Shown here: one piece after another, positions 1 through 36,166 of the stretch
How the letters are laid out: each line of letters starts with the position of its first letter
Numbering within the stretch: position 1 is the stretch's first letter
Virus record (IMG/VR): IMGVR_UViG_3300045988_053152
Location: 1 to 36,166 of that record
DNA: 36,166 nucleotides
Source of the DNA: a virus
Strand: one strand, 5' to 3'
Program-made: the position numbers and the translations under genes
The notes under the pieces: model-generated
Databases searched by the model: none
What the model saw: only the letters and a program-made list of their open reading frames with translations
What the model was told of the DNA's origin: nothing

Positions 1-55
1 CTTTACTTCCGGCGCGGCTTTCGTTCTACGTCCGGCGGGTTTTTTAGGTTCTTCC
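1..55. repeat. Terminal 55-bp sequence identical to 36112-36166 (end overlap of a circular or concatemeric assembly)
   Basis: Read directly: ctttacttccggcgcggctttcgttctacgtccggcgggttttttaggttcttcc occurs at both window ends. A minus-strand ORF stays in frame across the join. Confidence 0.95.
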
Positions 56-309
56 TTCTCGGCCGATAGTTGTTCCTTGACGGCTGCGATTGATTCGGCA
101 ATACTTTCCTTTTTGAAGTCATTTTGCGGCTCTGTAACAGGCTCTTTCCCTTTGGGCGAATATTCTATTGACTCCGGTTCCAAAAGCCCGTGTGCGGGTT
201 CTGTTGCGGTCCCTGCATTGATGTTTGCAAGGTTGTTGAGATACGCGGCGGTTGCCTGTAACATACTCGGGTTCTCGTTCTCGGTGTTCAGTTCAAAGTT
301 AATTCTCAT
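1..309 (-). CDS. N-terminal 103 codons of a junction-spanning CDS that continues 36111->35821 (199 aa total). Acidic Lys/Glu/Pro-repeat protein of unknown function.
   Basis: The ATG at 309-307 overlaps the TGA of the upstream HTH gene (ATGA). Hand translation 309->1 has no stop (MRINFELNTENENPSMLQ...PAGRRTKAAPEVK). Position 1 equals 36112, and 36111 is in the same frame as ORF 35821..36069. Confidence 0.7.
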   Translation of the reverse strand, partial: MRINFELNTENENPSMLQATAAYLNNLANINAGTATEPAHGLLEPESIEYSPKGKEPVTEPQNDFKKESIAESIAAVKEQLSAEKEEPKKPAGRRTKAAPEVK

Positions 310-494
310 TTTTCTTCAAATTTTAAAAGTTTATCTAATACTTCGTTACGTGATATACGTATTTTCCCTGCTGCATTTTCAAACCTTGTCAGATTTCCGA
401 TTTGCAGCTGATAACGGATAGCGTTTTCGGTGTAGCCTGATAGCTGCGCCGCCTGTGCTACTGTCAGCAACTTGTTTTCTTCTTTGGTCTCCAT
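306..494 (-). CDS. Small helix-turn-helix DNA-binding protein (excisionase/MerR-like HTH), candidate early regulator
   Basis: 62-aa ORF. LLTVAQAAQLSGYTENAIRYQLQIGNL matches the HTH pattern of AlpA/Xis-type proteins. It is the second gene downstream of early promoter P1. Confidence 0.6.
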   Translation of the reverse strand: METKEENKLLTVAQAAQLSGYTENAIRYQLQIGNLTRFENAAGKIRISRNEVLDKLLKFEEK

Positions 495-802
495 TCTCTT
501 TTTTTAGTTCTAAATTCTCCTTTTCGTGAAAAAAGATAATCGCTAAAGGCCTTTTGGCGCGCTTGCTCATAAACGGTTAGGTACTTGTCGGCGTTCGGAA
601 TGATAAAGCCGCGGATATTATATTCGAATTTCTTTCCGCCTTCTTCTTCCTCTAGTTCCTTCGAGAATACCTCCGCTATGGTAACCGCGCCAGGGCGGCC
701 GTATAGCTCGTTTATCTCTTTCAAATTAATACATTCAAAGATTCGCTTTTTTACCGTATCATAGAAAAACCTTTCTAGGCGGTAAATTTTTAAATATCCC
801 AT
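464..802 (-). CDS. Hypothetical early protein (first gene after promoter P1)
   Basis: 112-aa minus-strand ORF. It overlaps the next gene by 31 nt. No recognisable motif. Confidence 0.6.
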   Translation of the reverse strand: MGYLKIYRLERFFYDTVKKRIFECINLKEINELYGRPGAVTIAEVFSKELEEEEGGKKFEYNIRGFIIPNADKYLTVYEQARQKAFSDYLFSRKGEFRTKKREWRPKKKTSC

Positions 803-1019
803 ATCTAGTAATTATTAGCTCGATTCTCCGGGCCCTCCGGAATAGTGCGATAAAGTTTAGTATGGCTTACAGTTCTTTTGCGAAAAGGATTCCGGCTTTA
901 TAGCTTCAATTAAGCGGATACCGCACCGGATTTTCAAATGAATTGGGATACCGTCCATATTTCCCTTCTAGCCCCTTTTGGTTACGATTGGCGGGGTTCT
1001 CATTTCCTTATCGACACTA

Positions 1020-1050
1020 CAAAGATACGGCTTATTTTTGAACTACAAAA
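1020..1050 (-). promoter_or_regulatory. Early promoter P1 (Bacteroidota type): -7 box TATCTTTG, -33 TTTTG
   Basis: The reverse complement of 1020-1027 is TATCTTTG (TAnnTTTG). The reverse complement of 1046-1050 is TTTTG, with an 18-nt spacer. The 24-nt run 1007-1030 is identical to 29304-29327 (P3). Confidence 0.6.
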
Positions 1051-1104
1051 CATTTTGAGAGAAAACTTTATGAATTTAACTACGATTAACGTTTCGGGGT
1101 GGGG

Positions 1105-1144
1105 TGTCACATGCGAAAACAAATGTCACAGAGGAATTTGACAC
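1105..1144. promoter_or_regulatory. Cluster of TGTCACA boxes upstream of P1
   Basis: TGTCACA at 1105-1111 and 1124-1130 (19 nt apart), with an inverted TGACAC at 1139-1144. The same box recurs through both boundary modules. Confidence 0.35.
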
Positions 1145-1446
1145 TTAATGCGCTGATAATCATAGGGTTTAGGCCTAATGTCACAAATGCACAGATGTTT
1201 TCCTATTAGTATAAAACAAGAATATGTGATATACGATTTGATATATATTAACATTTAAAGCCCTTTTTAATTTTATCTCTATATAATATATCTATGACAT
1301 CTATGACATTAGGGTTAAGTACCATTATTTCAACGAGTTAGGCGTCACAGTAAAAAATCTTTAATTAATGCCGCAAAAAGTTTGTAGTCTGGTTATCAAT
1401 GACTTAGACCGCATAAATGAGTGTCACACGTGATTTTTATTGTAAA
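1143..1446. repeat. Boundary module copy A (direct repeat of 19797-20191)
   Basis: Aligned by eye: 1180-1225 vs 19901-19946 (41/46), 1271-1312 vs 20016-20057 (41/42), 1336-1446 vs 20081-20191 (98/111, no indel). No shared ORF. Confidence 0.85.
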
Positions 1447-1451
1447 CATTT

Positions 1452-2030
1452 TTAGTCGAAAGTCGCTGAAAACCGTACTTTCATCTCGGAACGCGGATTT
1501 TTGTTTGATACGGTTGTGTACAGTTTCGGCCGTCCGATTCGAAAGAAAAGGAATTTCTTTTGTTTCGCGTGTGTAACCACGTCTAAAGTATCAGTACTAT
1601 GTATGGCTATCTTGGTGCTATCCGGAAGGCTCTCCACGTTGATAACGTTCCAACCGTCATTATAATCAGCGGTTCGCCGCACGCCGGAAGAGTCTACAAC
1701 GGTCTTAACTACCGTGTCTACCTTCGTAATCGTCTCGGTTCTTGTTACGCCCTGTAACTCCTTATTCTTTATTCTTAGCTCGCGTACCTTATTATTAAGG
1801 TCTGCATTGAATAACTCTAGTTCGGACTTCTCTAGGGATAACCTGCGCGCCTGCTCGGCGTAATCTCCCGCGGTTGTCCTGTACTGCCGCGCCTCGGTAT
1901 TGATAGCCTCTATATTGCTGTCCAGGCGGGCCAGTTCTTTCTTCTGCTGCCGCACCTTCCGCACGGAGAAGAATAACAATATAGCCGCCAATGAGACGGC
2001 TAATATTAGTACTTGGTTTAATCTGCTCAT
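1452..2030 (-). CDS. Lysis-cassette membrane protein, spanin-like (N-terminal TM helix plus coiled coil)
   Basis: 192 aa. Hydrophobic LILAVSLAAILLFFSV is followed by a charged heptad-rich segment. The start overlaps the endolysin stop (ATGA). It is the last gene of the late operon. Confidence 0.45.
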   Translation of the reverse strand: MSRLNQVLILAVSLAAILLFFSVRKVRQQKKELARLDSNIEAINTEARQYRTTAGDYAEQARRLSLEKSELELFNADLNNKVRELRIKNKELQGVTRTETITKVDTVVKTVVDSSGVRRTADYNDGWNVINVESLPDSTKIAIHSTDTLDVVTHAKQKKFLFFRIGRPKLYTTVSNKNPRSEMKVRFSATFD

Positions 2031-2425
2031 AAGTGTAGTACTTGGCGTCTAACATTATTCTTATCATACGAGATATGCACCCACTTATATTTTTTCTCGT
2101 CTATGAGTTGACAAAATGGTAGGTTCAATTCCCGCGCTAGGTCGAACAACTTCTTGTTTTCTTCCGGGCTGCCCGCGGTTATGTCTGCGGCCTGGCCTTT
2201 TTGGTGTTGGGACGTTTTTACGCCCCCTACGGAAGCGTTCAGCTTCGGCGACCTGTAACCGCTCGTTACCGTTATCGGACCTCCATACGCCCTCCGTAAC
2301 GGGTCCAATACTTTATTTATCAACTCCGTTAGATTCGCTTCCGCTTCCCTCGTCGGTGTGTTGTCTATCTTCCTGGCTTCTGCCGTCGTAGACCTCGTCA
2401 GTTCCTCTATTGTGAAAAACTCCAT
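2027..2425 (-). CDS. Endolysin, peptidase M15 family (zinc D,D- or L-Ala-D-Glu peptidase fold)
   Basis: 132 aa. FTIEELTRS...IDNTP...SGYRSPKLNASVGGVKTSQHQKGQAADI is the classic M15 phage endolysin layout (SxHxxGxAxD). Confidence 0.8.
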   Translation of the reverse strand: MEFFTIEELTRSTTAEARKIDNTPTREAEANLTELINKVLDPLRRAYGGPITVTSGYRSPKLNASVGGVKTSQHQKGQAADITAGSPEENKKLFDLARELNLPFCQLIDEKKYKWVHISYDKNNVRRQVLHL

Positions 2426-2861
2426 TCTTTAATTTTTTAATGAATTCTACATACTTAGTGTTAATCAGCATGTCCAACACTGCTATAAATTCGTTATCCG
2501 GCTGTATCAACTTGAAATTACGGATAATGTTCTTCGCGTACACAAGTGCAAACAGCGTTGTTAATAACCGTAATATATATGTATAGTCCCCTCCCGGCTG
2601 TATCAGCCTCGCCGCCGCCGCTGTGAATGTTATCACTATCGCTGCTATCGCATACTCAAAAAATGCCTGGAAGGCCTTCCGGTGTGAGTAAGGTTTTCCC
2701 GCTCTGAGGTCCGCCACAAGGCCCACAATGAAATTAAGCGTTCCGAAAAGTACAATGAGTACAAAAAATGTCATAACGTCGTTTGTTACTGACATGATAA
2801 AGGCTATCGCCGATATCCGCGCCGCGTCTAGTACTCCGTCCATTATTACCTTATTAAACAT
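2313..2861 (-). CDS. Holin-like multi-pass membrane protein
   Basis: 182 aa with 3-4 hydrophobic helices and a highly charged C-terminal tail. It lies immediately upstream of the endolysin, and its last 113 nt overlap the endolysin start out of frame. Confidence 0.55.
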   Translation of the reverse strand: MFNKVIMDGVLDAARISAIAFIMSVTNDVMTFFVLIVLFGTLNFIVGLVADLRAGKPYSHRKAFQAFFEYAIAAIVITFTAAAARLIQPGGDYTYILRLLTTLFALVYAKNIIRNFKLIQPDNEFIAVLDMLINTKYVEFIKKLKNGVFHNRGTDEVYDGRSQEDRQHTDEGSGSESNGVDK

Positions 2862-3286
2862 ATTCTACTCTGTACTCGGTTACAATCACAAGCCCCTTTC
2901 AATAGACGGTCTTTCTGCAATTTCGCCAAAAGCGATTCTATAAATTGGTCCGCCTTCCCTCGTTCCGCCTCGAATCTTTTCGCCTTGTTAACGTCCGGAA
3001 GTACATAGCTACCTAGATAGTTCTGTATCTTAACGCCGCTCGCCGTGCTGTTCTGCTCGCTCGTCTGCACGTAGCGCGCGAAAGCATAATAGCATATAAC
3101 GGTATCAAGTCCCGTATACTCGTCATTATCCGGCTTGTATTCTGCCGGGGTAGCCTCGTATGTCATGCATAGTTGAGGCTTGATATCTAGCCGGTCGGCC
3201 TCATAAAATGCCTTTTCCAAGTCGGCGTCCTTCACATCAGCCGCCAATGAAAACAATGTCCGTAATCTTGCAATAGGATAAGCCAT
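2846..3286 (-). CDS. Hypothetical late protein (possible head-completion or connector protein)
   Basis: 146-aa ORF tightly packed between the probable portal and holin genes. No motif recognised. Confidence 0.55.
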   Translation of the reverse strand: MAYPIARLRTLFSLAADVKDADLEKAFYEADRLDIKPQLCMTYEATPAEYKPDNDEYTGLDTVICYYAFARYVQTSEQNSTASGVKIQNYLGSYVLPDVNKAKRFEAERGKADQFIESLLAKLQKDRLLKGACDCNRVQSRICLIR

Positions 3287-3288
3287 AA

Positions 3289-4446
3289 TTATATAGTCTG
3301 TTCTCCCGGGTCGGTAGCTGCTGTATCCACTGCGGCGCCTTCCAGGTTGTTATTAATATTAGTCGTTGCCGTATCAACGTCAAAAATATATGCCAGGTCG
3401 CGGGATATACGTTCCCTAACGCGGGATAGTGAACGCCTGTACACTTTTTGCATCTCTTTAACCACTTCGCCGGACGCGTTCGCAAAATTGATTAGCGACG
3501 AATCAATTAACGGAATTGGAATGGTATAGCAAGCTATCGCGATATCTTTCCGTAATGGTTCGCTGTACTTCTCGTACAGGTCCGCATCGATAGGCGTGCC
3601 TACCTGCTCAACTCGTATAAATGGTTTGTCTGTTATCCCTACGGCGGTGTCTCTTACCGTCAGTACGGCCCCGGTTCCCTCTACGCCCATCATATTTGTA
3701 ATCGCTTCCCGGAATTCGTTTTGTTCGCGGTCTGATTCAAAATCTCCGTGTGTCACAATGCTACACGCGTGGAACCCTCTGGATAATACGTTCTCAACGT
3801 ACAGTGCATTCCCTCGTTCCGCTGCCATTTCCGGCTGTACCGCGTGGAAAGGGCTAATGGGGTAGGGTACACGGTTAGACAAGTTGCTGTAATACAGTTG
3901 TCCCGGGTGGTTCTCGATACCTCCGTATTCCTCACATTCCGCCGCGAAATTATCCGGGTTGAATGTTGGGTATATGGTACCCTTCTTGCTATTGGTGTCC
4001 TTGAGTGTGGAACGATCCCAATTATCGAATACCAACCACTTGTCAACACGGCTATTCTCCTTGTAATTCTTGTTAAGTACTGCACGGACATAACCGAACG
4101 GAACAGGATACACCGCTTTCGGCTTGTAATCGCCTCCGTACTGCACTATCAGCGCGTAACCGCGAAATCTCGGAATGTCCTCCCCGATAAATTCTAGTAT
4201 ATCGTTCATGTCCTGCCCGTTATCGTTCGTCATACGGGCGAACTCTTCCACGGCAAAGCCTTCACATACTATATTCTCGGCGGCTTTTGCCACGCACGCC
4301 GTAGCGGTCTTACTAGCGTCGATAAGGTTAGCTATCCTCTGCGGGTATAAGTTATCCGCGTCATAGCTAACAACCCCCTCCGACTGTCTCGGAAGGAGGT
4401 TTATTGCTTTTCGGACCGCTAGATATATTCTTTTTCCGTCTATCAT
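3289..4446 (-). CDS. Probable portal protein
   Basis: 385 aa. The size, the acidic/aromatic core and the helical C-terminal segment resemble HK97-type portals. It is the only portal-sized candidate in the late module. Not adjacent to the terminase. Confidence 0.5.
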   Translation of the reverse strand: MIDGKRIYLAVRKAINLLPRQSEGVVSYDADNLYPQRIANLIDASKTATACVAKAAENIVCEGFAVEEFARMTNDNGQDMNDILEFIGEDIPRFRGYALIVQYGGDYKPKAVYPVPFGYVRAVLNKNYKENSRVDKWLVFDNWDRSTLKDTNSKKGTIYPTFNPDNFAAECEEYGGIENHPGQLYYSNLSNRVPYPISPFHAVQPEMAAERGNALYVENVLSRGFHACSIVTHGDFESDREQNEFREAITNMMGVEGTGAVLTVRDTAVGITDKPFIRVEQVGTPIDADLYEKYSEPLRKDIAIACYTIPIPLIDSSLINFANASGEVVKEMQKVYRRSLSRVRERISRDLAYIFDVDTATTNINNNLEGAAVDTAATDPGEQTI

Positions 4447-4460
4447 GCCCTTTAGATTAG

Positions 4461-5015
4461 TTATTCGAATTCTGAAATGTCGGCTGCTGCCGCTTCTGCT
4501 TCTGCTTCTTCTGCGGCCTTCTTTGCTGCTCTAGTAGCTGCGGCCTTCTTTGCGGCTGCGCTGCGTTTTGCTGCGGCAATTTCCTCCTCGGTAGGTTCTG
4601 TTACTTCCGATTCTGTTACTTCCGATTCTGTTACTTCCGGTTCTGTTACTTCCGATTCTGTTACTTCCGGCTCGGTTACTTCCGGCTCGGCCTGTTCCGG
4701 CTCGGCCTGTTCCGGAATAGTGGTAACCACAGCGTCCAGGTCGATAAAGTAATCTTTATATTCCGGGTTCGCCTCCATTAGTTCAATGGCTTTTGCGTCG
4801 TCGCAATTAAATGCGCGATATACTTTCCCGTCCTCGTATGATGTAATCGACAAGTCCGGTTTCATCACATAACGAGTGTGTTTCCCGGTCAAGTACTCAT
4901 TCTCATACCATTGTGCGGCGAACTGTCTGTCAAAACCGCATGAGTCCTCTAACTTTAAATTAGTCATGCGCACACACAGCGCCAAAATCTGTCCAATATC
5001 TTGTAATCTTTCCAT
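4461..5015 (-). CDS. Acidic repeat protein: (E/S)(P/E)EVT pentapeptide repeats plus an Ala/Lys-rich tail. Function unknown.
   Basis: 184-aa ORF with a globular N-terminal ~100 aa, then EPEQAEPEQAEPEVTEPEVTESEVT... encoded by 8 tandem 15-nt units. Confidence 0.7.
   Translation of the reverse strand: MERLQDIGQILALCVRMTNLKLEDSCGFDRQFAAQWYENEYLTGKHTRYVMKPDLSITSYEDGKVYRAFNCDDAKAIELMEANPEYKDYFIDLDAVVTTIPEQAEPEQAEPEVTEPEVTESEVTEPEVTESEVTESEVTEPTEEEIAAAKRSAAAKKAAATRAAKKAAEEAEAEAAAADISEFE
4596..4715. repeat. Tandem repeat, 15 nt x 8 (in frame, inside CDS 4461..5015)
   Basis: ttctgttacttccga-type units at 4596, 4611, 4626, 4641, 4656, 4671, 4686 and 4701, read directly. Confidence 0.9.
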
Positions 5016-5039
5016 TTGTAATTAAATTTTAATCTGTTG

Positions 5040-5591
5040 TTACACTTTTGGCGCCTTTATTCCGCTATAATTGGATACTGTAATGGCTACCAACCTATCG
5101 CCCCCTGCCGCATCGGGCGTTTTCAAAGTAACGGATACAATTCCGTCCGTTGCCGTGTCCCCCACGATTTCGGAGCATTCCAGACCGGACATAAGCCCGT
5201 ATGCAAAGTAAGTACCCGAAGTTGTTCTCGTGAGTGCCACAAACGTCCCTATTTGCAGGGCGTAAATTAGCTTCGAAAATTCGCTGGCGCCCACTGTCCC
5301 CGCGTTGTCAATCAATTTAACAACTACAGAATGTTCCTGCGCGGTTGCCATAATGTCATTCGCTTTTGCGGCAATCGTGGCGGACACGGAGTTCCCTACG
5401 CTACTGACTATGTAGCCCTTAGTACCCGTCTTCATCGTTATAGTCGCCAACCCTGCGTTATCTACGGAATAATTACTTATATCGTCGTAATTGACTAGTA
5501 CAAGTTCATCTACACCGCGAATTGAGGTAGGTTCGGCCGCCTTCGCACAATCAAATGTAACGTTCTGTTCTAATTTCTTAATACATGCCAT
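5040..5591 (-). CDS. Paralog 3 of 3 in a tandem ~180-aa virion-module family (possible tail-tube or capsid-accessory protein)
   Basis: 183 aa, MACIKKLEQNVTFDC.... It shares the N-terminal M(A/G)CI..L........C motif, the central G(R/T)F(V/M)A motif and the C-terminal ITL(K/T)TP motif with 5604..6134 and 6137..6670. Confidence 0.7.
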   Translation of the reverse strand: MACIKKLEQNVTFDCAKAAEPTSIRGVDELVLVNYDDISNYSVDNAGLATITMKTGTKGYIVSSVGNSVSATIAAKANDIMATAQEHSVVVKLIDNAGTVGASEFSKLIYALQIGTFVALTRTTSGTYFAYGLMSGLECSEIVGDTATDGIVSVTLKTPDAAGGDRLVAITVSNYSGIKAPKV

Positions 5592-5603
5592 ATTTACCTC
5601 CTT

Positions 5604-6134
5604 TTACGCTACGATAGCGCCATTTCTTAACGTTGCATATGTCGTCGGGTCGAAGTGTGCGCGCTGCTCACCTATCACGTTTTCCGGCGTTGTTAACGTT
5701 ATTGTTGTAAACCCACCGTTTGCATTGGCTTCTTCTGTGTAGGCGGACATATTAAGCCCGTACACCAGCCCGTACACACGGTATATATTTTTCTCTTTCA
5801 TCTTAGCGACTGCCACGAACCGACCGTTTAAAATGCGGTTCACAATATCCGCGCTATTTTGGTCCTTCCCGTAAATCGTAAAGGTCACGGAATCGGCAAG
5901 GGCAGCAGGCGCATTGTCATTTACGCGCGCCTCGGAAGACGCGTTAACGCCCTTCTTATTAGACTCCACAAGGATAGCTTTGCCCCCGCTAGAGAGCGTT
6001 AAGGTAGCTTGTCCGACGGATAGGTCTTTAGACGCAATTTCTGAATAGTTGATTAGCAACAATTCTTCAATGCCCGTGGCGCCCGCGTCGCAGTCCACTA
6101 AAATAGCCCTATTTAATTTTGATATACATCCCAT
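5604..6134 (-). CDS. Paralog 2 of 3 in the tandem ~180-aa virion-module family
   Basis: 176 aa, MGCISKLNRAILVDC...NGRFVAVA...NGGFTTITLTTPE. Alignable by eye to its neighbours. Confidence 0.7.
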   Translation of the reverse strand: MGCISKLNRAILVDCDAGATGIEELLLINYSEIASKDLSVGQATLTLSSGGKAILVESNKKGVNASSEARVNDNAPAALADSVTFTIYGKDQNSADIVNRILNGRFVAVAKMKEKNIYRVYGLVYGLNMSAYTEEANANGGFTTITLTTPENVIGEQRAHFDPTTYATLRNGAIVA

Positions 6135-6136
6135 AG

Positions 6137-6670
6137 TTATGTAAGTTTAGCATTAACAATTTTAGCCCAGGAAGCCGTGCCTACTATCGTCCGTTTCTCC
6201 CCTTTCGCATCGTCCGGCGTCTTTAGCGTGATAGAGGTAAAGCCCCCGTTCGCGCTGCTGTCTGTCTGAATGTCGGAAATTTCCAAACCGCAAAGAGCGC
6301 CCAACATATGCTGGCTGGCTTTGAGGTCCTTATACATTACCGCCGCCATAAACCGCCCGTTCATAAGGGCGTCAACGATTACCGAACCGATAACGGCCTT
6401 ATCATACAGTGTAATAGTCAATGTTTGGTCTATTCCGTTAGACACGTCCGTAGCCTTCATTGCCTCCACCACTTTAACGCCATTTTTAACCATATCGACG
6501 GGAACTGTTTTAGCTCCCGTCTTTAAGGTTATGTCTTCTATTACATTCGTGGCTGATACAGTCATGGCAGTAATGTCGGCGAAGTTGATAAGGTACAATT
6601 CCCTTAATCCGACCGCGCCCAATTCGCACTTATACTGTATTGCCTTGTCTAATGCTTTTATACAAGCCAT
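6137..6670 (-). CDS. Paralog 1 of 3 in the tandem ~180-aa virion-module family
   Basis: 177 aa, MACIKALDKAIQYKC...NGRFMAAV...NGGFTSITLKTPD. It shares an identical 20-nt start region with the capsid gene. Confidence 0.7.
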   Translation of the reverse strand: MACIKALDKAIQYKCELGAVGLRELYLINFADITAMTVSATNVIEDITLKTGAKTVPVDMVKNGVKVVEAMKATDVSNGIDQTLTITLYDKAVIGSVIVDALMNGRFMAAVMYKDLKASQHMLGALCGLEISDIQTDSSANGGFTSITLKTPDDAKGEKRTIVGTASWAKIVNAKLT

Positions 6671-6685
6671 AATTTTCTAGTTTTT
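6666..6685 (-). repeat. 20-nt translation-start cassette identical to 7641-7660
   Basis: gccataattttctagttttt is found at both sites. On the minus strand it reads AAAAACTAGAAAATT-ATGGC. Confidence 0.85.
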
Positions 6686-6691
6686 AATTGG

Positions 6692-7645
6692 TTAAACTGT
6701 TTCCGCTGTACACAGTTTCATGTACTGTGGAACGGCTAGCATAGCATCAGCAGCAAATACAGTAGTACTGTAATACTTGCGGTCCTTCGCATCCTGGATA
6801 AACGGCGCAATAGTCAGACTAGAGTCTTCCAATGCCAACTGAATGTTTGTTTTCGGAGTGAACGCAATGAATGATTGCACGGTTAACGCGTCACCCTTCG
6901 CGCTGTTGGATACGTGGCGTAACTCGTTGATTTTGTAACCTTCGAAGTAGTACGCGGGTTTTCCGTCTTCCATGTTAGCCTGTGCCAGGTTGTTATCTTT
7001 CGACTGCACGATATTCTTGTATGCGCGCATAACGTTGCTGGATACGAAAAATTCGGAATCGTTCAGCTGGTCCGGACGTTGGCCGTCGATACACCATTTC
7101 AGGCACTCTAACACGTTTGCCTGGTCGTCGGGTGTCAATGCCTTGATAGTCTCGGTTGATGCCTGCATCTGCTTGATGATACCACCATTTTTGAATACGG
7201 TGTATTCTCCATTGGTATCAGAGGTTTTCAGACCGTCCAACCACACGAGACGTAACATATCAGCTTCCAGCACCTTCAAAATTTCGCTCTGCATGAATGC
7301 GGCCAACTGTGTCTGGTCGAAGCTGTCAGAAAGGTGCACACCCTTCGCCACCATTTTACCCCACAGGTCTTGCAGACATACCACGATAGGCAACTCTATC
7401 TGCGCATGGTCGTAATACTTAACTTTGTCCTGCACTGCGCTGTACTTGTACTCGCTGTCGCAACCTGCCGAACGTCTTACTGCCTTGTCGGTCGCTGTGA
7501 ATGTAAGAATAGGTTTTCCTTTCTCAATGCCCGCCAACACGGTTACGCCGTTGGACAATTCGCCTTCCAGACCAAGCGTCAAGGAGATAACCTCGGATAA
7601 ACTGTCAATGTTCAGTTTGTTTAAATCACTAAATGTAAATGCCAT
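6692..7645 (-). CDS. Probable major capsid protein (HK97-fold class)
   Basis: 317 aa. It directly follows the protease/scaffold-like gene, has its own A/T-rich leader, and has a size and position typical of a capsid protein. Confidence 0.55.
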   Translation of the reverse strand: MAFTFSDLNKLNIDSLSEVISLTLGLEGELSNGVTVLAGIEKGKPILTFTATDKAVRRSAGCDSEYKYSAVQDKVKYYDHAQIELPIVVCLQDLWGKMVAKGVHLSDSFDQTQLAAFMQSEILKVLEADMLRLVWLDGLKTSDTNGEYTVFKNGGIIKQMQASTETIKALTPDDQANVLECLKWCIDGQRPDQLNDSEFFVSSNVMRAYKNIVQSKDNNLAQANMEDGKPAYYFEGYKINELRHVSNSAKGDALTVQSFIAFTPKTNIQLALEDSSLTIAPFIQDAKDRKYYSTTVFAADAMLAVPQYMKLCTAETV

Positions 7646-7660
7646 AATTTTCTAGTTTTT
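7641..7660 (-). repeat. 20-nt translation-start cassette identical to 6666-6685
   Basis: Direct reading; see 6666-6685. Confidence 0.85.
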
Positions 7661-7678
7661 TAGTTGTTAATTAATTAT

Positions 7679-8695
7679 TTAGCGCCATTTTTTGCGGTTC
7701 TCCAAGAATGCTTTCTGAACGGCGTCACGGCTTAATTTTGTTTCTCCCTTGTTTTCCTCGGTCTTAACCTCGGTCTTAGCGGGCTTCGGAGTTCCGGACT
7801 TGCGGCTTAACTGTGTTTTCAGTGCGGAAATTTCCGCCTTCAACGCGGTTACTTCTGCCTGTACTGCTGACAGTTCTTCCGGTGTCGGTGTTTTCTTCTC
7901 CTCTTCGTTCTCTTTGCCCTCGGGTTTTTCGATATCTTCCGCGAGTTCTTCCGGTTCTTCTACTTCGATATCCTTAACCCCTGCGATTACACCGCCCTCA
8001 ACGACCAGGATAATATCCCCGTCCGGCGTGGTAATTTGGTAGTCCCCGTCCGGCGCCGGGTTCCCGTCCGCCAATGTAACGGCATCGCCTACCTGCACCT
8101 CGTCACTAGCAGAAGATACCGTAATCTCGGTGCCGTCTGATGTGGTGAACGTTTCCGTGGCTAGCTTCGTTTTTGAAAGCATAGACACCAAACCTTTGAA
8201 TGAAAATTTGCTCATCGTTTTTGAATTTTTAAAGTTATTGCTAAAAAGTGAACTAGTCGCGGCGGGAAGCCCCACCAAATCAGCGCTAAAAAATGCAGTC
8301 ACCTCTGTAACTGTTGCCGTTCCCGTCTCATCATCGAATTTTTTAATATCCATTTGGTTGACAGATACACCTAACAATTCCGGTTCCTTCTCAATCATGT
8401 TAACCATGAATGCGAATTCAGAGGGGTACGCGGTCTCCAATGCTTCCGACATAACAAGGTCGGCATATACTGCCGTGTCATCGCTCGTGAAGTTCTTGAA
8501 ATAGCCTATATACCCGTCCAACAAATCAGTACCGTTATGTGTCCGGCGCGCGTGAATCGGTCGTTCGTTTCCAAGCGCTACAAGGGAAGGGAAGCTTTCG
8601 GCGGAAATAACTAATTTATAGTCTTTCCCGTTCTCCTCGATAACGTTTTTCGTCTCGCCCGCTTCGATTATTCGTAATTTTTCGAATGTTTTCAT
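7679..8695 (-). CDS. Prohead protease/scaffold-like protein
   Basis: 338 aa. The N-terminal ~170 aa carry His/Ser-containing segments (RRTHNGTD...GVSVNQ). The acidic PE-rich linker and C-terminal coiled coil (AEVTALKAEISALKTQL) are typical of scaffolds. It lies upstream of the capsid gene. Confidence 0.4.
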   Translation of the reverse strand: MKTFEKLRIIEAGETKNVIEENGKDYKLVISAESFPSLVALGNERPIHARRTHNGTDLLDGYIGYFKNFTSDDTAVYADLVMSEALETAYPSEFAFMVNMIEKEPELLGVSVNQMDIKKFDDETGTATVTEVTAFFSADLVGLPAATSSLFSNNFKNSKTMSKFSFKGLVSMLSKTKLATETFTTSDGTEITVSSASDEVQVGDAVTLADGNPAPDGDYQITTPDGDIILVVEGGVIAGVKDIEVEEPEELAEDIEKPEGKENEEEKKTPTPEELSAVQAEVTALKAEISALKTQLSRKSGTPKPAKTEVKTEENKGETKLSRDAVQKAFLENRKKWR

Positions 8696-8716
8696 ATAAT
8701 TATATTAATTACGTGA

Positions 8717-8724
8717 CAAAGTTA
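8717..8724 (-). promoter_or_regulatory. Candidate internal late promoter, -7 box TAACTTTG
   Basis: The reverse complement of caaagtta fits TAnnTTTG. It lies in the 68-nt gap between the tape-measure-like and scaffold-like genes. No clear -33 TTTG. Confidence 0.35.
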
Positions 8725-8763
8725 TGATATTAAACTACATTTAAGGGGTTTTTTGCCTATCAA

Positions 8764-11277
8764 TTAAGTGCCCGCAGCCACCTGCACGCTCTGCGCGCGC
8801 TCTGTTTCCTCATTAATGTCCGTTACTGCGACCTGTGGCGCCGGAACGCGTGCGACCGAATCGTACATTATAGCGGCCAGCTTGTACAGGCTGTCATCAG
8901 ACAGGGCGAAATTAGACGGCATTTTTACGGTACCGTTGGAACCTACCGATATCTTGCCACCATTTGCGTAACGGTACACACCGGAATTGCCGAATGAACG
9001 CCCGCCGTACTCCATATTTAGCGCTGATAGCGCATTTATCGCTCCGGAAGCCTTCCGGTTAAGTATGTACATATTCTCGCCTCCTTCGGCCTCGAATCGC
9101 TGCCCATTGGAGCCTACGAACGTTACACCCCCGGCGGAATGGCTAGGGCCGTAAATCTGCCCGCCCTTCGCATACTTCGCGGACGGTTTGCGTACCTTAG
9201 TATCTGGTTCTTTCGTTTTCGTGATACTCATCACTTGTTTCATTCCGGCGGCTATCACGATTGCCGCCTGCGCTACGCCTAATATACCGCCTTGTGCCAA
9301 TGCTTTCGAAGCGCCTAGATATGTGTTTATTGTGGCTTGTACTATTGCGGCGGCTTTACCCGCTGCGGACTCCTCGCCCAACAGCGTTGAGAGTTGCCCG
9401 GCTACATCGCCCGCCAGCGCTACGCGCGCGTTCGCTGCGGCCTTTTCCCGCTGTGACTTGATAAGTTCGTAACGTTCGTATATGCTGTCCGTCTCGGCGC
9501 CTATCGCCTCGGCTGCGGCTACCTCCGCGTCTCTTTTCATATCCAGCCGGATAAGGTCGGCCTCTAGGGAGTTGCCTAACTTAATATCCTCTAATTGTCT
9601 TTGGTTCTCAATCTCCATTGCCTGGCGGTCCCTCTCGGACTGTGCGCGGGCGTCTGTTTCCGCCTTCACTGCTGTGGCAAATTGGAGTTGTAGCGCCTTG
9701 ACGTTATTAAGGTATTCCTGTTCTCCGATAAGGTTTTGTTCCCTCTTGTACTTCTCGGCCTCTATCTGCGCGTTGATAACCCGCTGTTGTTCCTCAAGTG
9801 TGGCGGCTCCGTTCTTCAATTCGTTCTCGGCAATTTGCAATTGCATCGCCTCGACTGCATCAGCGTATTGCTTTAACACGGCTTGTTGCGCTTTCGTTCG
9901 TGCGTCTGCCGCCCTCTGTGCCGCTTCCCTTTCCGCCTTTTCCGCATCTTCCGCCGCTTTGCGCCGCGCGTCTAGTGCTGCCTTTATATTGGCCTGCTTC
10001 GCGGCCGCGTCTGCCTTCTCATATCCGGTTAATTGCCCGTATATTTCTTTCTCCTGTGTGGCGTAGCTTGCTCGGGCCTGCTCAAGTGCTGCCAGGGCTT
10101 CCTGCTCCTTCCGGGCGTCCTCGTCTGATGTGTATCCGAGTTCGTTTTGGGCTTTAATTTGCTTGTACTTGGCCTCTAGTATCGATACTTCCATGTCCCT
10201 AATAGCGTGAAGTTTCTCGGTAGCCTGCTCTAGCAGTTTCCGGCGTTCCTCCGCGGTCTTGTTTTGGTCGGCCGCCAGGGTCTTCAATTCCTCCATTTCG
10301 CGCTTCATACGGGCCATTGGCACAAGCATATCGGTTTCCGCCTTGTAAATGCGCTGTATCTCCTTCTCTAGGGCGCTAGCAGATTTTGCCGCCTCTAGTG
10401 TGGCATCCGATATAAGCCCTATTTTGTTGAGTAGCCAGGTTATTTTCTCGGCCAGCCATTCAAAGGCCTTTGCAAGCGCCGTGAACATTTCCGTAATGTA
10501 GTCCAGCAACCGCCCTAGAATCGTTTGGAAGGGCGCAAAAGCCGCCTTTAGGCTCGTCGCTAGTTCGCTGTTCCTCTTAATCATCTTCTCGATAGCTCCG
10601 ATAAGGGTTAACACGGTCGTAACGATAAAAAGTATAGGGTTCGCCTTCAACGCGGCGTTAAACGCCTGCACGCCTGTTATACCGCTTTTCATCGCACCGA
10701 CAAGTGCGCCGGTTCCGCCGGATAGTCCCTGTGTTTGCAGAATTCCGTCCTTGACGCTTTCCGCATAGTTACCCACGTTCCGGCGGTTATCGCCTACGGA
10801 CTTCTCTAGCTCCTTCAGTTTGTCGGATAGGGCCTTAGTCTGCTCGGTGAGTTCTACGCCTTCCTTGCTGGTGGTGCGCTGCGCCTCGGACATCTTGTTA
10901 AGTTCCACGGTATTCTGCGCCAACTGTGCACGGAGCGCGTTAACGCTCGTGGCCTCGCTGTCAAGCAGGGTTTTTGTGCTCTTAATCTCGGCGTTATTCT
11001 CCTTCTGTGCGTTCGCATTGTCTAACAGGGCTTTTTTCGTCTCTATCATTTCCTTGTTAAGCTTCCGTACTGATGCTTCGTACTTGTCTTGTGATACAAG
11101 TCCGTCCGCGTAATTTTGGTTCAATGCGTCAAGCGCCGATTTTTCCGTAGTATAAGCCGCTTGTAAATCTTTTTTGGTCTTTGCAAGCGCTATACTTTTC
11201 GCTATCAGAGCGTCGAGGCCCTTTTCAGCCTCTGACGTTCCGAAATTTAAGTCTAATAATGTTACTTGGTCTGCCAT
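8764..11277 (-). CDS. Tape-measure-like or internal virion protein (long coiled coils with central hydrophobic segments)
   Basis: 837 aa. Extended Ala/Glu/Lys/Gln-rich helical sequence and Gly/Ala-rich hydrophobic stretches (ILFIVTTVLTLIGAI, GGILGVAQAAIVIAAG). It is the longest late gene. Confidence 0.5.
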   Translation of the reverse strand: MADQVTLLDLNFGTSEAEKGLDALIAKSIALAKTKKDLQAAYTTEKSALDALNQNYADGLVSQDKYEASVRKLNKEMIETKKALLDNANAQKENNAEIKSTKTLLDSEATSVNALRAQLAQNTVELNKMSEAQRTTSKEGVELTEQTKALSDKLKELEKSVGDNRRNVGNYAESVKDGILQTQGLSGGTGALVGAMKSGITGVQAFNAALKANPILFIVTTVLTLIGAIEKMIKRNSELATSLKAAFAPFQTILGRLLDYITEMFTALAKAFEWLAEKITWLLNKIGLISDATLEAAKSASALEKEIQRIYKAETDMLVPMARMKREMEELKTLAADQNKTAEERRKLLEQATEKLHAIRDMEVSILEAKYKQIKAQNELGYTSDEDARKEQEALAALEQARASYATQEKEIYGQLTGYEKADAAAKQANIKAALDARRKAAEDAEKAEREAAQRAADARTKAQQAVLKQYADAVEAMQLQIAENELKNGAATLEEQQRVINAQIEAEKYKREQNLIGEQEYLNNVKALQLQFATAVKAETDARAQSERDRQAMEIENQRQLEDIKLGNSLEADLIRLDMKRDAEVAAAEAIGAETDSIYERYELIKSQREKAAANARVALAGDVAGQLSTLLGEESAAGKAAAIVQATINTYLGASKALAQGGILGVAQAAIVIAAGMKQVMSITKTKEPDTKVRKPSAKYAKGGQIYGPSHSAGGVTFVGSNGQRFEAEGGENMYILNRKASGAINALSALNMEYGGRSFGNSGVYRYANGGKISVGSNGTVKMPSNFALSDDSLYKLAAIMYDSVARVPAPQVAVTDINEETERAQSVQVAAGT

Positions 11278-11281
11278 ATAG

Positions 11282-13036
11282 TTAGCTCATTAAGTCTAAT
11301 TTGTACAAAGATAGCTTGCAATCGCCTTTAGTTACGTCATATTCACCCAAAGATTTGAGGTAAAACCACCCGCCCAACTGCGAAAAGTAATACGCGCGGT
11401 CCAACTTGAGGTTAATAACGTCGTTATAATCTAGTCGGGCCTTGATTTTAATCAGCATTCTAGGCGCAAATAGCTTAAAGTGTCTCTTTATGTAAGAGCG
11501 ATAAATGTCCTCTAGTGCAGTCACATACGTAGCTGTTCCCCCCGTCGTAAACTTAGACGTTAACGCCACTTTTGGAAACGCCATAAAGTTATATGCGAAC
11601 GGAAGTCCGGACTTATACGCGTCCTTTACGGGCGTGAGCGTTCCGGGGCCTGTCGAGTAGCTGTACTTAACGTCCCCCACTTGCGTAACGAGTTGGTCCG
11701 CGAATTCATCGGGCGTCTCGATAGTGTCCACGCTAATAAACTTACTGCTCCAATCCTCTAGGAATTGGTGCCTGTTCCCCGTCTTGTCCCGTATATTGAT
11801 ATTGATGATTGGTTCAATGCTCAATGTATTGTTGCGCCACTGTTTACGCCAATGGAACGCCGTACACAAGTCATCAATCAATTTCCGAACGTCCGAGTAG
11901 GGGAAGCCTGTACCCGTTACCACCGTCCCGGATGCGGGGCTGTACGCGCTTAATACTTCCGCGGCGCCGTCGCCCAAATCAATGAGTTCTTCCGGTGCAT
12001 ATCCGTCCGGGAATTTGAAACACGATACCTTGCTACCACCTATAAGACCCTTCACTATCATATACTTGTCTTTTGTCGGCGTAACGAAAACCACGTCATT
12101 AAGTGACGACCCGTACAGCCAAATACGGTCGGTCAGTCTTGAACGCGGGTACAATTTACCTCCGGTTAGGTTAGTACTTTCCCCCACTATATGCAGTTCC
12201 GGTAGCGGGTCGGGAATTGTAGCGCCCGTGTACTCCACTATCATACGGATATCCCGCCCTACCCCGGAACGGAGATTGAACCCTGGGTTTTGTCCGTTTG
12301 GGGCCTGGCCGAACAATGTGGCGTATAGTGCTTTCATCGTGTCGGATATGACAACCTGTGCGATACTAGGATAGATATACCCCCCGCGGCCCTTCGTATA
12401 TTCTTTGGGAACTAGTGTCATGTTACCGGACGCTACATCATTATCCCACACGATAGACGAACGGAAAATCATAATAGTAGGCTTTAACCGGGCCGCGTCT
12501 ATCGGTTCAGGAATAGAGGCACCCTCGTTATTCTTCGGTGTCAACTTCGGGAACGTGCCTTCCTTCCATGTGACATGGTCGTTGATAACCTTTTCCAGGT
12601 TGACAACCCTAGTAGCGTTCAGCCACCCCGCAAACATCTGTTCCACTTGTACAAGAGGGTGTTGCAATCTTATCTCCTCGTCGCTCCACCTCTCCGTATT
12701 CTCGACTAGTGATATGTTGTAATTTCCGCCGTTGTACGTTACTTTGGCATAGAACTCCACGTCATACCCCATGTATTGAAATGGAAGGCTGCGAACGAAT
12801 AATTTACAGTCGTAAAATACACACTCGTGGAACCCCTGTTGTAGGTTCTTGAATACGCGGTCATTGTTGGCGCTTCTCGGCACCTTGATAGTAGCCGAGA
12901 ATGCCACACTGTCACCTGTCATTGTGACGGGTGATATATTGTTAACCGTGAGTTTTACGGAGGACCCCGAAAGGCCCTCAACGTAATTTCCATTAATCCT
13001 TAATTGTACTATATCCATATTAACCTGCTTGTTCAA
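11282..13036 (-). CDS. Putative tail/baseplate structural protein
   Basis: 584-aa ORF in the late module beside the tape-measure-like gene. No motif recognised. Confidence 0.4.
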   Translation of the reverse strand: MNKQVNMDIVQLRINGNYVEGLSGSSVKLTVNNISPVTMTGDSVAFSATIKVPRSANNDRVFKNLQQGFHECVFYDCKLFVRSLPFQYMGYDVEFYAKVTYNGGNYNISLVENTERWSDEEIRLQHPLVQVEQMFAGWLNATRVVNLEKVINDHVTWKEGTFPKLTPKNNEGASIPEPIDAARLKPTIMIFRSSIVWDNDVASGNMTLVPKEYTKGRGGYIYPSIAQVVISDTMKALYATLFGQAPNGQNPGFNLRSGVGRDIRMIVEYTGATIPDPLPELHIVGESTNLTGGKLYPRSRLTDRIWLYGSSLNDVVFVTPTKDKYMIVKGLIGGSKVSCFKFPDGYAPEELIDLGDGAAEVLSAYSPASGTVVTGTGFPYSDVRKLIDDLCTAFHWRKQWRNNTLSIEPIININIRDKTGNRHQFLEDWSSKFISVDTIETPDEFADQLVTQVGDVKYSYSTGPGTLTPVKDAYKSGLPFAYNFMAFPKVALTSKFTTGGTATYVTALEDIYRSYIKRHFKLFAPRMLIKIKARLDYNDVINLKLDRAYYFSQLGGWFYLKSLGEYDVTKGDCKLSLYKLDLMS

Positions 13037-13067
13037 TTCTTGTAATTATAGCCGTACTGAAAAACCG

Positions 13068-14144
13068 CTACGAAATAGCCGTGGGTGAGTCCGGCAGTAC
13101 GGGCGAAATGTAGTTATCTTGCAACTCCATTGTACGGAATCTCACCTGCTGTCTGTATGTGCGCGTGCTGCCAGACCACCGGGCGCCGGAATCGCTGGCT
13201 ACTTCCGCACGGAATACTTTGTACTGGTATTGGTTTATGCCCGGTATATTCAGTTCCATAATAATCTGTGATGATATCATCAACTGCTGGTATACCGCGT
13301 ACTTGTCCGGGCCGTACTCCATGTTAACCGTAACATCCGCCTGCTCCGTGGCACCACCCAGGCCGCGCAGATACGTGAAGTTGTTCGACCAAAAGAAGTT
13401 CTTGAAAGCGTCCCAAAACCATTCGCCATTCTGCATGTTCCACCGGACACGGAGCGCGCATAATAACGCGTCGTCCTCATTGGCGCGGTTCCAATTGCGG
13501 TTTTCGTACTCTATAACGTGGTCTATGCCCGTACCCCATACGTCCTTTATAGTCAATTTCTTTAGGTACCGCACGTCAATTGTCTTTCCGAGTTCGTATA
13601 CTGTCGGCATAATAACCCCCGCGGGGACCGCGTCATCGACGGGTTCGGCCTCTACCGGAAACGTTACGCCCGGTGCCGTCGCAAATGGGTAGTATATGTC
13701 TACATCTTGTCCGGGCATTTTGATTTTAGGCGGCTCGGGTAATGATGCCTGGTTGCCCGGTATCGTGTGCCAGTAGGTTAGGTCACAATGGAATACACCC
13801 AACGTGATAAACTGCGCGCCCGCACTTGTATTGCAAAGGAATATTAGACTGGACTCCGCAGTTAGCTCGGTAGACTTTTGACGGTCCGCGCGCGTCATTA
13901 GGGGGCAGACAAAAGACATATCAAAGTCTATCACCTCCTCGTATGGCAGTTCGAACGTGTGTACCGCAGTGCCCTGGTTGGCCACTGCGACGGTTATGGT
14001 TTGTCCTACGCCGGAAATCTTGTCCGGGTATATCTTAATCATCATAGGGCGGGTAGGCCATACGGGTAACTGCCTAGGGTAAATTACCGTCTGATTCGTT
14101 ACGCCCCGCAATTCCACGCCTGCAACGGGTATTGTTATCTTCAT
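13068..14144 (-). CDS. Putative tail structural protein
   Basis: 358-aa ORF in the late module. No motif recognised. Confidence 0.4.
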   Translation of the reverse strand: MKITIPVAGVELRGVTNQTVIYPRQLPVWPTRPMMIKIYPDKISGVGQTITVAVANQGTAVHTFELPYEEVIDFDMSFVCPLMTRADRQKSTELTAESSLIFLCNTSAGAQFITLGVFHCDLTYWHTIPGNQASLPEPPKIKMPGQDVDIYYPFATAPGVTFPVEAEPVDDAVPAGVIMPTVYELGKTIDVRYLKKLTIKDVWGTGIDHVIEYENRNWNRANEDDALLCALRVRWNMQNGEWFWDAFKNFFWSNNFTYLRGLGGATEQADVTVNMEYGPDKYAVYQQLMISSQIIMELNIPGINQYQYKVFRAEVASDSGARWSGSTRTYRQQVRFRTMELQDNYISPVLPDSPTAIS

Positions 14145-14146
14145 AA

Positions 14147-14593
14147 TTACTTGATGTTTAAAGTGTCAATAATCGCATATCGTATTATAGTGATGATATC
14201 GTTTTGGAGCGCCAGCACCCTTGCAGGGTTAAGTACATCCGACACCACGCCGCCGGGGTTGTGGTCGTTGGGGACCTTTATGCCTTCTTCGCCTATCATC
14301 TTGGCGATAGGATACGCCGCTTCAATCGGTATGTTAGCCCCTCGGCGGTTCTTGTCCTCTATCCACCGTTTGATAACGGATAACGGCGGCCGCCTTCCGG
14401 GTGCCCGTCCGCCTTCCATTGCACCGACATAGCGCGGCGCGGTTATCTTCGCGTTGTTGCCGCTTACAGTAAGTTTCAGTTCGCGCCCGAAGTTACCGGA
14501 AGCCACCAGGCCCTTCTGTATGTACGACTGCTCGATATCGTCCCGTAGCTTGGTTAGAAGTACTTCAATCTGTGTTATCGGATTCGCTGCCAT
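14147..14593 (-). CDS. Small virion-module protein (possible neck or tail-completion protein)
   Basis: 148 aa. Its start overlaps the stop of the upstream gene (TAATG). The functional call rests on context only. Confidence 0.4.
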   Translation of the reverse strand: MAANPITQIEVLLTKLRDDIEQSYIQKGLVASGNFGRELKLTVSGNNAKITAPRYVGAMEGGRAPGRRPPLSVIKRWIEDKNRRGANIPIEAAYPIAKMIGEEGIKVPNDHNPGGVVSDVLNPARVLALQNDIITIIRYAIIDTLNIK

Positions 14594-14991
14594 TACTCGG
14601 ATATATTAAGAGTTATCTCCCACCCCGATTTGGGACTATCATATATATTTTGTCTCTTAACCACATTTGCGGCCCCGCTAACGTAGTTACAGCCCGCCTG
14701 CCTGGCAATGTCTGTAATAACGGTGAAAGTCCTGTCTAGGACCTCTATTTCCGCCGTATCGTCACGTAGGTAGTGGGATGTCCCTAGCACCTGGATAAGT
14801 ACGTTAATTCCGAACGGCTCGGGTGCCAAATCGGAGTATGTCTGTATCCCTCCGGGCACATCTACGAAAACGAAGTCACCCGTAATTTGGTTCGCTAGAA
14901 CATTGCGGGTGTACTCATCTCCGAAAAACACGGGTAGGCCGTGTCGGCCCGCCCATGTTGATACGTCATCTAATATCCCTTTAAAAGTCAT
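14593..14991 (-). CDS. Small virion-module protein, function unknown
   Basis: 132-aa ORF that overlaps the upstream gene by 11 nt. Confidence 0.4.
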   Translation of the reverse strand: MTFKGILDDVSTWAGRHGLPVFFGDEYTRNVLANQITGDFVFVDVPGGIQTYSDLAPEPFGINVLIQVLGTSHYLRDDTAEIEVLDRTFTVITDIARQAGCNYVSGAANVVKRQNIYDSPKSGWEITLNISE

Positions 14992-16981
14992 ACTTAGTTT
15001 TTACGTTATTGTCATATGTGGGTTCGTTCTCGCTGCTGATTGTCCGCCTACCCGTCCATATCCTTTCTTTGGTTTGACGGTAATTTCCGACAAGGCGAAT
15101 ACAGCCGTATGCCTCTACATTCTTGTCGGACGTATCCGCATTATCCTCTAGTATTAATACGCCTCTTCCGGATACCTTCCCAGCTATTCTAGACTTTCCG
15201 TACATTGCCAAGGAAAGGGTATTGAATGCAAGGGTGCCGGAAAACTCGGAGTCTCCGCACATATATACAACATTACTCCCCGACCGGGACCTAGCCAAAA
15301 ATTTAGCGTTGTCCTCTATGTGTATATCAGAATCGAACTTTCCTTCTTCCCAGGCGGGGGAGAAAACGCCGTTATCCGTCACGTATGCGGAGCCGAATAT
15401 GTAGGCATTCTCCGTAACGGAGTTCCCGCCAAAGTAGCCCGTTCCGGTGATTCTAGTATCTTTAACCTTGGCGTTACCCTCTACACGGACGTTACCCGAT
15501 ATAACCATTGCCGTTTCTTTCGTGTTGGTTATCTCGCAGCCTTTACCTCCTCCGTGGTTTCCGGTTCCGCCGAATACGTTTGTACCCGAGATGTTAAATA
15601 GCCCGGTTAGTTTTGCATCCTTGTAAATCGTGGTAGCGACCATAGTCGCCAAATCTGAAAAGTTGGCATCTTTAATACTGTCGTAGCTTTCCACAAGTGC
15701 GCCGAATTTTTTGCTAGCTACGTGATACACGCGGTACATTCCTTCAACCTCCGAACTACATAGAGTACCGAATATGAGAGCTTTACCCAAATCGGCGCTA
15801 GCTTTCGAAAAGTCGATATCCGTGTACACATTGCGGTTAACCGGGTTGTGATAGAACAGACCGTGTTCAACGTTACAACGGATGAACTTAAATGGAAAGC
15901 TAGTAGATAAGGCACTAAGGGTGTCTTTAGGTATGACCTGCTCCGATTGGGTGAATGTATAACAATCTCGGGCGTTGATTTTATTTCTAGCTACATAAGA
16001 CACGGCAAATGAGTATGAACCGTCATTTACTAGTCTACCAATGTTATAAAAATTACCAATAAGCAAGCTATTATTAGAAATAAGCCGCCATTCTACGTTA
16101 CACTTAACCACATCCGCAAATATGTTAGCCGCGAACGCGCCGGCGCCCGTCTTACTGATAGTTAGGTTACTTCCGTCAATTACGGATTTATACACATCTA
16201 TATATGCCGTGTTGGCTACGTTAACCTTAGTTGCAATGGTCATCGCGCTAGTGTAATTGAACTCTAGGCGGCTGTCGTTAATGTTAAGCACGCCTTCCGT
16301 CACGGGCTCCGATACCTCCACCGCGGCGGTTGTAATGTCGGCTACCGCAATATCGCCCCCCGTCGTCTTTCGCACGAGAACCGCGTAATAGTAACAATCT
16401 TCGGTAGTCACGGAGACATCCGGACCTCCTGTTATCCAATTTGGCGATGCGGAAAACAGTAGCCCGTTAACATCGTATCTAAGTACTTTAATCTGATAGT
16501 CCGGGTTAGTTGCCTTAATGGTCGTTTTCGTTCCGCCGCGGTATAAGGTAGCTTTCACCCGTAGTGCCGCTGGGGCTGGCTCCTTGCTTTCCTCGTAGGT
16601 CTTACCTACCACAACAAGTGCGCCGCCTACTTCCATATCTGACGCGGCTAATGTCTTTCTAGCCGATGCCTTTCCCGTAACGAACTCGTGCGCGCCGATA
16701 AGCGCGGAAGCCCCCGTAATGTTAACGAATGGTCTAGGGTCAGTTACTGCGCCCTCGTAGCCGTTTGTGTCTACAATACTATCGCCCGCCACACGGATAG
16801 ACGGATAGTTCAGATTGCCGCTAAATATCCAGCAATTGCCCTCCTGTGACAATGTATTCTCGTCATAGACTATACCGCCTACATCGCCCACATTTACGTA
16901 ACGACCTTGTACGCGAAAAGACCGAAGCGCCTTTACGCGCTTGTCGGCCCCTACTGTGATTATCTCATACTTTTTAATCAT
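14981..16981 (-). CDS. Putative tail fibre/spike (receptor-binding) protein with beta-helix-like Gly/Asn-rich repeats
   Basis: 666 aa. The C-terminal third has irregular repeats (GNVRVEGNAKVKDTRITGTGYFGGNSVTENAYIFGSAYV...) reminiscent of beta-helical spikes. Confidence 0.45.
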   Translation of the reverse strand: MIKKYEIITVGADKRVKALRSFRVQGRYVNVGDVGGIVYDENTLSQEGNCWIFSGNLNYPSIRVAGDSIVDTNGYEGAVTDPRPFVNITGASALIGAHEFVTGKASARKTLAASDMEVGGALVVVGKTYEESKEPAPAALRVKATLYRGGTKTTIKATNPDYQIKVLRYDVNGLLFSASPNWITGGPDVSVTTEDCYYYAVLVRKTTGGDIAVADITTAAVEVSEPVTEGVLNINDSRLEFNYTSAMTIATKVNVANTAYIDVYKSVIDGSNLTISKTGAGAFAANIFADVVKCNVEWRLISNNSLLIGNFYNIGRLVNDGSYSFAVSYVARNKINARDCYTFTQSEQVIPKDTLSALSTSFPFKFIRCNVEHGLFYHNPVNRNVYTDIDFSKASADLGKALIFGTLCSSEVEGMYRVYHVASKKFGALVESYDSIKDANFSDLATMVATTIYKDAKLTGLFNISGTNVFGGTGNHGGGKGCEITNTKETAMVISGNVRVEGNAKVKDTRITGTGYFGGNSVTENAYIFGSAYVTDNGVFSPAWEEGKFDSDIHIEDNAKFLARSRSGSNVVYMCGDSEFSGTLAFNTLSLAMYGKSRIAGKVSGRGVLILEDNADTSDKNVEAYGCIRLVGNYRQTKERIWTGRRTISSENEPTYDNNVKTKYDF

Positions 16982-16984
16982 AAG

Positions 16985-17683
16985 TTATTTGTTAAAATGT
17001 TTCTTTATCTCCGCCTTTTCCTTTTCAATATCTTCATGCCTTTTCGCCAGTGCTAAAATAGCGTCCAGGTAATTAACTCTTTTGGCTTCTGCGAACGAGC
17101 AGTTGAATGCCTCGGCCGTAGCCTGTACCAAAGTCAGAATGTTCTTTGCCTCTTTCAGTTCGTCCGCCTCGGTGTCCGGGCCTCCTGCGCCCTGTGGGAA
17201 CAACCGTTTTTCAAGCGCGTCCGCCGCCTCTATCTGCTCCTTGATGTACTTCATTGTGGACAACAGGTGATAGATGTTATCCGGCGAATACTCGGCGGGT
17301 TGGTCCTCTACGGGCGTGCACCACTTCGTAACCTTCTCCGTTGCCGTCTCGGCCCTACGCGTCTCTATCAATTGCCATAGCGTTACCTGCTCAATGCTAG
17401 GCAGCGCGTACACTACACGGCGGTTTTTGGTTACGAACCGGTCGGCCTGTACGTACTCCGAGACCTTCTCCAATAACTTATTTTGCTCGGAAGTCAGCCG
17501 ACCTTCGTAACACGGGTGCAAGTTACATATAAATTCCAATTGTTTGGCGTTATTATACCGACAAAGTGCATAGTAGATGCGCATTAGCGCACTTTTCACA
17601 CGGCCCTTCACGGTATTCGGGCACGACATCAATACGATATCCTCGAGCCCTTTAAATCTAATCTTATTCATATTCATATTCAT
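16985..17683 (-). CDS. Hypothetical late protein
   Basis: 232-aa ORF with three alternative ATGs at 17683, 17677 and 17671. No motif recognised. Confidence 0.55.
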   Translation of the reverse strand: MNMNMNKIRFKGLEDIVLMSCPNTVKGRVKSALMRIYYALCRYNNAKQLEFICNLHPCYEGRLTSEQNKLLEKVSEYVQADRFVTKNRRVVYALPSIEQVTLWQLIETRRAETATEKVTKWCTPVEDQPAEYSPDNIYHLLSTMKYIKEQIEAADALEKRLFPQGAGGPDTEADELKEAKNILTLVQATAEAFNCSFAEAKRVNYLDAILALAKRHEDIEKEKAEIKKHFNK

Positions 17684-17834
17684 CGAATTCTAGTTGTTCC
17701 ACTTGTTCGTAAAATAGCCACTCTTGTTCATCGGTCCCGTCGTACTGTACCACGACGCCCAATACATCGGCCTCCAATACCGTTCCGGTTCTTCCGTCCT
17801 CGGTAACCTGCACACGCTCGTATATCTGTATCAT
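17664..17834 (-). CDS. Small acidic ORF (56 aa) coupled to the terL stop
   Basis: Hand translation gives MIQIYERVQVTEDGRTGTVLEADVLGVVVQYDGTDEQEWLFYEQVEQLEFDEYEYE. The ATG overlaps the terL TGA (ATGA). It fills an otherwise empty 147-nt gap and is below the ORF-track size cutoff. Confidence 0.45.
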   Translation of the reverse strand: MIQIYERVQVTEDGRTGTVLEADVLGVVVQYDGTDEQEWLFYEQVEQLEFDEYEYE

Positions 17835-19000
17835 TGTGCGGCGGCTTTAGGTCGGTACTTCCGGATAAGGAAATCAACGCCGTAACGGATAGCGTCCCAT
17901 GCATGGTTAAAGTTATCTATCGGCTCGTTCGTGAACGTGTCGGTCATCTCGTCCTTGACGTAGGAATAATTATCCGCCTCATCCAGGATATCCGCGCTAC
18001 GCTTCGTTACGTGCAACTTGAACTGCTTCACCTGCTGAATGCCCGCCTTGACAGAACCTTTGCCCTTTACACACGGGATTGTCTTACAGCCGTGCTGCCG
18101 TATCTCCACGATACTTTTCTGCTCGGCGCTGTCGCACACGGTATATACATTTTGCAGCCCGTAGTCCTTAAGCGTGTCCGCTATCGTGCGGTTCAGCATT
18201 TTGGTACGGTAGCACACTTCGTCTATGTACAGGTCCCAACCTCGCATGTAGATATCGACAATTGCGGTAGGGTCGTTCTGAAAGCCGAAATCAAGCCCTA
18301 CACAGCGTTTTGTATCCTCGCCCGTTAAGAAGTCCGGCAACGCCTCAATAACCTCAATTTCGGGATATACAAGGCCTTCAAGCCCGCCCGTTTGTCCTTC
18401 TCCATACACGCGCCACCAGTTAGGGTCCTTGGCGTTGCGTTCAATAGCCTCAATTTGTTGTTCCGTCAAGAACGGGTTATCCTTGTACGTCGAGTGGATA
18501 GTAACGTACTTGTCCCCTACAAAATCGGTCTCGCCCCAAAATCTTCGGACGGGGTTAAAGTCGATAATCACCTTCAGCCTGGTACGTACATCCAATTGGC
18601 GGAATATCTCCCTGGGTATCCTTTGCGCCTCGTTGATGAACAATATATCGCGCGCCGGACCGTGCACCTTGGCCGCACTGTCGCACCCGAAAAACTCGAT
18701 ATAAACGCCTTCCTTGACGGTGTATATCATATCGGACTTGTTGAACGCGCTGTCCTCCCATACCCCTTCGTCAATCAGCATATTAGTGAAGTCACGGAGC
18801 ATGCCGCGCTTGACTGCCGGCAGCGTGTCGGTTACGCAACTGATCATTAACGGCTCGGGACTTTCCCGCGCTATCAGGTAAAGCAGCTGTAAGGTGCTCC
18901 ACGTCTTTGAGGAACGCGTACCGCCCTTACTTGCAATTCCGCGAATGGCGGGATCCATTAGCGGCTCTATCATTTTATCGAATACATATGTACACCTCAT
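17831..19000 (-). CDS. terL: Terminase large subunit (PBSX/Terminase_3-like)
   Basis: 389 aa with an N-terminal ATPase P-loop variant (GGTRSSKTWS) and a C-terminal nuclease-like half. It abuts the small-subunit gene with no gap. Confidence 0.8.
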   Translation of the reverse strand: MRCTYVFDKMIEPLMDPAIRGIASKGGTRSSKTWSTLQLLYLIARESPEPLMISCVTDTLPAVKRGMLRDFTNMLIDEGVWEDSAFNKSDMIYTVKEGVYIEFFGCDSAAKVHGPARDILFINEAQRIPREIFRQLDVRTRLKVIIDFNPVRRFWGETDFVGDKYVTIHSTYKDNPFLTEQQIEAIERNAKDPNWWRVYGEGQTGGLEGLVYPEIEVIEALPDFLTGEDTKRCVGLDFGFQNDPTAIVDIYMRGWDLYIDEVCYRTKMLNRTIADTLKDYGLQNVYTVCDSAEQKSIVEIRQHGCKTIPCVKGKGSVKAGIQQVKQFKLHVTKRSADILDEADNYSYVKDEMTDTFTNEPIDNFNHAWDAIRYGVDFLIRKYRPKAAAQ

Positions 19001-19708
19001 TTAACCCCCTTTTCCTTCGTTTTCCGAGCCTTTGTGCTCTTTCTTGAACTCCTTTAGCTTTTGCACCCTTGAGACCGTCCTGGGGTCTGAAACCTGTATT
19101 GTGAGGCCTCCCTTAATCTCCTTGCCTCCTGTGGTGTAATCGAGTGCGGTTTTGTGCCCTCTCAATGCGCGGATGTAGTTAGGGTCGAATACCTGCGCGG
19201 CCGCGCCGGCGTCCATATCCTGGAATATCATTTGCCGGATATTGTCAATTGCCTCAGCGAACGCCTTAGAGGCCTCTATGCCGAACTCCTTATAGTTGTC
19301 CTCGTATATCCGGCGACGGTCCGCCAAATAGTTGGGCGCCGCGCCAAGGAACGCGCAAAAGTCCGTTTCGGTCATCAGGCGCTTTCTTGGAATCTCTAGC
19401 AGCGTGCCTGCCATGTTACCGGACTTAACGACGTCAACCGCAATAATAGGGTGCCTATCTATCCAATCCTGGTACATGTTAAAGGCGGCAAGCAAATCTT
19501 CCGGCTCTTGCCATATAGGAACCTTCCCCCACCGTCGGCGGCATATCTGAAACACGCTGTTACAGCCGTTTTCTTCTGCCGGGTCTAGGCGCGTGCGGGA
19601 TTTCTCGAGCCGCGCCTGCGAGACCACATTTATCGCCACTCCGTCCGGCCCTCGTTCCACCAATGGGGCGGGCGCTTTTTCGTTCTTATCTTCTTTTGAA
19701 TTTTTCAT
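19001..19708 (-). CDS. terS: Terminase small subunit (probable)
   Basis: 235 aa, immediately upstream of terL. The segment TETDFCAFLGAAPNYLADRR resembles the DNA-binding core of small terminases. Confidence 0.6.
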   Translation of the reverse strand: MKNSKEDKNEKAPAPLVERGPDGVAINVVSQARLEKSRTRLDPAEENGCNSVFQICRRRWGKVPIWQEPEDLLAAFNMYQDWIDRHPIIAVDVVKSGNMAGTLLEIPRKRLMTETDFCAFLGAAPNYLADRRRIYEDNYKEFGIEASKAFAEAIDNIRQMIFQDMDAGAAAQVFDPNYIRALRGHKTALDYTTGGKEIKGGLTIQVSDPRTVSRVQKLKEFKKEHKGSENEGKGG

Positions 19709-19738
19709 ACATTAAAATTGCTTCTCATTTATTGACAA

Positions 19739-19746
19739 CAAATATA
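19739..19746 (-). promoter_or_regulatory. Candidate late promoter, -7 box TATATTTG, upstream of terS
   Basis: The reverse complement of caaatata fits TAnnTTTG and lies 31 nt upstream of the terS ATG. The nearest TTTG is only 13 nt upstream, which is atypical spacing. Confidence 0.4.
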
Positions 19747-19796
19747 TGGCTTTCCCGCCCAAAAATAGGGCTAAATGCCTATAATTGCATCTTGTG

Positions 19797-20191
19797 TCAC
19801 TTAACTATCTGATTATCAAGTTATAAGGTTTTTGTGTCATCAATGTCACATATGAATAATGCCACCTAACGTACTGTGGCACAGCGAGTTAACCCCAAAC
19901 GTCACAGATTCACAGATGTTTTCCTATTAGATAAAAACAAGAATATTACTACCTCAATTTAATATCAATTAACCTATACTAATATATATCAATTCACAAT
20001 ATTAATAATCATCTTTTTTATCTCTATACAATATATCTATGACATCTATGACATTAGTACTAACTATAAGTAATTCAGTAAGTTAGGCGTCACAGTAAAA
20101 AATCCTTAATTAATGATGCAAAAAGTTTGTAGTCTGATTATCAATGACTTAAGCGTCGTAAACGAGTGTCAAAGATGATTTTTATTGTAAA
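19797..20191. repeat. Boundary module copy B (direct repeat of 1143-1446, with extra insertions)
   Basis: See the copy A alignment. Copy B carries about 55 extra nt (around 19856-19900) that include TGCCAC-N10-GTGGCA (19860-19881), and a longer AT-rich core (69 vs 45 nt). Confidence 0.85.
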
Positions 20192-20199
20192 GGTAAATT

Positions 20200-20505
20200 A
20201 GTAGAACTTTTGGTCAAAACGTTAGTAAAACAGCCCTTTTCGAGCATTCTCCCAAAAAACTTTTTGCCGAAATGACACCTTATGCATTTTCTCTCAAAAA
20301 ACTTTTTTGTCAAAAGGTTAGTAAACTCGCATTTTCGCCCGAAAAGTACGTTTTTCAAAATGTCGCACAAAAAATTTTGTGGATTTCAATTTAGCATCAA
20401 TTAACTATGTTTACTAACGTTTTGACAAAAAACTTTTCTCTCAAAATCTTTGCTTTATGATAAAAACCACATTCGCAAAGTTTTTTGAGAGAAAAGTTTT
20501 CTAAG
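20200..20505. promoter_or_regulatory. Motif-dense noncoding region (candidate operator array, origin or terminator complex)
   Basis: GTCAAAA(C/G)GTTAGTAAA at 20213-20230 and 20309-20326, and inverted at 20409-20426. TTTTGAGAGAAAAGTTTT-type motif at 20481-20500, inverted at 20287-20308 and 20429-20446, and degenerate at 20246-20266. Confidence 0.6.
20429..20500 (-). terminator. Long inverted repeat (~24-bp stem, 21-nt loop) 5 nt after the last early gene; candidate strong terminator
   Basis: 20429-20453 pairs with 20475-20500 (6 bp, a small internal loop, then 18 bp). On the minus-strand RNA the stem ends in UUUU followed by UUGUC. Confidence 0.45.
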
Positions 20506-21078
20506 TCATTCCACTACTTTTCCGTTAATATCTCGTGGAATGAACCCATATTTACCCGCCCATTCGCGTAAATTTTCGTTACGACACCTTAACGCCCCGC
20601 ACGGTTCCCGTTTTTCCCACTTGTGAAACTGCCACATCCATTCGTCCAGGGATACCGTTCCGTCTCTATAATAGTTAAGGCGGTAAACCGGGTTTGACTC
20701 TACCCGCCCCCTATACTTTAGCTTCCATGTTCCCGGGCACCACATTCGCGGGATATCCCCCGTATTGAACTTATCCAGGCGTTCGCGTTCCGGGTTCTTT
20801 AACAGCATTGTTTCAATGGTCGGTATCCTGTTTGGCTCGGTACGTGTGTTCCTGTCATCACGGACTGTCGCAATCTCATATATGATTTGCGGCAGCGCCT
20901 CGCATACCGCCATTGCGTTAACTAGGTTGTAAGGGAAACCCTTCGCTTTCCGGTAATAAATGCCGTTCGCCTTGAAGAACTTGAAAAGGAAGAACTCATT
21001 TACATTGAGTATCGTCGCTAGGTCTTCAACTACGAATTCTAGCGGTTTCTTTCTGCACTCTGATTGTTTTTGTCCCAT
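20506..21078 (-). CDS. Hypothetical protein, last gene of the early module (possible DNA-binding protein or late regulator)
   Basis: 190-aa ORF. The N-terminal segment DLATILNVNEFFLFKFFKANGI is HTH-like. The regulator idea comes from its position only. Confidence 0.55.
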   Translation of the reverse strand: MGQKQSECRKKPLEFVVEDLATILNVNEFFLFKFFKANGIYYRKAKGFPYNLVNAMAVCEALPQIIYEIATVRDDRNTRTEPNRIPTIETMLLKNPERERLDKFNTGDIPRMWCPGTWKLKYRGRVESNPVYRLNYYRDGTVSLDEWMWQFHKWEKREPCGALRCRNENLREWAGKYGFIPRDINGKVVE

Positions 21079-21080
21079 GG

Positions 21081-21224
21081 TTATAAACTTAGTAGTATTA
21101 GGAAGGCCAGCCGCGCAAAAGTAAACGCTAGCGCCACGGTTAATAAAATCGCTATAAACATTCTCACTGCTAGCCCAGGCAAATCTTCCGGGCTATTCAG
21201 CCAATTGAAAAACTTCCGTATCAT
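21081..21224 (-). CDS. Small membrane protein (47 aa)
   Basis: Internal ATG of track ORF 21081..21314 that forms an ATGA overlap with the stop of 21221..21523. MIRKFFNWLNSPEDLPGLAVRMFIAILLTVALAFTFARLAFLILLSL has one TM helix. Confidence 0.5.
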   Translation of the reverse strand: MIRKFFNWLNSPEDLPGLAVRMFIAILLTVALAFTFARLAFLILLSL

Positions 21225-21523
21225 AGTTTCAGCGCCTCCCTTATTTTTCCCAATAACGCGTACATCTCGGGGCGCGTCAATGTAAGTTGTACATCCGGCG
21301 CATTCTTCCGGCACATCGTAAAGCCCCCGGGCTTACTGTCGTCCGTTGATAGCCCCCTGTATATCATAATCTCCTCGGCTTCCGCCTTATCGATTTTCTT
21401 GCGCATATTGTATTGCGCTTGTTCCGCTCTGTACAACGCGGTCTTAAAGCGTCCGGTTCTGATGCCCGCTACTTCTTGTTCCTTCATTTCTTGTTCTCTA
21501 AATAAATGCTCCATATTTTCCAT
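21221..21523 (-). CDS. Hypothetical protein
   Basis: 100-aa charged ORF, tightly packed with its neighbours. Confidence 0.6.
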   Translation of the reverse strand: MENMEHLFREQEMKEQEVAGIRTGRFKTALYRAEQAQYNMRKKIDKAEAEEIMIYRGLSTDDSKPGGFTMCRKNAPDVQLTLTRPEMYALLGKIREALKL

Positions 21524-21529
21524 ACCTTA

Positions 21530-21700
21530 TTATATTAATAACATTCCTATAAAACATAACACAAGTAGCACCCCTCCAAGCGTCATACACGTCAAAGAGA
21601 AAAAATCTACTAGGCGCGACTTATCAAAAACTATCGCCACTGCCATACCGATAAAACTTAATCCCATTAACACAAAAAGGGATATGATTGCTTTTTCCAT
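21530..21700 (-). CDS. Small two-TM membrane protein (56 aa)
   Basis: Hand translation gives MEKAIISLFVLMGLSFIGMAVAIVFDKSRLVDFFSLTCMTLGGVLLVLCFIGMLLI. It exactly fills the gap between 21704 and 21523 and is below the ORF-track cutoff. Confidence 0.5.
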   Translation of the reverse strand: MEKAIISLFVLMGLSFIGMAVAIVFDKSRLVDFFSLTCMTLGGVLLVLCFIGMLLI

Positions 21701-21703
21701 AGC

Positions 21704-22246
21704 CTAAAATATTAAATTGATTAAGTAATGTAATACGTAATTGCCCAATAGCCACCAGGATAGCGCCGCCCCTACGAAACCGCCCACAGCGGTACACGTA
21801 GCATCCACCCAATCGAATTTACCGCCGTGCTGCGCATCCTTGAATTCCATGCCTAGCGCCAACCCGATAGCCAGCCAAAAGTTTATGGCGCCCGCCGGGA
21901 TAGCGTACAAGAAATGTTTCCAGCGGTTAGACTCAAGGAACCACCCGAACAGTTTAGAAGCGAACGACCGTTTAGGCCCTGTTACTTCCGGCGCGTTAAT
22001 GCTTTCTTTCGGTACGGGTACCTTGCGCAGAAACACTATGTAATTATCCGGTATACCCAATCGGTTCACCACGCCTATGCCAGTCGGTTCGAATTCCTTA
22101 GATGCTCCTCGCACGGGTTCGTACAGGTGTACGTTACATCTATACTTTCCGTCAAACTGTGGACCCTTGTAGACGAACTTTTCGTTGTCTCCCAATACTA
22201 CCGTATCGCCTACTTGATACTCTGATGTGAAATTTTGATTTTCCAT
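21704..22246 (-). CDS. Membrane protein: soluble N-terminal domain plus a C-terminal TM domain with a VanZ-like motif (tentative)
   Basis: 180 aa. The C-terminal half NRWKHFLYAIP...EFKD...DWVDATCTAVGGFVG resembles the VanZ pattern K-HF..Y / E..Q / D...N..G...G as I remember it. Unverified. Confidence 0.35.
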   Translation of the reverse strand: MENQNFTSEYQVGDTVVLGDNEKFVYKGPQFDGKYRCNVHLYEPVRGASKEFEPTGIGVVNRLGIPDNYIVFLRKVPVPKESINAPEVTGPKRSFASKLFGWFLESNRWKHFLYAIPAGAINFWLAIGLALGMEFKDAQHGGKFDWVDATCTAVGGFVGAALSWWLLGNYVLHYLINLIF

Positions 22247-22461
22247 TATTCTACTGTTTTAAAAATTAAGTCTTTATTTATCGTTTCTCCTATCTCTATA
22301 CACAACCACCCTCCGGGGCCTTTGCAAGGCTCGCCCCTCTTATGGAACGCGCACCCCTTGCACAATTCTCCATGCTCCTGGTATACCGCCTTGTAGGTTA
22401 TGCCGTTGTGCTCCTTGGTATCACCCGCGGAAAACTTTTTCAAACCATACTTCTCGTTCAT
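22246..22461 (-). CDS. Small Cys-rich protein (CxxC...C...C, zinc-ribbon-like), paralog of 24839..25066
   Basis: 71 aa. It shares G(I/T)TY, CKGCAF, the downstream CKG and LC, and the F(K/Q)T(V/I) C-terminus with the 75-aa protein. Confidence 0.65.
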   Translation of the reverse strand: MNEKYGLKKFSAGDTKEHNGITYKAVYQEHGELCKGCAFHKRGEPCKGPGGWLCIEIGETINKDLIFKTVE

Positions 22462-22464
22462 AAT

Positions 22465-23454
22465 TTAGTTTTTAAATAATTGACCCAATATATGTTCGAT
22501 AACCTTCACTGTCCACCCGTTACCGCACATTCGGAATATCTGAGTGTCGGATACTATCCACTCGTACCATTCCGGTACGGTCTGCAACCGCGCGCACTCG
22601 GTAGGCGTTAACCGCCTCAGCATTCCGCGAAACTGTAACAGGTTAGCCCTTTGCGCTGGCGTCGGGCAATCAGGTCTTCCGCGGCTATCCGCAATTAGAT
22701 TATGGTTCACACTATCGTGATAGTCACACAGTGTGTTTGCTTTCCCTTCCGGTGAAACTATCCGTGCGCCAAAATCGTATCCTTTCTCGGCGTTAACCCT
22801 GGCGCGATTAGCCATGCCCTCCAGGGCCCTATCCGATACGTAGTACTTCTCATCCACTTCGTCCTCCAGGATATCGCGGATTAATATACCTTCGTCTTTC
22901 GGTTGGGGTATCTCGGCTATGTTGGTCCAATACAATCTCTTCCGGTTCTGCGCGGATAACAGGTTGCTGTTAATCATAACGGGTTGCACTCCGATAGCTT
23001 CCGTTAACACGGCTTCCCACTTCTTCGACATCTTAACGTTTTCCAGCAGGAACTTAACGTCCGGGTTGTATTTCCGTATGTCTGTCAATATGCGCATATA
23101 CTCCCAAAAGAGATACGATTGCCCTTCAAACTCAAAACCCATTTCTTTGAGGTCCAGGTAGGTCTGCAAGTCGGTTATATCTACCTTATCGGTCGTTACC
23201 ATTCCTACCCTCTTTCCCGCGAACGAAAACGACTGGCACGGGCTTCCGCCTATAAGCAAATCTATCTTATCCAATTTCGATACGTCCACCTTGGTAACGT
23301 CCCCTAGTTGTATGGTGTCGGGAAACACGCTCATAGTCTGCTGTATGGCGAACTTGTCCACCTCGGAAGCGTAGTACTTGTCCGGGAAACACCCCAGTTC
23401 GGTAAGTGCGATTTGTCCGCAACTCATGCCGTCGAATAAACTTAATACATTCAT
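22465..23454 (-). CDS. dcm: DNA (cytosine-5)-methyltransferase, orphan
   Basis: 329 aa with motif I LFDGMSCG, motif IV GGSPCQSFS, motif VI ENV, motif VIII QNRKR, TPTECARLQTVP and motif X GNGWTV. No adjacent restriction endonuclease. Confidence 0.9.
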   Translation of the reverse strand: MNVLSLFDGMSCGQIALTELGCFPDKYYASEVDKFAIQQTMSVFPDTIQLGDVTKVDVSKLDKIDLLIGGSPCQSFSFAGKRVGMVTTDKVDITDLQTYLDLKEMGFEFEGQSYLFWEYMRILTDIRKYNPDVKFLLENVKMSKKWEAVLTEAIGVQPVMINSNLLSAQNRKRLYWTNIAEIPQPKDEGILIRDILEDEVDEKYYVSDRALEGMANRARVNAEKGYDFGARIVSPEGKANTLCDYHDSVNHNLIADSRGRPDCPTPAQRANLLQFRGMLRRLTPTECARLQTVPEWYEWIVSDTQIFRMCGNGWTVKVIEHILGQLFKN

Positions 23455-24839
23455 CTCTTATACTTATTAATCAGTTCTTTAACTATATTCATTAACCCGT
23501 CCTGCGCCGTCGCCTTCCCGCTTAGCACTTGTATTACCCGCTCGTCCACGGTTCCCTTGCTTATCAGGTGGTGGACAAACACGTTATTCTTCTGTCCCTG
23601 CCTCCACAACCGCGCGTTGAACTGCTGATATAATTCCAGGCTCCATGTAGCGCTGTACCATATTATACGGTTGCCGCCCTTCTGCATGTTAAGCCCGTGT
23701 CCCGCGCTCGCCGGGTGCGTTACTAGTACGGGTATCTTTCCCTCGTTCCACTCCCTTACATCATCCACGGTGTTAAGCCTCCGCGCACCGAACGGTTGCA
23801 AAGCCTTCATTATCCGGACTTCCTCGTGTTTGAACCCGTAGGCCACCAGCACGGGCGAGCCGTTCGCCGCCTCAATCATTTCTACCAGGGTCTCCAACTT
23901 TTCATCGTGCACGTTGTACACGTCCCGCACTTCATCATAGACCGCGCCCCCCGCGTATTGCAGTAACTTGTTTGTAAGGGCCGCGGCATTTAGCGCTGTG
24001 ATTTCCTTTGAATCTCCGCCGGTAGCGTCAAGCAGCGTTAGAAGTTGCTCTTCCTCGAACTTGTCGTACGCCTTCTTCACCTTCTCCGACAGTTCAACGT
24101 AATTGTTGATGTATGTAACTTCCGGCATATCCAGGAAATCGAGTGCTTTCATTGACAGCGTTATGTCGGATATCTTTTCCCCTATCACCTCCTCGGTATC
24201 GGCCAGCGGTTTGTACTCGTAGATTATCCCGGCGTTCTGCCGTCCCGGCCGGAAGTAGTTGGCGCGGTAATCGGTTATCGTCTTACCCAGCCTTTGCCCG
24301 CCGTCAACAAGGTACATTTGCGCCCACAGGTCGATAAGTCCGTTTGGCGCGGGCGTTCCGGTCAGACCCACGACACGGTAACAACTGCGGCGGATAACCT
24401 TTGCCGCCTTGAACCGTTTGGCGCTGTGGTTTTTGAAACTACTTAGTTCGTCCAAAACTAACATATCATAGGGAACCTTTTGCCCGCCCCACATTTGCAA
24501 GAGCCATACGAGATTATCCCGGCTAACCGTGTACACATCCGCATCTGCCCGGGCTGCCGCTTCTCTCTGTCTGGCGGTGCCCTTTATGACTGATACGCGT
24601 AGGTGGCTTAAGTGGCTCCAGGCGTTAACCTCGTCTAGCCATGTCATTTCCGCTACTCTCTTGGGGGCTACTACCAATACCTTAGTTACTTCAAACCGCT
24701 CTATCAAGTCAGACACGGCCGTTAACGTGGACACGGTTTTCCCCAGTCCCATGTCGAGAAACAGCGCGGCGCACGGGTTGTCCTCTATATGGTTGACGGC
24801 CGTTATCTGGTACTTGTGTAGCTGTGTACGGTCCGGCAT
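23451..24839 (-). CDS. SNF2-family (SF2) helicase/DNA translocase
   Basis: 462 aa with motif I DMGLGKT, motif II LVLDELSSF, TGTP, and the C-terminal helicase motifs GLNMQ and RLWRQGQ. Confidence 0.85.
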   Translation of the reverse strand: MPDRTQLHKYQITAVNHIEDNPCAALFLDMGLGKTVSTLTAVSDLIERFEVTKVLVVAPKRVAEMTWLDEVNAWSHLSHLRVSVIKGTARQREAAARADADVYTVSRDNLVWLLQMWGGQKVPYDMLVLDELSSFKNHSAKRFKAAKVIRRSCYRVVGLTGTPAPNGLIDLWAQMYLVDGGQRLGKTITDYRANYFRPGRQNAGIIYEYKPLADTEEVIGEKISDITLSMKALDFLDMPEVTYINNYVELSEKVKKAYDKFEEEQLLTLLDATGGDSKEITALNAAALTNKLLQYAGGAVYDEVRDVYNVHDEKLETLVEMIEAANGSPVLVAYGFKHEEVRIMKALQPFGARRLNTVDDVREWNEGKIPVLVTHPASAGHGLNMQKGGNRIIWYSATWSLELYQQFNARLWRQGQKNNVFVHHLISKGTVDERVIQVLSGKATAQDGLMNIVKELINKYKR

Positions 24840-25066
24840 TATTCCCCCTTGTTGATTGTTTGGAACACTACGTTCTTCTCGTCTTCTCGGTAGTCCTCGT
24901 CACACAGGAAGTCAAGCCCCTTGCATTCGGGCACGCCCTCCGCGTTGATACTGTAAAATGCACACCCCTTACAGGTGTTGGCGTTCGCCTCTCTTACTAC
25001 GTAGGTTGTACCGTCCTTCTCAAACGTGGTGCCTACACACATATAATTATTAGCCTTATTATTCAT
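24839..25066 (-). CDS. Small Cys-rich protein (zinc-ribbon-like), paralog of 22246..22461
   Basis: 75 aa, ...DGTTYVVREANANTCKGCAFYSINAEGVPECKGLDFLC...VVFQTI. Its stop codon overlaps the SNF2 start codon by 1 nt (24839). Confidence 0.65.
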   Translation of the reverse strand: MNNKANNYMCVGTTFEKDGTTYVVREANANTCKGCAFYSINAEGVPECKGLDFLCDEDYREDEKNVVFQTINKGE

Positions 25067-25100
25067 GTCATTAAATTTTTAATTGTTATTTTTATTTTTA

Positions 25101-25532
25101 TTATCTCATTCCTATCTCGTCCATATACAACTCGTTTGCAAGGTCTTTCCGTGTGAACCGTTCCGGAAATAATTTCAGTACTTCGTCCATTACATCCAGG
25201 ATATCCGGAAACTTCGACTTGATACCTAGCAGGTCACACAATTCTCTAGCCGGGTCCCGCTTGAATACTACATCCGTGTACGCTTCCCTCAATTCGTCAA
25301 TACCTTCGTACGGGGTCGTCGTTAGGTCGTTGAGGCCCCTGCGTGTATGCTCCTTGCGTATTATCCGGTCGGGTACCTCGGACAACAAGTATTGTTGCAG
25401 GTTATCCGGAAGGGCCTTAATAGCGTCCCCGATTGTGTATCCCTCGGTCGGTGTCCCGTGCGCCATAGCCTTAACCAGGTGCCCGAACTGATTCACGCGG
25501 TCTACTTTAAGTTTCTTATTAAATTCTTCCAT
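25101..25532 (-). CDS. Hypothetical early protein
   Basis: 143-aa ORF. No motif recognised. Confidence 0.6.
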   Translation of the reverse strand: MEEFNKKLKVDRVNQFGHLVKAMAHGTPTEGYTIGDAIKALPDNLQQYLLSEVPDRIIRKEHTRRGLNDLTTTPYEGIDELREAYTDVVFKRDPARELCDLLGIKSKFPDILDVMDEVLKLFPERFTRKDLANELYMDEIGMR

Positions 25533-25544
25533 GTCTCTAGTAAA

Positions 25545-26006
25545 TTAATAATCCGACAATAGCGTAATATTCTCTACGGGTACCGTTACGGTCTTATGTC
25601 CGGTAGCGTTCGTATAGGCGCCGGGGCAATTGCATCTGACAACTACCTCCTGCTTATCGCATAGGTTTTTTCCTAGTATCCACCCGGTGTACGTTCTGTT
25701 CTCCCGCGAAAAACAAATCTCTTTCGGCGTTCCGTCCCTCCGTGTGGATAGGTCTATAATGCTTAGAGGTGATTGGCCTTCCATAATGTTACGGGCGAAT
25801 ATCGTAGCACGGTCCGTCATAATAAGGTGATACCCTTTATTGTATAGATAAGCCTCCAGGTCCTTAAGGGAGTTGAATCGTTTCCGTTCCTTTGTCTTTA
25901 CGTTGGTCGCTGCATATATGTTATGCAGTCCCGCATGTACGAAAACCTTTATATACCCATTTCCGTTACCGTATAACTCGTTATAGTCTCTTTCTGTGGA
26001 CTCCAT
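25545..26006 (-). CDS. Hypothetical early protein
   Basis: 153-aa ORF. No motif recognised. Confidence 0.6.
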   Translation of the reverse strand: MESTERDYNELYGNGNGYIKVFVHAGLHNIYAATNVKTKERKRFNSLKDLEAYLYNKGYHLIMTDRATIFARNIMEGQSPLSIIDLSTRRDGTPKEICFSRENRTYTGWILGKNLCDKQEVVVRCNCPGAYTNATGHKTVTVPVENITLLSDY

Positions 26007-26007
26007 A

Positions 26008-26433
26008 TTATTTGCCTCCTATTACTTTAGCCATTGTTGACAATTCCTTTCTGCTCACTACTATGTACAGAGTGCGACCGCGTCCGTATATCTGCCAAGT
26101 ACCGTTAAACTTTGAATAGGTAGCCGTATTACCGTCCACGTTATTAAGATTGACTACTTCACCCTTGGTCGGTTTATATTCCGCTAGAGACGTTAAGAGG
26201 GCCACCGCGGCCTTTTCATCCCCTAGGGGTATATCCAGTTCATGCGATGAAGCATTAGCGATTAGGGCGGTTATCTGATACGTTACCGCGCCTTCCTTCT
26301 CTACCTTGACTAGTTTACAGGTTCCCAGGCGGAACGACTTAACCGTTTCCAATTTCCCGGACTGACTTGTTACCTGTGCCATTGCACTAACTGCAAACAA
26401 AACTACTACTAAAATACTAATTAACTTTTTCAT
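26008..26433 (-). CDS. Secreted or periplasmic protein with a cleavable signal peptide (141 aa)
   Basis: Internal ATG of track ORF 26008..26559, preceded by the conserved leader gattctaatttttaaag. MKKLISILVVVLFAVSAMA-QV is a textbook Sec signal peptide. Confidence 0.6.
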   Translation of the reverse strand: MKKLISILVVVLFAVSAMAQVTSQSGKLETVKSFRLGTCKLVKVEKEGAVTYQITALIANASSHELDIPLGDEKAAVALLTSLAEYKPTKGEVVNLNNVDGNTATYSKFNGTWQIYGRGRTLYIVVSRKELSTMAKVIGGK

Positions 26434-26444
26434 GATTCTAATTT

Positions 26445-26672
26445 TTAAAGATTTACTACTGTGATTACTGTGAAATTCCTTAGATACAGGTTGGCTTCTG
26501 CCCTCGTTATGCTGTTTGACACGTATACCGTTCTTGGTTCGGCATTTACGAATAGCCACTGCGCAGAAGGAACTTCATCCACTAAATCATAATTCATTAA
26601 CTTGGATAGCGTGTTTCCTAAATTGGTTTTACCCGTTCCGGGTCCGCCGATAATCAAAATTTTCTCTTTCAT
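26445..26672 (-). CDS. Mini P-loop protein (Walker A only, 75 aa)
   Basis: ILIIGGPGTGKTNLG is a Walker A motif, and YDLVDE is a possible Walker B. At 75 aa it is too short for a complete NTPase fold. Confidence 0.5.
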   Translation of the reverse strand: MKEKILIIGGPGTGKTNLGNTLSKLMNYDLVDEVPSAQWLFVNAEPRTVYVSNSITRAEANLYLRNFTVITVVNL

Positions 26673-26683
26673 GATTCTAATTT

Positions 26684-27004
26684 TTAAATGTTACTTGATT
26701 GGTTTACTTTAAATGTTTTAGGGGCTATTCGTAGAGCGTATTCTATATTTTCCATGGTAGCCTCCCAAATGATAGTCTGCTGTTTATCTAGATATTGAAA
26801 TCTCCTTGTGTACGGGCTTATCCTTATTATTCGCTCTATCTCCTCCCTCGTGCAGCCCTTCATAGCTGCCAGCAATTTTTGCATTTTGAGGGAACTCCGT
26901 TCTAGTTCTTTCTTTTTGGGCTCTCCGAAAAAGCCTCTCTTATTCCAAAACCGACGGCGGGCCTTTATATCCGCCTCGGTTAAATCTCCTTGTTGGTACT
27001 TCAT
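26684..27004 (-). CDS. Hypothetical basic protein (106 aa)
   Basis: Start moved to the ATG at 27004, which sits 1 nt after the stop of the upstream gene (TAATATG). The track ORF extends to 27058. Confidence 0.5.
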   Translation of the reverse strand: MKYQQGDLTEADIKARRRFWNKRGFFGEPKKKELERSSLKMQKLLAAMKGCTREEIERIIRISPYTRRFQYLDKQQTIIWEATMENIEYALRIAPKTFKVNQSSNI

Positions 27005-27005
27005 A

Positions 27006-27167
27006 TTATATAGATAATTCTTTGAAAATTCGTACTTCACAATTCCACTTCTTAGCACGTCTTTCGGCTTTTCTTCTTGCTGCGGCTTCTGTATAGTCGT
27101 ACCATGTTTCCATGACGGGGTTCGTTATTCCAAATAATACACACCAATTATAAGTTTTAGTTTCCAT
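27006..27167 (-). CDS. Hypothetical small protein (53 aa)
   Basis: Start moved to METKTYNW, which is preceded by the leader atcatttaattttaaagcgttattac. The track ORF extends to 27209. Confidence 0.5.
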   Translation of the reverse strand: METKTYNWCVLFGITNPVMETWYDYTEAAARRKAERRAKKWNCEVRIFKELSI

Positions 27168-27178
27168 ATCATTTAATT

Positions 27179-27319
27179 TTAAAGCGTTATTACAGTAATG
27201 AATTCGCATTTAGCCCACAGGGAAAAATCGGTGCTACTCATATATTCGGCGTTCTTTGCCTCAATAGTTTTTGCTTCCTGTTCTGATATCTCTTTTCCGT
27301 TTACATAATACTTTTTCAT
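27179..27319 (-). CDS. Hypothetical small protein (46 aa), first ORF after promoter P2
   Basis: Hand translation gives MKKYYVNGKEISEQEAKTIEAKNAEYMSSTDFSLWAKCEFITVITL. It is preceded by a leader-like atcttctaattttaag, and its stop lies inside the next leader cassette. Confidence 0.45.
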   Translation of the reverse strand: MKKYYVNGKEISEQEAKTIEAKNAEYMSSTDFSLWAKCEFITVITL

Positions 27320-27357
27320 ATCTTCTAATTTTAAGTGGTTATTTCCTTTTGACACTT

Positions 27358-27388
27358 CAAAGATACGGATACTTTTCGGACTACAAAA
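27358..27388 (-). promoter_or_regulatory. Early promoter P2: -7 TATCTTTG, -33 TTTTG, 18-nt spacer
   Basis: ttgacacttcaaagatacggatacttttcggactacaaaac aligns with P1 and P3. The upstream motif here is GTCAAAACATTA instead of TTTTGAGAGAAAA. Confidence 0.6.
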
Positions 27389-27423
27389 CTTTTAGTCAAA
27401 ACATTAACATTCGTTATACCGTT

Positions 27424-27738
27424 TCATTCGTTATTAACGTATAGTAACTTATCAACCTCTGAAACCGCTTCTTTCCATGTCTCCGGGCTATCCACTACCA
27501 ACACGGTAAACCCTAGTTTCCGGATACGCCCTATAATGTGCTCCTGTATCCCGGTCGGTCTATTTCCGGTACTCTTGAACTCTACGAATAGCGCGCGCCC
27601 GCCGGGCAACAGGTACATACGGTCGGGCAGCCCGTTAACAAATTGGGATAACAGTTTTACTGCTATCCCCCCCTTGTCATTGACGTACTTGGAAAATGTA
27701 CGTTCAAAAACCTTCTCACTCGTCTCATTCGCCTTCAT
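27424..27738 (-). CDS. VRR-NUC domain nuclease (PD-(D/E)XK superfamily)
   Basis: 104 aa. GLPDRMYLLPGGRALFVEFK matches the VRR-NUC core G.PD...(n)..E.K. Confidence 0.75.
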   Translation of the reverse strand: MKANETSEKVFERTFSKYVNDKGGIAVKLLSQFVNGLPDRMYLLPGGRALFVEFKSTGNRPTGIQEHIIGRIRKLGFTVLVVDSPETWKEAVSEVDKLLYVNNE

Positions 27739-27994
27739 TGCTTCCCGGTCTTACTATCCGTATAACGGTATTGTTAGCTATCTTGCACGCTCGGCGTAGT
27801 GCTACATAATGCTTTCGGGCTGTTGTTGCTTCCGTCCATGTCAGACCGGTGCACCCCTCCAAATCGCTCCACGATAGTGTATCCTTAGTATACATTTGCA
27901 GCTTGTACAGCCCGCAAAACTCTCCCGTACTCTTGTCCGGCGTTATACGGGTGGCGCCGTCCCTTGGTCCTCTTAACTTCTTCTTGTTACTCAT
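27725..27994 (-). CDS. Hypothetical small protein
   Basis: 89-aa ORF that overlaps the VRR-NUC start by 14 nt. Confidence 0.55.
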   Translation of the reverse strand: MSNKKKLRGPRDGATRITPDKSTGEFCGLYKLQMYTKDTLSWSDLEGCTGLTWTEATTARKHYVALRRACKIANNTVIRIVRPGSNEGE

Positions 27995-28020
27995 AATCTT
28001 ATTATTAATTTATTAGTACT

Positions 28021-28230
28021 TTACTCCTTCTCCCTGTACGCTAGTACCACCCTTTTAATAGGTGCTGACTGCGGGCCCTGCTGGTCCATTATACGTAACC
28101 CGGCAAATTTTCGGGCCGTCTCTATGTCATTGACTTCGCGGGAACCGATAACCGCGGTTAGTTCTTCCCCCCGGTACTTGACTACTCTACCGCCCTCAAA
28201 TATAACGGTTACTTTTAAAATCTCAAACAT
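28021..28230 (-). CDS. Hypothetical small protein
   Basis: 69-aa ORF. Confidence 0.55.
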   Translation of the reverse strand: MFEILKVTVIFEGGRVVKYRGEELTAVIGSREVNDIETARKFAGLRIMDQQGPQSAPIKRVVLAYREKE

Positions 28231-28242
28231 AATCTTTATATA

Positions 28243-28545
28243 TTAGTTGTTGGTTCGCAAAATATTAATATAAACGTCACGAAAGCGACTGCCCAAAACA
28301 GGTACGTTAAAAATGTAAGTATCTTCTTTTTCATATTCGTATGGTATTAATGATCCTGATATTCTATTTTTTATTTTTCTCGCGGATCCGTATCGTGCAC
28401 GGACCCCCGATTTGGCGAGCGCCTCATTAACGATATCCGTGATACAACCGCTTTTTGCTATGTCTGCAATAGCCCCCTGTGAAATCTCCATTGTTACCGT
28501 GGTGTCTTTTCCTCCCAGGGGGCGAAATGTTACTTTAATTTTCAT
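28243..28545 (-). CDS. MKIKVTF-family small protein, long paralog (100 aa)
   Basis: The first ~57 aa align with 28558..28749: MKIKVTF...GKD(T/S)TVTME(I/V)...IAD...C..DI......(R/T)RYG...KI. Confidence 0.6.
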   Translation of the reverse strand: MKIKVTFRPLGGKDTTVTMEISQGAIADIAKSGCITDIVNEALAKSGVRARYGSARKIKNRISGSLIPYEYEKEDTYIFNVPVLGSRFRDVYINILRTNN

Positions 28546-28557
28546 ATACGTATGGTA

Positions 28558-28749
28558 TTATATGTCCAGGTCTTCAATTTTAGCTATATATCCGTATCGT
28601 GTACGGCCCTCTGTTTTGTCGGACGCCTTATCGGCTATGTCCGAGGAACAATATTCTTTTAACAGGTCCGCGATAAGTTCTTGCCGAACCTCCATTGTCA
28701 CCGTTGAGTCTTTTCCTTCCTGGAAGCTAAATGTTACTTTAATTTTCAT
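28558..28749 (-). CDS. MKIKVTF-family small protein, short paralog (63 aa)
   Basis: Tandem paralog of 28243..28545, preceded by the conserved leader cassette. Confidence 0.6.
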   Translation of the reverse strand: MKIKVTFSFQEGKDSTVTMEVRQELIADLLKEYCSSDIADKASDKTEGRTRYGYIAKIEDLDI

Positions 28750-28776
28750 GATTCTTTAATTTTAAAGGGTTATTAA
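28750..28776 (-). repeat. Conserved gene-junction/leader cassette (minus strand TTAATAACCCTTTAAAATTAAAGAATC-ATG)
   Basis: gattctttaattttaaagggttattaa. It differs at 2-3 positions from the identical 26-mers at 29064-29089 and 29275-29300. Confidence 0.85.
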
Positions 28777-28784
28777 TTTTTATA

Positions 28785-28800
28785 GGCGGGTCGCCCCGCC
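28785..28800 (-). other. GC hairpin (GGCGGG-tcgc-CCCGCC) between two small early genes
   Basis: Perfect 6-bp GC stem with a 4-nt loop. On the minus-strand RNA it is followed by UAUAAAAAUU, so it is not a canonical U-tract terminator. Confidence 0.5.
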
Positions 28801-28811
28801 CTGGTTAATGA

Positions 28812-29063
28812 TTACTTGATTATTACACATTCTTTGCTGTTAATCTTCTCGTCCTGTATATTGACGGCTACATACTTAAGGCTCTTAAGGTCGTACAGAA
28901 CCGCGATAGTGTTACACCCGTTAGCGGTGTTATAGTCGTTGACTACGTTCACGAATTCGTATATCTTATTACCTACTGATATCTTAACGTTGGTTTGTCT
29001 GAACAAATCGAATGTTACCACATAGCTAAATTTCTTCTTTTCGTCTATCATTTTAGTTGCCAT
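28812..29063 (-). CDS. Hypothetical small protein
   Basis: 83-aa ORF preceded by the leader cassette. Confidence 0.55.
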   Translation of the reverse strand: MATKMIDEKKKFSYVVTFDLFRQTNVKISVGNKIYEFVNVVNDYNTANGCNTIAVLYDLKSLKYVAVNIQDEKINSKECVIIK

Positions 29064-29089
29064 ATCTTTTAATTTTAAAGGGTTATTAA
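29064..29089 (-). repeat. Conserved gene-junction/leader cassette, identical to 29275-29300
   Basis: atcttttaattttaaagggttattaa. Its distal end contains the TAA stop of the upstream gene. Confidence 0.9.
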
Positions 29090-29274
29090 TTACATTTAAT
29101 GTATCCGAATTCGGACATAAATTTTTCGGCCTTCGCCAATGACTTGTATGTTTTACTAGTTGATACCGTTACGGCCGTATAGGTCGGTTTGCCTAGATAA
29201 TTATCTATCATTATAGCGCCCGTAGGTTCATTGCTAGTGCTGCACGCCTTCTTATAATCTATTACATCGTTCAT
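29086..29274 (-). CDS. Hypothetical small protein, first gene after promoter P3
   Basis: 62-aa ORF preceded by the leader cassette. Confidence 0.55.
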   Translation of the reverse strand: MNDVIDYKKACSTSNEPTGAIMIDNYLGKPTYTAVTVSTSKTYKSLAKAEKFMSEFGYIKCN

Positions 29275-29300
29275 ATCTTTTAATTTTAAAGGGTTATTAA
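29275..29300 (-). repeat. Conserved gene-junction/leader cassette, identical to 29064-29089
   Basis: atcttttaattttaaagggttattaa, lying between P3 and the ATG at 29274. Confidence 0.9.
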
Positions 29301-29316
29301 TTTCTTATCGACACTA

Positions 29317-29347
29317 CAAAGATACGGATACTTTTTGAACTACAAAA
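29317..29347 (-). promoter_or_regulatory. Early promoter P3: -7 TATCTTTG, -33 TTTTG, 18-nt spacer
   Basis: 29304-29327 is identical to 1007-1030 (24 nt), and ttttgaactacaaaac is identical to P1. Upstream lies TTTTGAGAAAAAAAACTTT, with the inverted repeat CTACAAA...TTTGTAG. Confidence 0.6.
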
Positions 29348-29487
29348 CTTTTTGAGAAAAAAAACTTTGTAGATTTAACATAAATAAAGAAAAGGAAACG
29401 TTTCGCAACGTCTCCCCTCTGAACTGTAAACCCCTTAAATTAGTAGTTGATTGAAATGAAATTGAGTAGTATTTGATTCTCTCTTTG

Positions 29488-29495
29488 CAAAGATA
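29488..29495 (-). promoter_or_regulatory. Additional -7-like box TATCTTTG inside the palindrome CTTTGCAAAG, just after the primase stop
   Basis: The reverse complement of caaagata. No convincing -33 box. Confidence 0.25.
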
Positions 29496-29496
29496 G

Positions 29497-31881
29497 TTAT
29501 TCTTTCGGGATATCCGTGCCCACTCGCCTATAAATTAGCTGCCGCCCGTAAAGTTTTAGCCGGGCCTGTTTACCGCGCTTCCACCCCTTAAGAGATTTCA
29601 ATGCATTGGCAATCTCCCGGCCCTTCGCGGTTGTGTAATCTTCTTTCTTCCGGCCTAACGCCTCGGTCCACACCTCGATAAGGCTGCATGTGTCCTTGCG
29701 CACCGTCCCGACCTCGCCCAAATCACCGTTAAGAAAGTCCAGGCGTTGAGGCAGAAACCTATCTTCATAGTCCGCCGGGAACAATCTATCTAGGTAGTCC
29801 TCTATCAGACCCTGTAACGGCGTGCGCTCTGTAAATTCGTCCCTCATTCCGCCTGCTATCATTTCGGCCTCATCGGACAATGTAAGCGCCTCGCCAAATA
29901 TATAGGCGTTCATGGCTTCCGCCCAAAGCTGGTCTACGATAGCGTCGAATTGCGGCTCAAAGATAACATGTGTTTTCTTCACGCGCCTAACGGCTACCGG
30001 GAAAAATCGGCGGTTACCTGTTGCGTCTTTCAGAAACTCATCATCATTCGTGGAGCCGAAAAACACGCATTGTCTTTGGTGCGTCTTAACGCGTCGGGCA
30101 TATGCGCCTCTGTACGTATCTTCGCGCTTTGAAATGAAGTTCTTAACCGCCTCGACATCGGAACGCCTCAACGCGGATAACTCGGCTAGCTCCACGAGCC
30201 ACGCGAATTGTATAGCTTCGTATGACTCTTTGCCGGAAAGACTCGTTAACGAGTCGTTAAACCAGCCCTTTGAAAGACGCTGTATTAACGTGGACTTTCC
30301 GACACCCTGTTCGGAGTAAAATACCAGGGCGGTGTCAAACTTGGTGCCGGGCTTGTAAATGCGCGTAACGGCAGCCAATAGCATTTTGCGGAATGCCTCC
30401 CTTGTATACGCGTTATCCTCGGCCCCCATGTATTCGATTAAAAACGTATCAATACGTTCTACACCGTCCCATGTAAGAGATTCCAGGTAATTTTTTATCG
30501 GGTGGAACGCGTTATCACTGCTCACCTGTTCGATAGCGTCATTTAGCTTTGCATCATTATATATACCGTGCAACCGCTCTATCCGACCCTTAATAATTGA
30601 TACGTCCGTGTCGGTGATAAGGTCGCCTTTTTTGCTCCCCTTGCAAGTAAAGGAAGGCCGGGTAAACACGATAGTTTCCTTTAACATGTCATAGGCTAGC
30701 AGTCCATTTAATAACGGGTCCGATTTAAATGCGTTGATAAAGTTGTTGACGGTTACCTGCTTGTTCCCCTTTCCGTCCAGGTCCCAAACCAAATCGGTTA
30801 TGTCCTCGGCGCTGTCTGACTTGGTGTCATCTCCGTAATCGTCGAAGTCGTTTAAATCGGCATCCGGCGTAATCAAGTCCTTAACACAGTATTTATCTTC
30901 GCAAACCAGCTTGTTCATTGCCTTCGTGCTGTCCTCTTTACCCAGGTGCCCGAACTTGTGCACACGTACAAGGTCGTAGGCGTTATAGGCGTGCCCGTCT
31001 GATATCGGGTCGGTGGAGTGGTACGAGAAGCAGTACAAACCGTCAAACACTATCATTCCGCCTACGCTTTGCCCGGCCTTGTAGGTGTAACGGTCGGTTC
31101 CCTGGTAAACATCGTACACGTCCGACAGATACTTTTCTATGGCTTCCTGCACGGTGTACGCCCGGCAGAACGCGCCCACCAGGCCGGACTTTTCGCGGGG
31201 GTTCTGCGCCATTGCCTTATTCACAATCGCGCGGGTCTCTTTCTCCGTGTCGGACTTGAACGCCCAATTATTGATATCCCGCCATTCCTCACCATTGCCG
31301 TACAGCGACAGAAGGTAATCGGCGCTAATCGGTTCGCCCTCTATCACGTCGAACACTTTAGGCTGGTCCGCGGAAAGAGATTGCCAATACATCATTCGTT
31401 CCGCCTGAAAGGTCGTAGGGTCGAACAAGTCCACGCCTATCAACTCGGCAACCTTACGCGCCGCGGCTTCGTACTGCACGGGGTCTTGTACCTCATCAGC
31501 GAATGGCATGATAAGGCGGAACCGTCTGGATGTCTCGCGGTCTGAACGTGTGTTATATATTACCGCGGCTACGCCTGGGAACCTAGCTTCAAATTCAACC
31601 GGGAAAAGCTCATCCGCGTAATCTACGTCTAATGTTATCATAGACCTGGATAACACCGCGCTTTTAAGGCGTCTAGCGCCGGAAAGTTCCCCTGCCATAT
31701 ATCCCCCGACATCTTTCAGATTGGCGCGCGCCGTGCGGTCAAGGCGGTCGAACTCGCGCATAGATTCCGGGCTGCGTACCTCTTTACCGAGTCTTTCCAA
31801 AAACCCCTCCCATGTGTATCTGACAGTCGCCCATTTCATTGAGGCGGAACTTCCCGCCACCGACAAAGTATATTTATCCAT
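29497..31881 (-). CDS. Primase-helicase: N-terminal AEP (PrimPol-like) primase plus a C-terminal SF3/D5-VirE-type P-loop helicase
   Basis: 794 aa. MITLDVDYADE is the AEP DxD motif, YSEQGVGKSTL is Walker A, and AWLVELAEL is a Walker B-like motif. Size and order match phage/plasmid primases. Confidence 0.8.
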   Translation of the reverse strand: MDKYTLSVAGSSASMKWATVRYTWEGFLERLGKEVRSPESMREFDRLDRTARANLKDVGGYMAGELSGARRLKSAVLSRSMITLDVDYADELFPVEFEARFPGVAAVIYNTRSDRETSRRFRLIMPFADEVQDPVQYEAAARKVAELIGVDLFDPTTFQAERMMYWQSLSADQPKVFDVIEGEPISADYLLSLYGNGEEWRDINNWAFKSDTEKETRAIVNKAMAQNPREKSGLVGAFCRAYTVQEAIEKYLSDVYDVYQGTDRYTYKAGQSVGGMIVFDGLYCFSYHSTDPISDGHAYNAYDLVRVHKFGHLGKEDSTKAMNKLVCEDKYCVKDLITPDADLNDFDDYGDDTKSDSAEDITDLVWDLDGKGNKQVTVNNFINAFKSDPLLNGLLAYDMLKETIVFTRPSFTCKGSKKGDLITDTDVSIIKGRIERLHGIYNDAKLNDAIEQVSSDNAFHPIKNYLESLTWDGVERIDTFLIEYMGAEDNAYTREAFRKMLLAAVTRIYKPGTKFDTALVFYSEQGVGKSTLIQRLSKGWFNDSLTSLSGKESYEAIQFAWLVELAELSALRRSDVEAVKNFISKREDTYRGAYARRVKTHQRQCVFFGSTNDDEFLKDATGNRRFFPVAVRRVKKTHVIFEPQFDAIVDQLWAEAMNAYIFGEALTLSDEAEMIAGGMRDEFTERTPLQGLIEDYLDRLFPADYEDRFLPQRLDFLNGDLGEVGTVRKDTCSLIEVWTEALGRKKEDYTTAKGREIANALKSLKGWKRGKQARLKLYGRQLIYRRVGTDIPKE

Positions 31882-31884
31882 ATC

Positions 31885-33876
31885 TTAATCTTTTTTGTAA
31901 TAATTACTTATAAATCCTTCCGCGTTCAACGGAATGCCGAACGGTTCGGCCCACGCGGGCGTACTCGCCATAGCCTGGCAAATCTCCTTGAGTGTTACAA
32001 CGGGCTCCCCAAAATCATCTACGGGCACCTCGTTAACCACCTCGTCATGGATATGCCCCACTATATCAGCCTCGGGATATCGGGCGCGAATAGTCTGCAT
32101 ACCGTACACTAGTATATCACGGCTCACTGCCTGCGTTAGGTTCTCGGCTAGCTTTCCGCCGTATGTGTCGAGTTCCGACCATTTGCCCGTTAAATCGGTG
32201 CCCATGTACGTAATAACGCTACGTTCACGGCCCTTGATACTCTTGGTCTTTATTTTGCATTCCGGGTAAAACAGGCGGCGGCCGGACGGCAACAGGATAG
32301 CAAGTGAACTGTTTTCTTCAAACCATTCGAAACGGCACACCCATACACCGTACTGTATTACATCTACGCGGGCTTTGTTGCGTATGCATAGCTTCGCTTT
32401 ACTTTCAAGAACCTCCCAAAATTCCACGATACGCGGCGACGCGTCCCGCCAGCGTAATATGATATCCTTGTACAGAGCCGGGTCTATTGACTTTTCGTAG
32501 TCCATTGTTTCCATGGCGCCGACCCAACCACCGTACCCTAGAGCTAGCTCCGTTACCTTTCCTTGCTGCCTGTAATGTGTCCCTTTCCCACATTGTTCCT
32601 CGGGTAGGCTAAATGTACGGCTAGCGGATACTACGTATATATCTTTCCCGTTCCGGAACGCGTCCAAACGCCATTCTTCACGGGCCAGGCCCGCCAATAC
32701 GCGCGCCTCAATTGCGCTATAATCGGCTACTACGAATACCTTTCCTTCGTCCGCTATAAATGCGGTACGGATAAGTTGCGAAAGCATCCCGGGGGCGTCG
32801 CCCCAAAATAATTCAAACGTAGCTAAATCAACATTTTTAGCGTCTTCACGGCACGAGTCCAACTCGTGGATATAGTTACGCGGTAAGTTCTGCATCTGCA
32901 CCAGGCGGCCCGCAAAACGGCCCGTCCGGCCTGCTCCATAATAGCGGTACAATCCGTGTACACGCCCGTCCGGGCATACACAGTTAAGCATAGCGGTATA
33001 TTTCGCATTGCTCGTCTTATTAATGATTTTGCGGGACTCTAGCACCTCGGTTACCTGGCTGTCGTTGCACGCTGCTATAATACCGTCGATATCTTCTTTC
33101 CTGAAAGAATCAAATGTTATTCCGGAACGGGCAAAACAAAATTCTTGCAATCGCTTGGTTGACTTCAAAGATGAGATGTTATACAGGTCCTTAATATGGT
33201 TTTTCAGGCCCTCGCAAAAATCGTTGTTGAGGTTTTCGGCATTCGTGGCTAGTCCTACATCCACCTTTATCCCGGTATCATTAATGTATTGGTCCAGGGC
33301 GTAAACTTCGCGTTCCGAGTCCGGAAACATACAGTACTCTAGTCTGTGGTACGCTTCGCGTTCGGAAAGTACGTCATAACGGAGATAGTCCTTAAATTCC
33401 TCAGCCTTCTCCGGGTAATCCTTCATGTAGTTACGGTACACACCGTCTTTTTTGCTCTGTTGGGGAATGCTGAAAAACTTTATCAGCGCTAGCCCGGTGC
33501 CCTTCTTTCCTTCTTTGAGGTTAAGCGCTGCCGACAGCATTTTAAGCGATTCCGGAAACCCTGCATATAGCGCCAGGGACGCGGTGCATAAAAATCTATC
33601 TGCGGGAATATCAATGCCGTAGGCCTTCAGGCACAATCTTTCGAATTGCGCATTGTGCGATACTATTGTATATTGGGCGTCCTCCATTAGGGATATGAAT
33701 TTCTGCCACCCATTTCTATCTTCCGCAACATCAACTATAACTACATCACTATCCCCAACCGCGTAACCGACCAAAAGTATTTCAAAGTCAAACGACATCG
33801 TATATCTATACGCGCCGCCCGCCTTAATATCCTCGCTCGAAAAAGTTTCGAAGTCTATGAAAATTGGGATAATCAT
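31885..33876 (-). CDS. Family A DNA polymerase with a 3'-5' exonuclease domain
   Basis: 663 aa with ExoI IFIDFETFS, motif A VADYSAIEARVLA, motif B RQQGKVTELALGYGG and motif C GHIHDEVV. Confidence 0.9.
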   Translation of the reverse strand: MIIPIFIDFETFSSEDIKAGGAYRYTMSFDFEILLVGYAVGDSDVVIVDVAEDRNGWQKFISLMEDAQYTIVSHNAQFERLCLKAYGIDIPADRFLCTASLALYAGFPESLKMLSAALNLKEGKKGTGLALIKFFSIPQQSKKDGVYRNYMKDYPEKAEEFKDYLRYDVLSEREAYHRLEYCMFPDSEREVYALDQYINDTGIKVDVGLATNAENLNNDFCEGLKNHIKDLYNISSLKSTKRLQEFCFARSGITFDSFRKEDIDGIIAACNDSQVTEVLESRKIINKTSNAKYTAMLNCVCPDGRVHGLYRYYGAGRTGRFAGRLVQMQNLPRNYIHELDSCREDAKNVDLATFELFWGDAPGMLSQLIRTAFIADEGKVFVVADYSAIEARVLAGLAREEWRLDAFRNGKDIYVVSASRTFSLPEEQCGKGTHYRQQGKVTELALGYGGWVGAMETMDYEKSIDPALYKDIILRWRDASPRIVEFWEVLESKAKLCIRNKARVDVIQYGVWVCRFEWFEENSSLAILLPSGRRLFYPECKIKTKSIKGRERSVITYMGTDLTGKWSELDTYGGKLAENLTQAVSRDILVYGMQTIRARYPEADIVGHIHDEVVNEVPVDDFGEPVVTLKEICQAMASTPAWAEPFGIPLNAEGFISNYYKKD

Positions 33877-33894
33877 TTTTCTGTTTTTTAGGGG

Positions 33895-33933
33895 TTAAAA
33901 AATAAGGCCCACCCGCTTCTACTCGGGCGGACC
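33895..33933 (-). terminator. Intrinsic terminator/attenuator after the SSB gene
   Basis: Minus-strand RNA GGUCCGCCCG-AGUAGAAG-CGGGUGGGCC (10-bp stem, 2 G-U pairs), followed by UUAUUUUUU. It lies only ~20 nt before the polymerase ATG. Confidence 0.6.
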
Positions 33934-33997
33934 TCGCACATTTGTTATAAAATAAAATCGGTTAATAAAAAATTATTTAATAAACTCTGTAAAAATG

Positions 33998-34561
33998 TTA
34001 TTCGAAATCACTCAATCCGTTATCACTTCCTCCTTCATCGTCGAAGTCGTTAACGCTTGCACCTCCGTCTAATCGGTCGTCGTCTACAACTTTTTGTATC
34101 CCGTTGAGTCCAACGCCGACCCCGCAACTGTTGGCGGATTTAAAGTACGAAAACAAACTTAGTGATGCGGTTCCCCATGAACCCGAATACATATCTTCTT
34201 TATCCGTTATCGGCTGTTTATGCTTGTCGATAACAATAGGTTTTCCGTTCTTCTCCTGTCTCTTGGCGTTAAGTACAAACATACCTTCATACCCTTCGTC
34301 GCCTTTCTTATCGCCGTCCGTTAGCGGGTTTCTCCAATCTTCCGGAAGGTTCCCCTTGAATTTCGGGTTGCTTGCCAAAAATTCATCTGCAAGTTCCTTG
34401 AGTGCTCTCTTAATCTCGTTAACCTGCAATGTGTCGGTTTTCGGGATAAGTACTGATACACTGTAATAGTTGGTATTCCCGTCCATGATAGGCGCGGCTT
34501 CGAATACTCTTACATAGGAAAATCTCACATTTTTTAGAATCAATTTCTTACTCTTACTCAT
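33998..34561 (-). CDS. ssb: Single-stranded DNA-binding protein (DUF2815-like phage SSB)
   Basis: 187 aa. It sits between the Cas4-like nuclease and the polymerase, as in known DUF2800/DUF2815 modules. It has a Gly/Asp-rich acidic C-terminal tail ending in GLSDFE. Confidence 0.65.
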   Translation of the reverse strand: MSKSKKLILKNVRFSYVRVFEAAPIMDGNTNYYSVSVLIPKTDTLQVNEIKRALKELADEFLASNPKFKGNLPEDWRNPLTDGDKKGDEGYEGMFVLNAKRQEKNGKPIVIDKHKQPITDKEDMYSGSWGTASLSLFSYFKSANSCGVGVGLNGIQKVVDDDRLDGGASVNDFDDEGGSDNGLSDFE

Positions 34562-34595
34562 AATTTTTAAATTTTAATTGGTTTTTAATTCGACT

Positions 34596-34603
34596 CAAAG
34601 ATA
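34596..34603 (-). promoter_or_regulatory. Candidate internal promoter P4 for ssb, -7 box TATCTTTG
   Basis: The reverse complement of caaagata, 34 nt upstream of the ssb ATG. An imperfect -33 (TTGTG) lies 18 nt upstream. Confidence 0.45.
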
Positions 34604-34651
34604 TGGTTTTATTTTTATATCTCACAATCCTTTTACTTATTTTAATATTTG

Positions 34652-35824
34652 TTAGCTTTCGATGTCGAAATCGCTTAGGGCGTTAATCTCGTCCCCTGGC
34701 GCGCTATCCGGAACTAACTTAGGTTTGCCCGGTTTGGACTGAACGTACTGTCCGTACTTGGCGGAAAACACTTTCTTTCCCACCAATTTTTCCAAGTCTC
34801 CGATACCTTTCAGCTTGATGTTAAATACCTCGTCTTCCAGGTATTCCCGTAACAGGTCTTGCCGTATCGGTTCCTCATCCGTTATCACCCTGCTAGACCT
34901 TCCCGCTACCAGCTTGTACCCGTTCCACTTGTGGCCCCTTAGCGCCTCATCGTACACGTACTTGTTAACGCTTTCCAGCCAGCTCTTATAGCTGTCTATC
35001 TTACCGATAAGGTCGGTTATTTCCTCCTGTGTCAGTAGTTCCGGGTATTCGTACCGTTCGAAGTCCTGCATAACGTTTTCGTACTGTTTCCGGCATTGCG
35101 CCTTTACAGGGCAAAAGCCGCACCAATCACCTACCTTTTGCTCGCCTTCCCCGGCGAAAGCCCTCTTAGCTACAGGTTTTAGCACCTTATTAGCCCACTG
35201 CGTCAGGTCATTAACGGAGATTTCCCATGTATCGAAATGATGTAACCGTACTTGTGCAATGACCATTTTAACCTTCGTTATAGAGGGCTTTTTCTTAAGT
35301 GCTCCAAGCGCATACAACATCATCTGAGTATTGTTTTCCGCCTTCACCCTAACGCCTTCGCCGTACTTCAAATCGATAATTTCCAGGGTATCGTGTCCGA
35401 CTAATTGGCAGTCCACCGACCCGAAGCAGTCCGGCGCATATTCGGAAATGTCTACCCGCTCCTCTAGCAGCATCGCACACGCTCCGCCTGACTTTTCAAG
35501 GTTGTAGTTTTCATTCATCACGAAATCGCAGTAACTGCGGGCGTGCTTGAACATTTCGGGCTTGAATAGTGGGTGCATCAAGTGGTCGTCCTTAAGTGTC
35601 GGCAATTCTTCGCCGAACGGGTCCGGTTCCCATACACCCGCATTCCATTGGGCCAGGCAGTACTCGCAAATCTCGTGGAATAGGGTGCCTTCTTCAGCAT
35701 ACACGCTCGTTCCGTTTTCCACTTTTTCCGCTAGCCGGGCCGAGGGTGGACAATTCATCCAGCGGCCCGAGGAGCTAGGGGATAGTAAAGCGTGGTCCCT
35801 ATCTTTATGGTTTTGCGTCATCAT
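34652..35824 (-). CDS. PD-(D/E)XK Cas4-like exonuclease (DUF2800-like) with a 4-Cys cluster
   Basis: 390 aa. VDCQLV...LEIIDLKYG supplies D...(D/E)xK. An N-terminal Cys (MNCPPS) plus the C-terminal CGFCPVKAQC fit the Cas4/AddB Fe-S arrangement. Confidence 0.75.
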   Translation of the reverse strand: MMTQNHKDRDHALLSPSSSGRWMNCPPSARLAEKVENGTSVYAEEGTLFHEICEYCLAQWNAGVWEPDPFGEELPTLKDDHLMHPLFKPEMFKHARSYCDFVMNENYNLEKSGGACAMLLEERVDISEYAPDCFGSVDCQLVGHDTLEIIDLKYGEGVRVKAENNTQMMLYALGALKKKPSITKVKMVIAQVRLHHFDTWEISVNDLTQWANKVLKPVAKRAFAGEGEQKVGDWCGFCPVKAQCRKQYENVMQDFERYEYPELLTQEEITDLIGKIDSYKSWLESVNKYVYDEALRGHKWNGYKLVAGRSSRVITDEEPIRQDLLREYLEDEVFNIKLKGIGDLEKLVGKKVFSAKYGQYVQSKPGKPKLVPDSAPGDEINALSDFDIES

Positions 35825-36166
35825 AGGTTTTCCTCAATGTACTTGATAAAGTCGGCGAAATTCTCGGGTGCCAGGGTCGGGAAAGACGATGCCCCGACAT
35901 AGCCGAACGCGTCTTTGACAACCTCCCTACGGCCCTTGTTTAGCGCTTTCATGGCTACGGCCTTAGCCTCTTCCATAGTGTACGTTACCGGTTCCTTAGC
36001 TTGTTCCGGTTCCTTTACGGGTTCCTTAGCTTGTTCCGGTTCCTTTACGGGTTCCTTAGCTTGTTCCACTTCCTTAGGTTGTTCCGGTTCCTTAGGTTGT
36101 TCCGGTTCTGTCTTTACTTCCGGCGCGGCTTTCGTTCTACGTCCGGCGGGTTTTTTAGGTTCTTCC
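35821..36166 (-). CDS. C-terminal part of the junction-spanning CDS (see 1..309)
   Basis: The frame stays open from the window end down to the stop at 35821. The track start at 36069 is an internal GTG. Repeats are TEPEQPKEPEQPKE and (EQAKEPVKEP)x2.5, followed by a ~55-aa C-terminal domain. Confidence 0.7.
   Translation of the reverse strand, partial: EEPKKPAGRRTKAAPEVKTEPEQPKEPEQPKEVEQAKEPVKEPEQAKEPVKEPEQAKEPVTYTMEEAKAVAMKALNKGRREVVKDAFGYVGASSFPTLAPENFADFIKYIEENL
35991..36108. repeat. In-frame tandem repeats: 30 nt x ~2.5, then 18 nt x 2
   Basis: gttccttagcttgttccggttcctttacgg at 35991 and 36021, with a partial copy at 36051. ttccttaggttgttccgg at ~36070 and ~36088. Confidence 0.9.
36112..36166. 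repeat. Terminal 55-bp sequence identical to 1-55
   Basis: See feature 1-55. Confidence 0.95.

Follow-up and report, generated by a model that had tools for sequence, protein, structure and literature searches.

The window, meaning the whole 36,166-nt stretch of DNA analysed, is the circularly assembled 36.1-kb genome of a "cluster alpha" Bacteroides siphovirus. It contains two non-coding modules of about 330 bp each, copies A and B, which lie in direct orientation 18.7 kb apart and are on balance probably two SaPI/PriRep-like replication origins of the iteron/AT-rich-core type. Direct repeats of this size (78-88% identical) invite loss of half the genome, yet the two are always kept, which suggests an essential cis function. 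A sequence-only reading had described the modules as probable cis-acting, protein-binding DNA of origin-like design (iterons plus an AT-rich region); syntenic pairs in relatives, significant clustering of the motif and the lack of a conserved ORF all favour that description.

Two modules at the borders of the late operon

All genes lie on the minus strand, and GC skew is uninformative because one strand holds them all. Two large gaps bracket the late operon. Copy A (about 1105-1449) occupies one of them, where it immediately follows the last late gene (DUF6549, 192 aa; stop at 1452) and lies upstream of the early promoter cassette P1, and copy B (about 19836-20195) occupies the other. A promoter of Bacteroidetes type stands 40-100 nt downstream of each copy; the boxes of P1 and of the putative late promoter are presumably versions of the Bacteroidetes-type consensus. 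The P1 cassette is context and lies outside the repeat common to copies A and B. The 192-aa and 190-aa genes that precede the modules were considered as a duplicated pair and rejected, there being no similarity between them. The host of the modules is a virulent Bacteroides siphovirus from the gut, and the members of cluster alpha are ARB25, SJC01 and HSC01 together with the BC, BO, BK and BT isolates.

The three conserved blocks of the sequence-only reading are reproduced exactly: block 1 (1180-1225 vs 19901-19946, 41/46 identical), block 2 (1271-1312 vs 20016-20057, 41/42 identical) and the ungapped block 3, which forms the left flanks of Table 1. The 28-nt identical run of that reading is found at 1285 and 20030, its GTCACA boxes at 1106, 1125, 1180, 1344 and 1423, and its palindrome TTAATTAA at 1361 and 20106. 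A repeat finder independently picks up the A/B pair as matches of 176 nt (86% identity) and 87 nt (74%). The 23-nt spacer between blocks 2 and 3 does have equal length in both copies, but its sequence is not unrelated as claimed: 12/23 positions are identical between A and B, and 17 of the 18 copies in nine related genomes share the conserved spacer sequence ACTTATAGTTAGTAC, the sole exception being copy A of the window. In the earlier picture of conserved boxes and free spacers, the free spacers are partly an artefact, because just two copies had been compared. Recent duplication had been set aside, correctly, since both copies stand at the same boundaries in related phages. A feature missed in that account is an internal two-fold symmetry, in which arms 1158-1189 and 1298-1329 are 72% complementary.

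The modules are not a coding region, again as first argued. The sole ORF common to both copies has 21 codons on the plus strand (1368-1433 / 20113-20178); A and B differ in it by 7 nonsynonymous changes against 1 synonymous, and 2/18 related copies have lost its ATG. Rfam at gathering thresholds and ARAGORN give no matches. A sigma-70/terminator scanner, which is not designed for Bacteroidetes promoters, detects nothing above shuffled expectation in the modules, and none of the Bacteroidetes -33/-7 boxes matched by hand inside the module is conserved across lineages. There is no reverse transcriptase of a diversity-generating retroelement among the ten proteins scanned, and no variable coding-region repeat is seen.

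Iterons, AT cores and their change between lineages

Both modules are built from one 9-mer iteron, ATCTRTGAC, with about 8-9 iteron-like boxes per module. The TGTCACA boxes and the tandem ATCTATGAC of the sequence-only reading are both present, but they are a single iteron read on opposite strands and not separate motifs. In each module, at least two inverted and at least two direct iterons face an AT core, and further iterons lie in the flanks. The left pair of copy A (1290-1307) is inverted with respect to gene sense, with its ATC ends towards the AT core; the right pair (1180-1196) runs the other way, direct in gene sense, and forms an inverted repeat with 1298-1329. The same plan recurs in the 13 module copies mapped, which cover all iteron classes: left of the AT core stand two or more inverted iterons, right of it two or more direct ones.

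Exact ATCTRTGAC has five matches in the window, 5/5 of them inside the two modules. With at most one mismatch, 12 of 18 matches fall within the modules, which make up 1.9% of the genome. ATCTRTGA occurs 7 times against 0.98 expected (6/7 in modules) and TGATWATCA 3 times against 0.23 expected (3/3 in modules). The enrichment check proposed for TGTCACA gives a divided answer: YGTCAC is not enriched genome-wide (25 vs 24.4 expected), but it is clustered, with 9/25 matches in the modules, all on the same strand.

The AT core of copy A is a candidate DNA-unwinding element. Close relatives differ in its sequence and length, their orthologues being just 62-65% identical, and this identity is lower than that of third codon positions in the flanking genes. 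AT cores measure 85-97 bp in the window copies; their composition is constrained, and their sequence and length are free.

Table 1. Coordinates of the two modules, their parts and associated features in the window
Feature	Position	Strand	Details
Module copy A, whole	1105-1449	-	nhmmer core1 = 1449-1275, core2 = 1248-1139; further iteron-like boxes out to 1105
Conserved left flank, copy A (block 3)	1336-1446	-	98/111 identical to copy B; 87-88% among nine genomes
Iteron-like boxes, copy A left flank	1423-1431; 1395-1403; 1344-1352	-; +; -	
Other boxes, copy A left flank			near-invariant AAGTCRTTGATAAYCAGACTACAAACTTTTTGC; degenerate TGGTTATCA 1390-1398; TTAATTAA 1361-1368
Inner left iteron pair, copy A	1290-1307	+	two exact tandem ATCTATGAC
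AT-rich core, copy A	1205-1289	.	82% A+T vs genome 53%
Inner right iteron pair, copy A	1180-1196	-	ATCTGTGCA 1188-1196, ATTTGTGAC 1180-1188
Right flank, copy A	1105-1162	-	palindromic TGATAATCA 1154-1162; iteron-like CTCTGTGAC 1125-1133; GTGACA box 1105-1113
Early promoter cassette P1	994-1065	-	-7 box TATCTTTG at 1020-1027; repeat family D7, three copies
Module copy B, whole	19836-20195	-	between 190-aa gene (plus 300-nt repeat array) and late promoter / terS
Conserved left flank, copy B	20081-20191	-	TGATTATCA 20135-20143; TTAATTAA 20106-20113
Iteron-like boxes, copy B left flank	20168-20176; 20140-20148; 20089-20097	-; +; -	
Inner left iteron pair, copy B	20035-20052	+	two exact ATCTATGAC
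AT-rich core, copy B	19938-20034	.	81% A+T
Inner right iteron pair, copy B	19901-19917	-	ATCTGTGAA 19909-19917, ATCTGTGAC 19901-19909
Right flank, copy B	19810-19853	-	iteron-like 19845-19853, 19836-19844; TGATTATCA 19810-19818
-7 box (TATATTTG) of putative late promoter, upstream of terS	19739-19746	-	kept in all B copies; context
Primase-helicase gene, candidate trans-acting initiator	29497-31881	-	794 aa; VapE-like helicase domain residues 466-683

A pair of copies at matching boundaries in related phages had been proposed as a check on the modules, and 16/16 complete relatives examined show it. Both copies occupy the same two gaps in eight B. caccae phages, in six phages of B. ovatus, B. 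kribbi and B. koreensis, and in the B. thetaiotaomicron phages BT2 and BT16. Module A is kept in 72 further metagenomic relatives. Exactly two copies are found at the same syntenic sites across lineages with proteins just 47-70% identical, and a flank 25-mer is absent from all 185,579 genomes of bacteria and archaea searched. A search of viral contigs with the degenerate pattern TGTCAWAGATNNMAWAGAT was too loose, returning at least 119 stretches, most apparently unrelated and few later confirmed as relatives.

The iteron differs by lineage, with about six types across the phage family, including ATCTRTGAC, ATCTTT[GTC]AC, ATCTATTAC, ATC[AT]ATGCA and ATCTATCCA; other lineages have up to 14 iterons per module. 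The switch from one type to another is co-ordinated, in that all sites of a module, and both copies, change together. The direct iterons of the flanks carry the same lineage motif, something that arm-to-arm pairing cannot account for. By Smith-Waterman score, A and B of one genome resemble each other much more closely (57-244) than orthologous copies from different lineages do (14-43). Among close family members, conservation of the left flank and left arm (88-92%) does not exceed that of third codon positions in the flanking genes (83-93%), which counts against the origin reading. The AT core and right arm are mosaic alleles common to A and B copies of different phages.

A candidate initiator and comparable origins

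If the modules are origins, both would evolve in concert because one protein must read both. We infer that the modules fire as origins and that the protein binding the iterons is a 794-aa primase-helicase. This protein contains a Pfam VapE-like domain (4e-76) and has PHROG DNA helicase and primase family matches, and it is closely homologous to the SaPI Rep self-loading helicase, its residues 376-713 matching SaPI1 Rep1 (7PDS) with E = 3.4e-77. Its C-terminal domain (about 714-794) evolves fastest and is the most divergent part in every between-lineage comparison. The best PDB match of the domain profile is 7PDS residues 341-458, in the C-terminal domain of that protein, which is co-linear with the helicase match at a marginal E = 0.014. 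The matches listed by a homologue search with the domain are all close relatives (at least 85% identity), and its AlphaFold model is unusable (pLDDT 54). Divergence of the domain is also seen inside a single iteron class (69%, window vs L232), and covariation with the iterons does not single out the primase-helicase because C-terminal divergence follows general phylogeny.

In the proposed mechanism, the primase-helicase, a VapE/Rep-family SF3 self-loading helicase, would recognise the iterons via its C-terminal domain. Two hexamers would then assemble, one per iteron arm, and would melt the AT core. Bidirectional synthesis would start with the phage-encoded PolA, Gp2.5-like SSB and DUF2800 exonuclease from two directly oriented origins, one per late-operon boundary.

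An element of this kind has been described, contrary to the sequence-only reading: in SaPI origins a Rep helicase binds two iteron sets that enclose an AT-rich centre (PMC9371898). Each has 6-12 iterons, with at least two per side in opposite directions, and the iterons are bound by the winged-helix C-terminal domain of Rep (PMC9371898). Rep is believed to load itself there as two hexamers (Qiao et al. 2022, PMC9371898). The phage modules resemble these origins in having two short-iteron sets around an AT-rich centre, with at least two opposed iterons per side in every iteron class here, in an iteron count per module (about 8-9) within that range, and in an iteron sequence that differs between related elements. 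The phage likewise encodes a fused primase and VapE-family SF3 helicase with a variable C-terminal domain. SaPI origins with Rep/PriRep helicases are also said to appear in work by Ubeda from 2007 and 2012.

The two systems differ in other respects. The SaPI origin lies immediately downstream of rep, whereas no iterons are found 3' of the primase-helicase gene (below 29497) and the phage modules are 8-9 kb away on either side. Unlike SaPI, the phage genome has two copies, placed at the late-operon borders. The phage iterons are 9-11 bp long vs 5-6 bp in SaPI, and the phage modules add to the SaPI plan a long flank, conserved over about 110 bp, as well as TGATWATCA as a second palindromic box. 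SaPI is a satellite, whereas the modules belong to a virulent siphovirus and their binding is putative.

P4 has an ori and a crr that are bound by the alpha primase-helicase, a 777-aa protein with a C-terminal origin-binding winged helix. The phage primase-helicase is of similar size, and the two separated cis regions of P4 share the same iteron; P4 ori and crr are not equivalent copies of one module and lie just about 4.5 kb apart. A sequence search with the phage primase-helicase did not detect the P4 alpha helicase, and a literature search found no paper describing P4 crr. HSV oriS/oriL and the SV40 core origin have inverted initiator sites around an AT-rich spacer and an initiator that is a helicase loaded as two opposed assemblies, and the HSV origin is present in more than one copy. 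These are eukaryotic viruses with unrelated or distant proteins and much shorter AT spacers, and the likeness is in mechanism alone. Lambda ori (within gene O) and theta plasmids also place iteron arrays beside an AT-rich unwinding element, and their iteron/initiator specificities diversify among relatives. They differ in that direct iterons lie on one side of the AT region and a dedicated initiator recruits the host helicase; no dedicated initiator gene of this type was found among the phage proteins scanned.

Further points count against the origin reading besides the distance from the primase-helicase gene, the marginal similarity of the C-terminal domain to that of SaPI Rep and its divergence inside one iteron class. 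Two origins are unusual in a 36-kb phage, and the contig family L226 has a stronger iteron array with no outlier protein. Contig 049687 (L226/L133) was considered as a recombinant that changes iteron type and one protein together, and it was rejected on its stronger iteron array and lack of an outlier protein; its iteron specificity is that of the window's class. It is quite unlikely that the modules are a functional pair, and not redundant origins, whose placement around the late operon in direct orientation couples replication with the early/late switch. Should they be, starting at the two borders might selectively over-replicate the structural-gene segment or open it for late transcription; alternatively, binding of the initiator at each of the two modules might draw the genome into a loop that shields early and late transcription from each other. 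Lineage iteron types would in that case be incompatibility groups among co-infecting gut phages.

Cluster alpha siphoviruses are among the commonest cultured human-gut Bacteroides phages, and a literature search found no description of cluster alpha replication or of these modules. If the modules are origins, they would constitute the first cis/trans replication system for cluster alpha, with a defined iteron and a candidate initiator domain. The SaPI-type design of a self-loading helicase plus split iteron origin would then reach from Gram-positive satellites to virulent Bacteroidota phages, in an unusual two-origin layout that evolves in concert. Iteron type can serve as a simple sequence marker to classify cluster alpha phages in metagenomes, and the modules are candidates for phage-dependent replicons or Bacteroides phage engineering. 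From the lineage-specific iterons one would expect co-infecting phages to be incompatible in replication, or to cross-activate one another.

Regulatory, packaging, repeat and RNA readings

A possible but unlikely alternative is that one of two phage proteins, the 62-aa HTH_17 protein or the 190-aa one, is a transcription regulator with the modules as its landing pads. The iteron arrays would be operators, insulators or enhancer-like sites controlling P1, the late promoter and the early/late switch. The promoter close behind each copy suits this role, and any specific binder would give co-ordinated iteron change. The 62-aa protein has a weak HTH_17 match (E = 0.0033, below the Pfam cut-off). 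The 190-aa protein, encoded immediately upstream of the copy-B region, has a small winged-helix-like N-terminal domain (beta-alpha-alpha-beta-beta-alpha; model pLDDT 75.5) with weak local BldC and viral HTH matches. Neither protein has a significant family or fold assignment, however; Pfam, PHROGs and PDB sequence searches gave none for the 190-aa protein, and its model matched just uncharacterised viral proteins. An array of 8-14 sites over 300 bp, in two opposed sets around a long AT core, would be an atypical operator. Other early/middle promoter cassettes (27332-27403, 29291-29362) are without iterons, and the promoters are accompanied by another repeated motif, TTTTGAGAGAAAA.

The use of the modules as pac sites is improbable. 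The small terminase (235 aa) would bind the boxes flanking a bendable AT region and the first cut would be made there, for which P1 pac and SPP1 pacL/pacR are models. Copy B does lie in the classical pac/cos place, just upstream of terS (assigned by phrog_606, E = 1.8e-10, and a weak GP3_package match), and the lack of fixed ends in PhageTerm results for cluster alpha phages would be consistent with headful packaging from a pac site. Boxes around a central region also resemble P1 pac: P1 pac and lambda cosB have short repeated boxes on both sides of a bendable centre, next to terS, that are read by the small terminase. Both of these sites are single-copy, though, with no counterpart to a second module at the other end of the late operon. 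Two equivalent direct sites 18.7 kb apart would be superfluous for headful packaging, for which none are known, and lethal under cos-type packaging. Copy A, at the far end of the late operon, is remote from terS, and the architecture is that of the origins used by the encoded helicase family. A single pac/cos site next to terS with genome ends there was rejected, as every genome has two copies and PhageTerm finds no defined ends.

It is very improbable that the modules are selfish or passive repeats, be they a miniature inverted-repeat element or a stretch of linker homology that results from the exchange of early/late blocks between co-infecting phages and also promotes it. The inverted-repeat arms, the position exactly at gene-block boundaries and the mosaic core/right-arm alleles would fit such an element. 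Against it stand the constant presence of two syntenic copies, even between lineages with distant proteins, the absence of the flank 25-mer from the bacterial and archaeal genomes searched, and the co-ordinated motif switch at 8-14 sites, which is a signature of binding specificity and not of drift. A miniature inverted-repeat transposable element was rejected on the first two of these points. Recombination may well take place at the modules, as a consequence and not as their function.

Least credible of all is action as RNA or ssDNA, with a long hairpin serving as terminator, RNase III site or 3'-end protector: over some 70 nt the arms show about 70% complementarity and the outer box pair CCTAAC / GTTAGG is changed on both sides in three related copies, but pairing is impossible at 250/1296 positions of the arms (19%), the RNAalifold consensus over 350 columns reaches just -7.05 and -13.4 kcal/mol and contains 1 and 3 pairs that covary (structured RNA had already been discounted in the sequence-only reading), there are neither Rfam matches nor terminator-like hairpins with a T-run, and pairing does not explain same-sequence iterons that are also direct in the flanks. 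The excess of G-U-compatible over A-C mismatches in gene sense (88 vs 38) is mostly one shared ancestral difference, GTCATAGAT vs GTCACAGAT.

Genomic setting and anatomy of the paired modules

The window is a circular assembly in which the minus strand carries every long ORF, and gene sense is therefore taken as the minus strand. Repeat analysis found its first and last 55 nt to be identical, an overlap of the kind that assembly of a circular or circularly permuted genome leaves behind and no biological terminal repeat. The same overlap is present in L006. Bacteroides caccae phages BC669P1-3 and BC679P1-5 are ~91% identical to the window, and more distant kin are siphoviruses of B. ovatus, B. 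kribbi, B. koreensis, B. fragilis, and B. thetaiotaomicron; all belong to the 38-kb 'cluster alpha' phages (Hryckowian et al., bioRxiv 10.1101/2020.03.04.977157).

Gene order was taken from Pfam and PHROGs matches and from the annotation of two relatives, BO1 and BKR1. Early promoter P1 is followed by small early genes, including that of a 62-aa weak HTH_17 protein, and then by a DUF2800 exonuclease, a Gp2.5-like SSB, PolA, and the 794-aa primase-helicase. Next come small genes, a SNF2 helicase, a methyltransferase, and finally a 190-aa protein, after which lies gap B. The terS, terL, tail, head, portal, and lysis genes follow and end with a 192-aa DUF6549 protein, and gap A then returns to P1. 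Copy A of the module fills gap A, and copy B takes up the half of gap B nearer the promoter.

Features of the window, with coordinates (slashes separate paired segments)
Feature	Position	Strand	Description
End overlap	1-55 / 36112-36166		identical, 55 nt
Early leader	803-1012	minus	~200 nt, between P1 and first early gene
Upstream ORF in leader	968-1003	minus	11 codons, conserved; MRTPPIVTKRG (MRAPPIVTKGR in BO1)
Promoter cassettes	994-1065 (P1), 27332-27403, 29291-29362	minus	72 nt, three copies; 65-88% identity
Promoter-associated boxes	1053-1065, 29350-29362		TTTTGAGAGAAAA / TTTTGACAAAAAA, just upstream of -33 element
Module copy A	~1105-1449		fills gap A
Arms of copy A	1158-1189 / 1298-1329		right-arm segment 1158-1175
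Replaced stretch	1313-1335		window copy A alone; same length as ACTTATAGTTAGTAC
In-frame tandem repeats	4566-4714, 35985-36110	minus	inside genes; 15 nt (x7) and 30/18 nt
Module copy B	~19836-20195		in gap B
Box array	20192-20505		gap B upstream of copy B; both orientations
Inverted repeat in array	20298-20326 / 20409-20437		29 nt, 93% complementary
Direct repeat	28386-28545 / 28590-28749		160 nt, 72% identity; among small early/middle genes

In gene sense, each module opens with a ~110-nt flank in which three iteron-like boxes of differing orientation accompany a near-invariant stretch, AAGTCGTTGATAATCAGACTACAAACTTTTTGC, and TTAATTAA. The left arm carries the outer box GTGACGCCTAACNCGCTGA and ends in two tandem inverted iterons. 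It is followed by an 85-97-bp core of 81-82% A+T (53% for the genome) and by a right arm in which two tandem direct iterons come first and the mirror-image outer box last. The final part holds more iteron-like boxes together with a TGATWATCA palindrome. The window has five exact ATCTRTGAC matches, all inside the two modules, which also hold 12 of the 18 matches with at most one mismatch and all three TGATWATCA sites (0.23 expected in the window).

The sequence-only reading had described three blocks conserved between the copies; its figures reproduce exactly, and a repeat finder reports the A/B pair independently. Its TGTCACA boxes are real, but these and its tandem ATCTATGAC are not separate motifs, both being ATCTRTGAC(A) on opposite strands. 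It also left out the two-fold symmetry present inside each module. The 23-nt spacer that it called unrelated is so in window copy A only; across nine genomes, 17 of the 18 copies carry ACTTATAGTTAGTAC there. The replacement in window copy A raises complementarity with that copy's own right arm, which hints at sequence exchange between the arms of one module.

Conservation and concerted change among relatives

The expectation that related phages keep both copies at the same gaps was confirmed in 8/8 close relatives, in six BO1/BKR1-lineage phages, and also in BT2 and BT16. Among 80 metagenomic loci retrieved with the DUF6549 gene as anchor, the 72 with enough downstream sequence have an iteron-rich module directly after that gene. 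The iteron is ATCTRTGAC in the window lineage and its sister lineage and ATCTTT[GTC]AC, in up to nine copies, in the BO1 type; further lineages have ATCTATTAC, ATC[AT]ATGCA, or ATCTATCCA. A lineage's version occupies every site of a module, including the flank direct repeats and both inner pairs. The B. thetaiotaomicron-phage lineages (L304, which is BT16; L305, which is BT2; and L277-L302) carry CTATGCACA and CTATCCAC, which match the bacterial DnaA-box consensus TTWTNCACA at 8/9 positions, as against only ~6/9 for ATCTRTGAC; host DnaA might be involved at some modules, or the likeness might be due to chance.

Local alignment scores are 57-244 for A versus B within one genome and only 14-43 for orthologous copies between lineages, and the alignments thus indicate concerted evolution of the two copies. 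In the close family, identity is 88-92% over the left flank and left arm, similar to third codon positions of the flanking genes (83-93%), but only 62-72% over the AT core and right arm, which form mosaic alleles. Slow sequence change among close relatives is thus no basis for assigning function. The functional case rests on deeply conserved architecture, fixed position and copy number, co-ordinated motif change, and retention of a hazardous direct repeat.

Probable replication origin and alternative readings

SaPI Rep proteins are self-loading SF3 helicases whose C-terminal winged-helix domain recognises iterons, and SaPI origins contain 6-12 iterons, at least two per side in opposite directions, with an AT-rich centre (Qiao et al., PMC9371898). 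The window modules share this architecture of opposed iterons on both sides of an AT-rich centre. The 794-aa primase-helicase has a VapE-like domain and, at E = 3.4e-77, matches 7PDS, the solved structure of the SaPI1 Rep1 helicase. In a profile search with its last 115 residues, the best PDB match was the 7PDS C-terminal domain at only E = 0.014, co-linear with the helicase match; in each between-lineage comparison, no part of the protein diverges more than this domain. Taken together, the architecture, the Rep1 homology, and the C-terminal domain make it somewhat probable that each module is a replication origin whose iterons would be read by the primase-helicase. Copies A and B would then be held together in sequence because the same protein must read both. 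Unlike in SaPIs, however, the modules do not adjoin the helicase gene. The C-terminal domain gives marginal evidence and no usable structure model, its covariation with iteron type tracks general phylogeny, and two origins would be unusual in a 36-kb phage.

The main rival, a landing pad for a phage regulator, is unlikely. A promoter lies just downstream of each copy, and the 190-aa protein beside copy B, for which no relatives were identifiable, is modelled with a small winged-helix-like N-terminal domain; the other promoter cassettes, however, lack iterons and have a different repeated motif. A pac site is less likely still: copy B adjoins terS, but the second copy does not fit. Action as RNA is poorly supported and was rejected, as in the sequence-only reading, since the modules have no Rfam match and no terminator-like hairpins, consensus folding of either strand is very weak and shows almost no covariation, and 19% of arm positions are unable to pair. 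A mobile element is likewise poorly supported and was rejected, there being always two syntenic copies and no match to a flank 25-mer in 185,579 bacterial and archaeal genomes. A gene was rejected because, as first noticed, the copies share no credible ORF, and a cos or terminal-repeat end because PhageTerm found neither in cluster alpha phages.

Iteron/AT-core origins served by self-loading helicases are already known. Such origin-like modules in Bacteroides phages appear to be undescribed, as do paired modules bordering the late operon and evolving in concert, the long conserved flank, and the iteron-type series across a phage family.

Promoters, leader, and other repeats

The 72-nt cassettes are presumably early and middle promoters; on the minus strand they have what we take to be promoter boxes of the Bacteroidetes type (-33 TTTG, -7 TAnnTTTG). 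The TTTTGAGAGAAAA / TTTTGACAAAAAA box occurs seven times in the window (1.26 expected), with five of the sites in the gap B array, and it also stands just ahead of the -33 element in two early promoter cassettes. The array, a possible operator for a phage regulator, varies in copy number among relatives, some of which have tandem runs of the motif.

The early leader is the most conserved stretch seen. It hardly changes across three lineages in which protein identity is only 58-70%; in BKR1 the central 130 nt are missing. Three or four short hairpins are present, with a few compensatory changes, and the leader could be a structured RNA or an element of control by a leader peptide. GenBank records annotate a plus-strand protein across it, which is probably spurious. 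The in-frame tandem repeats differ in length among relatives, the 184-aa gene, for example, ranging from 163 to 187 aa. The 160-nt direct repeat suggests a local tandem gene duplication.

Follow-up and report, generated by a model that had tools for sequence, protein, structure and literature searches.

A duplicated intergenic module at the operon junctions of an SJC01-like Bacteroides siphophage resembles an iteron-type replication origin

Introduction

What is the function of a non-coding element that a phage genome carries twice, once at each junction between its early and late operons, and that its relatives keep at the same two positions? The window analyzed here, by which we mean the whole stretch of 36,166 nucleotides, is the circular genome of an SJC01-like siphophage of Bacteroides caccae, and it raises this question at positions 19790-20200, in the gap between the end of the early operon and the promoter of the small terminase gene. 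An earlier note on this DNA had proposed that the element found there (copy B), together with its counterpart at 1100-1446 (copy A), represents either two origins or a paired control of transcription. The anatomy of the element and a Rep1 homologue encoded by the phage favor the first of these proposals, and the second is weakened.

SJC01-like siphophages are among the phages most often isolated from human gut Bacteroides and Phocaeicola, and nothing on their replication was found in the literature searched. Here we describe the module as a real, conserved, two-copy cis element, and argue that both copies most likely serve as replication origins of the iteron type or as initiator-loading sites.

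Results

Genome organization

The assembly is circular at 36,111 bp with a k-mer overlap, bases 1-55 being identical to 36112-36166. A break in the record of the relative BC679P5, which falls inside copy B, was considered as a genome end or pac site and rejected, its 55-nt duplicated overlap being an assembly artefact like that of the window. All credible genes lie on the minus strand. The late operon runs from 19708 down to 1452; the early operon starts from a promoter at about 1020, passes through the circle junction and continues down to 20506, with genes for a DUF2800 nuclease, an Enc34/gp2.5-type SSB, a family A polymerase, a 794-aa primase-helicase, a VRR-NUC nuclease, an SNF2 helicase and a methyltransferase. 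A PHROGs scan covered thirty ORFs of the window (the genes for replication, further early genes, terS, terL and the final late gene), with subsets also searched in Pfam and NCBIfam. Neither a reverse transcriptase nor an integrase or ParB turned up among these 30 ORFs, which, together with the fixed positions of the copies in all relatives, gave no lead towards a diversity-generating retroelement, attP, partition site or mobile element; the NCBIfam scan of ten early proteins gave no matches. GC skew is negative throughout the genome and carries no origin signal; with all genes on one strand, it is uninformative on this point. The features that frame the two copies are as follows.

19001-19708, minus strand: small terminase gene terS, first gene of the late operon
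17831-19000, minus strand: large terminase gene terL, late operon
1452-2030, minus strand: DUF6549 protein gene, last gene of the late operon
19739-19746, minus strand: terS (late) promoter, -7 box TATATTTG, some 50 nt past copy B
20195-20505, minus strand: hairpin-rich tail of the early operon, terminator-like or regulatory, upstream of copy B in the direction of transcription and outside the repeat
29497-31881, minus strand: primase-helicase gene (794 aa; PHROG and Pfam matches), candidate box binder

The nearest isolates are the B. caccae phages BC679P1-5 and BC669P1-3, and more distant relatives with the same gene order come from B. ovatus, B. koreensis, B. thetaiotaomicron and Phocaeicola. 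The window phage and these relatives belong to the 'cluster alpha' SJC01-like siphophages, in which PhageTerm detected no fixed ends and for which headful packaging has been suggested (bioRxiv 10.1101/2020.03.04.977157).

The early promoter is present three times, at 1020, 27358 and 29317, with a module upstream of one only. The late promoter was correctly placed by the earlier note at about 50 bp from copy B, its -7 box reading TATATTTG on the minus strand at 19746-19739; it lacks a -33 TTTG at the normal spacing and may for this reason need an activator. The distance from the module to the next promoter is fairly constant in the window phage and its relatives, at 50-60 nt, which would also suit a regulatory role. 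On its other side, the early operon seems to stop before copy B. The transcribed strand of 20195-20505 folds into long hairpins (-92.7 kcal/mol, z = -6.4) and holds several inverted repeats, and large hairpins, different ones, occupy the same position at the early-operon tail of relatives.

Two copies of one module

Copy B is a diverged direct copy of copy A, and both are non-coding. The two stand at the two junctions of the circle, copy A where the late operon gives way to the early one and copy B where the early operon gives way to the late one. Copy A lies 18.7 kb from copy B and terS, at the far end of the late operon.

19790-20191, plus strand: module copy B, candidate origin, between the early-operon end and the terS promoter; direct repeat of 1100-1446
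1100-1446, plus strand: module copy A, direct repeat of copy B

A blastn search of the window with copy A aligned 351 nt at 74% identity (E = 1e-57). Most similar is a right block of 176 nt (1271-1446 against 20016-20191, 86% identity, direct), and a left block of 87 nt (1139-1225 against 19860-19946, 74% identity, also direct) follows the same order. This repeat search and alignment bear out the earlier description of three blocks shared in the same order and orientation. Several finer details of that description could also be read directly off the DNA, namely the perfect dyad TGCCAC (19860-19865) N10 GTGGCA (19876-19881), a stretch between blocks 2 and 3 of 69 nt in copy B (19947-20015) against 45 nt in copy A (1226-1270), a terminal box that reads gtgtcaaagatg at 20166-20177 in copy B and gtgtcacacgtg at 1421-1432 in copy A, and a weak additional similarity of cacttaac (19798-19805) and ctgattatca (19809-19818) to 1141-1170. 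The extra sequence of copy B, previously described as a 55-nt insertion, does exist; it is better understood as a tandem doubling of the sub-block CACYTAAC-N3-CT..CAG, whose units occupy 19798-19831 and 19862-19895. Which of the two units counts as 'extra' depends on the alignment.

Module anatomy

Each module consists of short boxes and palindromes arranged around an AT-rich core. Read from the promoter side outward, the elements of copy B are listed first, followed by those of copy A.

19794-19800, 19834-19840 and 19844-19850, plus strand: outer boxes GTGTCAC, GTGTCAT and TGTCACA on the promoter side of copy B
Within 19794-19850, plus strand: palindromic element CACTTAAC..CTGATTATCA.., enclosed by the promoter-side outer boxes
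19860-19895, plus strand: second sub-block CACYTAAC-N3-CT..CAG, containing the dyad, in register with 1139-1174 of copy A
19901-19917, plus strand: inner iteron pair left of the core, GTCACAGAT and TTCACAGAT, pointing to the core
19918-20034: AT-rich core of copy B (117 nt), candidate DNA-unwinding element, starting TTTTCCTATTAG (CTAATAGGAAAA on the coding strand)
20035-20052, minus strand: inner iteron pair right of the core, two copies of GTCATAGAT at a 9-nt period, pointing to the core
20088-20094, plus strand: outer box CGTCACA, in the conserved right block of copy B
20134-20153, plus strand: palindrome CTGATTATCA and GACTTAAG at the far end of copy B, a second kind of site that is conserved across lineages
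20166-20191, plus strand: terminal box GTGTCAAAGATG and conserved module end TTTTTATTGTAAA of copy B
1105-1111, 1124-1130, 1343-1349 and 1422-1428, plus strand: outer boxes of copy A
1153-1162 and 1389-1398: palindromes of copy A
1180-1197 (plus strand) and 1290-1307 (minus strand): inner pairs of copy A, flanking its core
1198-1289: AT-rich core of copy A (92 nt between the inner pairs)

The boxes are strongly concentrated in the modules. All five exact genome matches to GTCAYAGAT lie inside the two copies, as do 11 of the 18 found with up to one mismatch, and the matches in the modules are on the plus strand to the left of each core and on the minus strand to the right of it. For GTCACA, 8 of the 18 genome matches fall within 772 bp of module sequence, all on the plus strand, a 37-fold enrichment. 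When TGTCACA and GTCAYAGAT are considered together with up to one mismatch, copy B contains about 10 boxes and copy A about 9, with enrichments of 15- to 37-fold relative to the remaining genome. Around the cores these boxes form opposed tandem pairs, starting at 19901 and 19909 (plus) against 20035 and 20044 (minus) in copy B, and at 1180 and 1189 (plus) against 1290 and 1299 (minus) in copy A. The two arms of copy B (19901-19917 and 20035-20052) constitute an inverted repeat, which is paired in the DNA-fold centroid. Scanning generally for inverted arms of 18 nt, with four mismatches allowed, did not recover the inner pairs of the window cleanly, because these arms match at only 14 of 18 positions; we relied instead on stability minima and k-mer enrichment.

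The DNA enclosed by the inner pairs is the least stable of the genome. The lowest-ranking 100-bp segment starts at 19940 (-101.4 kcal/mol, 82% AT, against a genome mean of -138.3 and a standard deviation of 9.2) and the second lowest at 1204, in the core of copy A (-103 kcal/mol), which places both cores about four standard deviations from the mean duplex stability. A second motif, the palindrome TGATNATCA with arms CTTAAC/GTTAAG, is present at both ends of each module; the SJC01 counterpart of the far-end palindrome of copy B (20134-20153) is GTTGATAATCAAC.

Conservation within the Bacteroides caccae phages

The six complete phage genomes of B. caccae that we examined all carry the module, as do 14 IMG/VR stretches; each complete genome has one copy at each of the two fixed positions. 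The right block is 88-89% identical in every comparison, whether between A copies, between B copies, or between A and B within or across genomes, which indicates the same constraint at both positions, and it is conserved about as well as the neighboring genes. The core is always AT-rich and variable in sequence, with three unrelated types that have been exchanged between positions A and B and between phages. In some relatives, copy B includes about 30 nt that are coding sequence at position A.

Against this background, few of the differences between the two copies of the window prove to be general. The earlier note had suggested that the insertion be aligned across relatives; every B copy has the doubled sub-block on the promoter side and no A copy does, whereas only 3 of the 15 B copies from relatives retain the dyad TGCCAC-N10-GTGGCA. 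Likewise, the GTCAAAG terminal box is peculiar to the window isolate, as the B copies of most relatives read GTCAC. The dyad, the length of the core and the altered terminal box are isolate-specific, and with cores swapped between positions and a right block as similar between A and B as within either, the idea that such copy-specific differences encode early-versus-late signals is not supported. The only position-specific part of the module is its promoter-proximal end.

Conservation across lineages

The two-copy layout extends to six lineages of Bacteroides and Phocaeicola phages, represented besides the B. caccae group by BKO1-1, BK735P4, SJC01, BV57P1 and BM127P2. One copy lies in each of the same two operon-junction gaps, and in all relatives the copies keep these fixed positions. 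Read in the direction of transcription, all twelve modules follow one plan of outer boxes, tandem pair, AT core, inverted pair, palindrome and promoter, and the AT core of each of the twelve ends in TAGGAAAA.

The sequence of the box is specific to the lineage, while the architecture is conserved. In BKO1-1 the box is GTAAAAGAT; in BK735P4 it is GGAAAGAT with GTCATAGAT, and the two 18-nt arms form a perfect inverted repeat; in SJC01 it is GGATAGAT, and 10 of the 12 genome matches to ATCTATCC lie inside the modules of that phage. The Phocaeicola phages use TGGAACA, and IMG/VR relatives add GTAATAGAT, TGCATAGAT and TGGCACAG. The box has changed at least eight times, on each occasion throughout all boxes of both copies. 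Such concerted change under a fixed architecture is what would be expected of binding sites for a co-evolving protein. Low stability is a further shared property: the cores are the two least stable 100-bp segments in four of the six lineages (the window phage, BKO1-1, BK735P4 and BM127P2) and rank first and third in SJC01 and BV57P1. In PM116P5, a relative from Parabacteroides, the module is at best present in reduced form, which we count against the interpretation of the module as an origin.

A candidate initiator

The protein most likely to recognize such boxes is the 794-aa primase-helicase. It consists of an N-terminal primase, a superfamily 3 (SF3) helicase of the VapE type and a C-terminal winged helix. 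By sequence, residues 376-713 match PDB entry 7pds with E = 3e-77. When residues 367-794 were modelled with AlphaFold (pLDDT 89), the entire model could be superposed on 7pds (TM 0.79-0.84, 33-34% identity); its next structural matches are the helicase region of the phage NrS-1 polymerase and SaPI5 PriRep5. Model residues 344-420, at the C-terminal end, show the helix-helix-helix-hairpin topology of a winged helix. The entry 7pds is Rep1 of SaPI1 bound to DNA; SaPI Reps are self-loading initiator-helicases whose C-terminal winged helix binds iterons, and the origins on which they act hold 6-12 iterons and an AT-rich center, with at least two iterons per side in opposite directions (PMC9371898).

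Comparison between lineages points in the same direction. The C-terminal part is the most divergent region of the primase-helicase, with 13-31% identity between lineages against 55-77% in the helicase core, and lineages whose boxes differ also differ in the predicted recognition helix and wing; among the B. caccae phages, which share one box, the region is nearly invariant. No other early protein that all six lineages have kept has a precedent for recognizing iterons. The link between C-terminal class and box type is visible only when whole lineages are compared, and these differ in all their other proteins too. At finer scale, two C-terminal classes (the window type and an 85%-identity group) have one box in common, and among the B. 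ovatus phages the subtypes of the box and of the C-terminus are not cleanly matched, although one Lys/Asn position of the wing trends with box subtype, with exceptions. We accordingly treat the primase-helicase as a lead to the box-binding protein and not as proof of its identity.

The location of the modules relative to this gene is also less simple than in the SaPIs. One is 9.3 kb downstream of the helicase gene and the other about 5.4 kb upstream, a point against origin function. The roughly 220 nt that follow the helicase gene (29275-29496), where a SaPI-like placement next to rep would put the origin, contain an early promoter and no boxes, and no other candidate origin was found near the gene.

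Discussion

The features described above enable us to propose a model in which copies A and B are two copies of an iteron origin of the SaPI type, possibly used in the way that SPP1 uses oriL and oriR. We consider this model probable, as it is favored by inverted iteron pairs placed at the least stable DNA, by lineage-specific boxes and by the Rep1 homologue. In this model, the primase-helicase would bind the GTCAYAGAT boxes through its C-terminal winged helix, and the facing box pairs would allow two helicase rings to assemble on either side of the 117-nt AT-rich core, which the rings would then melt so that replication could start. The outer boxes and the TGATNATCA palindromes may add further protein binding. 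By analogy with SPP1 oriL and oriR, both copies may fire. Alternatively, one copy may fire and the other, held by the initiator, may stall the fork and so help the switch to concatemers for headful packaging. From anatomy and homology, then, we infer the binding protein, the melting of the core, the origin activity and the division of labor between the copies.

A more elaborate form of this model, in which the copies are non-redundant parts of a two-origin system tied to the one-directional gene layout, is unlikely in our estimation. In one version, the main direction of firing from each origin would be into the next operon, and replication would then run the same way round the circle as transcription; in another, one would fire, and the initiator-bound second copy half a genome away would stall the fork and lead to concatemer synthesis. 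In either version, initiator occupancy would simultaneously tune the neighboring early and late promoters. Such a system would explain both the placement of the modules at the junctions in six lineages and their position-specific promoter-proximal ends.

Several other explanations need to be weighed. The module could be a transcription-control region in which the boxes are operators and the core is bent or UP-like DNA, with a regulator such as the 62-aa helix-turn-helix protein (306-494) or the 112-aa protein (464-802) setting the early promoter at copy A and the late promoter at copy B. The regular 50-60 nt between each copy and its promoter, the late promoter that may need an activator, the confinement of position-specific sequence to the promoter-proximal end and the nature of the first genes after copy A, which encode small proteins, one with a weak DNA-binding match (annotated as HTH in BKO1-1), are all in keeping with this. 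However, the early promoter also occurs at 27358 and 29317 with no module upstream, the Phocaeicola phages keep the module but yielded no homologue of either small protein, and an element of 350-400 bp that combines at least 10 boxes with an inverted double pair and the genome's least stable DNA far exceeds what a promoter usually needs. Furthermore, no TAnnTTTG was found on either strand within 19790-20200 or 1100-1446, and no terminator-like site (a GC-rich hairpin with a T run) inside either module copy. We therefore regard transcription control as rather unlikely to be the explanation, though it could coexist with origin function. A pac region is distinctly improbable: here the small terminase would bind copy B as in SPP1, and copy A would be a second pac or a relic. 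Copy B does lie directly upstream of terS, PhageTerm gave no defined ends for related phages, which have been suggested to package by the headful mechanism, and the boxes of SPP1 pac flank its cleavage site on both sides. Yet every lineage has an equally conserved copy 18.7 kb from terS, known pac sites are, to our knowledge, single, the right block shows no position-specific divergence, and inverted iteron pairs around a melting-prone core fit origins better.

The shuffling of cores and sub-blocks between positions A and B and between phages, together with the B copies that carry about 30 nt of what is coding sequence at position A, might instead suggest a conserved linker for homologous exchange between phages or positions, or a relic duplication without function. 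This is improbable, given that the architecture was kept while the boxes changed in concert at least eight times, which implies selection on protein binding and not on mere homology, and that the right block is about as conserved as adjacent genes. Strong conservation of non-coding sequence could also reflect a small non-coding RNA or a small protein, and some GenBank relatives have a plus-strand ORF annotated over copy A; these annotated ORFs vary in length, are absent in some relatives and overrun the early promoter, and we judge products of either kind very improbable. A structured RNA was rejected as a candidate: an Rfam search at gathering thresholds and a tRNA scan were empty and the folds were unremarkable, the RNAalifold consensus of 27 module copies reaching only -3 to -6 kcal/mol on either strand and the single-strand fold of the module being no better than shuffled sequence (z = -0.11).

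If the origin model is correct, SJC01-like phages would gain defined origins and a likely initiator, and the role of a duplicated origin would become directly testable. The staphylococcal system of self-loading helicase and iterons would extend to virulent phages of a distant phylum. Moreover, the evolution of initiator specificity could be studied on a set of eight or more box variants, each matched by a distinct form of the helicase C-terminus, and the modules could supply parts for phage-dependent replicons or phage engineering.

Comparison with known systems

Of the systems compared here, the SaPI origin shares the anatomy of the module. In both, at least two iterons on each side face each other across a central AT-rich region, the number of boxes (about 10 in copy B and 9 in copy A) falls in the range of 6-12, and the whole spans some 300-400 bp; the SaPI and the phage each encode an SF3 helicase of the initiator type with a C-terminal winged helix, which in the phage is fused to a primase as in SaPI5 PriRep5. 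The differences are equally clear. SaPI origins lie directly downstream of rep, whereas the phage modules are away from the helicase gene and occur as two copies per genome at operon junctions. The phage boxes are 9 nt long and in tandem pairs, in contrast to SaPI iterons of 5-6 nt, and the modules have additional palindromic TGATNATCA sites. Finally, the SaPIs are Gram-positive satellites and the window phage is a virulent-looking Bacteroides siphophage, in which binding is predicted from homology.

A precedent for one helicase acting at two sites is provided by satellite phage P4, whose fused primase-helicase binds the same short iterons at two separate cis sites through its C-terminal domain. 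These sites, ori and crr, are both needed for replication; they are separated by 4.5 kb and are not built alike. P4 differs from the window phage in helicase family and in the sequence of its iterons.

SPP1, the closest precedent for two similar origins in one phage, differs in its machinery and resembles the window phage in its layout. Its origins are bound by a dedicated protein (gp38) that works with a loader and a DnaB-type helicase, as opposed to the SF3 VapE-type helicase of the window phage; no gp38-, gp39- or gp40-like protein was found among the 30 ORFs scanned against PHROGs or the subsets run against Pfam and NCBIfam. SPP1 oriL lies inside the initiator gene, unlike the modules, and SPP1 repeats are direct, whereas the boxes form inverted pairs. 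Nevertheless, SPP1 is a headful-packaging siphophage with one of its origins in a non-coding gap of the late region, and repeats with an AT-rich unwinding element are common to oriL and oriR; firing occurs at oriL, and the initiator bound at oriR is proposed to stall the fork and lead to recombination-dependent concatemer synthesis (PMC6316719). In both phages, a single siphophage genome carries two similarly built sites of repeats and an AT-rich element. The window phage also encodes a recombination set that matches the logic of SPP1 (an exonuclease, an annealing SSB and the VRR-NUC nuclease), which makes a comparable route to concatemers possible.

Ends of the module and their surroundings

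Each copy of the module, the non-coding repeat that is a candidate iteron origin, carries the same palindrome at both ends:

1153-1162 and 1389-1398 (copy A), 19809-19818 and 20134-20143 (copy B): palindrome TGATNATCA

CTTAAC/GTTAAG arms often accompany it, and it is kept, as GTTGATAATCAAC, even in the more distant SJC01 lineage despite the different iteron there. This suggests that a second factor, either host-derived or conserved among the phages, binds the module alongside the protein that would recognize the iterons. The annotation of some relatives places open reading frames (ORFs) across both copy A and the early promoter:

938-1141 (window), 1141-1443 (L002), 32507-32704 (L003), 20051-20269 (B. 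caccae phage BC679P5), plus strand: ORFs

These ORFs vary in length among the relatives that have them, are missing in others, and are probably spurious.

Early promoters, shared leader and operon end

The early operon has three near-identical promoters, and several of its small genes share a leader:

994-1065, 27332-27403, 29291-29362, minus strand: early promoters, TTTG, 18 nt, TATCTTTG
25045-25091, 27146-27192, 27298-27344, 28729-28775, 29042-29088, 29253-29299: conserved leader of about 45 nt, TAATAACCCTTTAAAATTAAAAGATATG... on the coding strand
20195-20510, minus strand: nested long inverted repeats where the early operon ends

A TTTTCTCTCAAAA-like element precedes all three promoters; a module lies upstream of the one at 994-1065 only. 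The leader stands ahead of five or six small early genes and may be a common signal for translation initiation or processing. At the far end of the operon, the inverted repeats are made of TTTTGAGAGAAAA, the motif also found upstream of these early promoters, and the region folds as RNA at -92.7 kcal/mol (z = -6.4). It may act as a terminator, or alternatively as a decoy or operator cluster; relatives carry other large hairpins at the matching position.

Repeats, duplication and assembly ends

Two neighboring small early genes (28386-28545 and 28590-28749) share 72% DNA identity and are a local gene duplication. Tandem repeats also occur in frame within ORFs:

4566-4714: 15-nt units
35985-36110: 30- and 18-nt units

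The second set lies next to the assembly junction. The window is a circular assembly, as positions 1-55 overlap 36112-36166. End overlaps are likewise left in GenBank entries marked as linear complete genomes (BC679P5, L025, L027, L022 and Parabacteroides phage PM116P5, L026); they measure 55 nt, except for 141 nt in the BKO1-1 record and 66 nt in that of PM116P5. In BC679P5 the doubled 55 nt fall in the copy B core and look like an insertion.

Comparison with other phages

In PM116P5 (18976-19347 and 67-724) a clear two-copy repeat was not found; the sole common piece is a short TTGTTGATAC..ATA element, in one gap an inverted pair around approximately 80 AT-rich nt, which may be the module in reduced or replaced form. 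Larger Bacteroidales phages (L078, IMG/VR, a 51-kb phage) encode a primase-helicase 38% identical to that of the window, and a related arrangement lies approximately 5 kb upstream of its gene:

4640-4870 (L078): GTAAACAAAGAAACAATAA and its inverse flanking an AT-rich stretch

This element immediately precedes a promoter and an HTH-like gene. Because these larger phages carry both the GTAAACAAAGAAACAATAA pair and a related primase-helicase, the candidate origin type may extend beyond the 36-kb phage group.

Follow-up and report, generated by a model that had tools for sequence, protein, structure and literature searches.

A putative early-operon terminator and a cluster of promoter upstream modules at the early/late boundary of a Bacteroides siphovirus genome

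The region analysed here (20200-20505) lies in the complete, ~36.1 kb genome of a Bacteroides siphovirus. The assembly is circular, and positions 1-55 of the window (the whole 36,166-nucleotide stretch of DNA that was analysed) are identical to 36112-36166. All genes of the phage are encoded on the minus strand, which is the sense strand throughout this text. Genes for an exonuclease, PolA, a primase-helicase, a SNF2 helicase and a methylase are found upstream of the region and those for TerS and TerL downstream, so that it sits at the early/late boundary. The last early gene (20506-21078, minus strand) encodes a 190-aa protein that is 40% identical to BKR1 gp20, and ends in a TGA codon at 20508-20506. 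The first late gene (19001-19708, minus strand) encodes the small terminase subunit (phrog_606, E = 1.8e-10; weak match to GP3_package). An Rfam search of the whole window returned 0 families at the gathering score, an E-value scan gave sub-threshold generic miRNA-precursor hairpin models only, and no gene was found in a tRNA/tmRNA search. The record ends of related phages were ruled out as a guide to genome termini, being assembler overlaps of 55 and 141 nt. The siphoviruses of ~36 kb to which this phage is related are placed in the proposed 'Bacteroiduroviridae', which are abundant in the gut (PMC12694917); the literature on this family covers taxonomy and morphology, and does not describe gene regulation.

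Immediately downstream of the last early gene, the sense RNA of 20502-20427 (minus strand) can be folded into a long hairpin that begins 3 nt past the stop codon and is co-oriented with the gene, with ~720 bp separating it from the TerS gene. The main stem pairs 20502-20483 with 20446-20427; beyond it lie a second helix (20480-20475 with 20453-20448) and an apical helix (20471-20466 with 20461-20456). A reading of the sequence alone had pointed to a long imperfect palindrome at this site that could fold very stably and end in a U-run. The palindrome is real, with 18 nt of perfect complementarity extended to a hairpin of ~31 bp, and the predicted folding energy of the sense RNA was -38.4 kcal/mol, compared to -15.9 ± 3.2 kcal/mol in shuffled sequences (z = -7.13). 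At the 3' foot lies a U6 tract (20427-20432, minus strand; TTTTTT, then G, as read from the sequence), which is unchanged in 19 of 20 relatives and is U5 in the remaining one, L019. This U tract is able to pair with an upstream A-run.

We then asked how well the pairing is conserved. Across 12 distinct close relatives, 99.5% of the cells of the hairpin were paired; all 5 apical pairs vary among these phages, and 98.3% of cells remain paired. Here, 27 of 60 cells (counted from the pair table) are G-U, which would be C-A on the opposite strand. A comparison with a clade showing 79% identity in TerS revealed two pair swaps in the main stem, U-A to C-G, and C-G through U-G to U-A. In this comparison, 98.6% of cells were paired against 95.6 ± 0.5% in shuffles, with a covariation score of 0.209 against 0.145 (0 of 500 shuffles in either case), although a shuffle test of pairing inside the close clade alone was not significant. 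The support from covariation amounts to about two independent events together with wobble changes, and a similar pattern could arise if the two arms of the inverted repeat were homogenised as DNA. The palindrome had alternatively been suggested to be a dimer-binding operator, but the G-U pairs and compensatory swaps point to RNA instead.

Distant relatives carry structures of a more familiar type at this position. In some clades, GAGGGGTTAATG...CGTTAACCCCTT followed by TTTG is found 8 nt past the stop codon and is called a terminator by a terminator scan; other distant members have AAAAAGCGTG...CACGCTTTTT, the arms of which covary. A short, GC-rich stem with a small loop is indeed what phages of the BK745P4 type have at the homologous sites. 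The same simple scan made no call on the hairpin at 20502-20427, whose stem is AU-rich, ~31 bp long and interrupted by two internal loops, with ~76 nt in all, rather than short and GC-rich (about 5-14 bp). Nevertheless, the stability, the U6 tract, the position, the pairing that is specific to the sense RNA and the canonical terminators of distant relatives indicate that this hairpin is most likely the intrinsic terminator of the early operon, as the sequence-only reading had proposed. It resembles Rho-independent terminators of the A-tract/hairpin/U-tract type in having a stable hairpin right past the last stop codon of an operon, a run of U and compensation on the transcript strand. It differs from them in its ~31-bp AU-rich stem, which is built from inverted promoter-upstream modules.

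These modules are copies of one of two motifs that are reiterated in the region, as had been noted, and both of these proved far commoner than expected by chance. Motif 1 (GTCAAAASGTTAGTAAA) is present without mismatch at three sites, 20213-20229 (plus strand), 20309-20325 (plus strand) and, inverted and immediately after the U tract, 20410-20426 (minus strand). No further match with up to 3 mismatches was present in the 36 kb (0.25 expected), and a count of 3 was reached in 0 of 100 shuffles. The sense strand of the first copy, TTTACTAACGTTTTGACCAAAAGTT, resembles the region upstream of early promoter P2, TTAATGTTTTGACTAAAAGTT. Motif 2 (TTTTGAGAGAAAAGTTTT) occurs exactly at 20483-20500 (plus strand) and 20429-20446 (minus strand), with an expected count of 0.02, and this inverted pair forms the arms of the hairpin. 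On the sense strand, the former is the 5' arm and reads AAAACTTTTCTCTCAAAA followed by AACTTTG, a module like those comprising a UP element and -33 (PWM score 11.2, rank 4 in the genome), while the latter is the 3' arm. A third copy of 19 nt (20287-20305, minus strand; sense AAAGTTTTTTGAGAGAAAA) is 100% complementary to 20477-20495 and conserved across 20 relatives, and a degenerate copy (20247-20263, minus strand; sense AAAGTTTTTTGGGAGAA; 94%) is also conserved in relatives.

Outside the array, a relative of motif 2 with 2 mismatches was found at 1053-1070. Copies of the core TTTCTCTCAAAA are confined to the array, which has 3, and to two promoters: one copy precedes P1 (1064) and another, with a single mismatch, precedes P3 (29361); AATGTTTTGAC lies upstream of P2 at 27405-27395. 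Thus, the array does have motifs in common with the upstream regions of all three early promoters, and the motif 2 sites reported earlier stand after corrections of 1-2 nt (20483 and not 20481; 1053-1070 at P1; ~29350-29362 at P3). There was no general excess of shared sequence, since 29 10-mers of the array recurred elsewhere in the genome as against 30.5 ± 7.8 in shuffles. What is shared is specifically motif 2, or the -33 module, and not the region as a whole.

All three early promoters are on the minus strand, with TAnnTTTG about 17-21 nt from a -33 TTTG. P1 (1020-1073) has the highest PWM score in the genome (29.8) and comprises the module AAAGTTTTCTCTCAAAATGTTTTG at 1073-1046, the -33 TTTG at 1049-1046 and the -7 box TATCTTTG at 1027-1020. 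P2 (27358-27411) is canonical and carries AATGTTTTGAC as a motif-1-like upstream element. P3 (29317-29370) has a motif-2-like module, and a hairpin resembling a terminator lies ahead of it at 29419-29390. A further promoter-like element (20090-20122, minus strand; TTTG, 21 nt, TACTGTGA) is located a short way downstream of the array and belongs to a sequence we call repeat R, which is present twice in the genome. The homologous site in BO668P1 and BK745P4 is a canonical TTTG-N20-TATCTTTG promoter. Late transcripts might begin at ~20083 in repeat R or at ~19730, where a -7 box precedes terS, or might stem from read-through.

Analysis of motif 2 showed that it is an A-tract/T-tract-CTC-AAAA-G-TTTTG module, that is, a UP-like element together with -33, which is also found upstream of the canonical early promoters and of many Bacteroidota chromosomal promoters, often those of tRNA genes. 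The array is the densest cluster of these modules in the genome, with copies in both orientations. On the sense strand, AAAGTTTT occurs 9 times (1.2 expected), with 7 of these occurrences belonging to P1-P3 or the array. When a PWM built from 113 host modules was used to rank ~72,000 genome positions, the top 11 included P1, P3 and P2 as well as 7 sites in the array. Unrelated phage contigs of 44-87 kb with the same -7 core have TTTCTCTAAAAATTTTG upstream. The pattern CTCAAAAWGTTTTG-N17-20-TAnnTTTG matched at least 120 stretches, mostly from Bacteroidota genomes; the module core was forced in this search and the number of matches is a lower bound, so that the result speaks of occurrence and not of enrichment. 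The unforced bases directly upstream of these matches are an A-run and then a T-run, and at least 19 of the loci listed have a tRNA gene immediately downstream.

Taken together, these comparisons identify motif 2 as the generic upstream/-33 module of strong Bacteroidota promoters, and not a private operator. The phage promoter PBfP1E6 of Bacteroides has been reported to contain UP elements (bioRxiv 10.1101/2025.03.18.644028). The modules of the array agree with the UP and -33 (TTTG) parts of sigma-ABfr promoters, such as PBfP1E6 and tRNA promoters, in their order of A-run, T-run, CTC, AAAA, W, G and TTTTG, and the module is located at -33 to about -55 of P1, P3 and many chromosomal promoters. 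Unlike those promoters, the array copies lie in both orientations and have no -7 box at any spacing. The absence of a -7 box, which had been noted from the sequence, was borne out by a search for TAnnTTTG on both strands of 20200-20505, which found none. We also looked by eye for hidden promoters, inspecting the sequence 17-21 nt from every TTTG on both strands for a -7 box. The closest candidates matched at 5 of 6 positions (TACTTTTC at 20348-20341 and TACCTTTA near 20195), were not conserved in relatives and were rejected. The nearest promoter-like element is 100-330 bp from the array copies. UP elements are known to act at -40 to -60, so that the array is unlikely to work as a classical UP element.

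Alignment of the array with its counterparts in related phages showed conservation of the motif columns and not of the spacers. Conservation is lowest in the variable centre (20330-20400; 0.39-0.63). In BC669P2, BC669P3, BC679P5, L022 and L024 this centre is deleted and 16-bp tandem GAGAGAAAAGTTTTTT units are found instead; in every clade, 2-6 copies of a related 16-bp tandem unit, GAGAG-A4-[G/C]-T5-6, are found past the terminator. No co-variation was seen between array motifs and promoter motifs inside individual genomes. A DnaA-box-like sequence, AAATCCACA, at ~20385-20377 was considered and set aside, as it is not conserved in relatives. An open reading frame of 62 aa that crosses the array (20182-20370, minus strand) had been interpreted as a mere reflection of the DNA repeats, and we agree: the frame has TTG starts only, is absent from BC679P1 and BC679P4, is truncated or in another frame in other phages, and its region is partly deleted in 6 relatives.

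The region is most likely a real and conserved control region that is mostly assembled from known parts, and our preferred explanation, which we consider probable, is a terminator of the early operon followed by a cluster of promoter front halves that serves as a docking platform. The first part (20502-20427 on the sense, minus, strand) would be a factor-independent terminator that closes the early/replication operon. The second part (20426-20200) would consist of upstream modules of strong promoters (A-tract, T-tract, CTC/GAG, A-tract, G, TTTTG) in both orientations, with motif 1 as the counterpart of the upstream element of P2. Lacking a -7 box, these modules would be expected to bind proteins but to start no transcription. 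The platform could receive host RNA polymerase, through the alpha C-terminal domain or sigma region 4, or a phage DNA-binding protein that recognises this module, and set the level of transcription that the promoter-like element of repeat R, ~100-330 bp downstream, sends into the packaging/structural operon. The earlier suggestion of a 'regulator sink' has to be recast, because motif 2 is no private operator and is also present in unrelated phages and at chromosomal tRNA genes; what had been seen as a sink becomes a group of promoter front halves for RNA polymerase, or for some other reader of the module.

A phage protein may nevertheless be that reader. An operator array would be bound at both motifs by an early protein, either the 190-aa protein or a 62-aa HTH protein encoded at 306-494, which would repress early and/or activate late transcription in the manner of phi29 p4. 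The motifs are common to the array and to the -38 to -60 regions of P1-P3, and conservation across clades extends to the 190-aa gene as well as to the array. The 190-aa protein has no sequence match in Pfam, PHROG or the PDB. Its AlphaFold2 model (pLDDT 75) gave repeated fold matches for the N-terminal domain to BldC (6amk, 6ama), Pukovnik Xis (4j2n) and MerR-like HTH proteins, winged helices that bind tandem direct repeats, and this domain may be a Xis/MerR-like winged helix; these matches were weak and not significant (E >= 0.2). The 62-aa protein matched HTH_17 at 18.1 bits, below the Pfam cut-off of 27. The idea that the 190-aa gene encodes an HNH endonuclease linked to a cos site was dropped, as it has no HNH signature. 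Variable-number tandem repeats next to a gene with such fold matches do recall Xis and BldC systems, in which winged helices sit on tandem direct repeats. However, in addition to the insignificance of the matches, there is no integrase or recombination context here, and the 16-bp repeat is itself a promoter module. Because this module is a general feature of Bacteroidota promoters, its presence can be accounted for without a phage factor. Its centre is inverted between clades (CTCTC in one, GAGAG in another) with no obvious change in a partner protein.

The early/late switch of phi29, in which p4 and p6 sites lie between A2c, A2b and A3, offers a comparable layout: A/T-tract sites are reiterated between early and late genes, related sites overlap the early promoters, and the phage depends on host RNA polymerase. 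It differs in that no p4/p6 homologue was found in the present phage, its early and late genes are co-directional with a terminator between them, and any protein binding here is putative. We regard an operator array as unlikely on balance; it overlaps the preferred explanation and does not exclude it. A more ambitious version, to which we give similarly little credence, is that the array is a dedicated early-to-late switch run by the 190-aa protein or, together with repeat R, a transcription-primed origin with two copies in each genome. As a switch, the 190-aa protein, whose N-terminal domain would be a Xis/BldC-like winged helix, would assemble head to tail along the tandem UP/-33 modules, at the same time occlude the modules of the early promoters and perhaps of host tRNA promoters too, and control whether transcription reads through the terminator, or restarts beyond it, into the late operon.

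An origin of replication of the iteron type, in which the units are iterons for a phage initiator (for example, the VapE-type primase-helicase) beside an AT-rich unwinding element, seems distinctly improbable. The copy number of the repeats varies, with a 16-bp tandem period in some relatives, and the replication module ends at this site. Some ~200 bp downstream, just past the promoter-like element, the genome reaches its highest AT content over 100 bp (19934-20033, 18% GC), and this arrangement resembles the primary origin of T7, with its promoter and AT-rich stretch. Iteron origins such as lambda ori and SaPI ori likewise have short repeats of variable copy number beside an AT-rich stretch, near replication genes. 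In contrast to these, the repeat here is not unique to the locus and no initiator was identified. The unit also occurs at P1 and P3, in unrelated phages and at host tRNA genes, and an initiator that reads it would therefore not be origin-specific; it is this identity of the repeat unit with a promoter module that weakens the reading. Moreover, the copies in the genome studied are irregularly spaced and of mixed orientation, and do not form three or more regular, origin-specific direct repeats, while the AT-rich segment belongs to repeat R, the duplicate being at 1204-1303. The GC skew is monotonic and carries no information, because all genes are on one strand.

Two further explanations appear about as improbable. 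The hairpin could be an element that processes or stabilises RNA, such as a cleavage site for RNase III or a stem that protects the 3' end, as in early mRNAs of T7, instead of or besides being a terminator. The unusual length of the duplex, ~31 bp with internal loops, and pairing that is specific to the sense strand would fit such a role, but the stem has a U6 tail, and distant clades have short canonical terminators at the same position. Alternatively, the array could be evolutionary debris, slippage and recombination among promoter and terminator repeats having left promoter halves without function. Copy number and arrangement do differ among phages that are 72-90% identical, the array centre is dispensable, and P1-P3 and repeat R show that dispersed repeats recombine in this genome. 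Against this, the motif columns are much better conserved than the spacers, and a similar array is found past the terminator in all clades, even those in which the terminator sequence is different. Finally, a pac region bound by the small terminase encoded ~500 bp downstream is very improbable: the position upstream of terS, the boxes resembling the repeated A/T-tract boxes of SPP1 pacL, the headful-type terminase (Terminase_3, GP3_package) and the circular assembly would all suit it, but the motifs recur at three promoters in other parts of the genome, and in host genomes as well, and motif 2 is nearly unchanged between clades with only 43-50% identity in TerS.

The preferred explanation, a terminator followed by promoter front halves, provides a working map of transcription for this phage, consisting of three early promoters of the host type and, where the early genes give way to the late ones, a terminator with a conserved cluster of front halves behind it. 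The finding would be an ordinary one if the array merely reflects recombination among promoter copies. The region also carries a caution for annotation, in that repeats of this type produce spurious open reading frames. For synthetic biology in Bacteroides, it offers a candidate strong terminator and a defined upstream module. Most directly for the biology of the phage, it raises the question of what role is played by a cluster of UP/-33 modules that has no -7 box, and this question is directly testable.

The window is a complete circular assembly in which bases 1-55 are identical to 36112-36166, leaving 36,111 unique bp. This end repeat is an assembler overlap, an artefact of the circular contig, and GenBank records of relatives show comparable overlaps of 55 and 141 nt. 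Across the array, the repeat region at 20200-20505, the window is 72-90% identical to Bacteroides caccae phages BC669P1-3 and BC679P1-5, and gene order is common to the window and phages BKO1-1, BKR1, BK745P4 and BO668P1. BKO1-1 and BKR1 come from one collection, in which BKR1 stands for group 3 within a proposed siphovirus family, 'Bacteroiduroviridae' (PMC12694917). All genes lie on the minus strand, which we call sense. The early/replication module extends from ~802 through the assembly junction to 20506 and encodes a DUF2800 exonuclease, PolA, a VapE-type primase-helicase, an SNF2 helicase and a C5 methylase. It is followed by IG-B, a 797-bp non-coding region (19709-20505), and then by the genes for the small terminase (TerS; 19001-19708, minus), the large terminase (17831-19000, minus) and structural proteins. 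The array forms the first 300 bp of IG-B along the direction of transcription. The sole sizeable plus-strand ORF annotated as a gene in relatives (938-1141) overlaps early promoter P1 and belongs to no Pfam family; it is probably not a real gene. In-frame tandem repeats occur in coding DNA near the start of the early region (35985-36121; periods 18, 30 and 48 nt) and within a 184-aa late gene (4461-5015) at 4596-4715 (periods 15 and 45 nt). No tRNA and no Rfam family was found in the window.

Sense RNA from 20502-20427 folds into a hairpin of ~31 bp with an energy of -38.4 kcal/mol, compared to -15.9 ± 3.2 for shuffled sequences (z = -7.1). The stem starts 3 nt past the TGA stop of the last early gene (20508-20506), and its 3' side closes with TTTTTT (20432-20427). 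Across 20 distinct IG-B versions from close relatives in GenBank and IMG/VR, the long arms are invariant and the interior is variable. All five apical pairs vary, with 98.3% of cells still paired among 12 distinct hairpin sequences. By our own count from the pair table of this close clade, 27 of the 60 cells hold G-U pairs, which would become C-A mismatches if the opposite strand, or an antisense RNA, were folded instead. In a shuffle control within the close clade alone, the pairing was not significant. For covariation we added a second clade (TerS 79% identical), whose arms read CTTTCTTCTC/GAGAAGAAAG in place of CTTTTCTCTC/GAGAGAAAAG. Between the clades one stem pair changes from U-A to C-G, and the adjoining pair passes from C-G through U-G to U-A, the wobble intermediate being present in four sequences. 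With both clades, 98.6% of cells were paired against 95.6 ± 0.5 in shuffles (0/500), the covariation score was 0.209 against 0.145 (0/500), and slid controls gave 44-62% pairing. Since this covariation represents only about two independent events, we regard it as modest evidence.

The strongest argument for a terminator is its position, compared between clades. In distant clades (TerS 43-50% identical), a hairpin sequence of one of two types lies 8 nt past the stop codon of the homologous last early gene. Type one, GAGGGGTTAATG-loop-CGTTAACCCCTT followed by TTTG, is called by the terminator scan (13 pairs, 6-nt loop), while type two, AAAAAGCGTG-loop-CACGCTTTTT, has covarying arms (AGTCGTG/TGCGACT, AAGCGTG/CACGCTT and GTCACC/GGTGAC). 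The window's own hairpin differs from typical intrinsic terminators in its length and base composition, and a simple terminator scan did not call it; a role in RNA processing or stability, in place of termination or alongside it, is a less likely alternative. We conclude that the palindrome acts at the RNA level, folding in the early transcript, and is most likely an intrinsic terminator; the early-operon terminator proposed in the sequence-only reading is supported by the fold, the U tail, cross-clade pairing and the positional counterparts in distant clades.

We then consider the two short motifs reiterated in the array. The genome holds just three copies of motif 1, every one an exact match located in the array (0.25 expected). 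Motif 2 has two exact copies, the inverted pair that forms the palindrome (0.02 expected), and related copies at 20287-20305, 20247-20263 and 1053-1070. These counts bear out the occurrences first reported in the array, with coordinates shifted by 1-2 nt. The claimed sharing with the early promoters P1 (1020-1073), P2 (27358-27411) and P3 (29317-29370; all minus) also held, as the 12-mer TTTCTCTCAAAA is found only in the array (three copies) and upstream of P1, with one mismatch upstream of P3, and the motif 1 core AATGTTTTGAC is present upstream of P2. P1-P3 are canonical, mutually paralogous Bacteroides promoters, each with TTTG, 18 nt and then TATCTTTG, and with -7 boxes at 1027, 27365 and 29324. 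The array itself was confirmed to lack a -7 box, TAnnTTTG being absent from both strands of 20200-20505. Pseudo-promoters in the array (best -7 box matches, 5/6) and a DnaA-box-like word were rejected, neither being conserved. Further terminator-like U-tailed hairpins lie on the minus strand of the early region at 29390-29419 and 33904-33935; the former is directly upstream of P3, where the order of terminator and motif 2 module recurs.

Upstream of P1 the sense strand reads AAAGTTTTCTCTCAAAATGTTTTG, the final TTTG being the -33 element; the equivalents are AAAGTTTTTTTTCTCAAAAAGTTTTG at P3 and TTAATGTTTTGACTAAAAGTTTTG at P2. Judged from these sequences, motif 2 is an A-tract/T-tract-CTCTC-A-tract-(G)-TTTTG module, and motif 1 is its P2 variant. 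AAAGTTTT occurs nine times on the sense strand (1.2 expected), and seven of these sites belong to P1-P3 or the array. Otherwise unrelated viral contigs of 44-87 kb (L092-L146) share the P1-P3 -7 core, CGTATCTTTGWAGTGTC (1020-1036, 27358-27374 and 29317-29333, minus), and in this search of viral contigs for CGTATCTTTGWAGTGTC their promoters carried ...TTTCTCTAAAAATTTTG... upstream. This sharing points to a strong promoter type widespread among Bacteroides phages. Searching one genome per prokaryotic species with CTCAAAAWGTTTTG-N17-20-TAnnTTTG gave at least 120 stretches, nearly all from Bacteroidota among the matches listed. In these listed matches the unforced upstream bases form an A-run (A = 0.59-0.69 at -8 to -6) and then a T-run, which is the layout of motif 2, and at least 19 scanned host loci are directly followed by a tRNA gene in the same orientation. 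A weight matrix from 113 distinct host modules was scanned over both strands of the window (~72,000 positions), and its best 11 positions were P1 (29.8), P3 (25.9), P2, one site in a direct repeat, R, and seven sites within 20279-20503. By its distribution, the promoter module is generic and not phage-specific. By the matrix scan and the host-module matches, nowhere else in the genome are host-type promoter front halves (UP-like plus -33 elements) clustered as densely as in the array, where they occur in both orientations and without a -7 box. Hence the earlier suggestion of an operator or regulator sink is recast in the light of the host modules: the shared motif array stands, and a private operator gives way to a cluster of generic front halves. 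UP elements are recognised at the Bacteroides phage promoter PBfP1E6 (bioRxiv 10.1101/2025.03.18.644028).

Motif columns, hairpin arms included, are kept across 20 relatives (AAGTTTTTTGAGAG, 20305-20292; AAAAGTTTTTTG.GAGAA, 20266-20248; TTTACTAACGTTTTG, 20229-20215), and spacers are not, especially 20330-20400. In BC669P2, BC669P3, BC679P5, L022 and L024, 16-bp tandem units GAGAGAAAAGTTTTTT replace the array centre. Distant clades have a differing terminator sequence, yet it is followed by CTTCTCAAAAAACTTTGTGAGAGAAAACTTTTTAGAGAGAAAG, a 16-bp unit of the GAGAGAAAAGTTTTTT kind, and TTTTTGACAAAAAAGT. Since such units trail even these terminators, what is conserved in the array is its type of sequence, whichever hairpin precedes it, and its copy number and arrangement drift. 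A 62-aa ORF (20182-20370) was rejected as a gene, being absent, truncated or frame-shifted in relatives, with its 5' part deleted in six. A replication origin could explain why variable repeats adjoin the replication genes, and the genome's AT-richest 100 bp lies ~200 bp downstream of the array, but it is less likely given that the repeat is a promoter module also seen at other sites of the phage genome and in hosts. Neutral repeat turnover accounts for the drift in copy number but fails to account for motif-column conservation across clades, and we doubt that it built the array. A pac site is unlikely, as the repeat is that same module from elsewhere in phage and host genomes and motif 2 is barely altered between clades with a TerS identity of just 43-50%.

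Downstream of the array, repeat R carries a promoter-like element (TTTG at 20122-20119, 21 nt, TACTGTGA; minus), whose homologue in both BO668P1 and BK745P4 is a canonical promoter. R is ~290 bp long and 86-89% identical between copies (20016-20191 and 1271-1446; 19901-19946 and 1180-1225). One copy precedes the late operon and the other follows it, just upstream of P1; both are found in every family member examined, with 75-82% identity within a genome. Of the genome's three AT-richest 100-bp windows (19934-20033, 1204-1303 and 34560-34659; 18-19% GC), two directly follow the promoter-like element, one in each R copy, and might serve for unwinding or form long AT-rich leaders. Both copies also contain a tandem repeat, ATCTATGAC (2.2 copies; 20035-20054 and 1290-1309). 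Eight of 14 sense copies of TGTGAC fall in the two large intergenic regions (20094, 19906, 19850, 1428, 1349, 1185, 1130 and 1111, minus). The equivalents in distant relatives are TTTGACA or TTTTACA, changing jointly within a genome, which suggests that they are recognised by a DNA-binding protein co-evolving with them. IG-B also has two exact copies of the near-palindromic 12-mer TTGATAATCAGA (20133-20144 and 19808-19819), invariant in relatives; a similar word, TGATTATCA, is found at ~1162 in the other intergenic region. The best conserved IG-B block in all clades is TTTGGGCGGGAAAGCCATATATTTG (19739-19773, minus), ~30 nt ahead of the start of terS. Its -7 box is perfect but follows a TTTG at a distance of only 13 nt, with a GC-rich box in the interval, and the block may be an activator-dependent late promoter.

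Taken together, the predicted sense hairpin and its U tail are stable and positionally conserved at the end of the early operon, and directly behind them lies a conserved cluster of sequence-defined host-type UP/-33 modules without a -7 box. We infer that early transcription ends at the hairpin, and that the modules would bind protein without firing and modulate transcription into the late operon. Their partner might be RNA polymerase, via its UP- and -33-reading parts, or a factor that recognises the same module. Confidence in this docking role is much lower than in the terminator, because 100-330 bp separate the modules from the promoter-like element, making classical UP function unlikely. 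The window yielded no gene for a sigma factor or an RNA polymerase. The last early gene (20506-21078, minus) encodes a 190-aa protein without a sequence family. Its AlphaFold2 model (pLDDT 75) has a helical N-terminal domain, whose repeated fold matches (BldC, Xis and MerR-like winged helices) fall short of significance, a disordered linker (residues 74-107) and a beta-rich C-terminal domain. The protein is 40% identical in distant relatives, its gene always beside the terminator and array. A 62-aa protein (306-494) has a sub-threshold HTH_17 match, and the two are leads only as possible phage readers. The parts are of known kinds; what is undescribed, and of modest interest, is their arrangement as a conserved cluster lacking -7 boxes where early genes give way to late ones.
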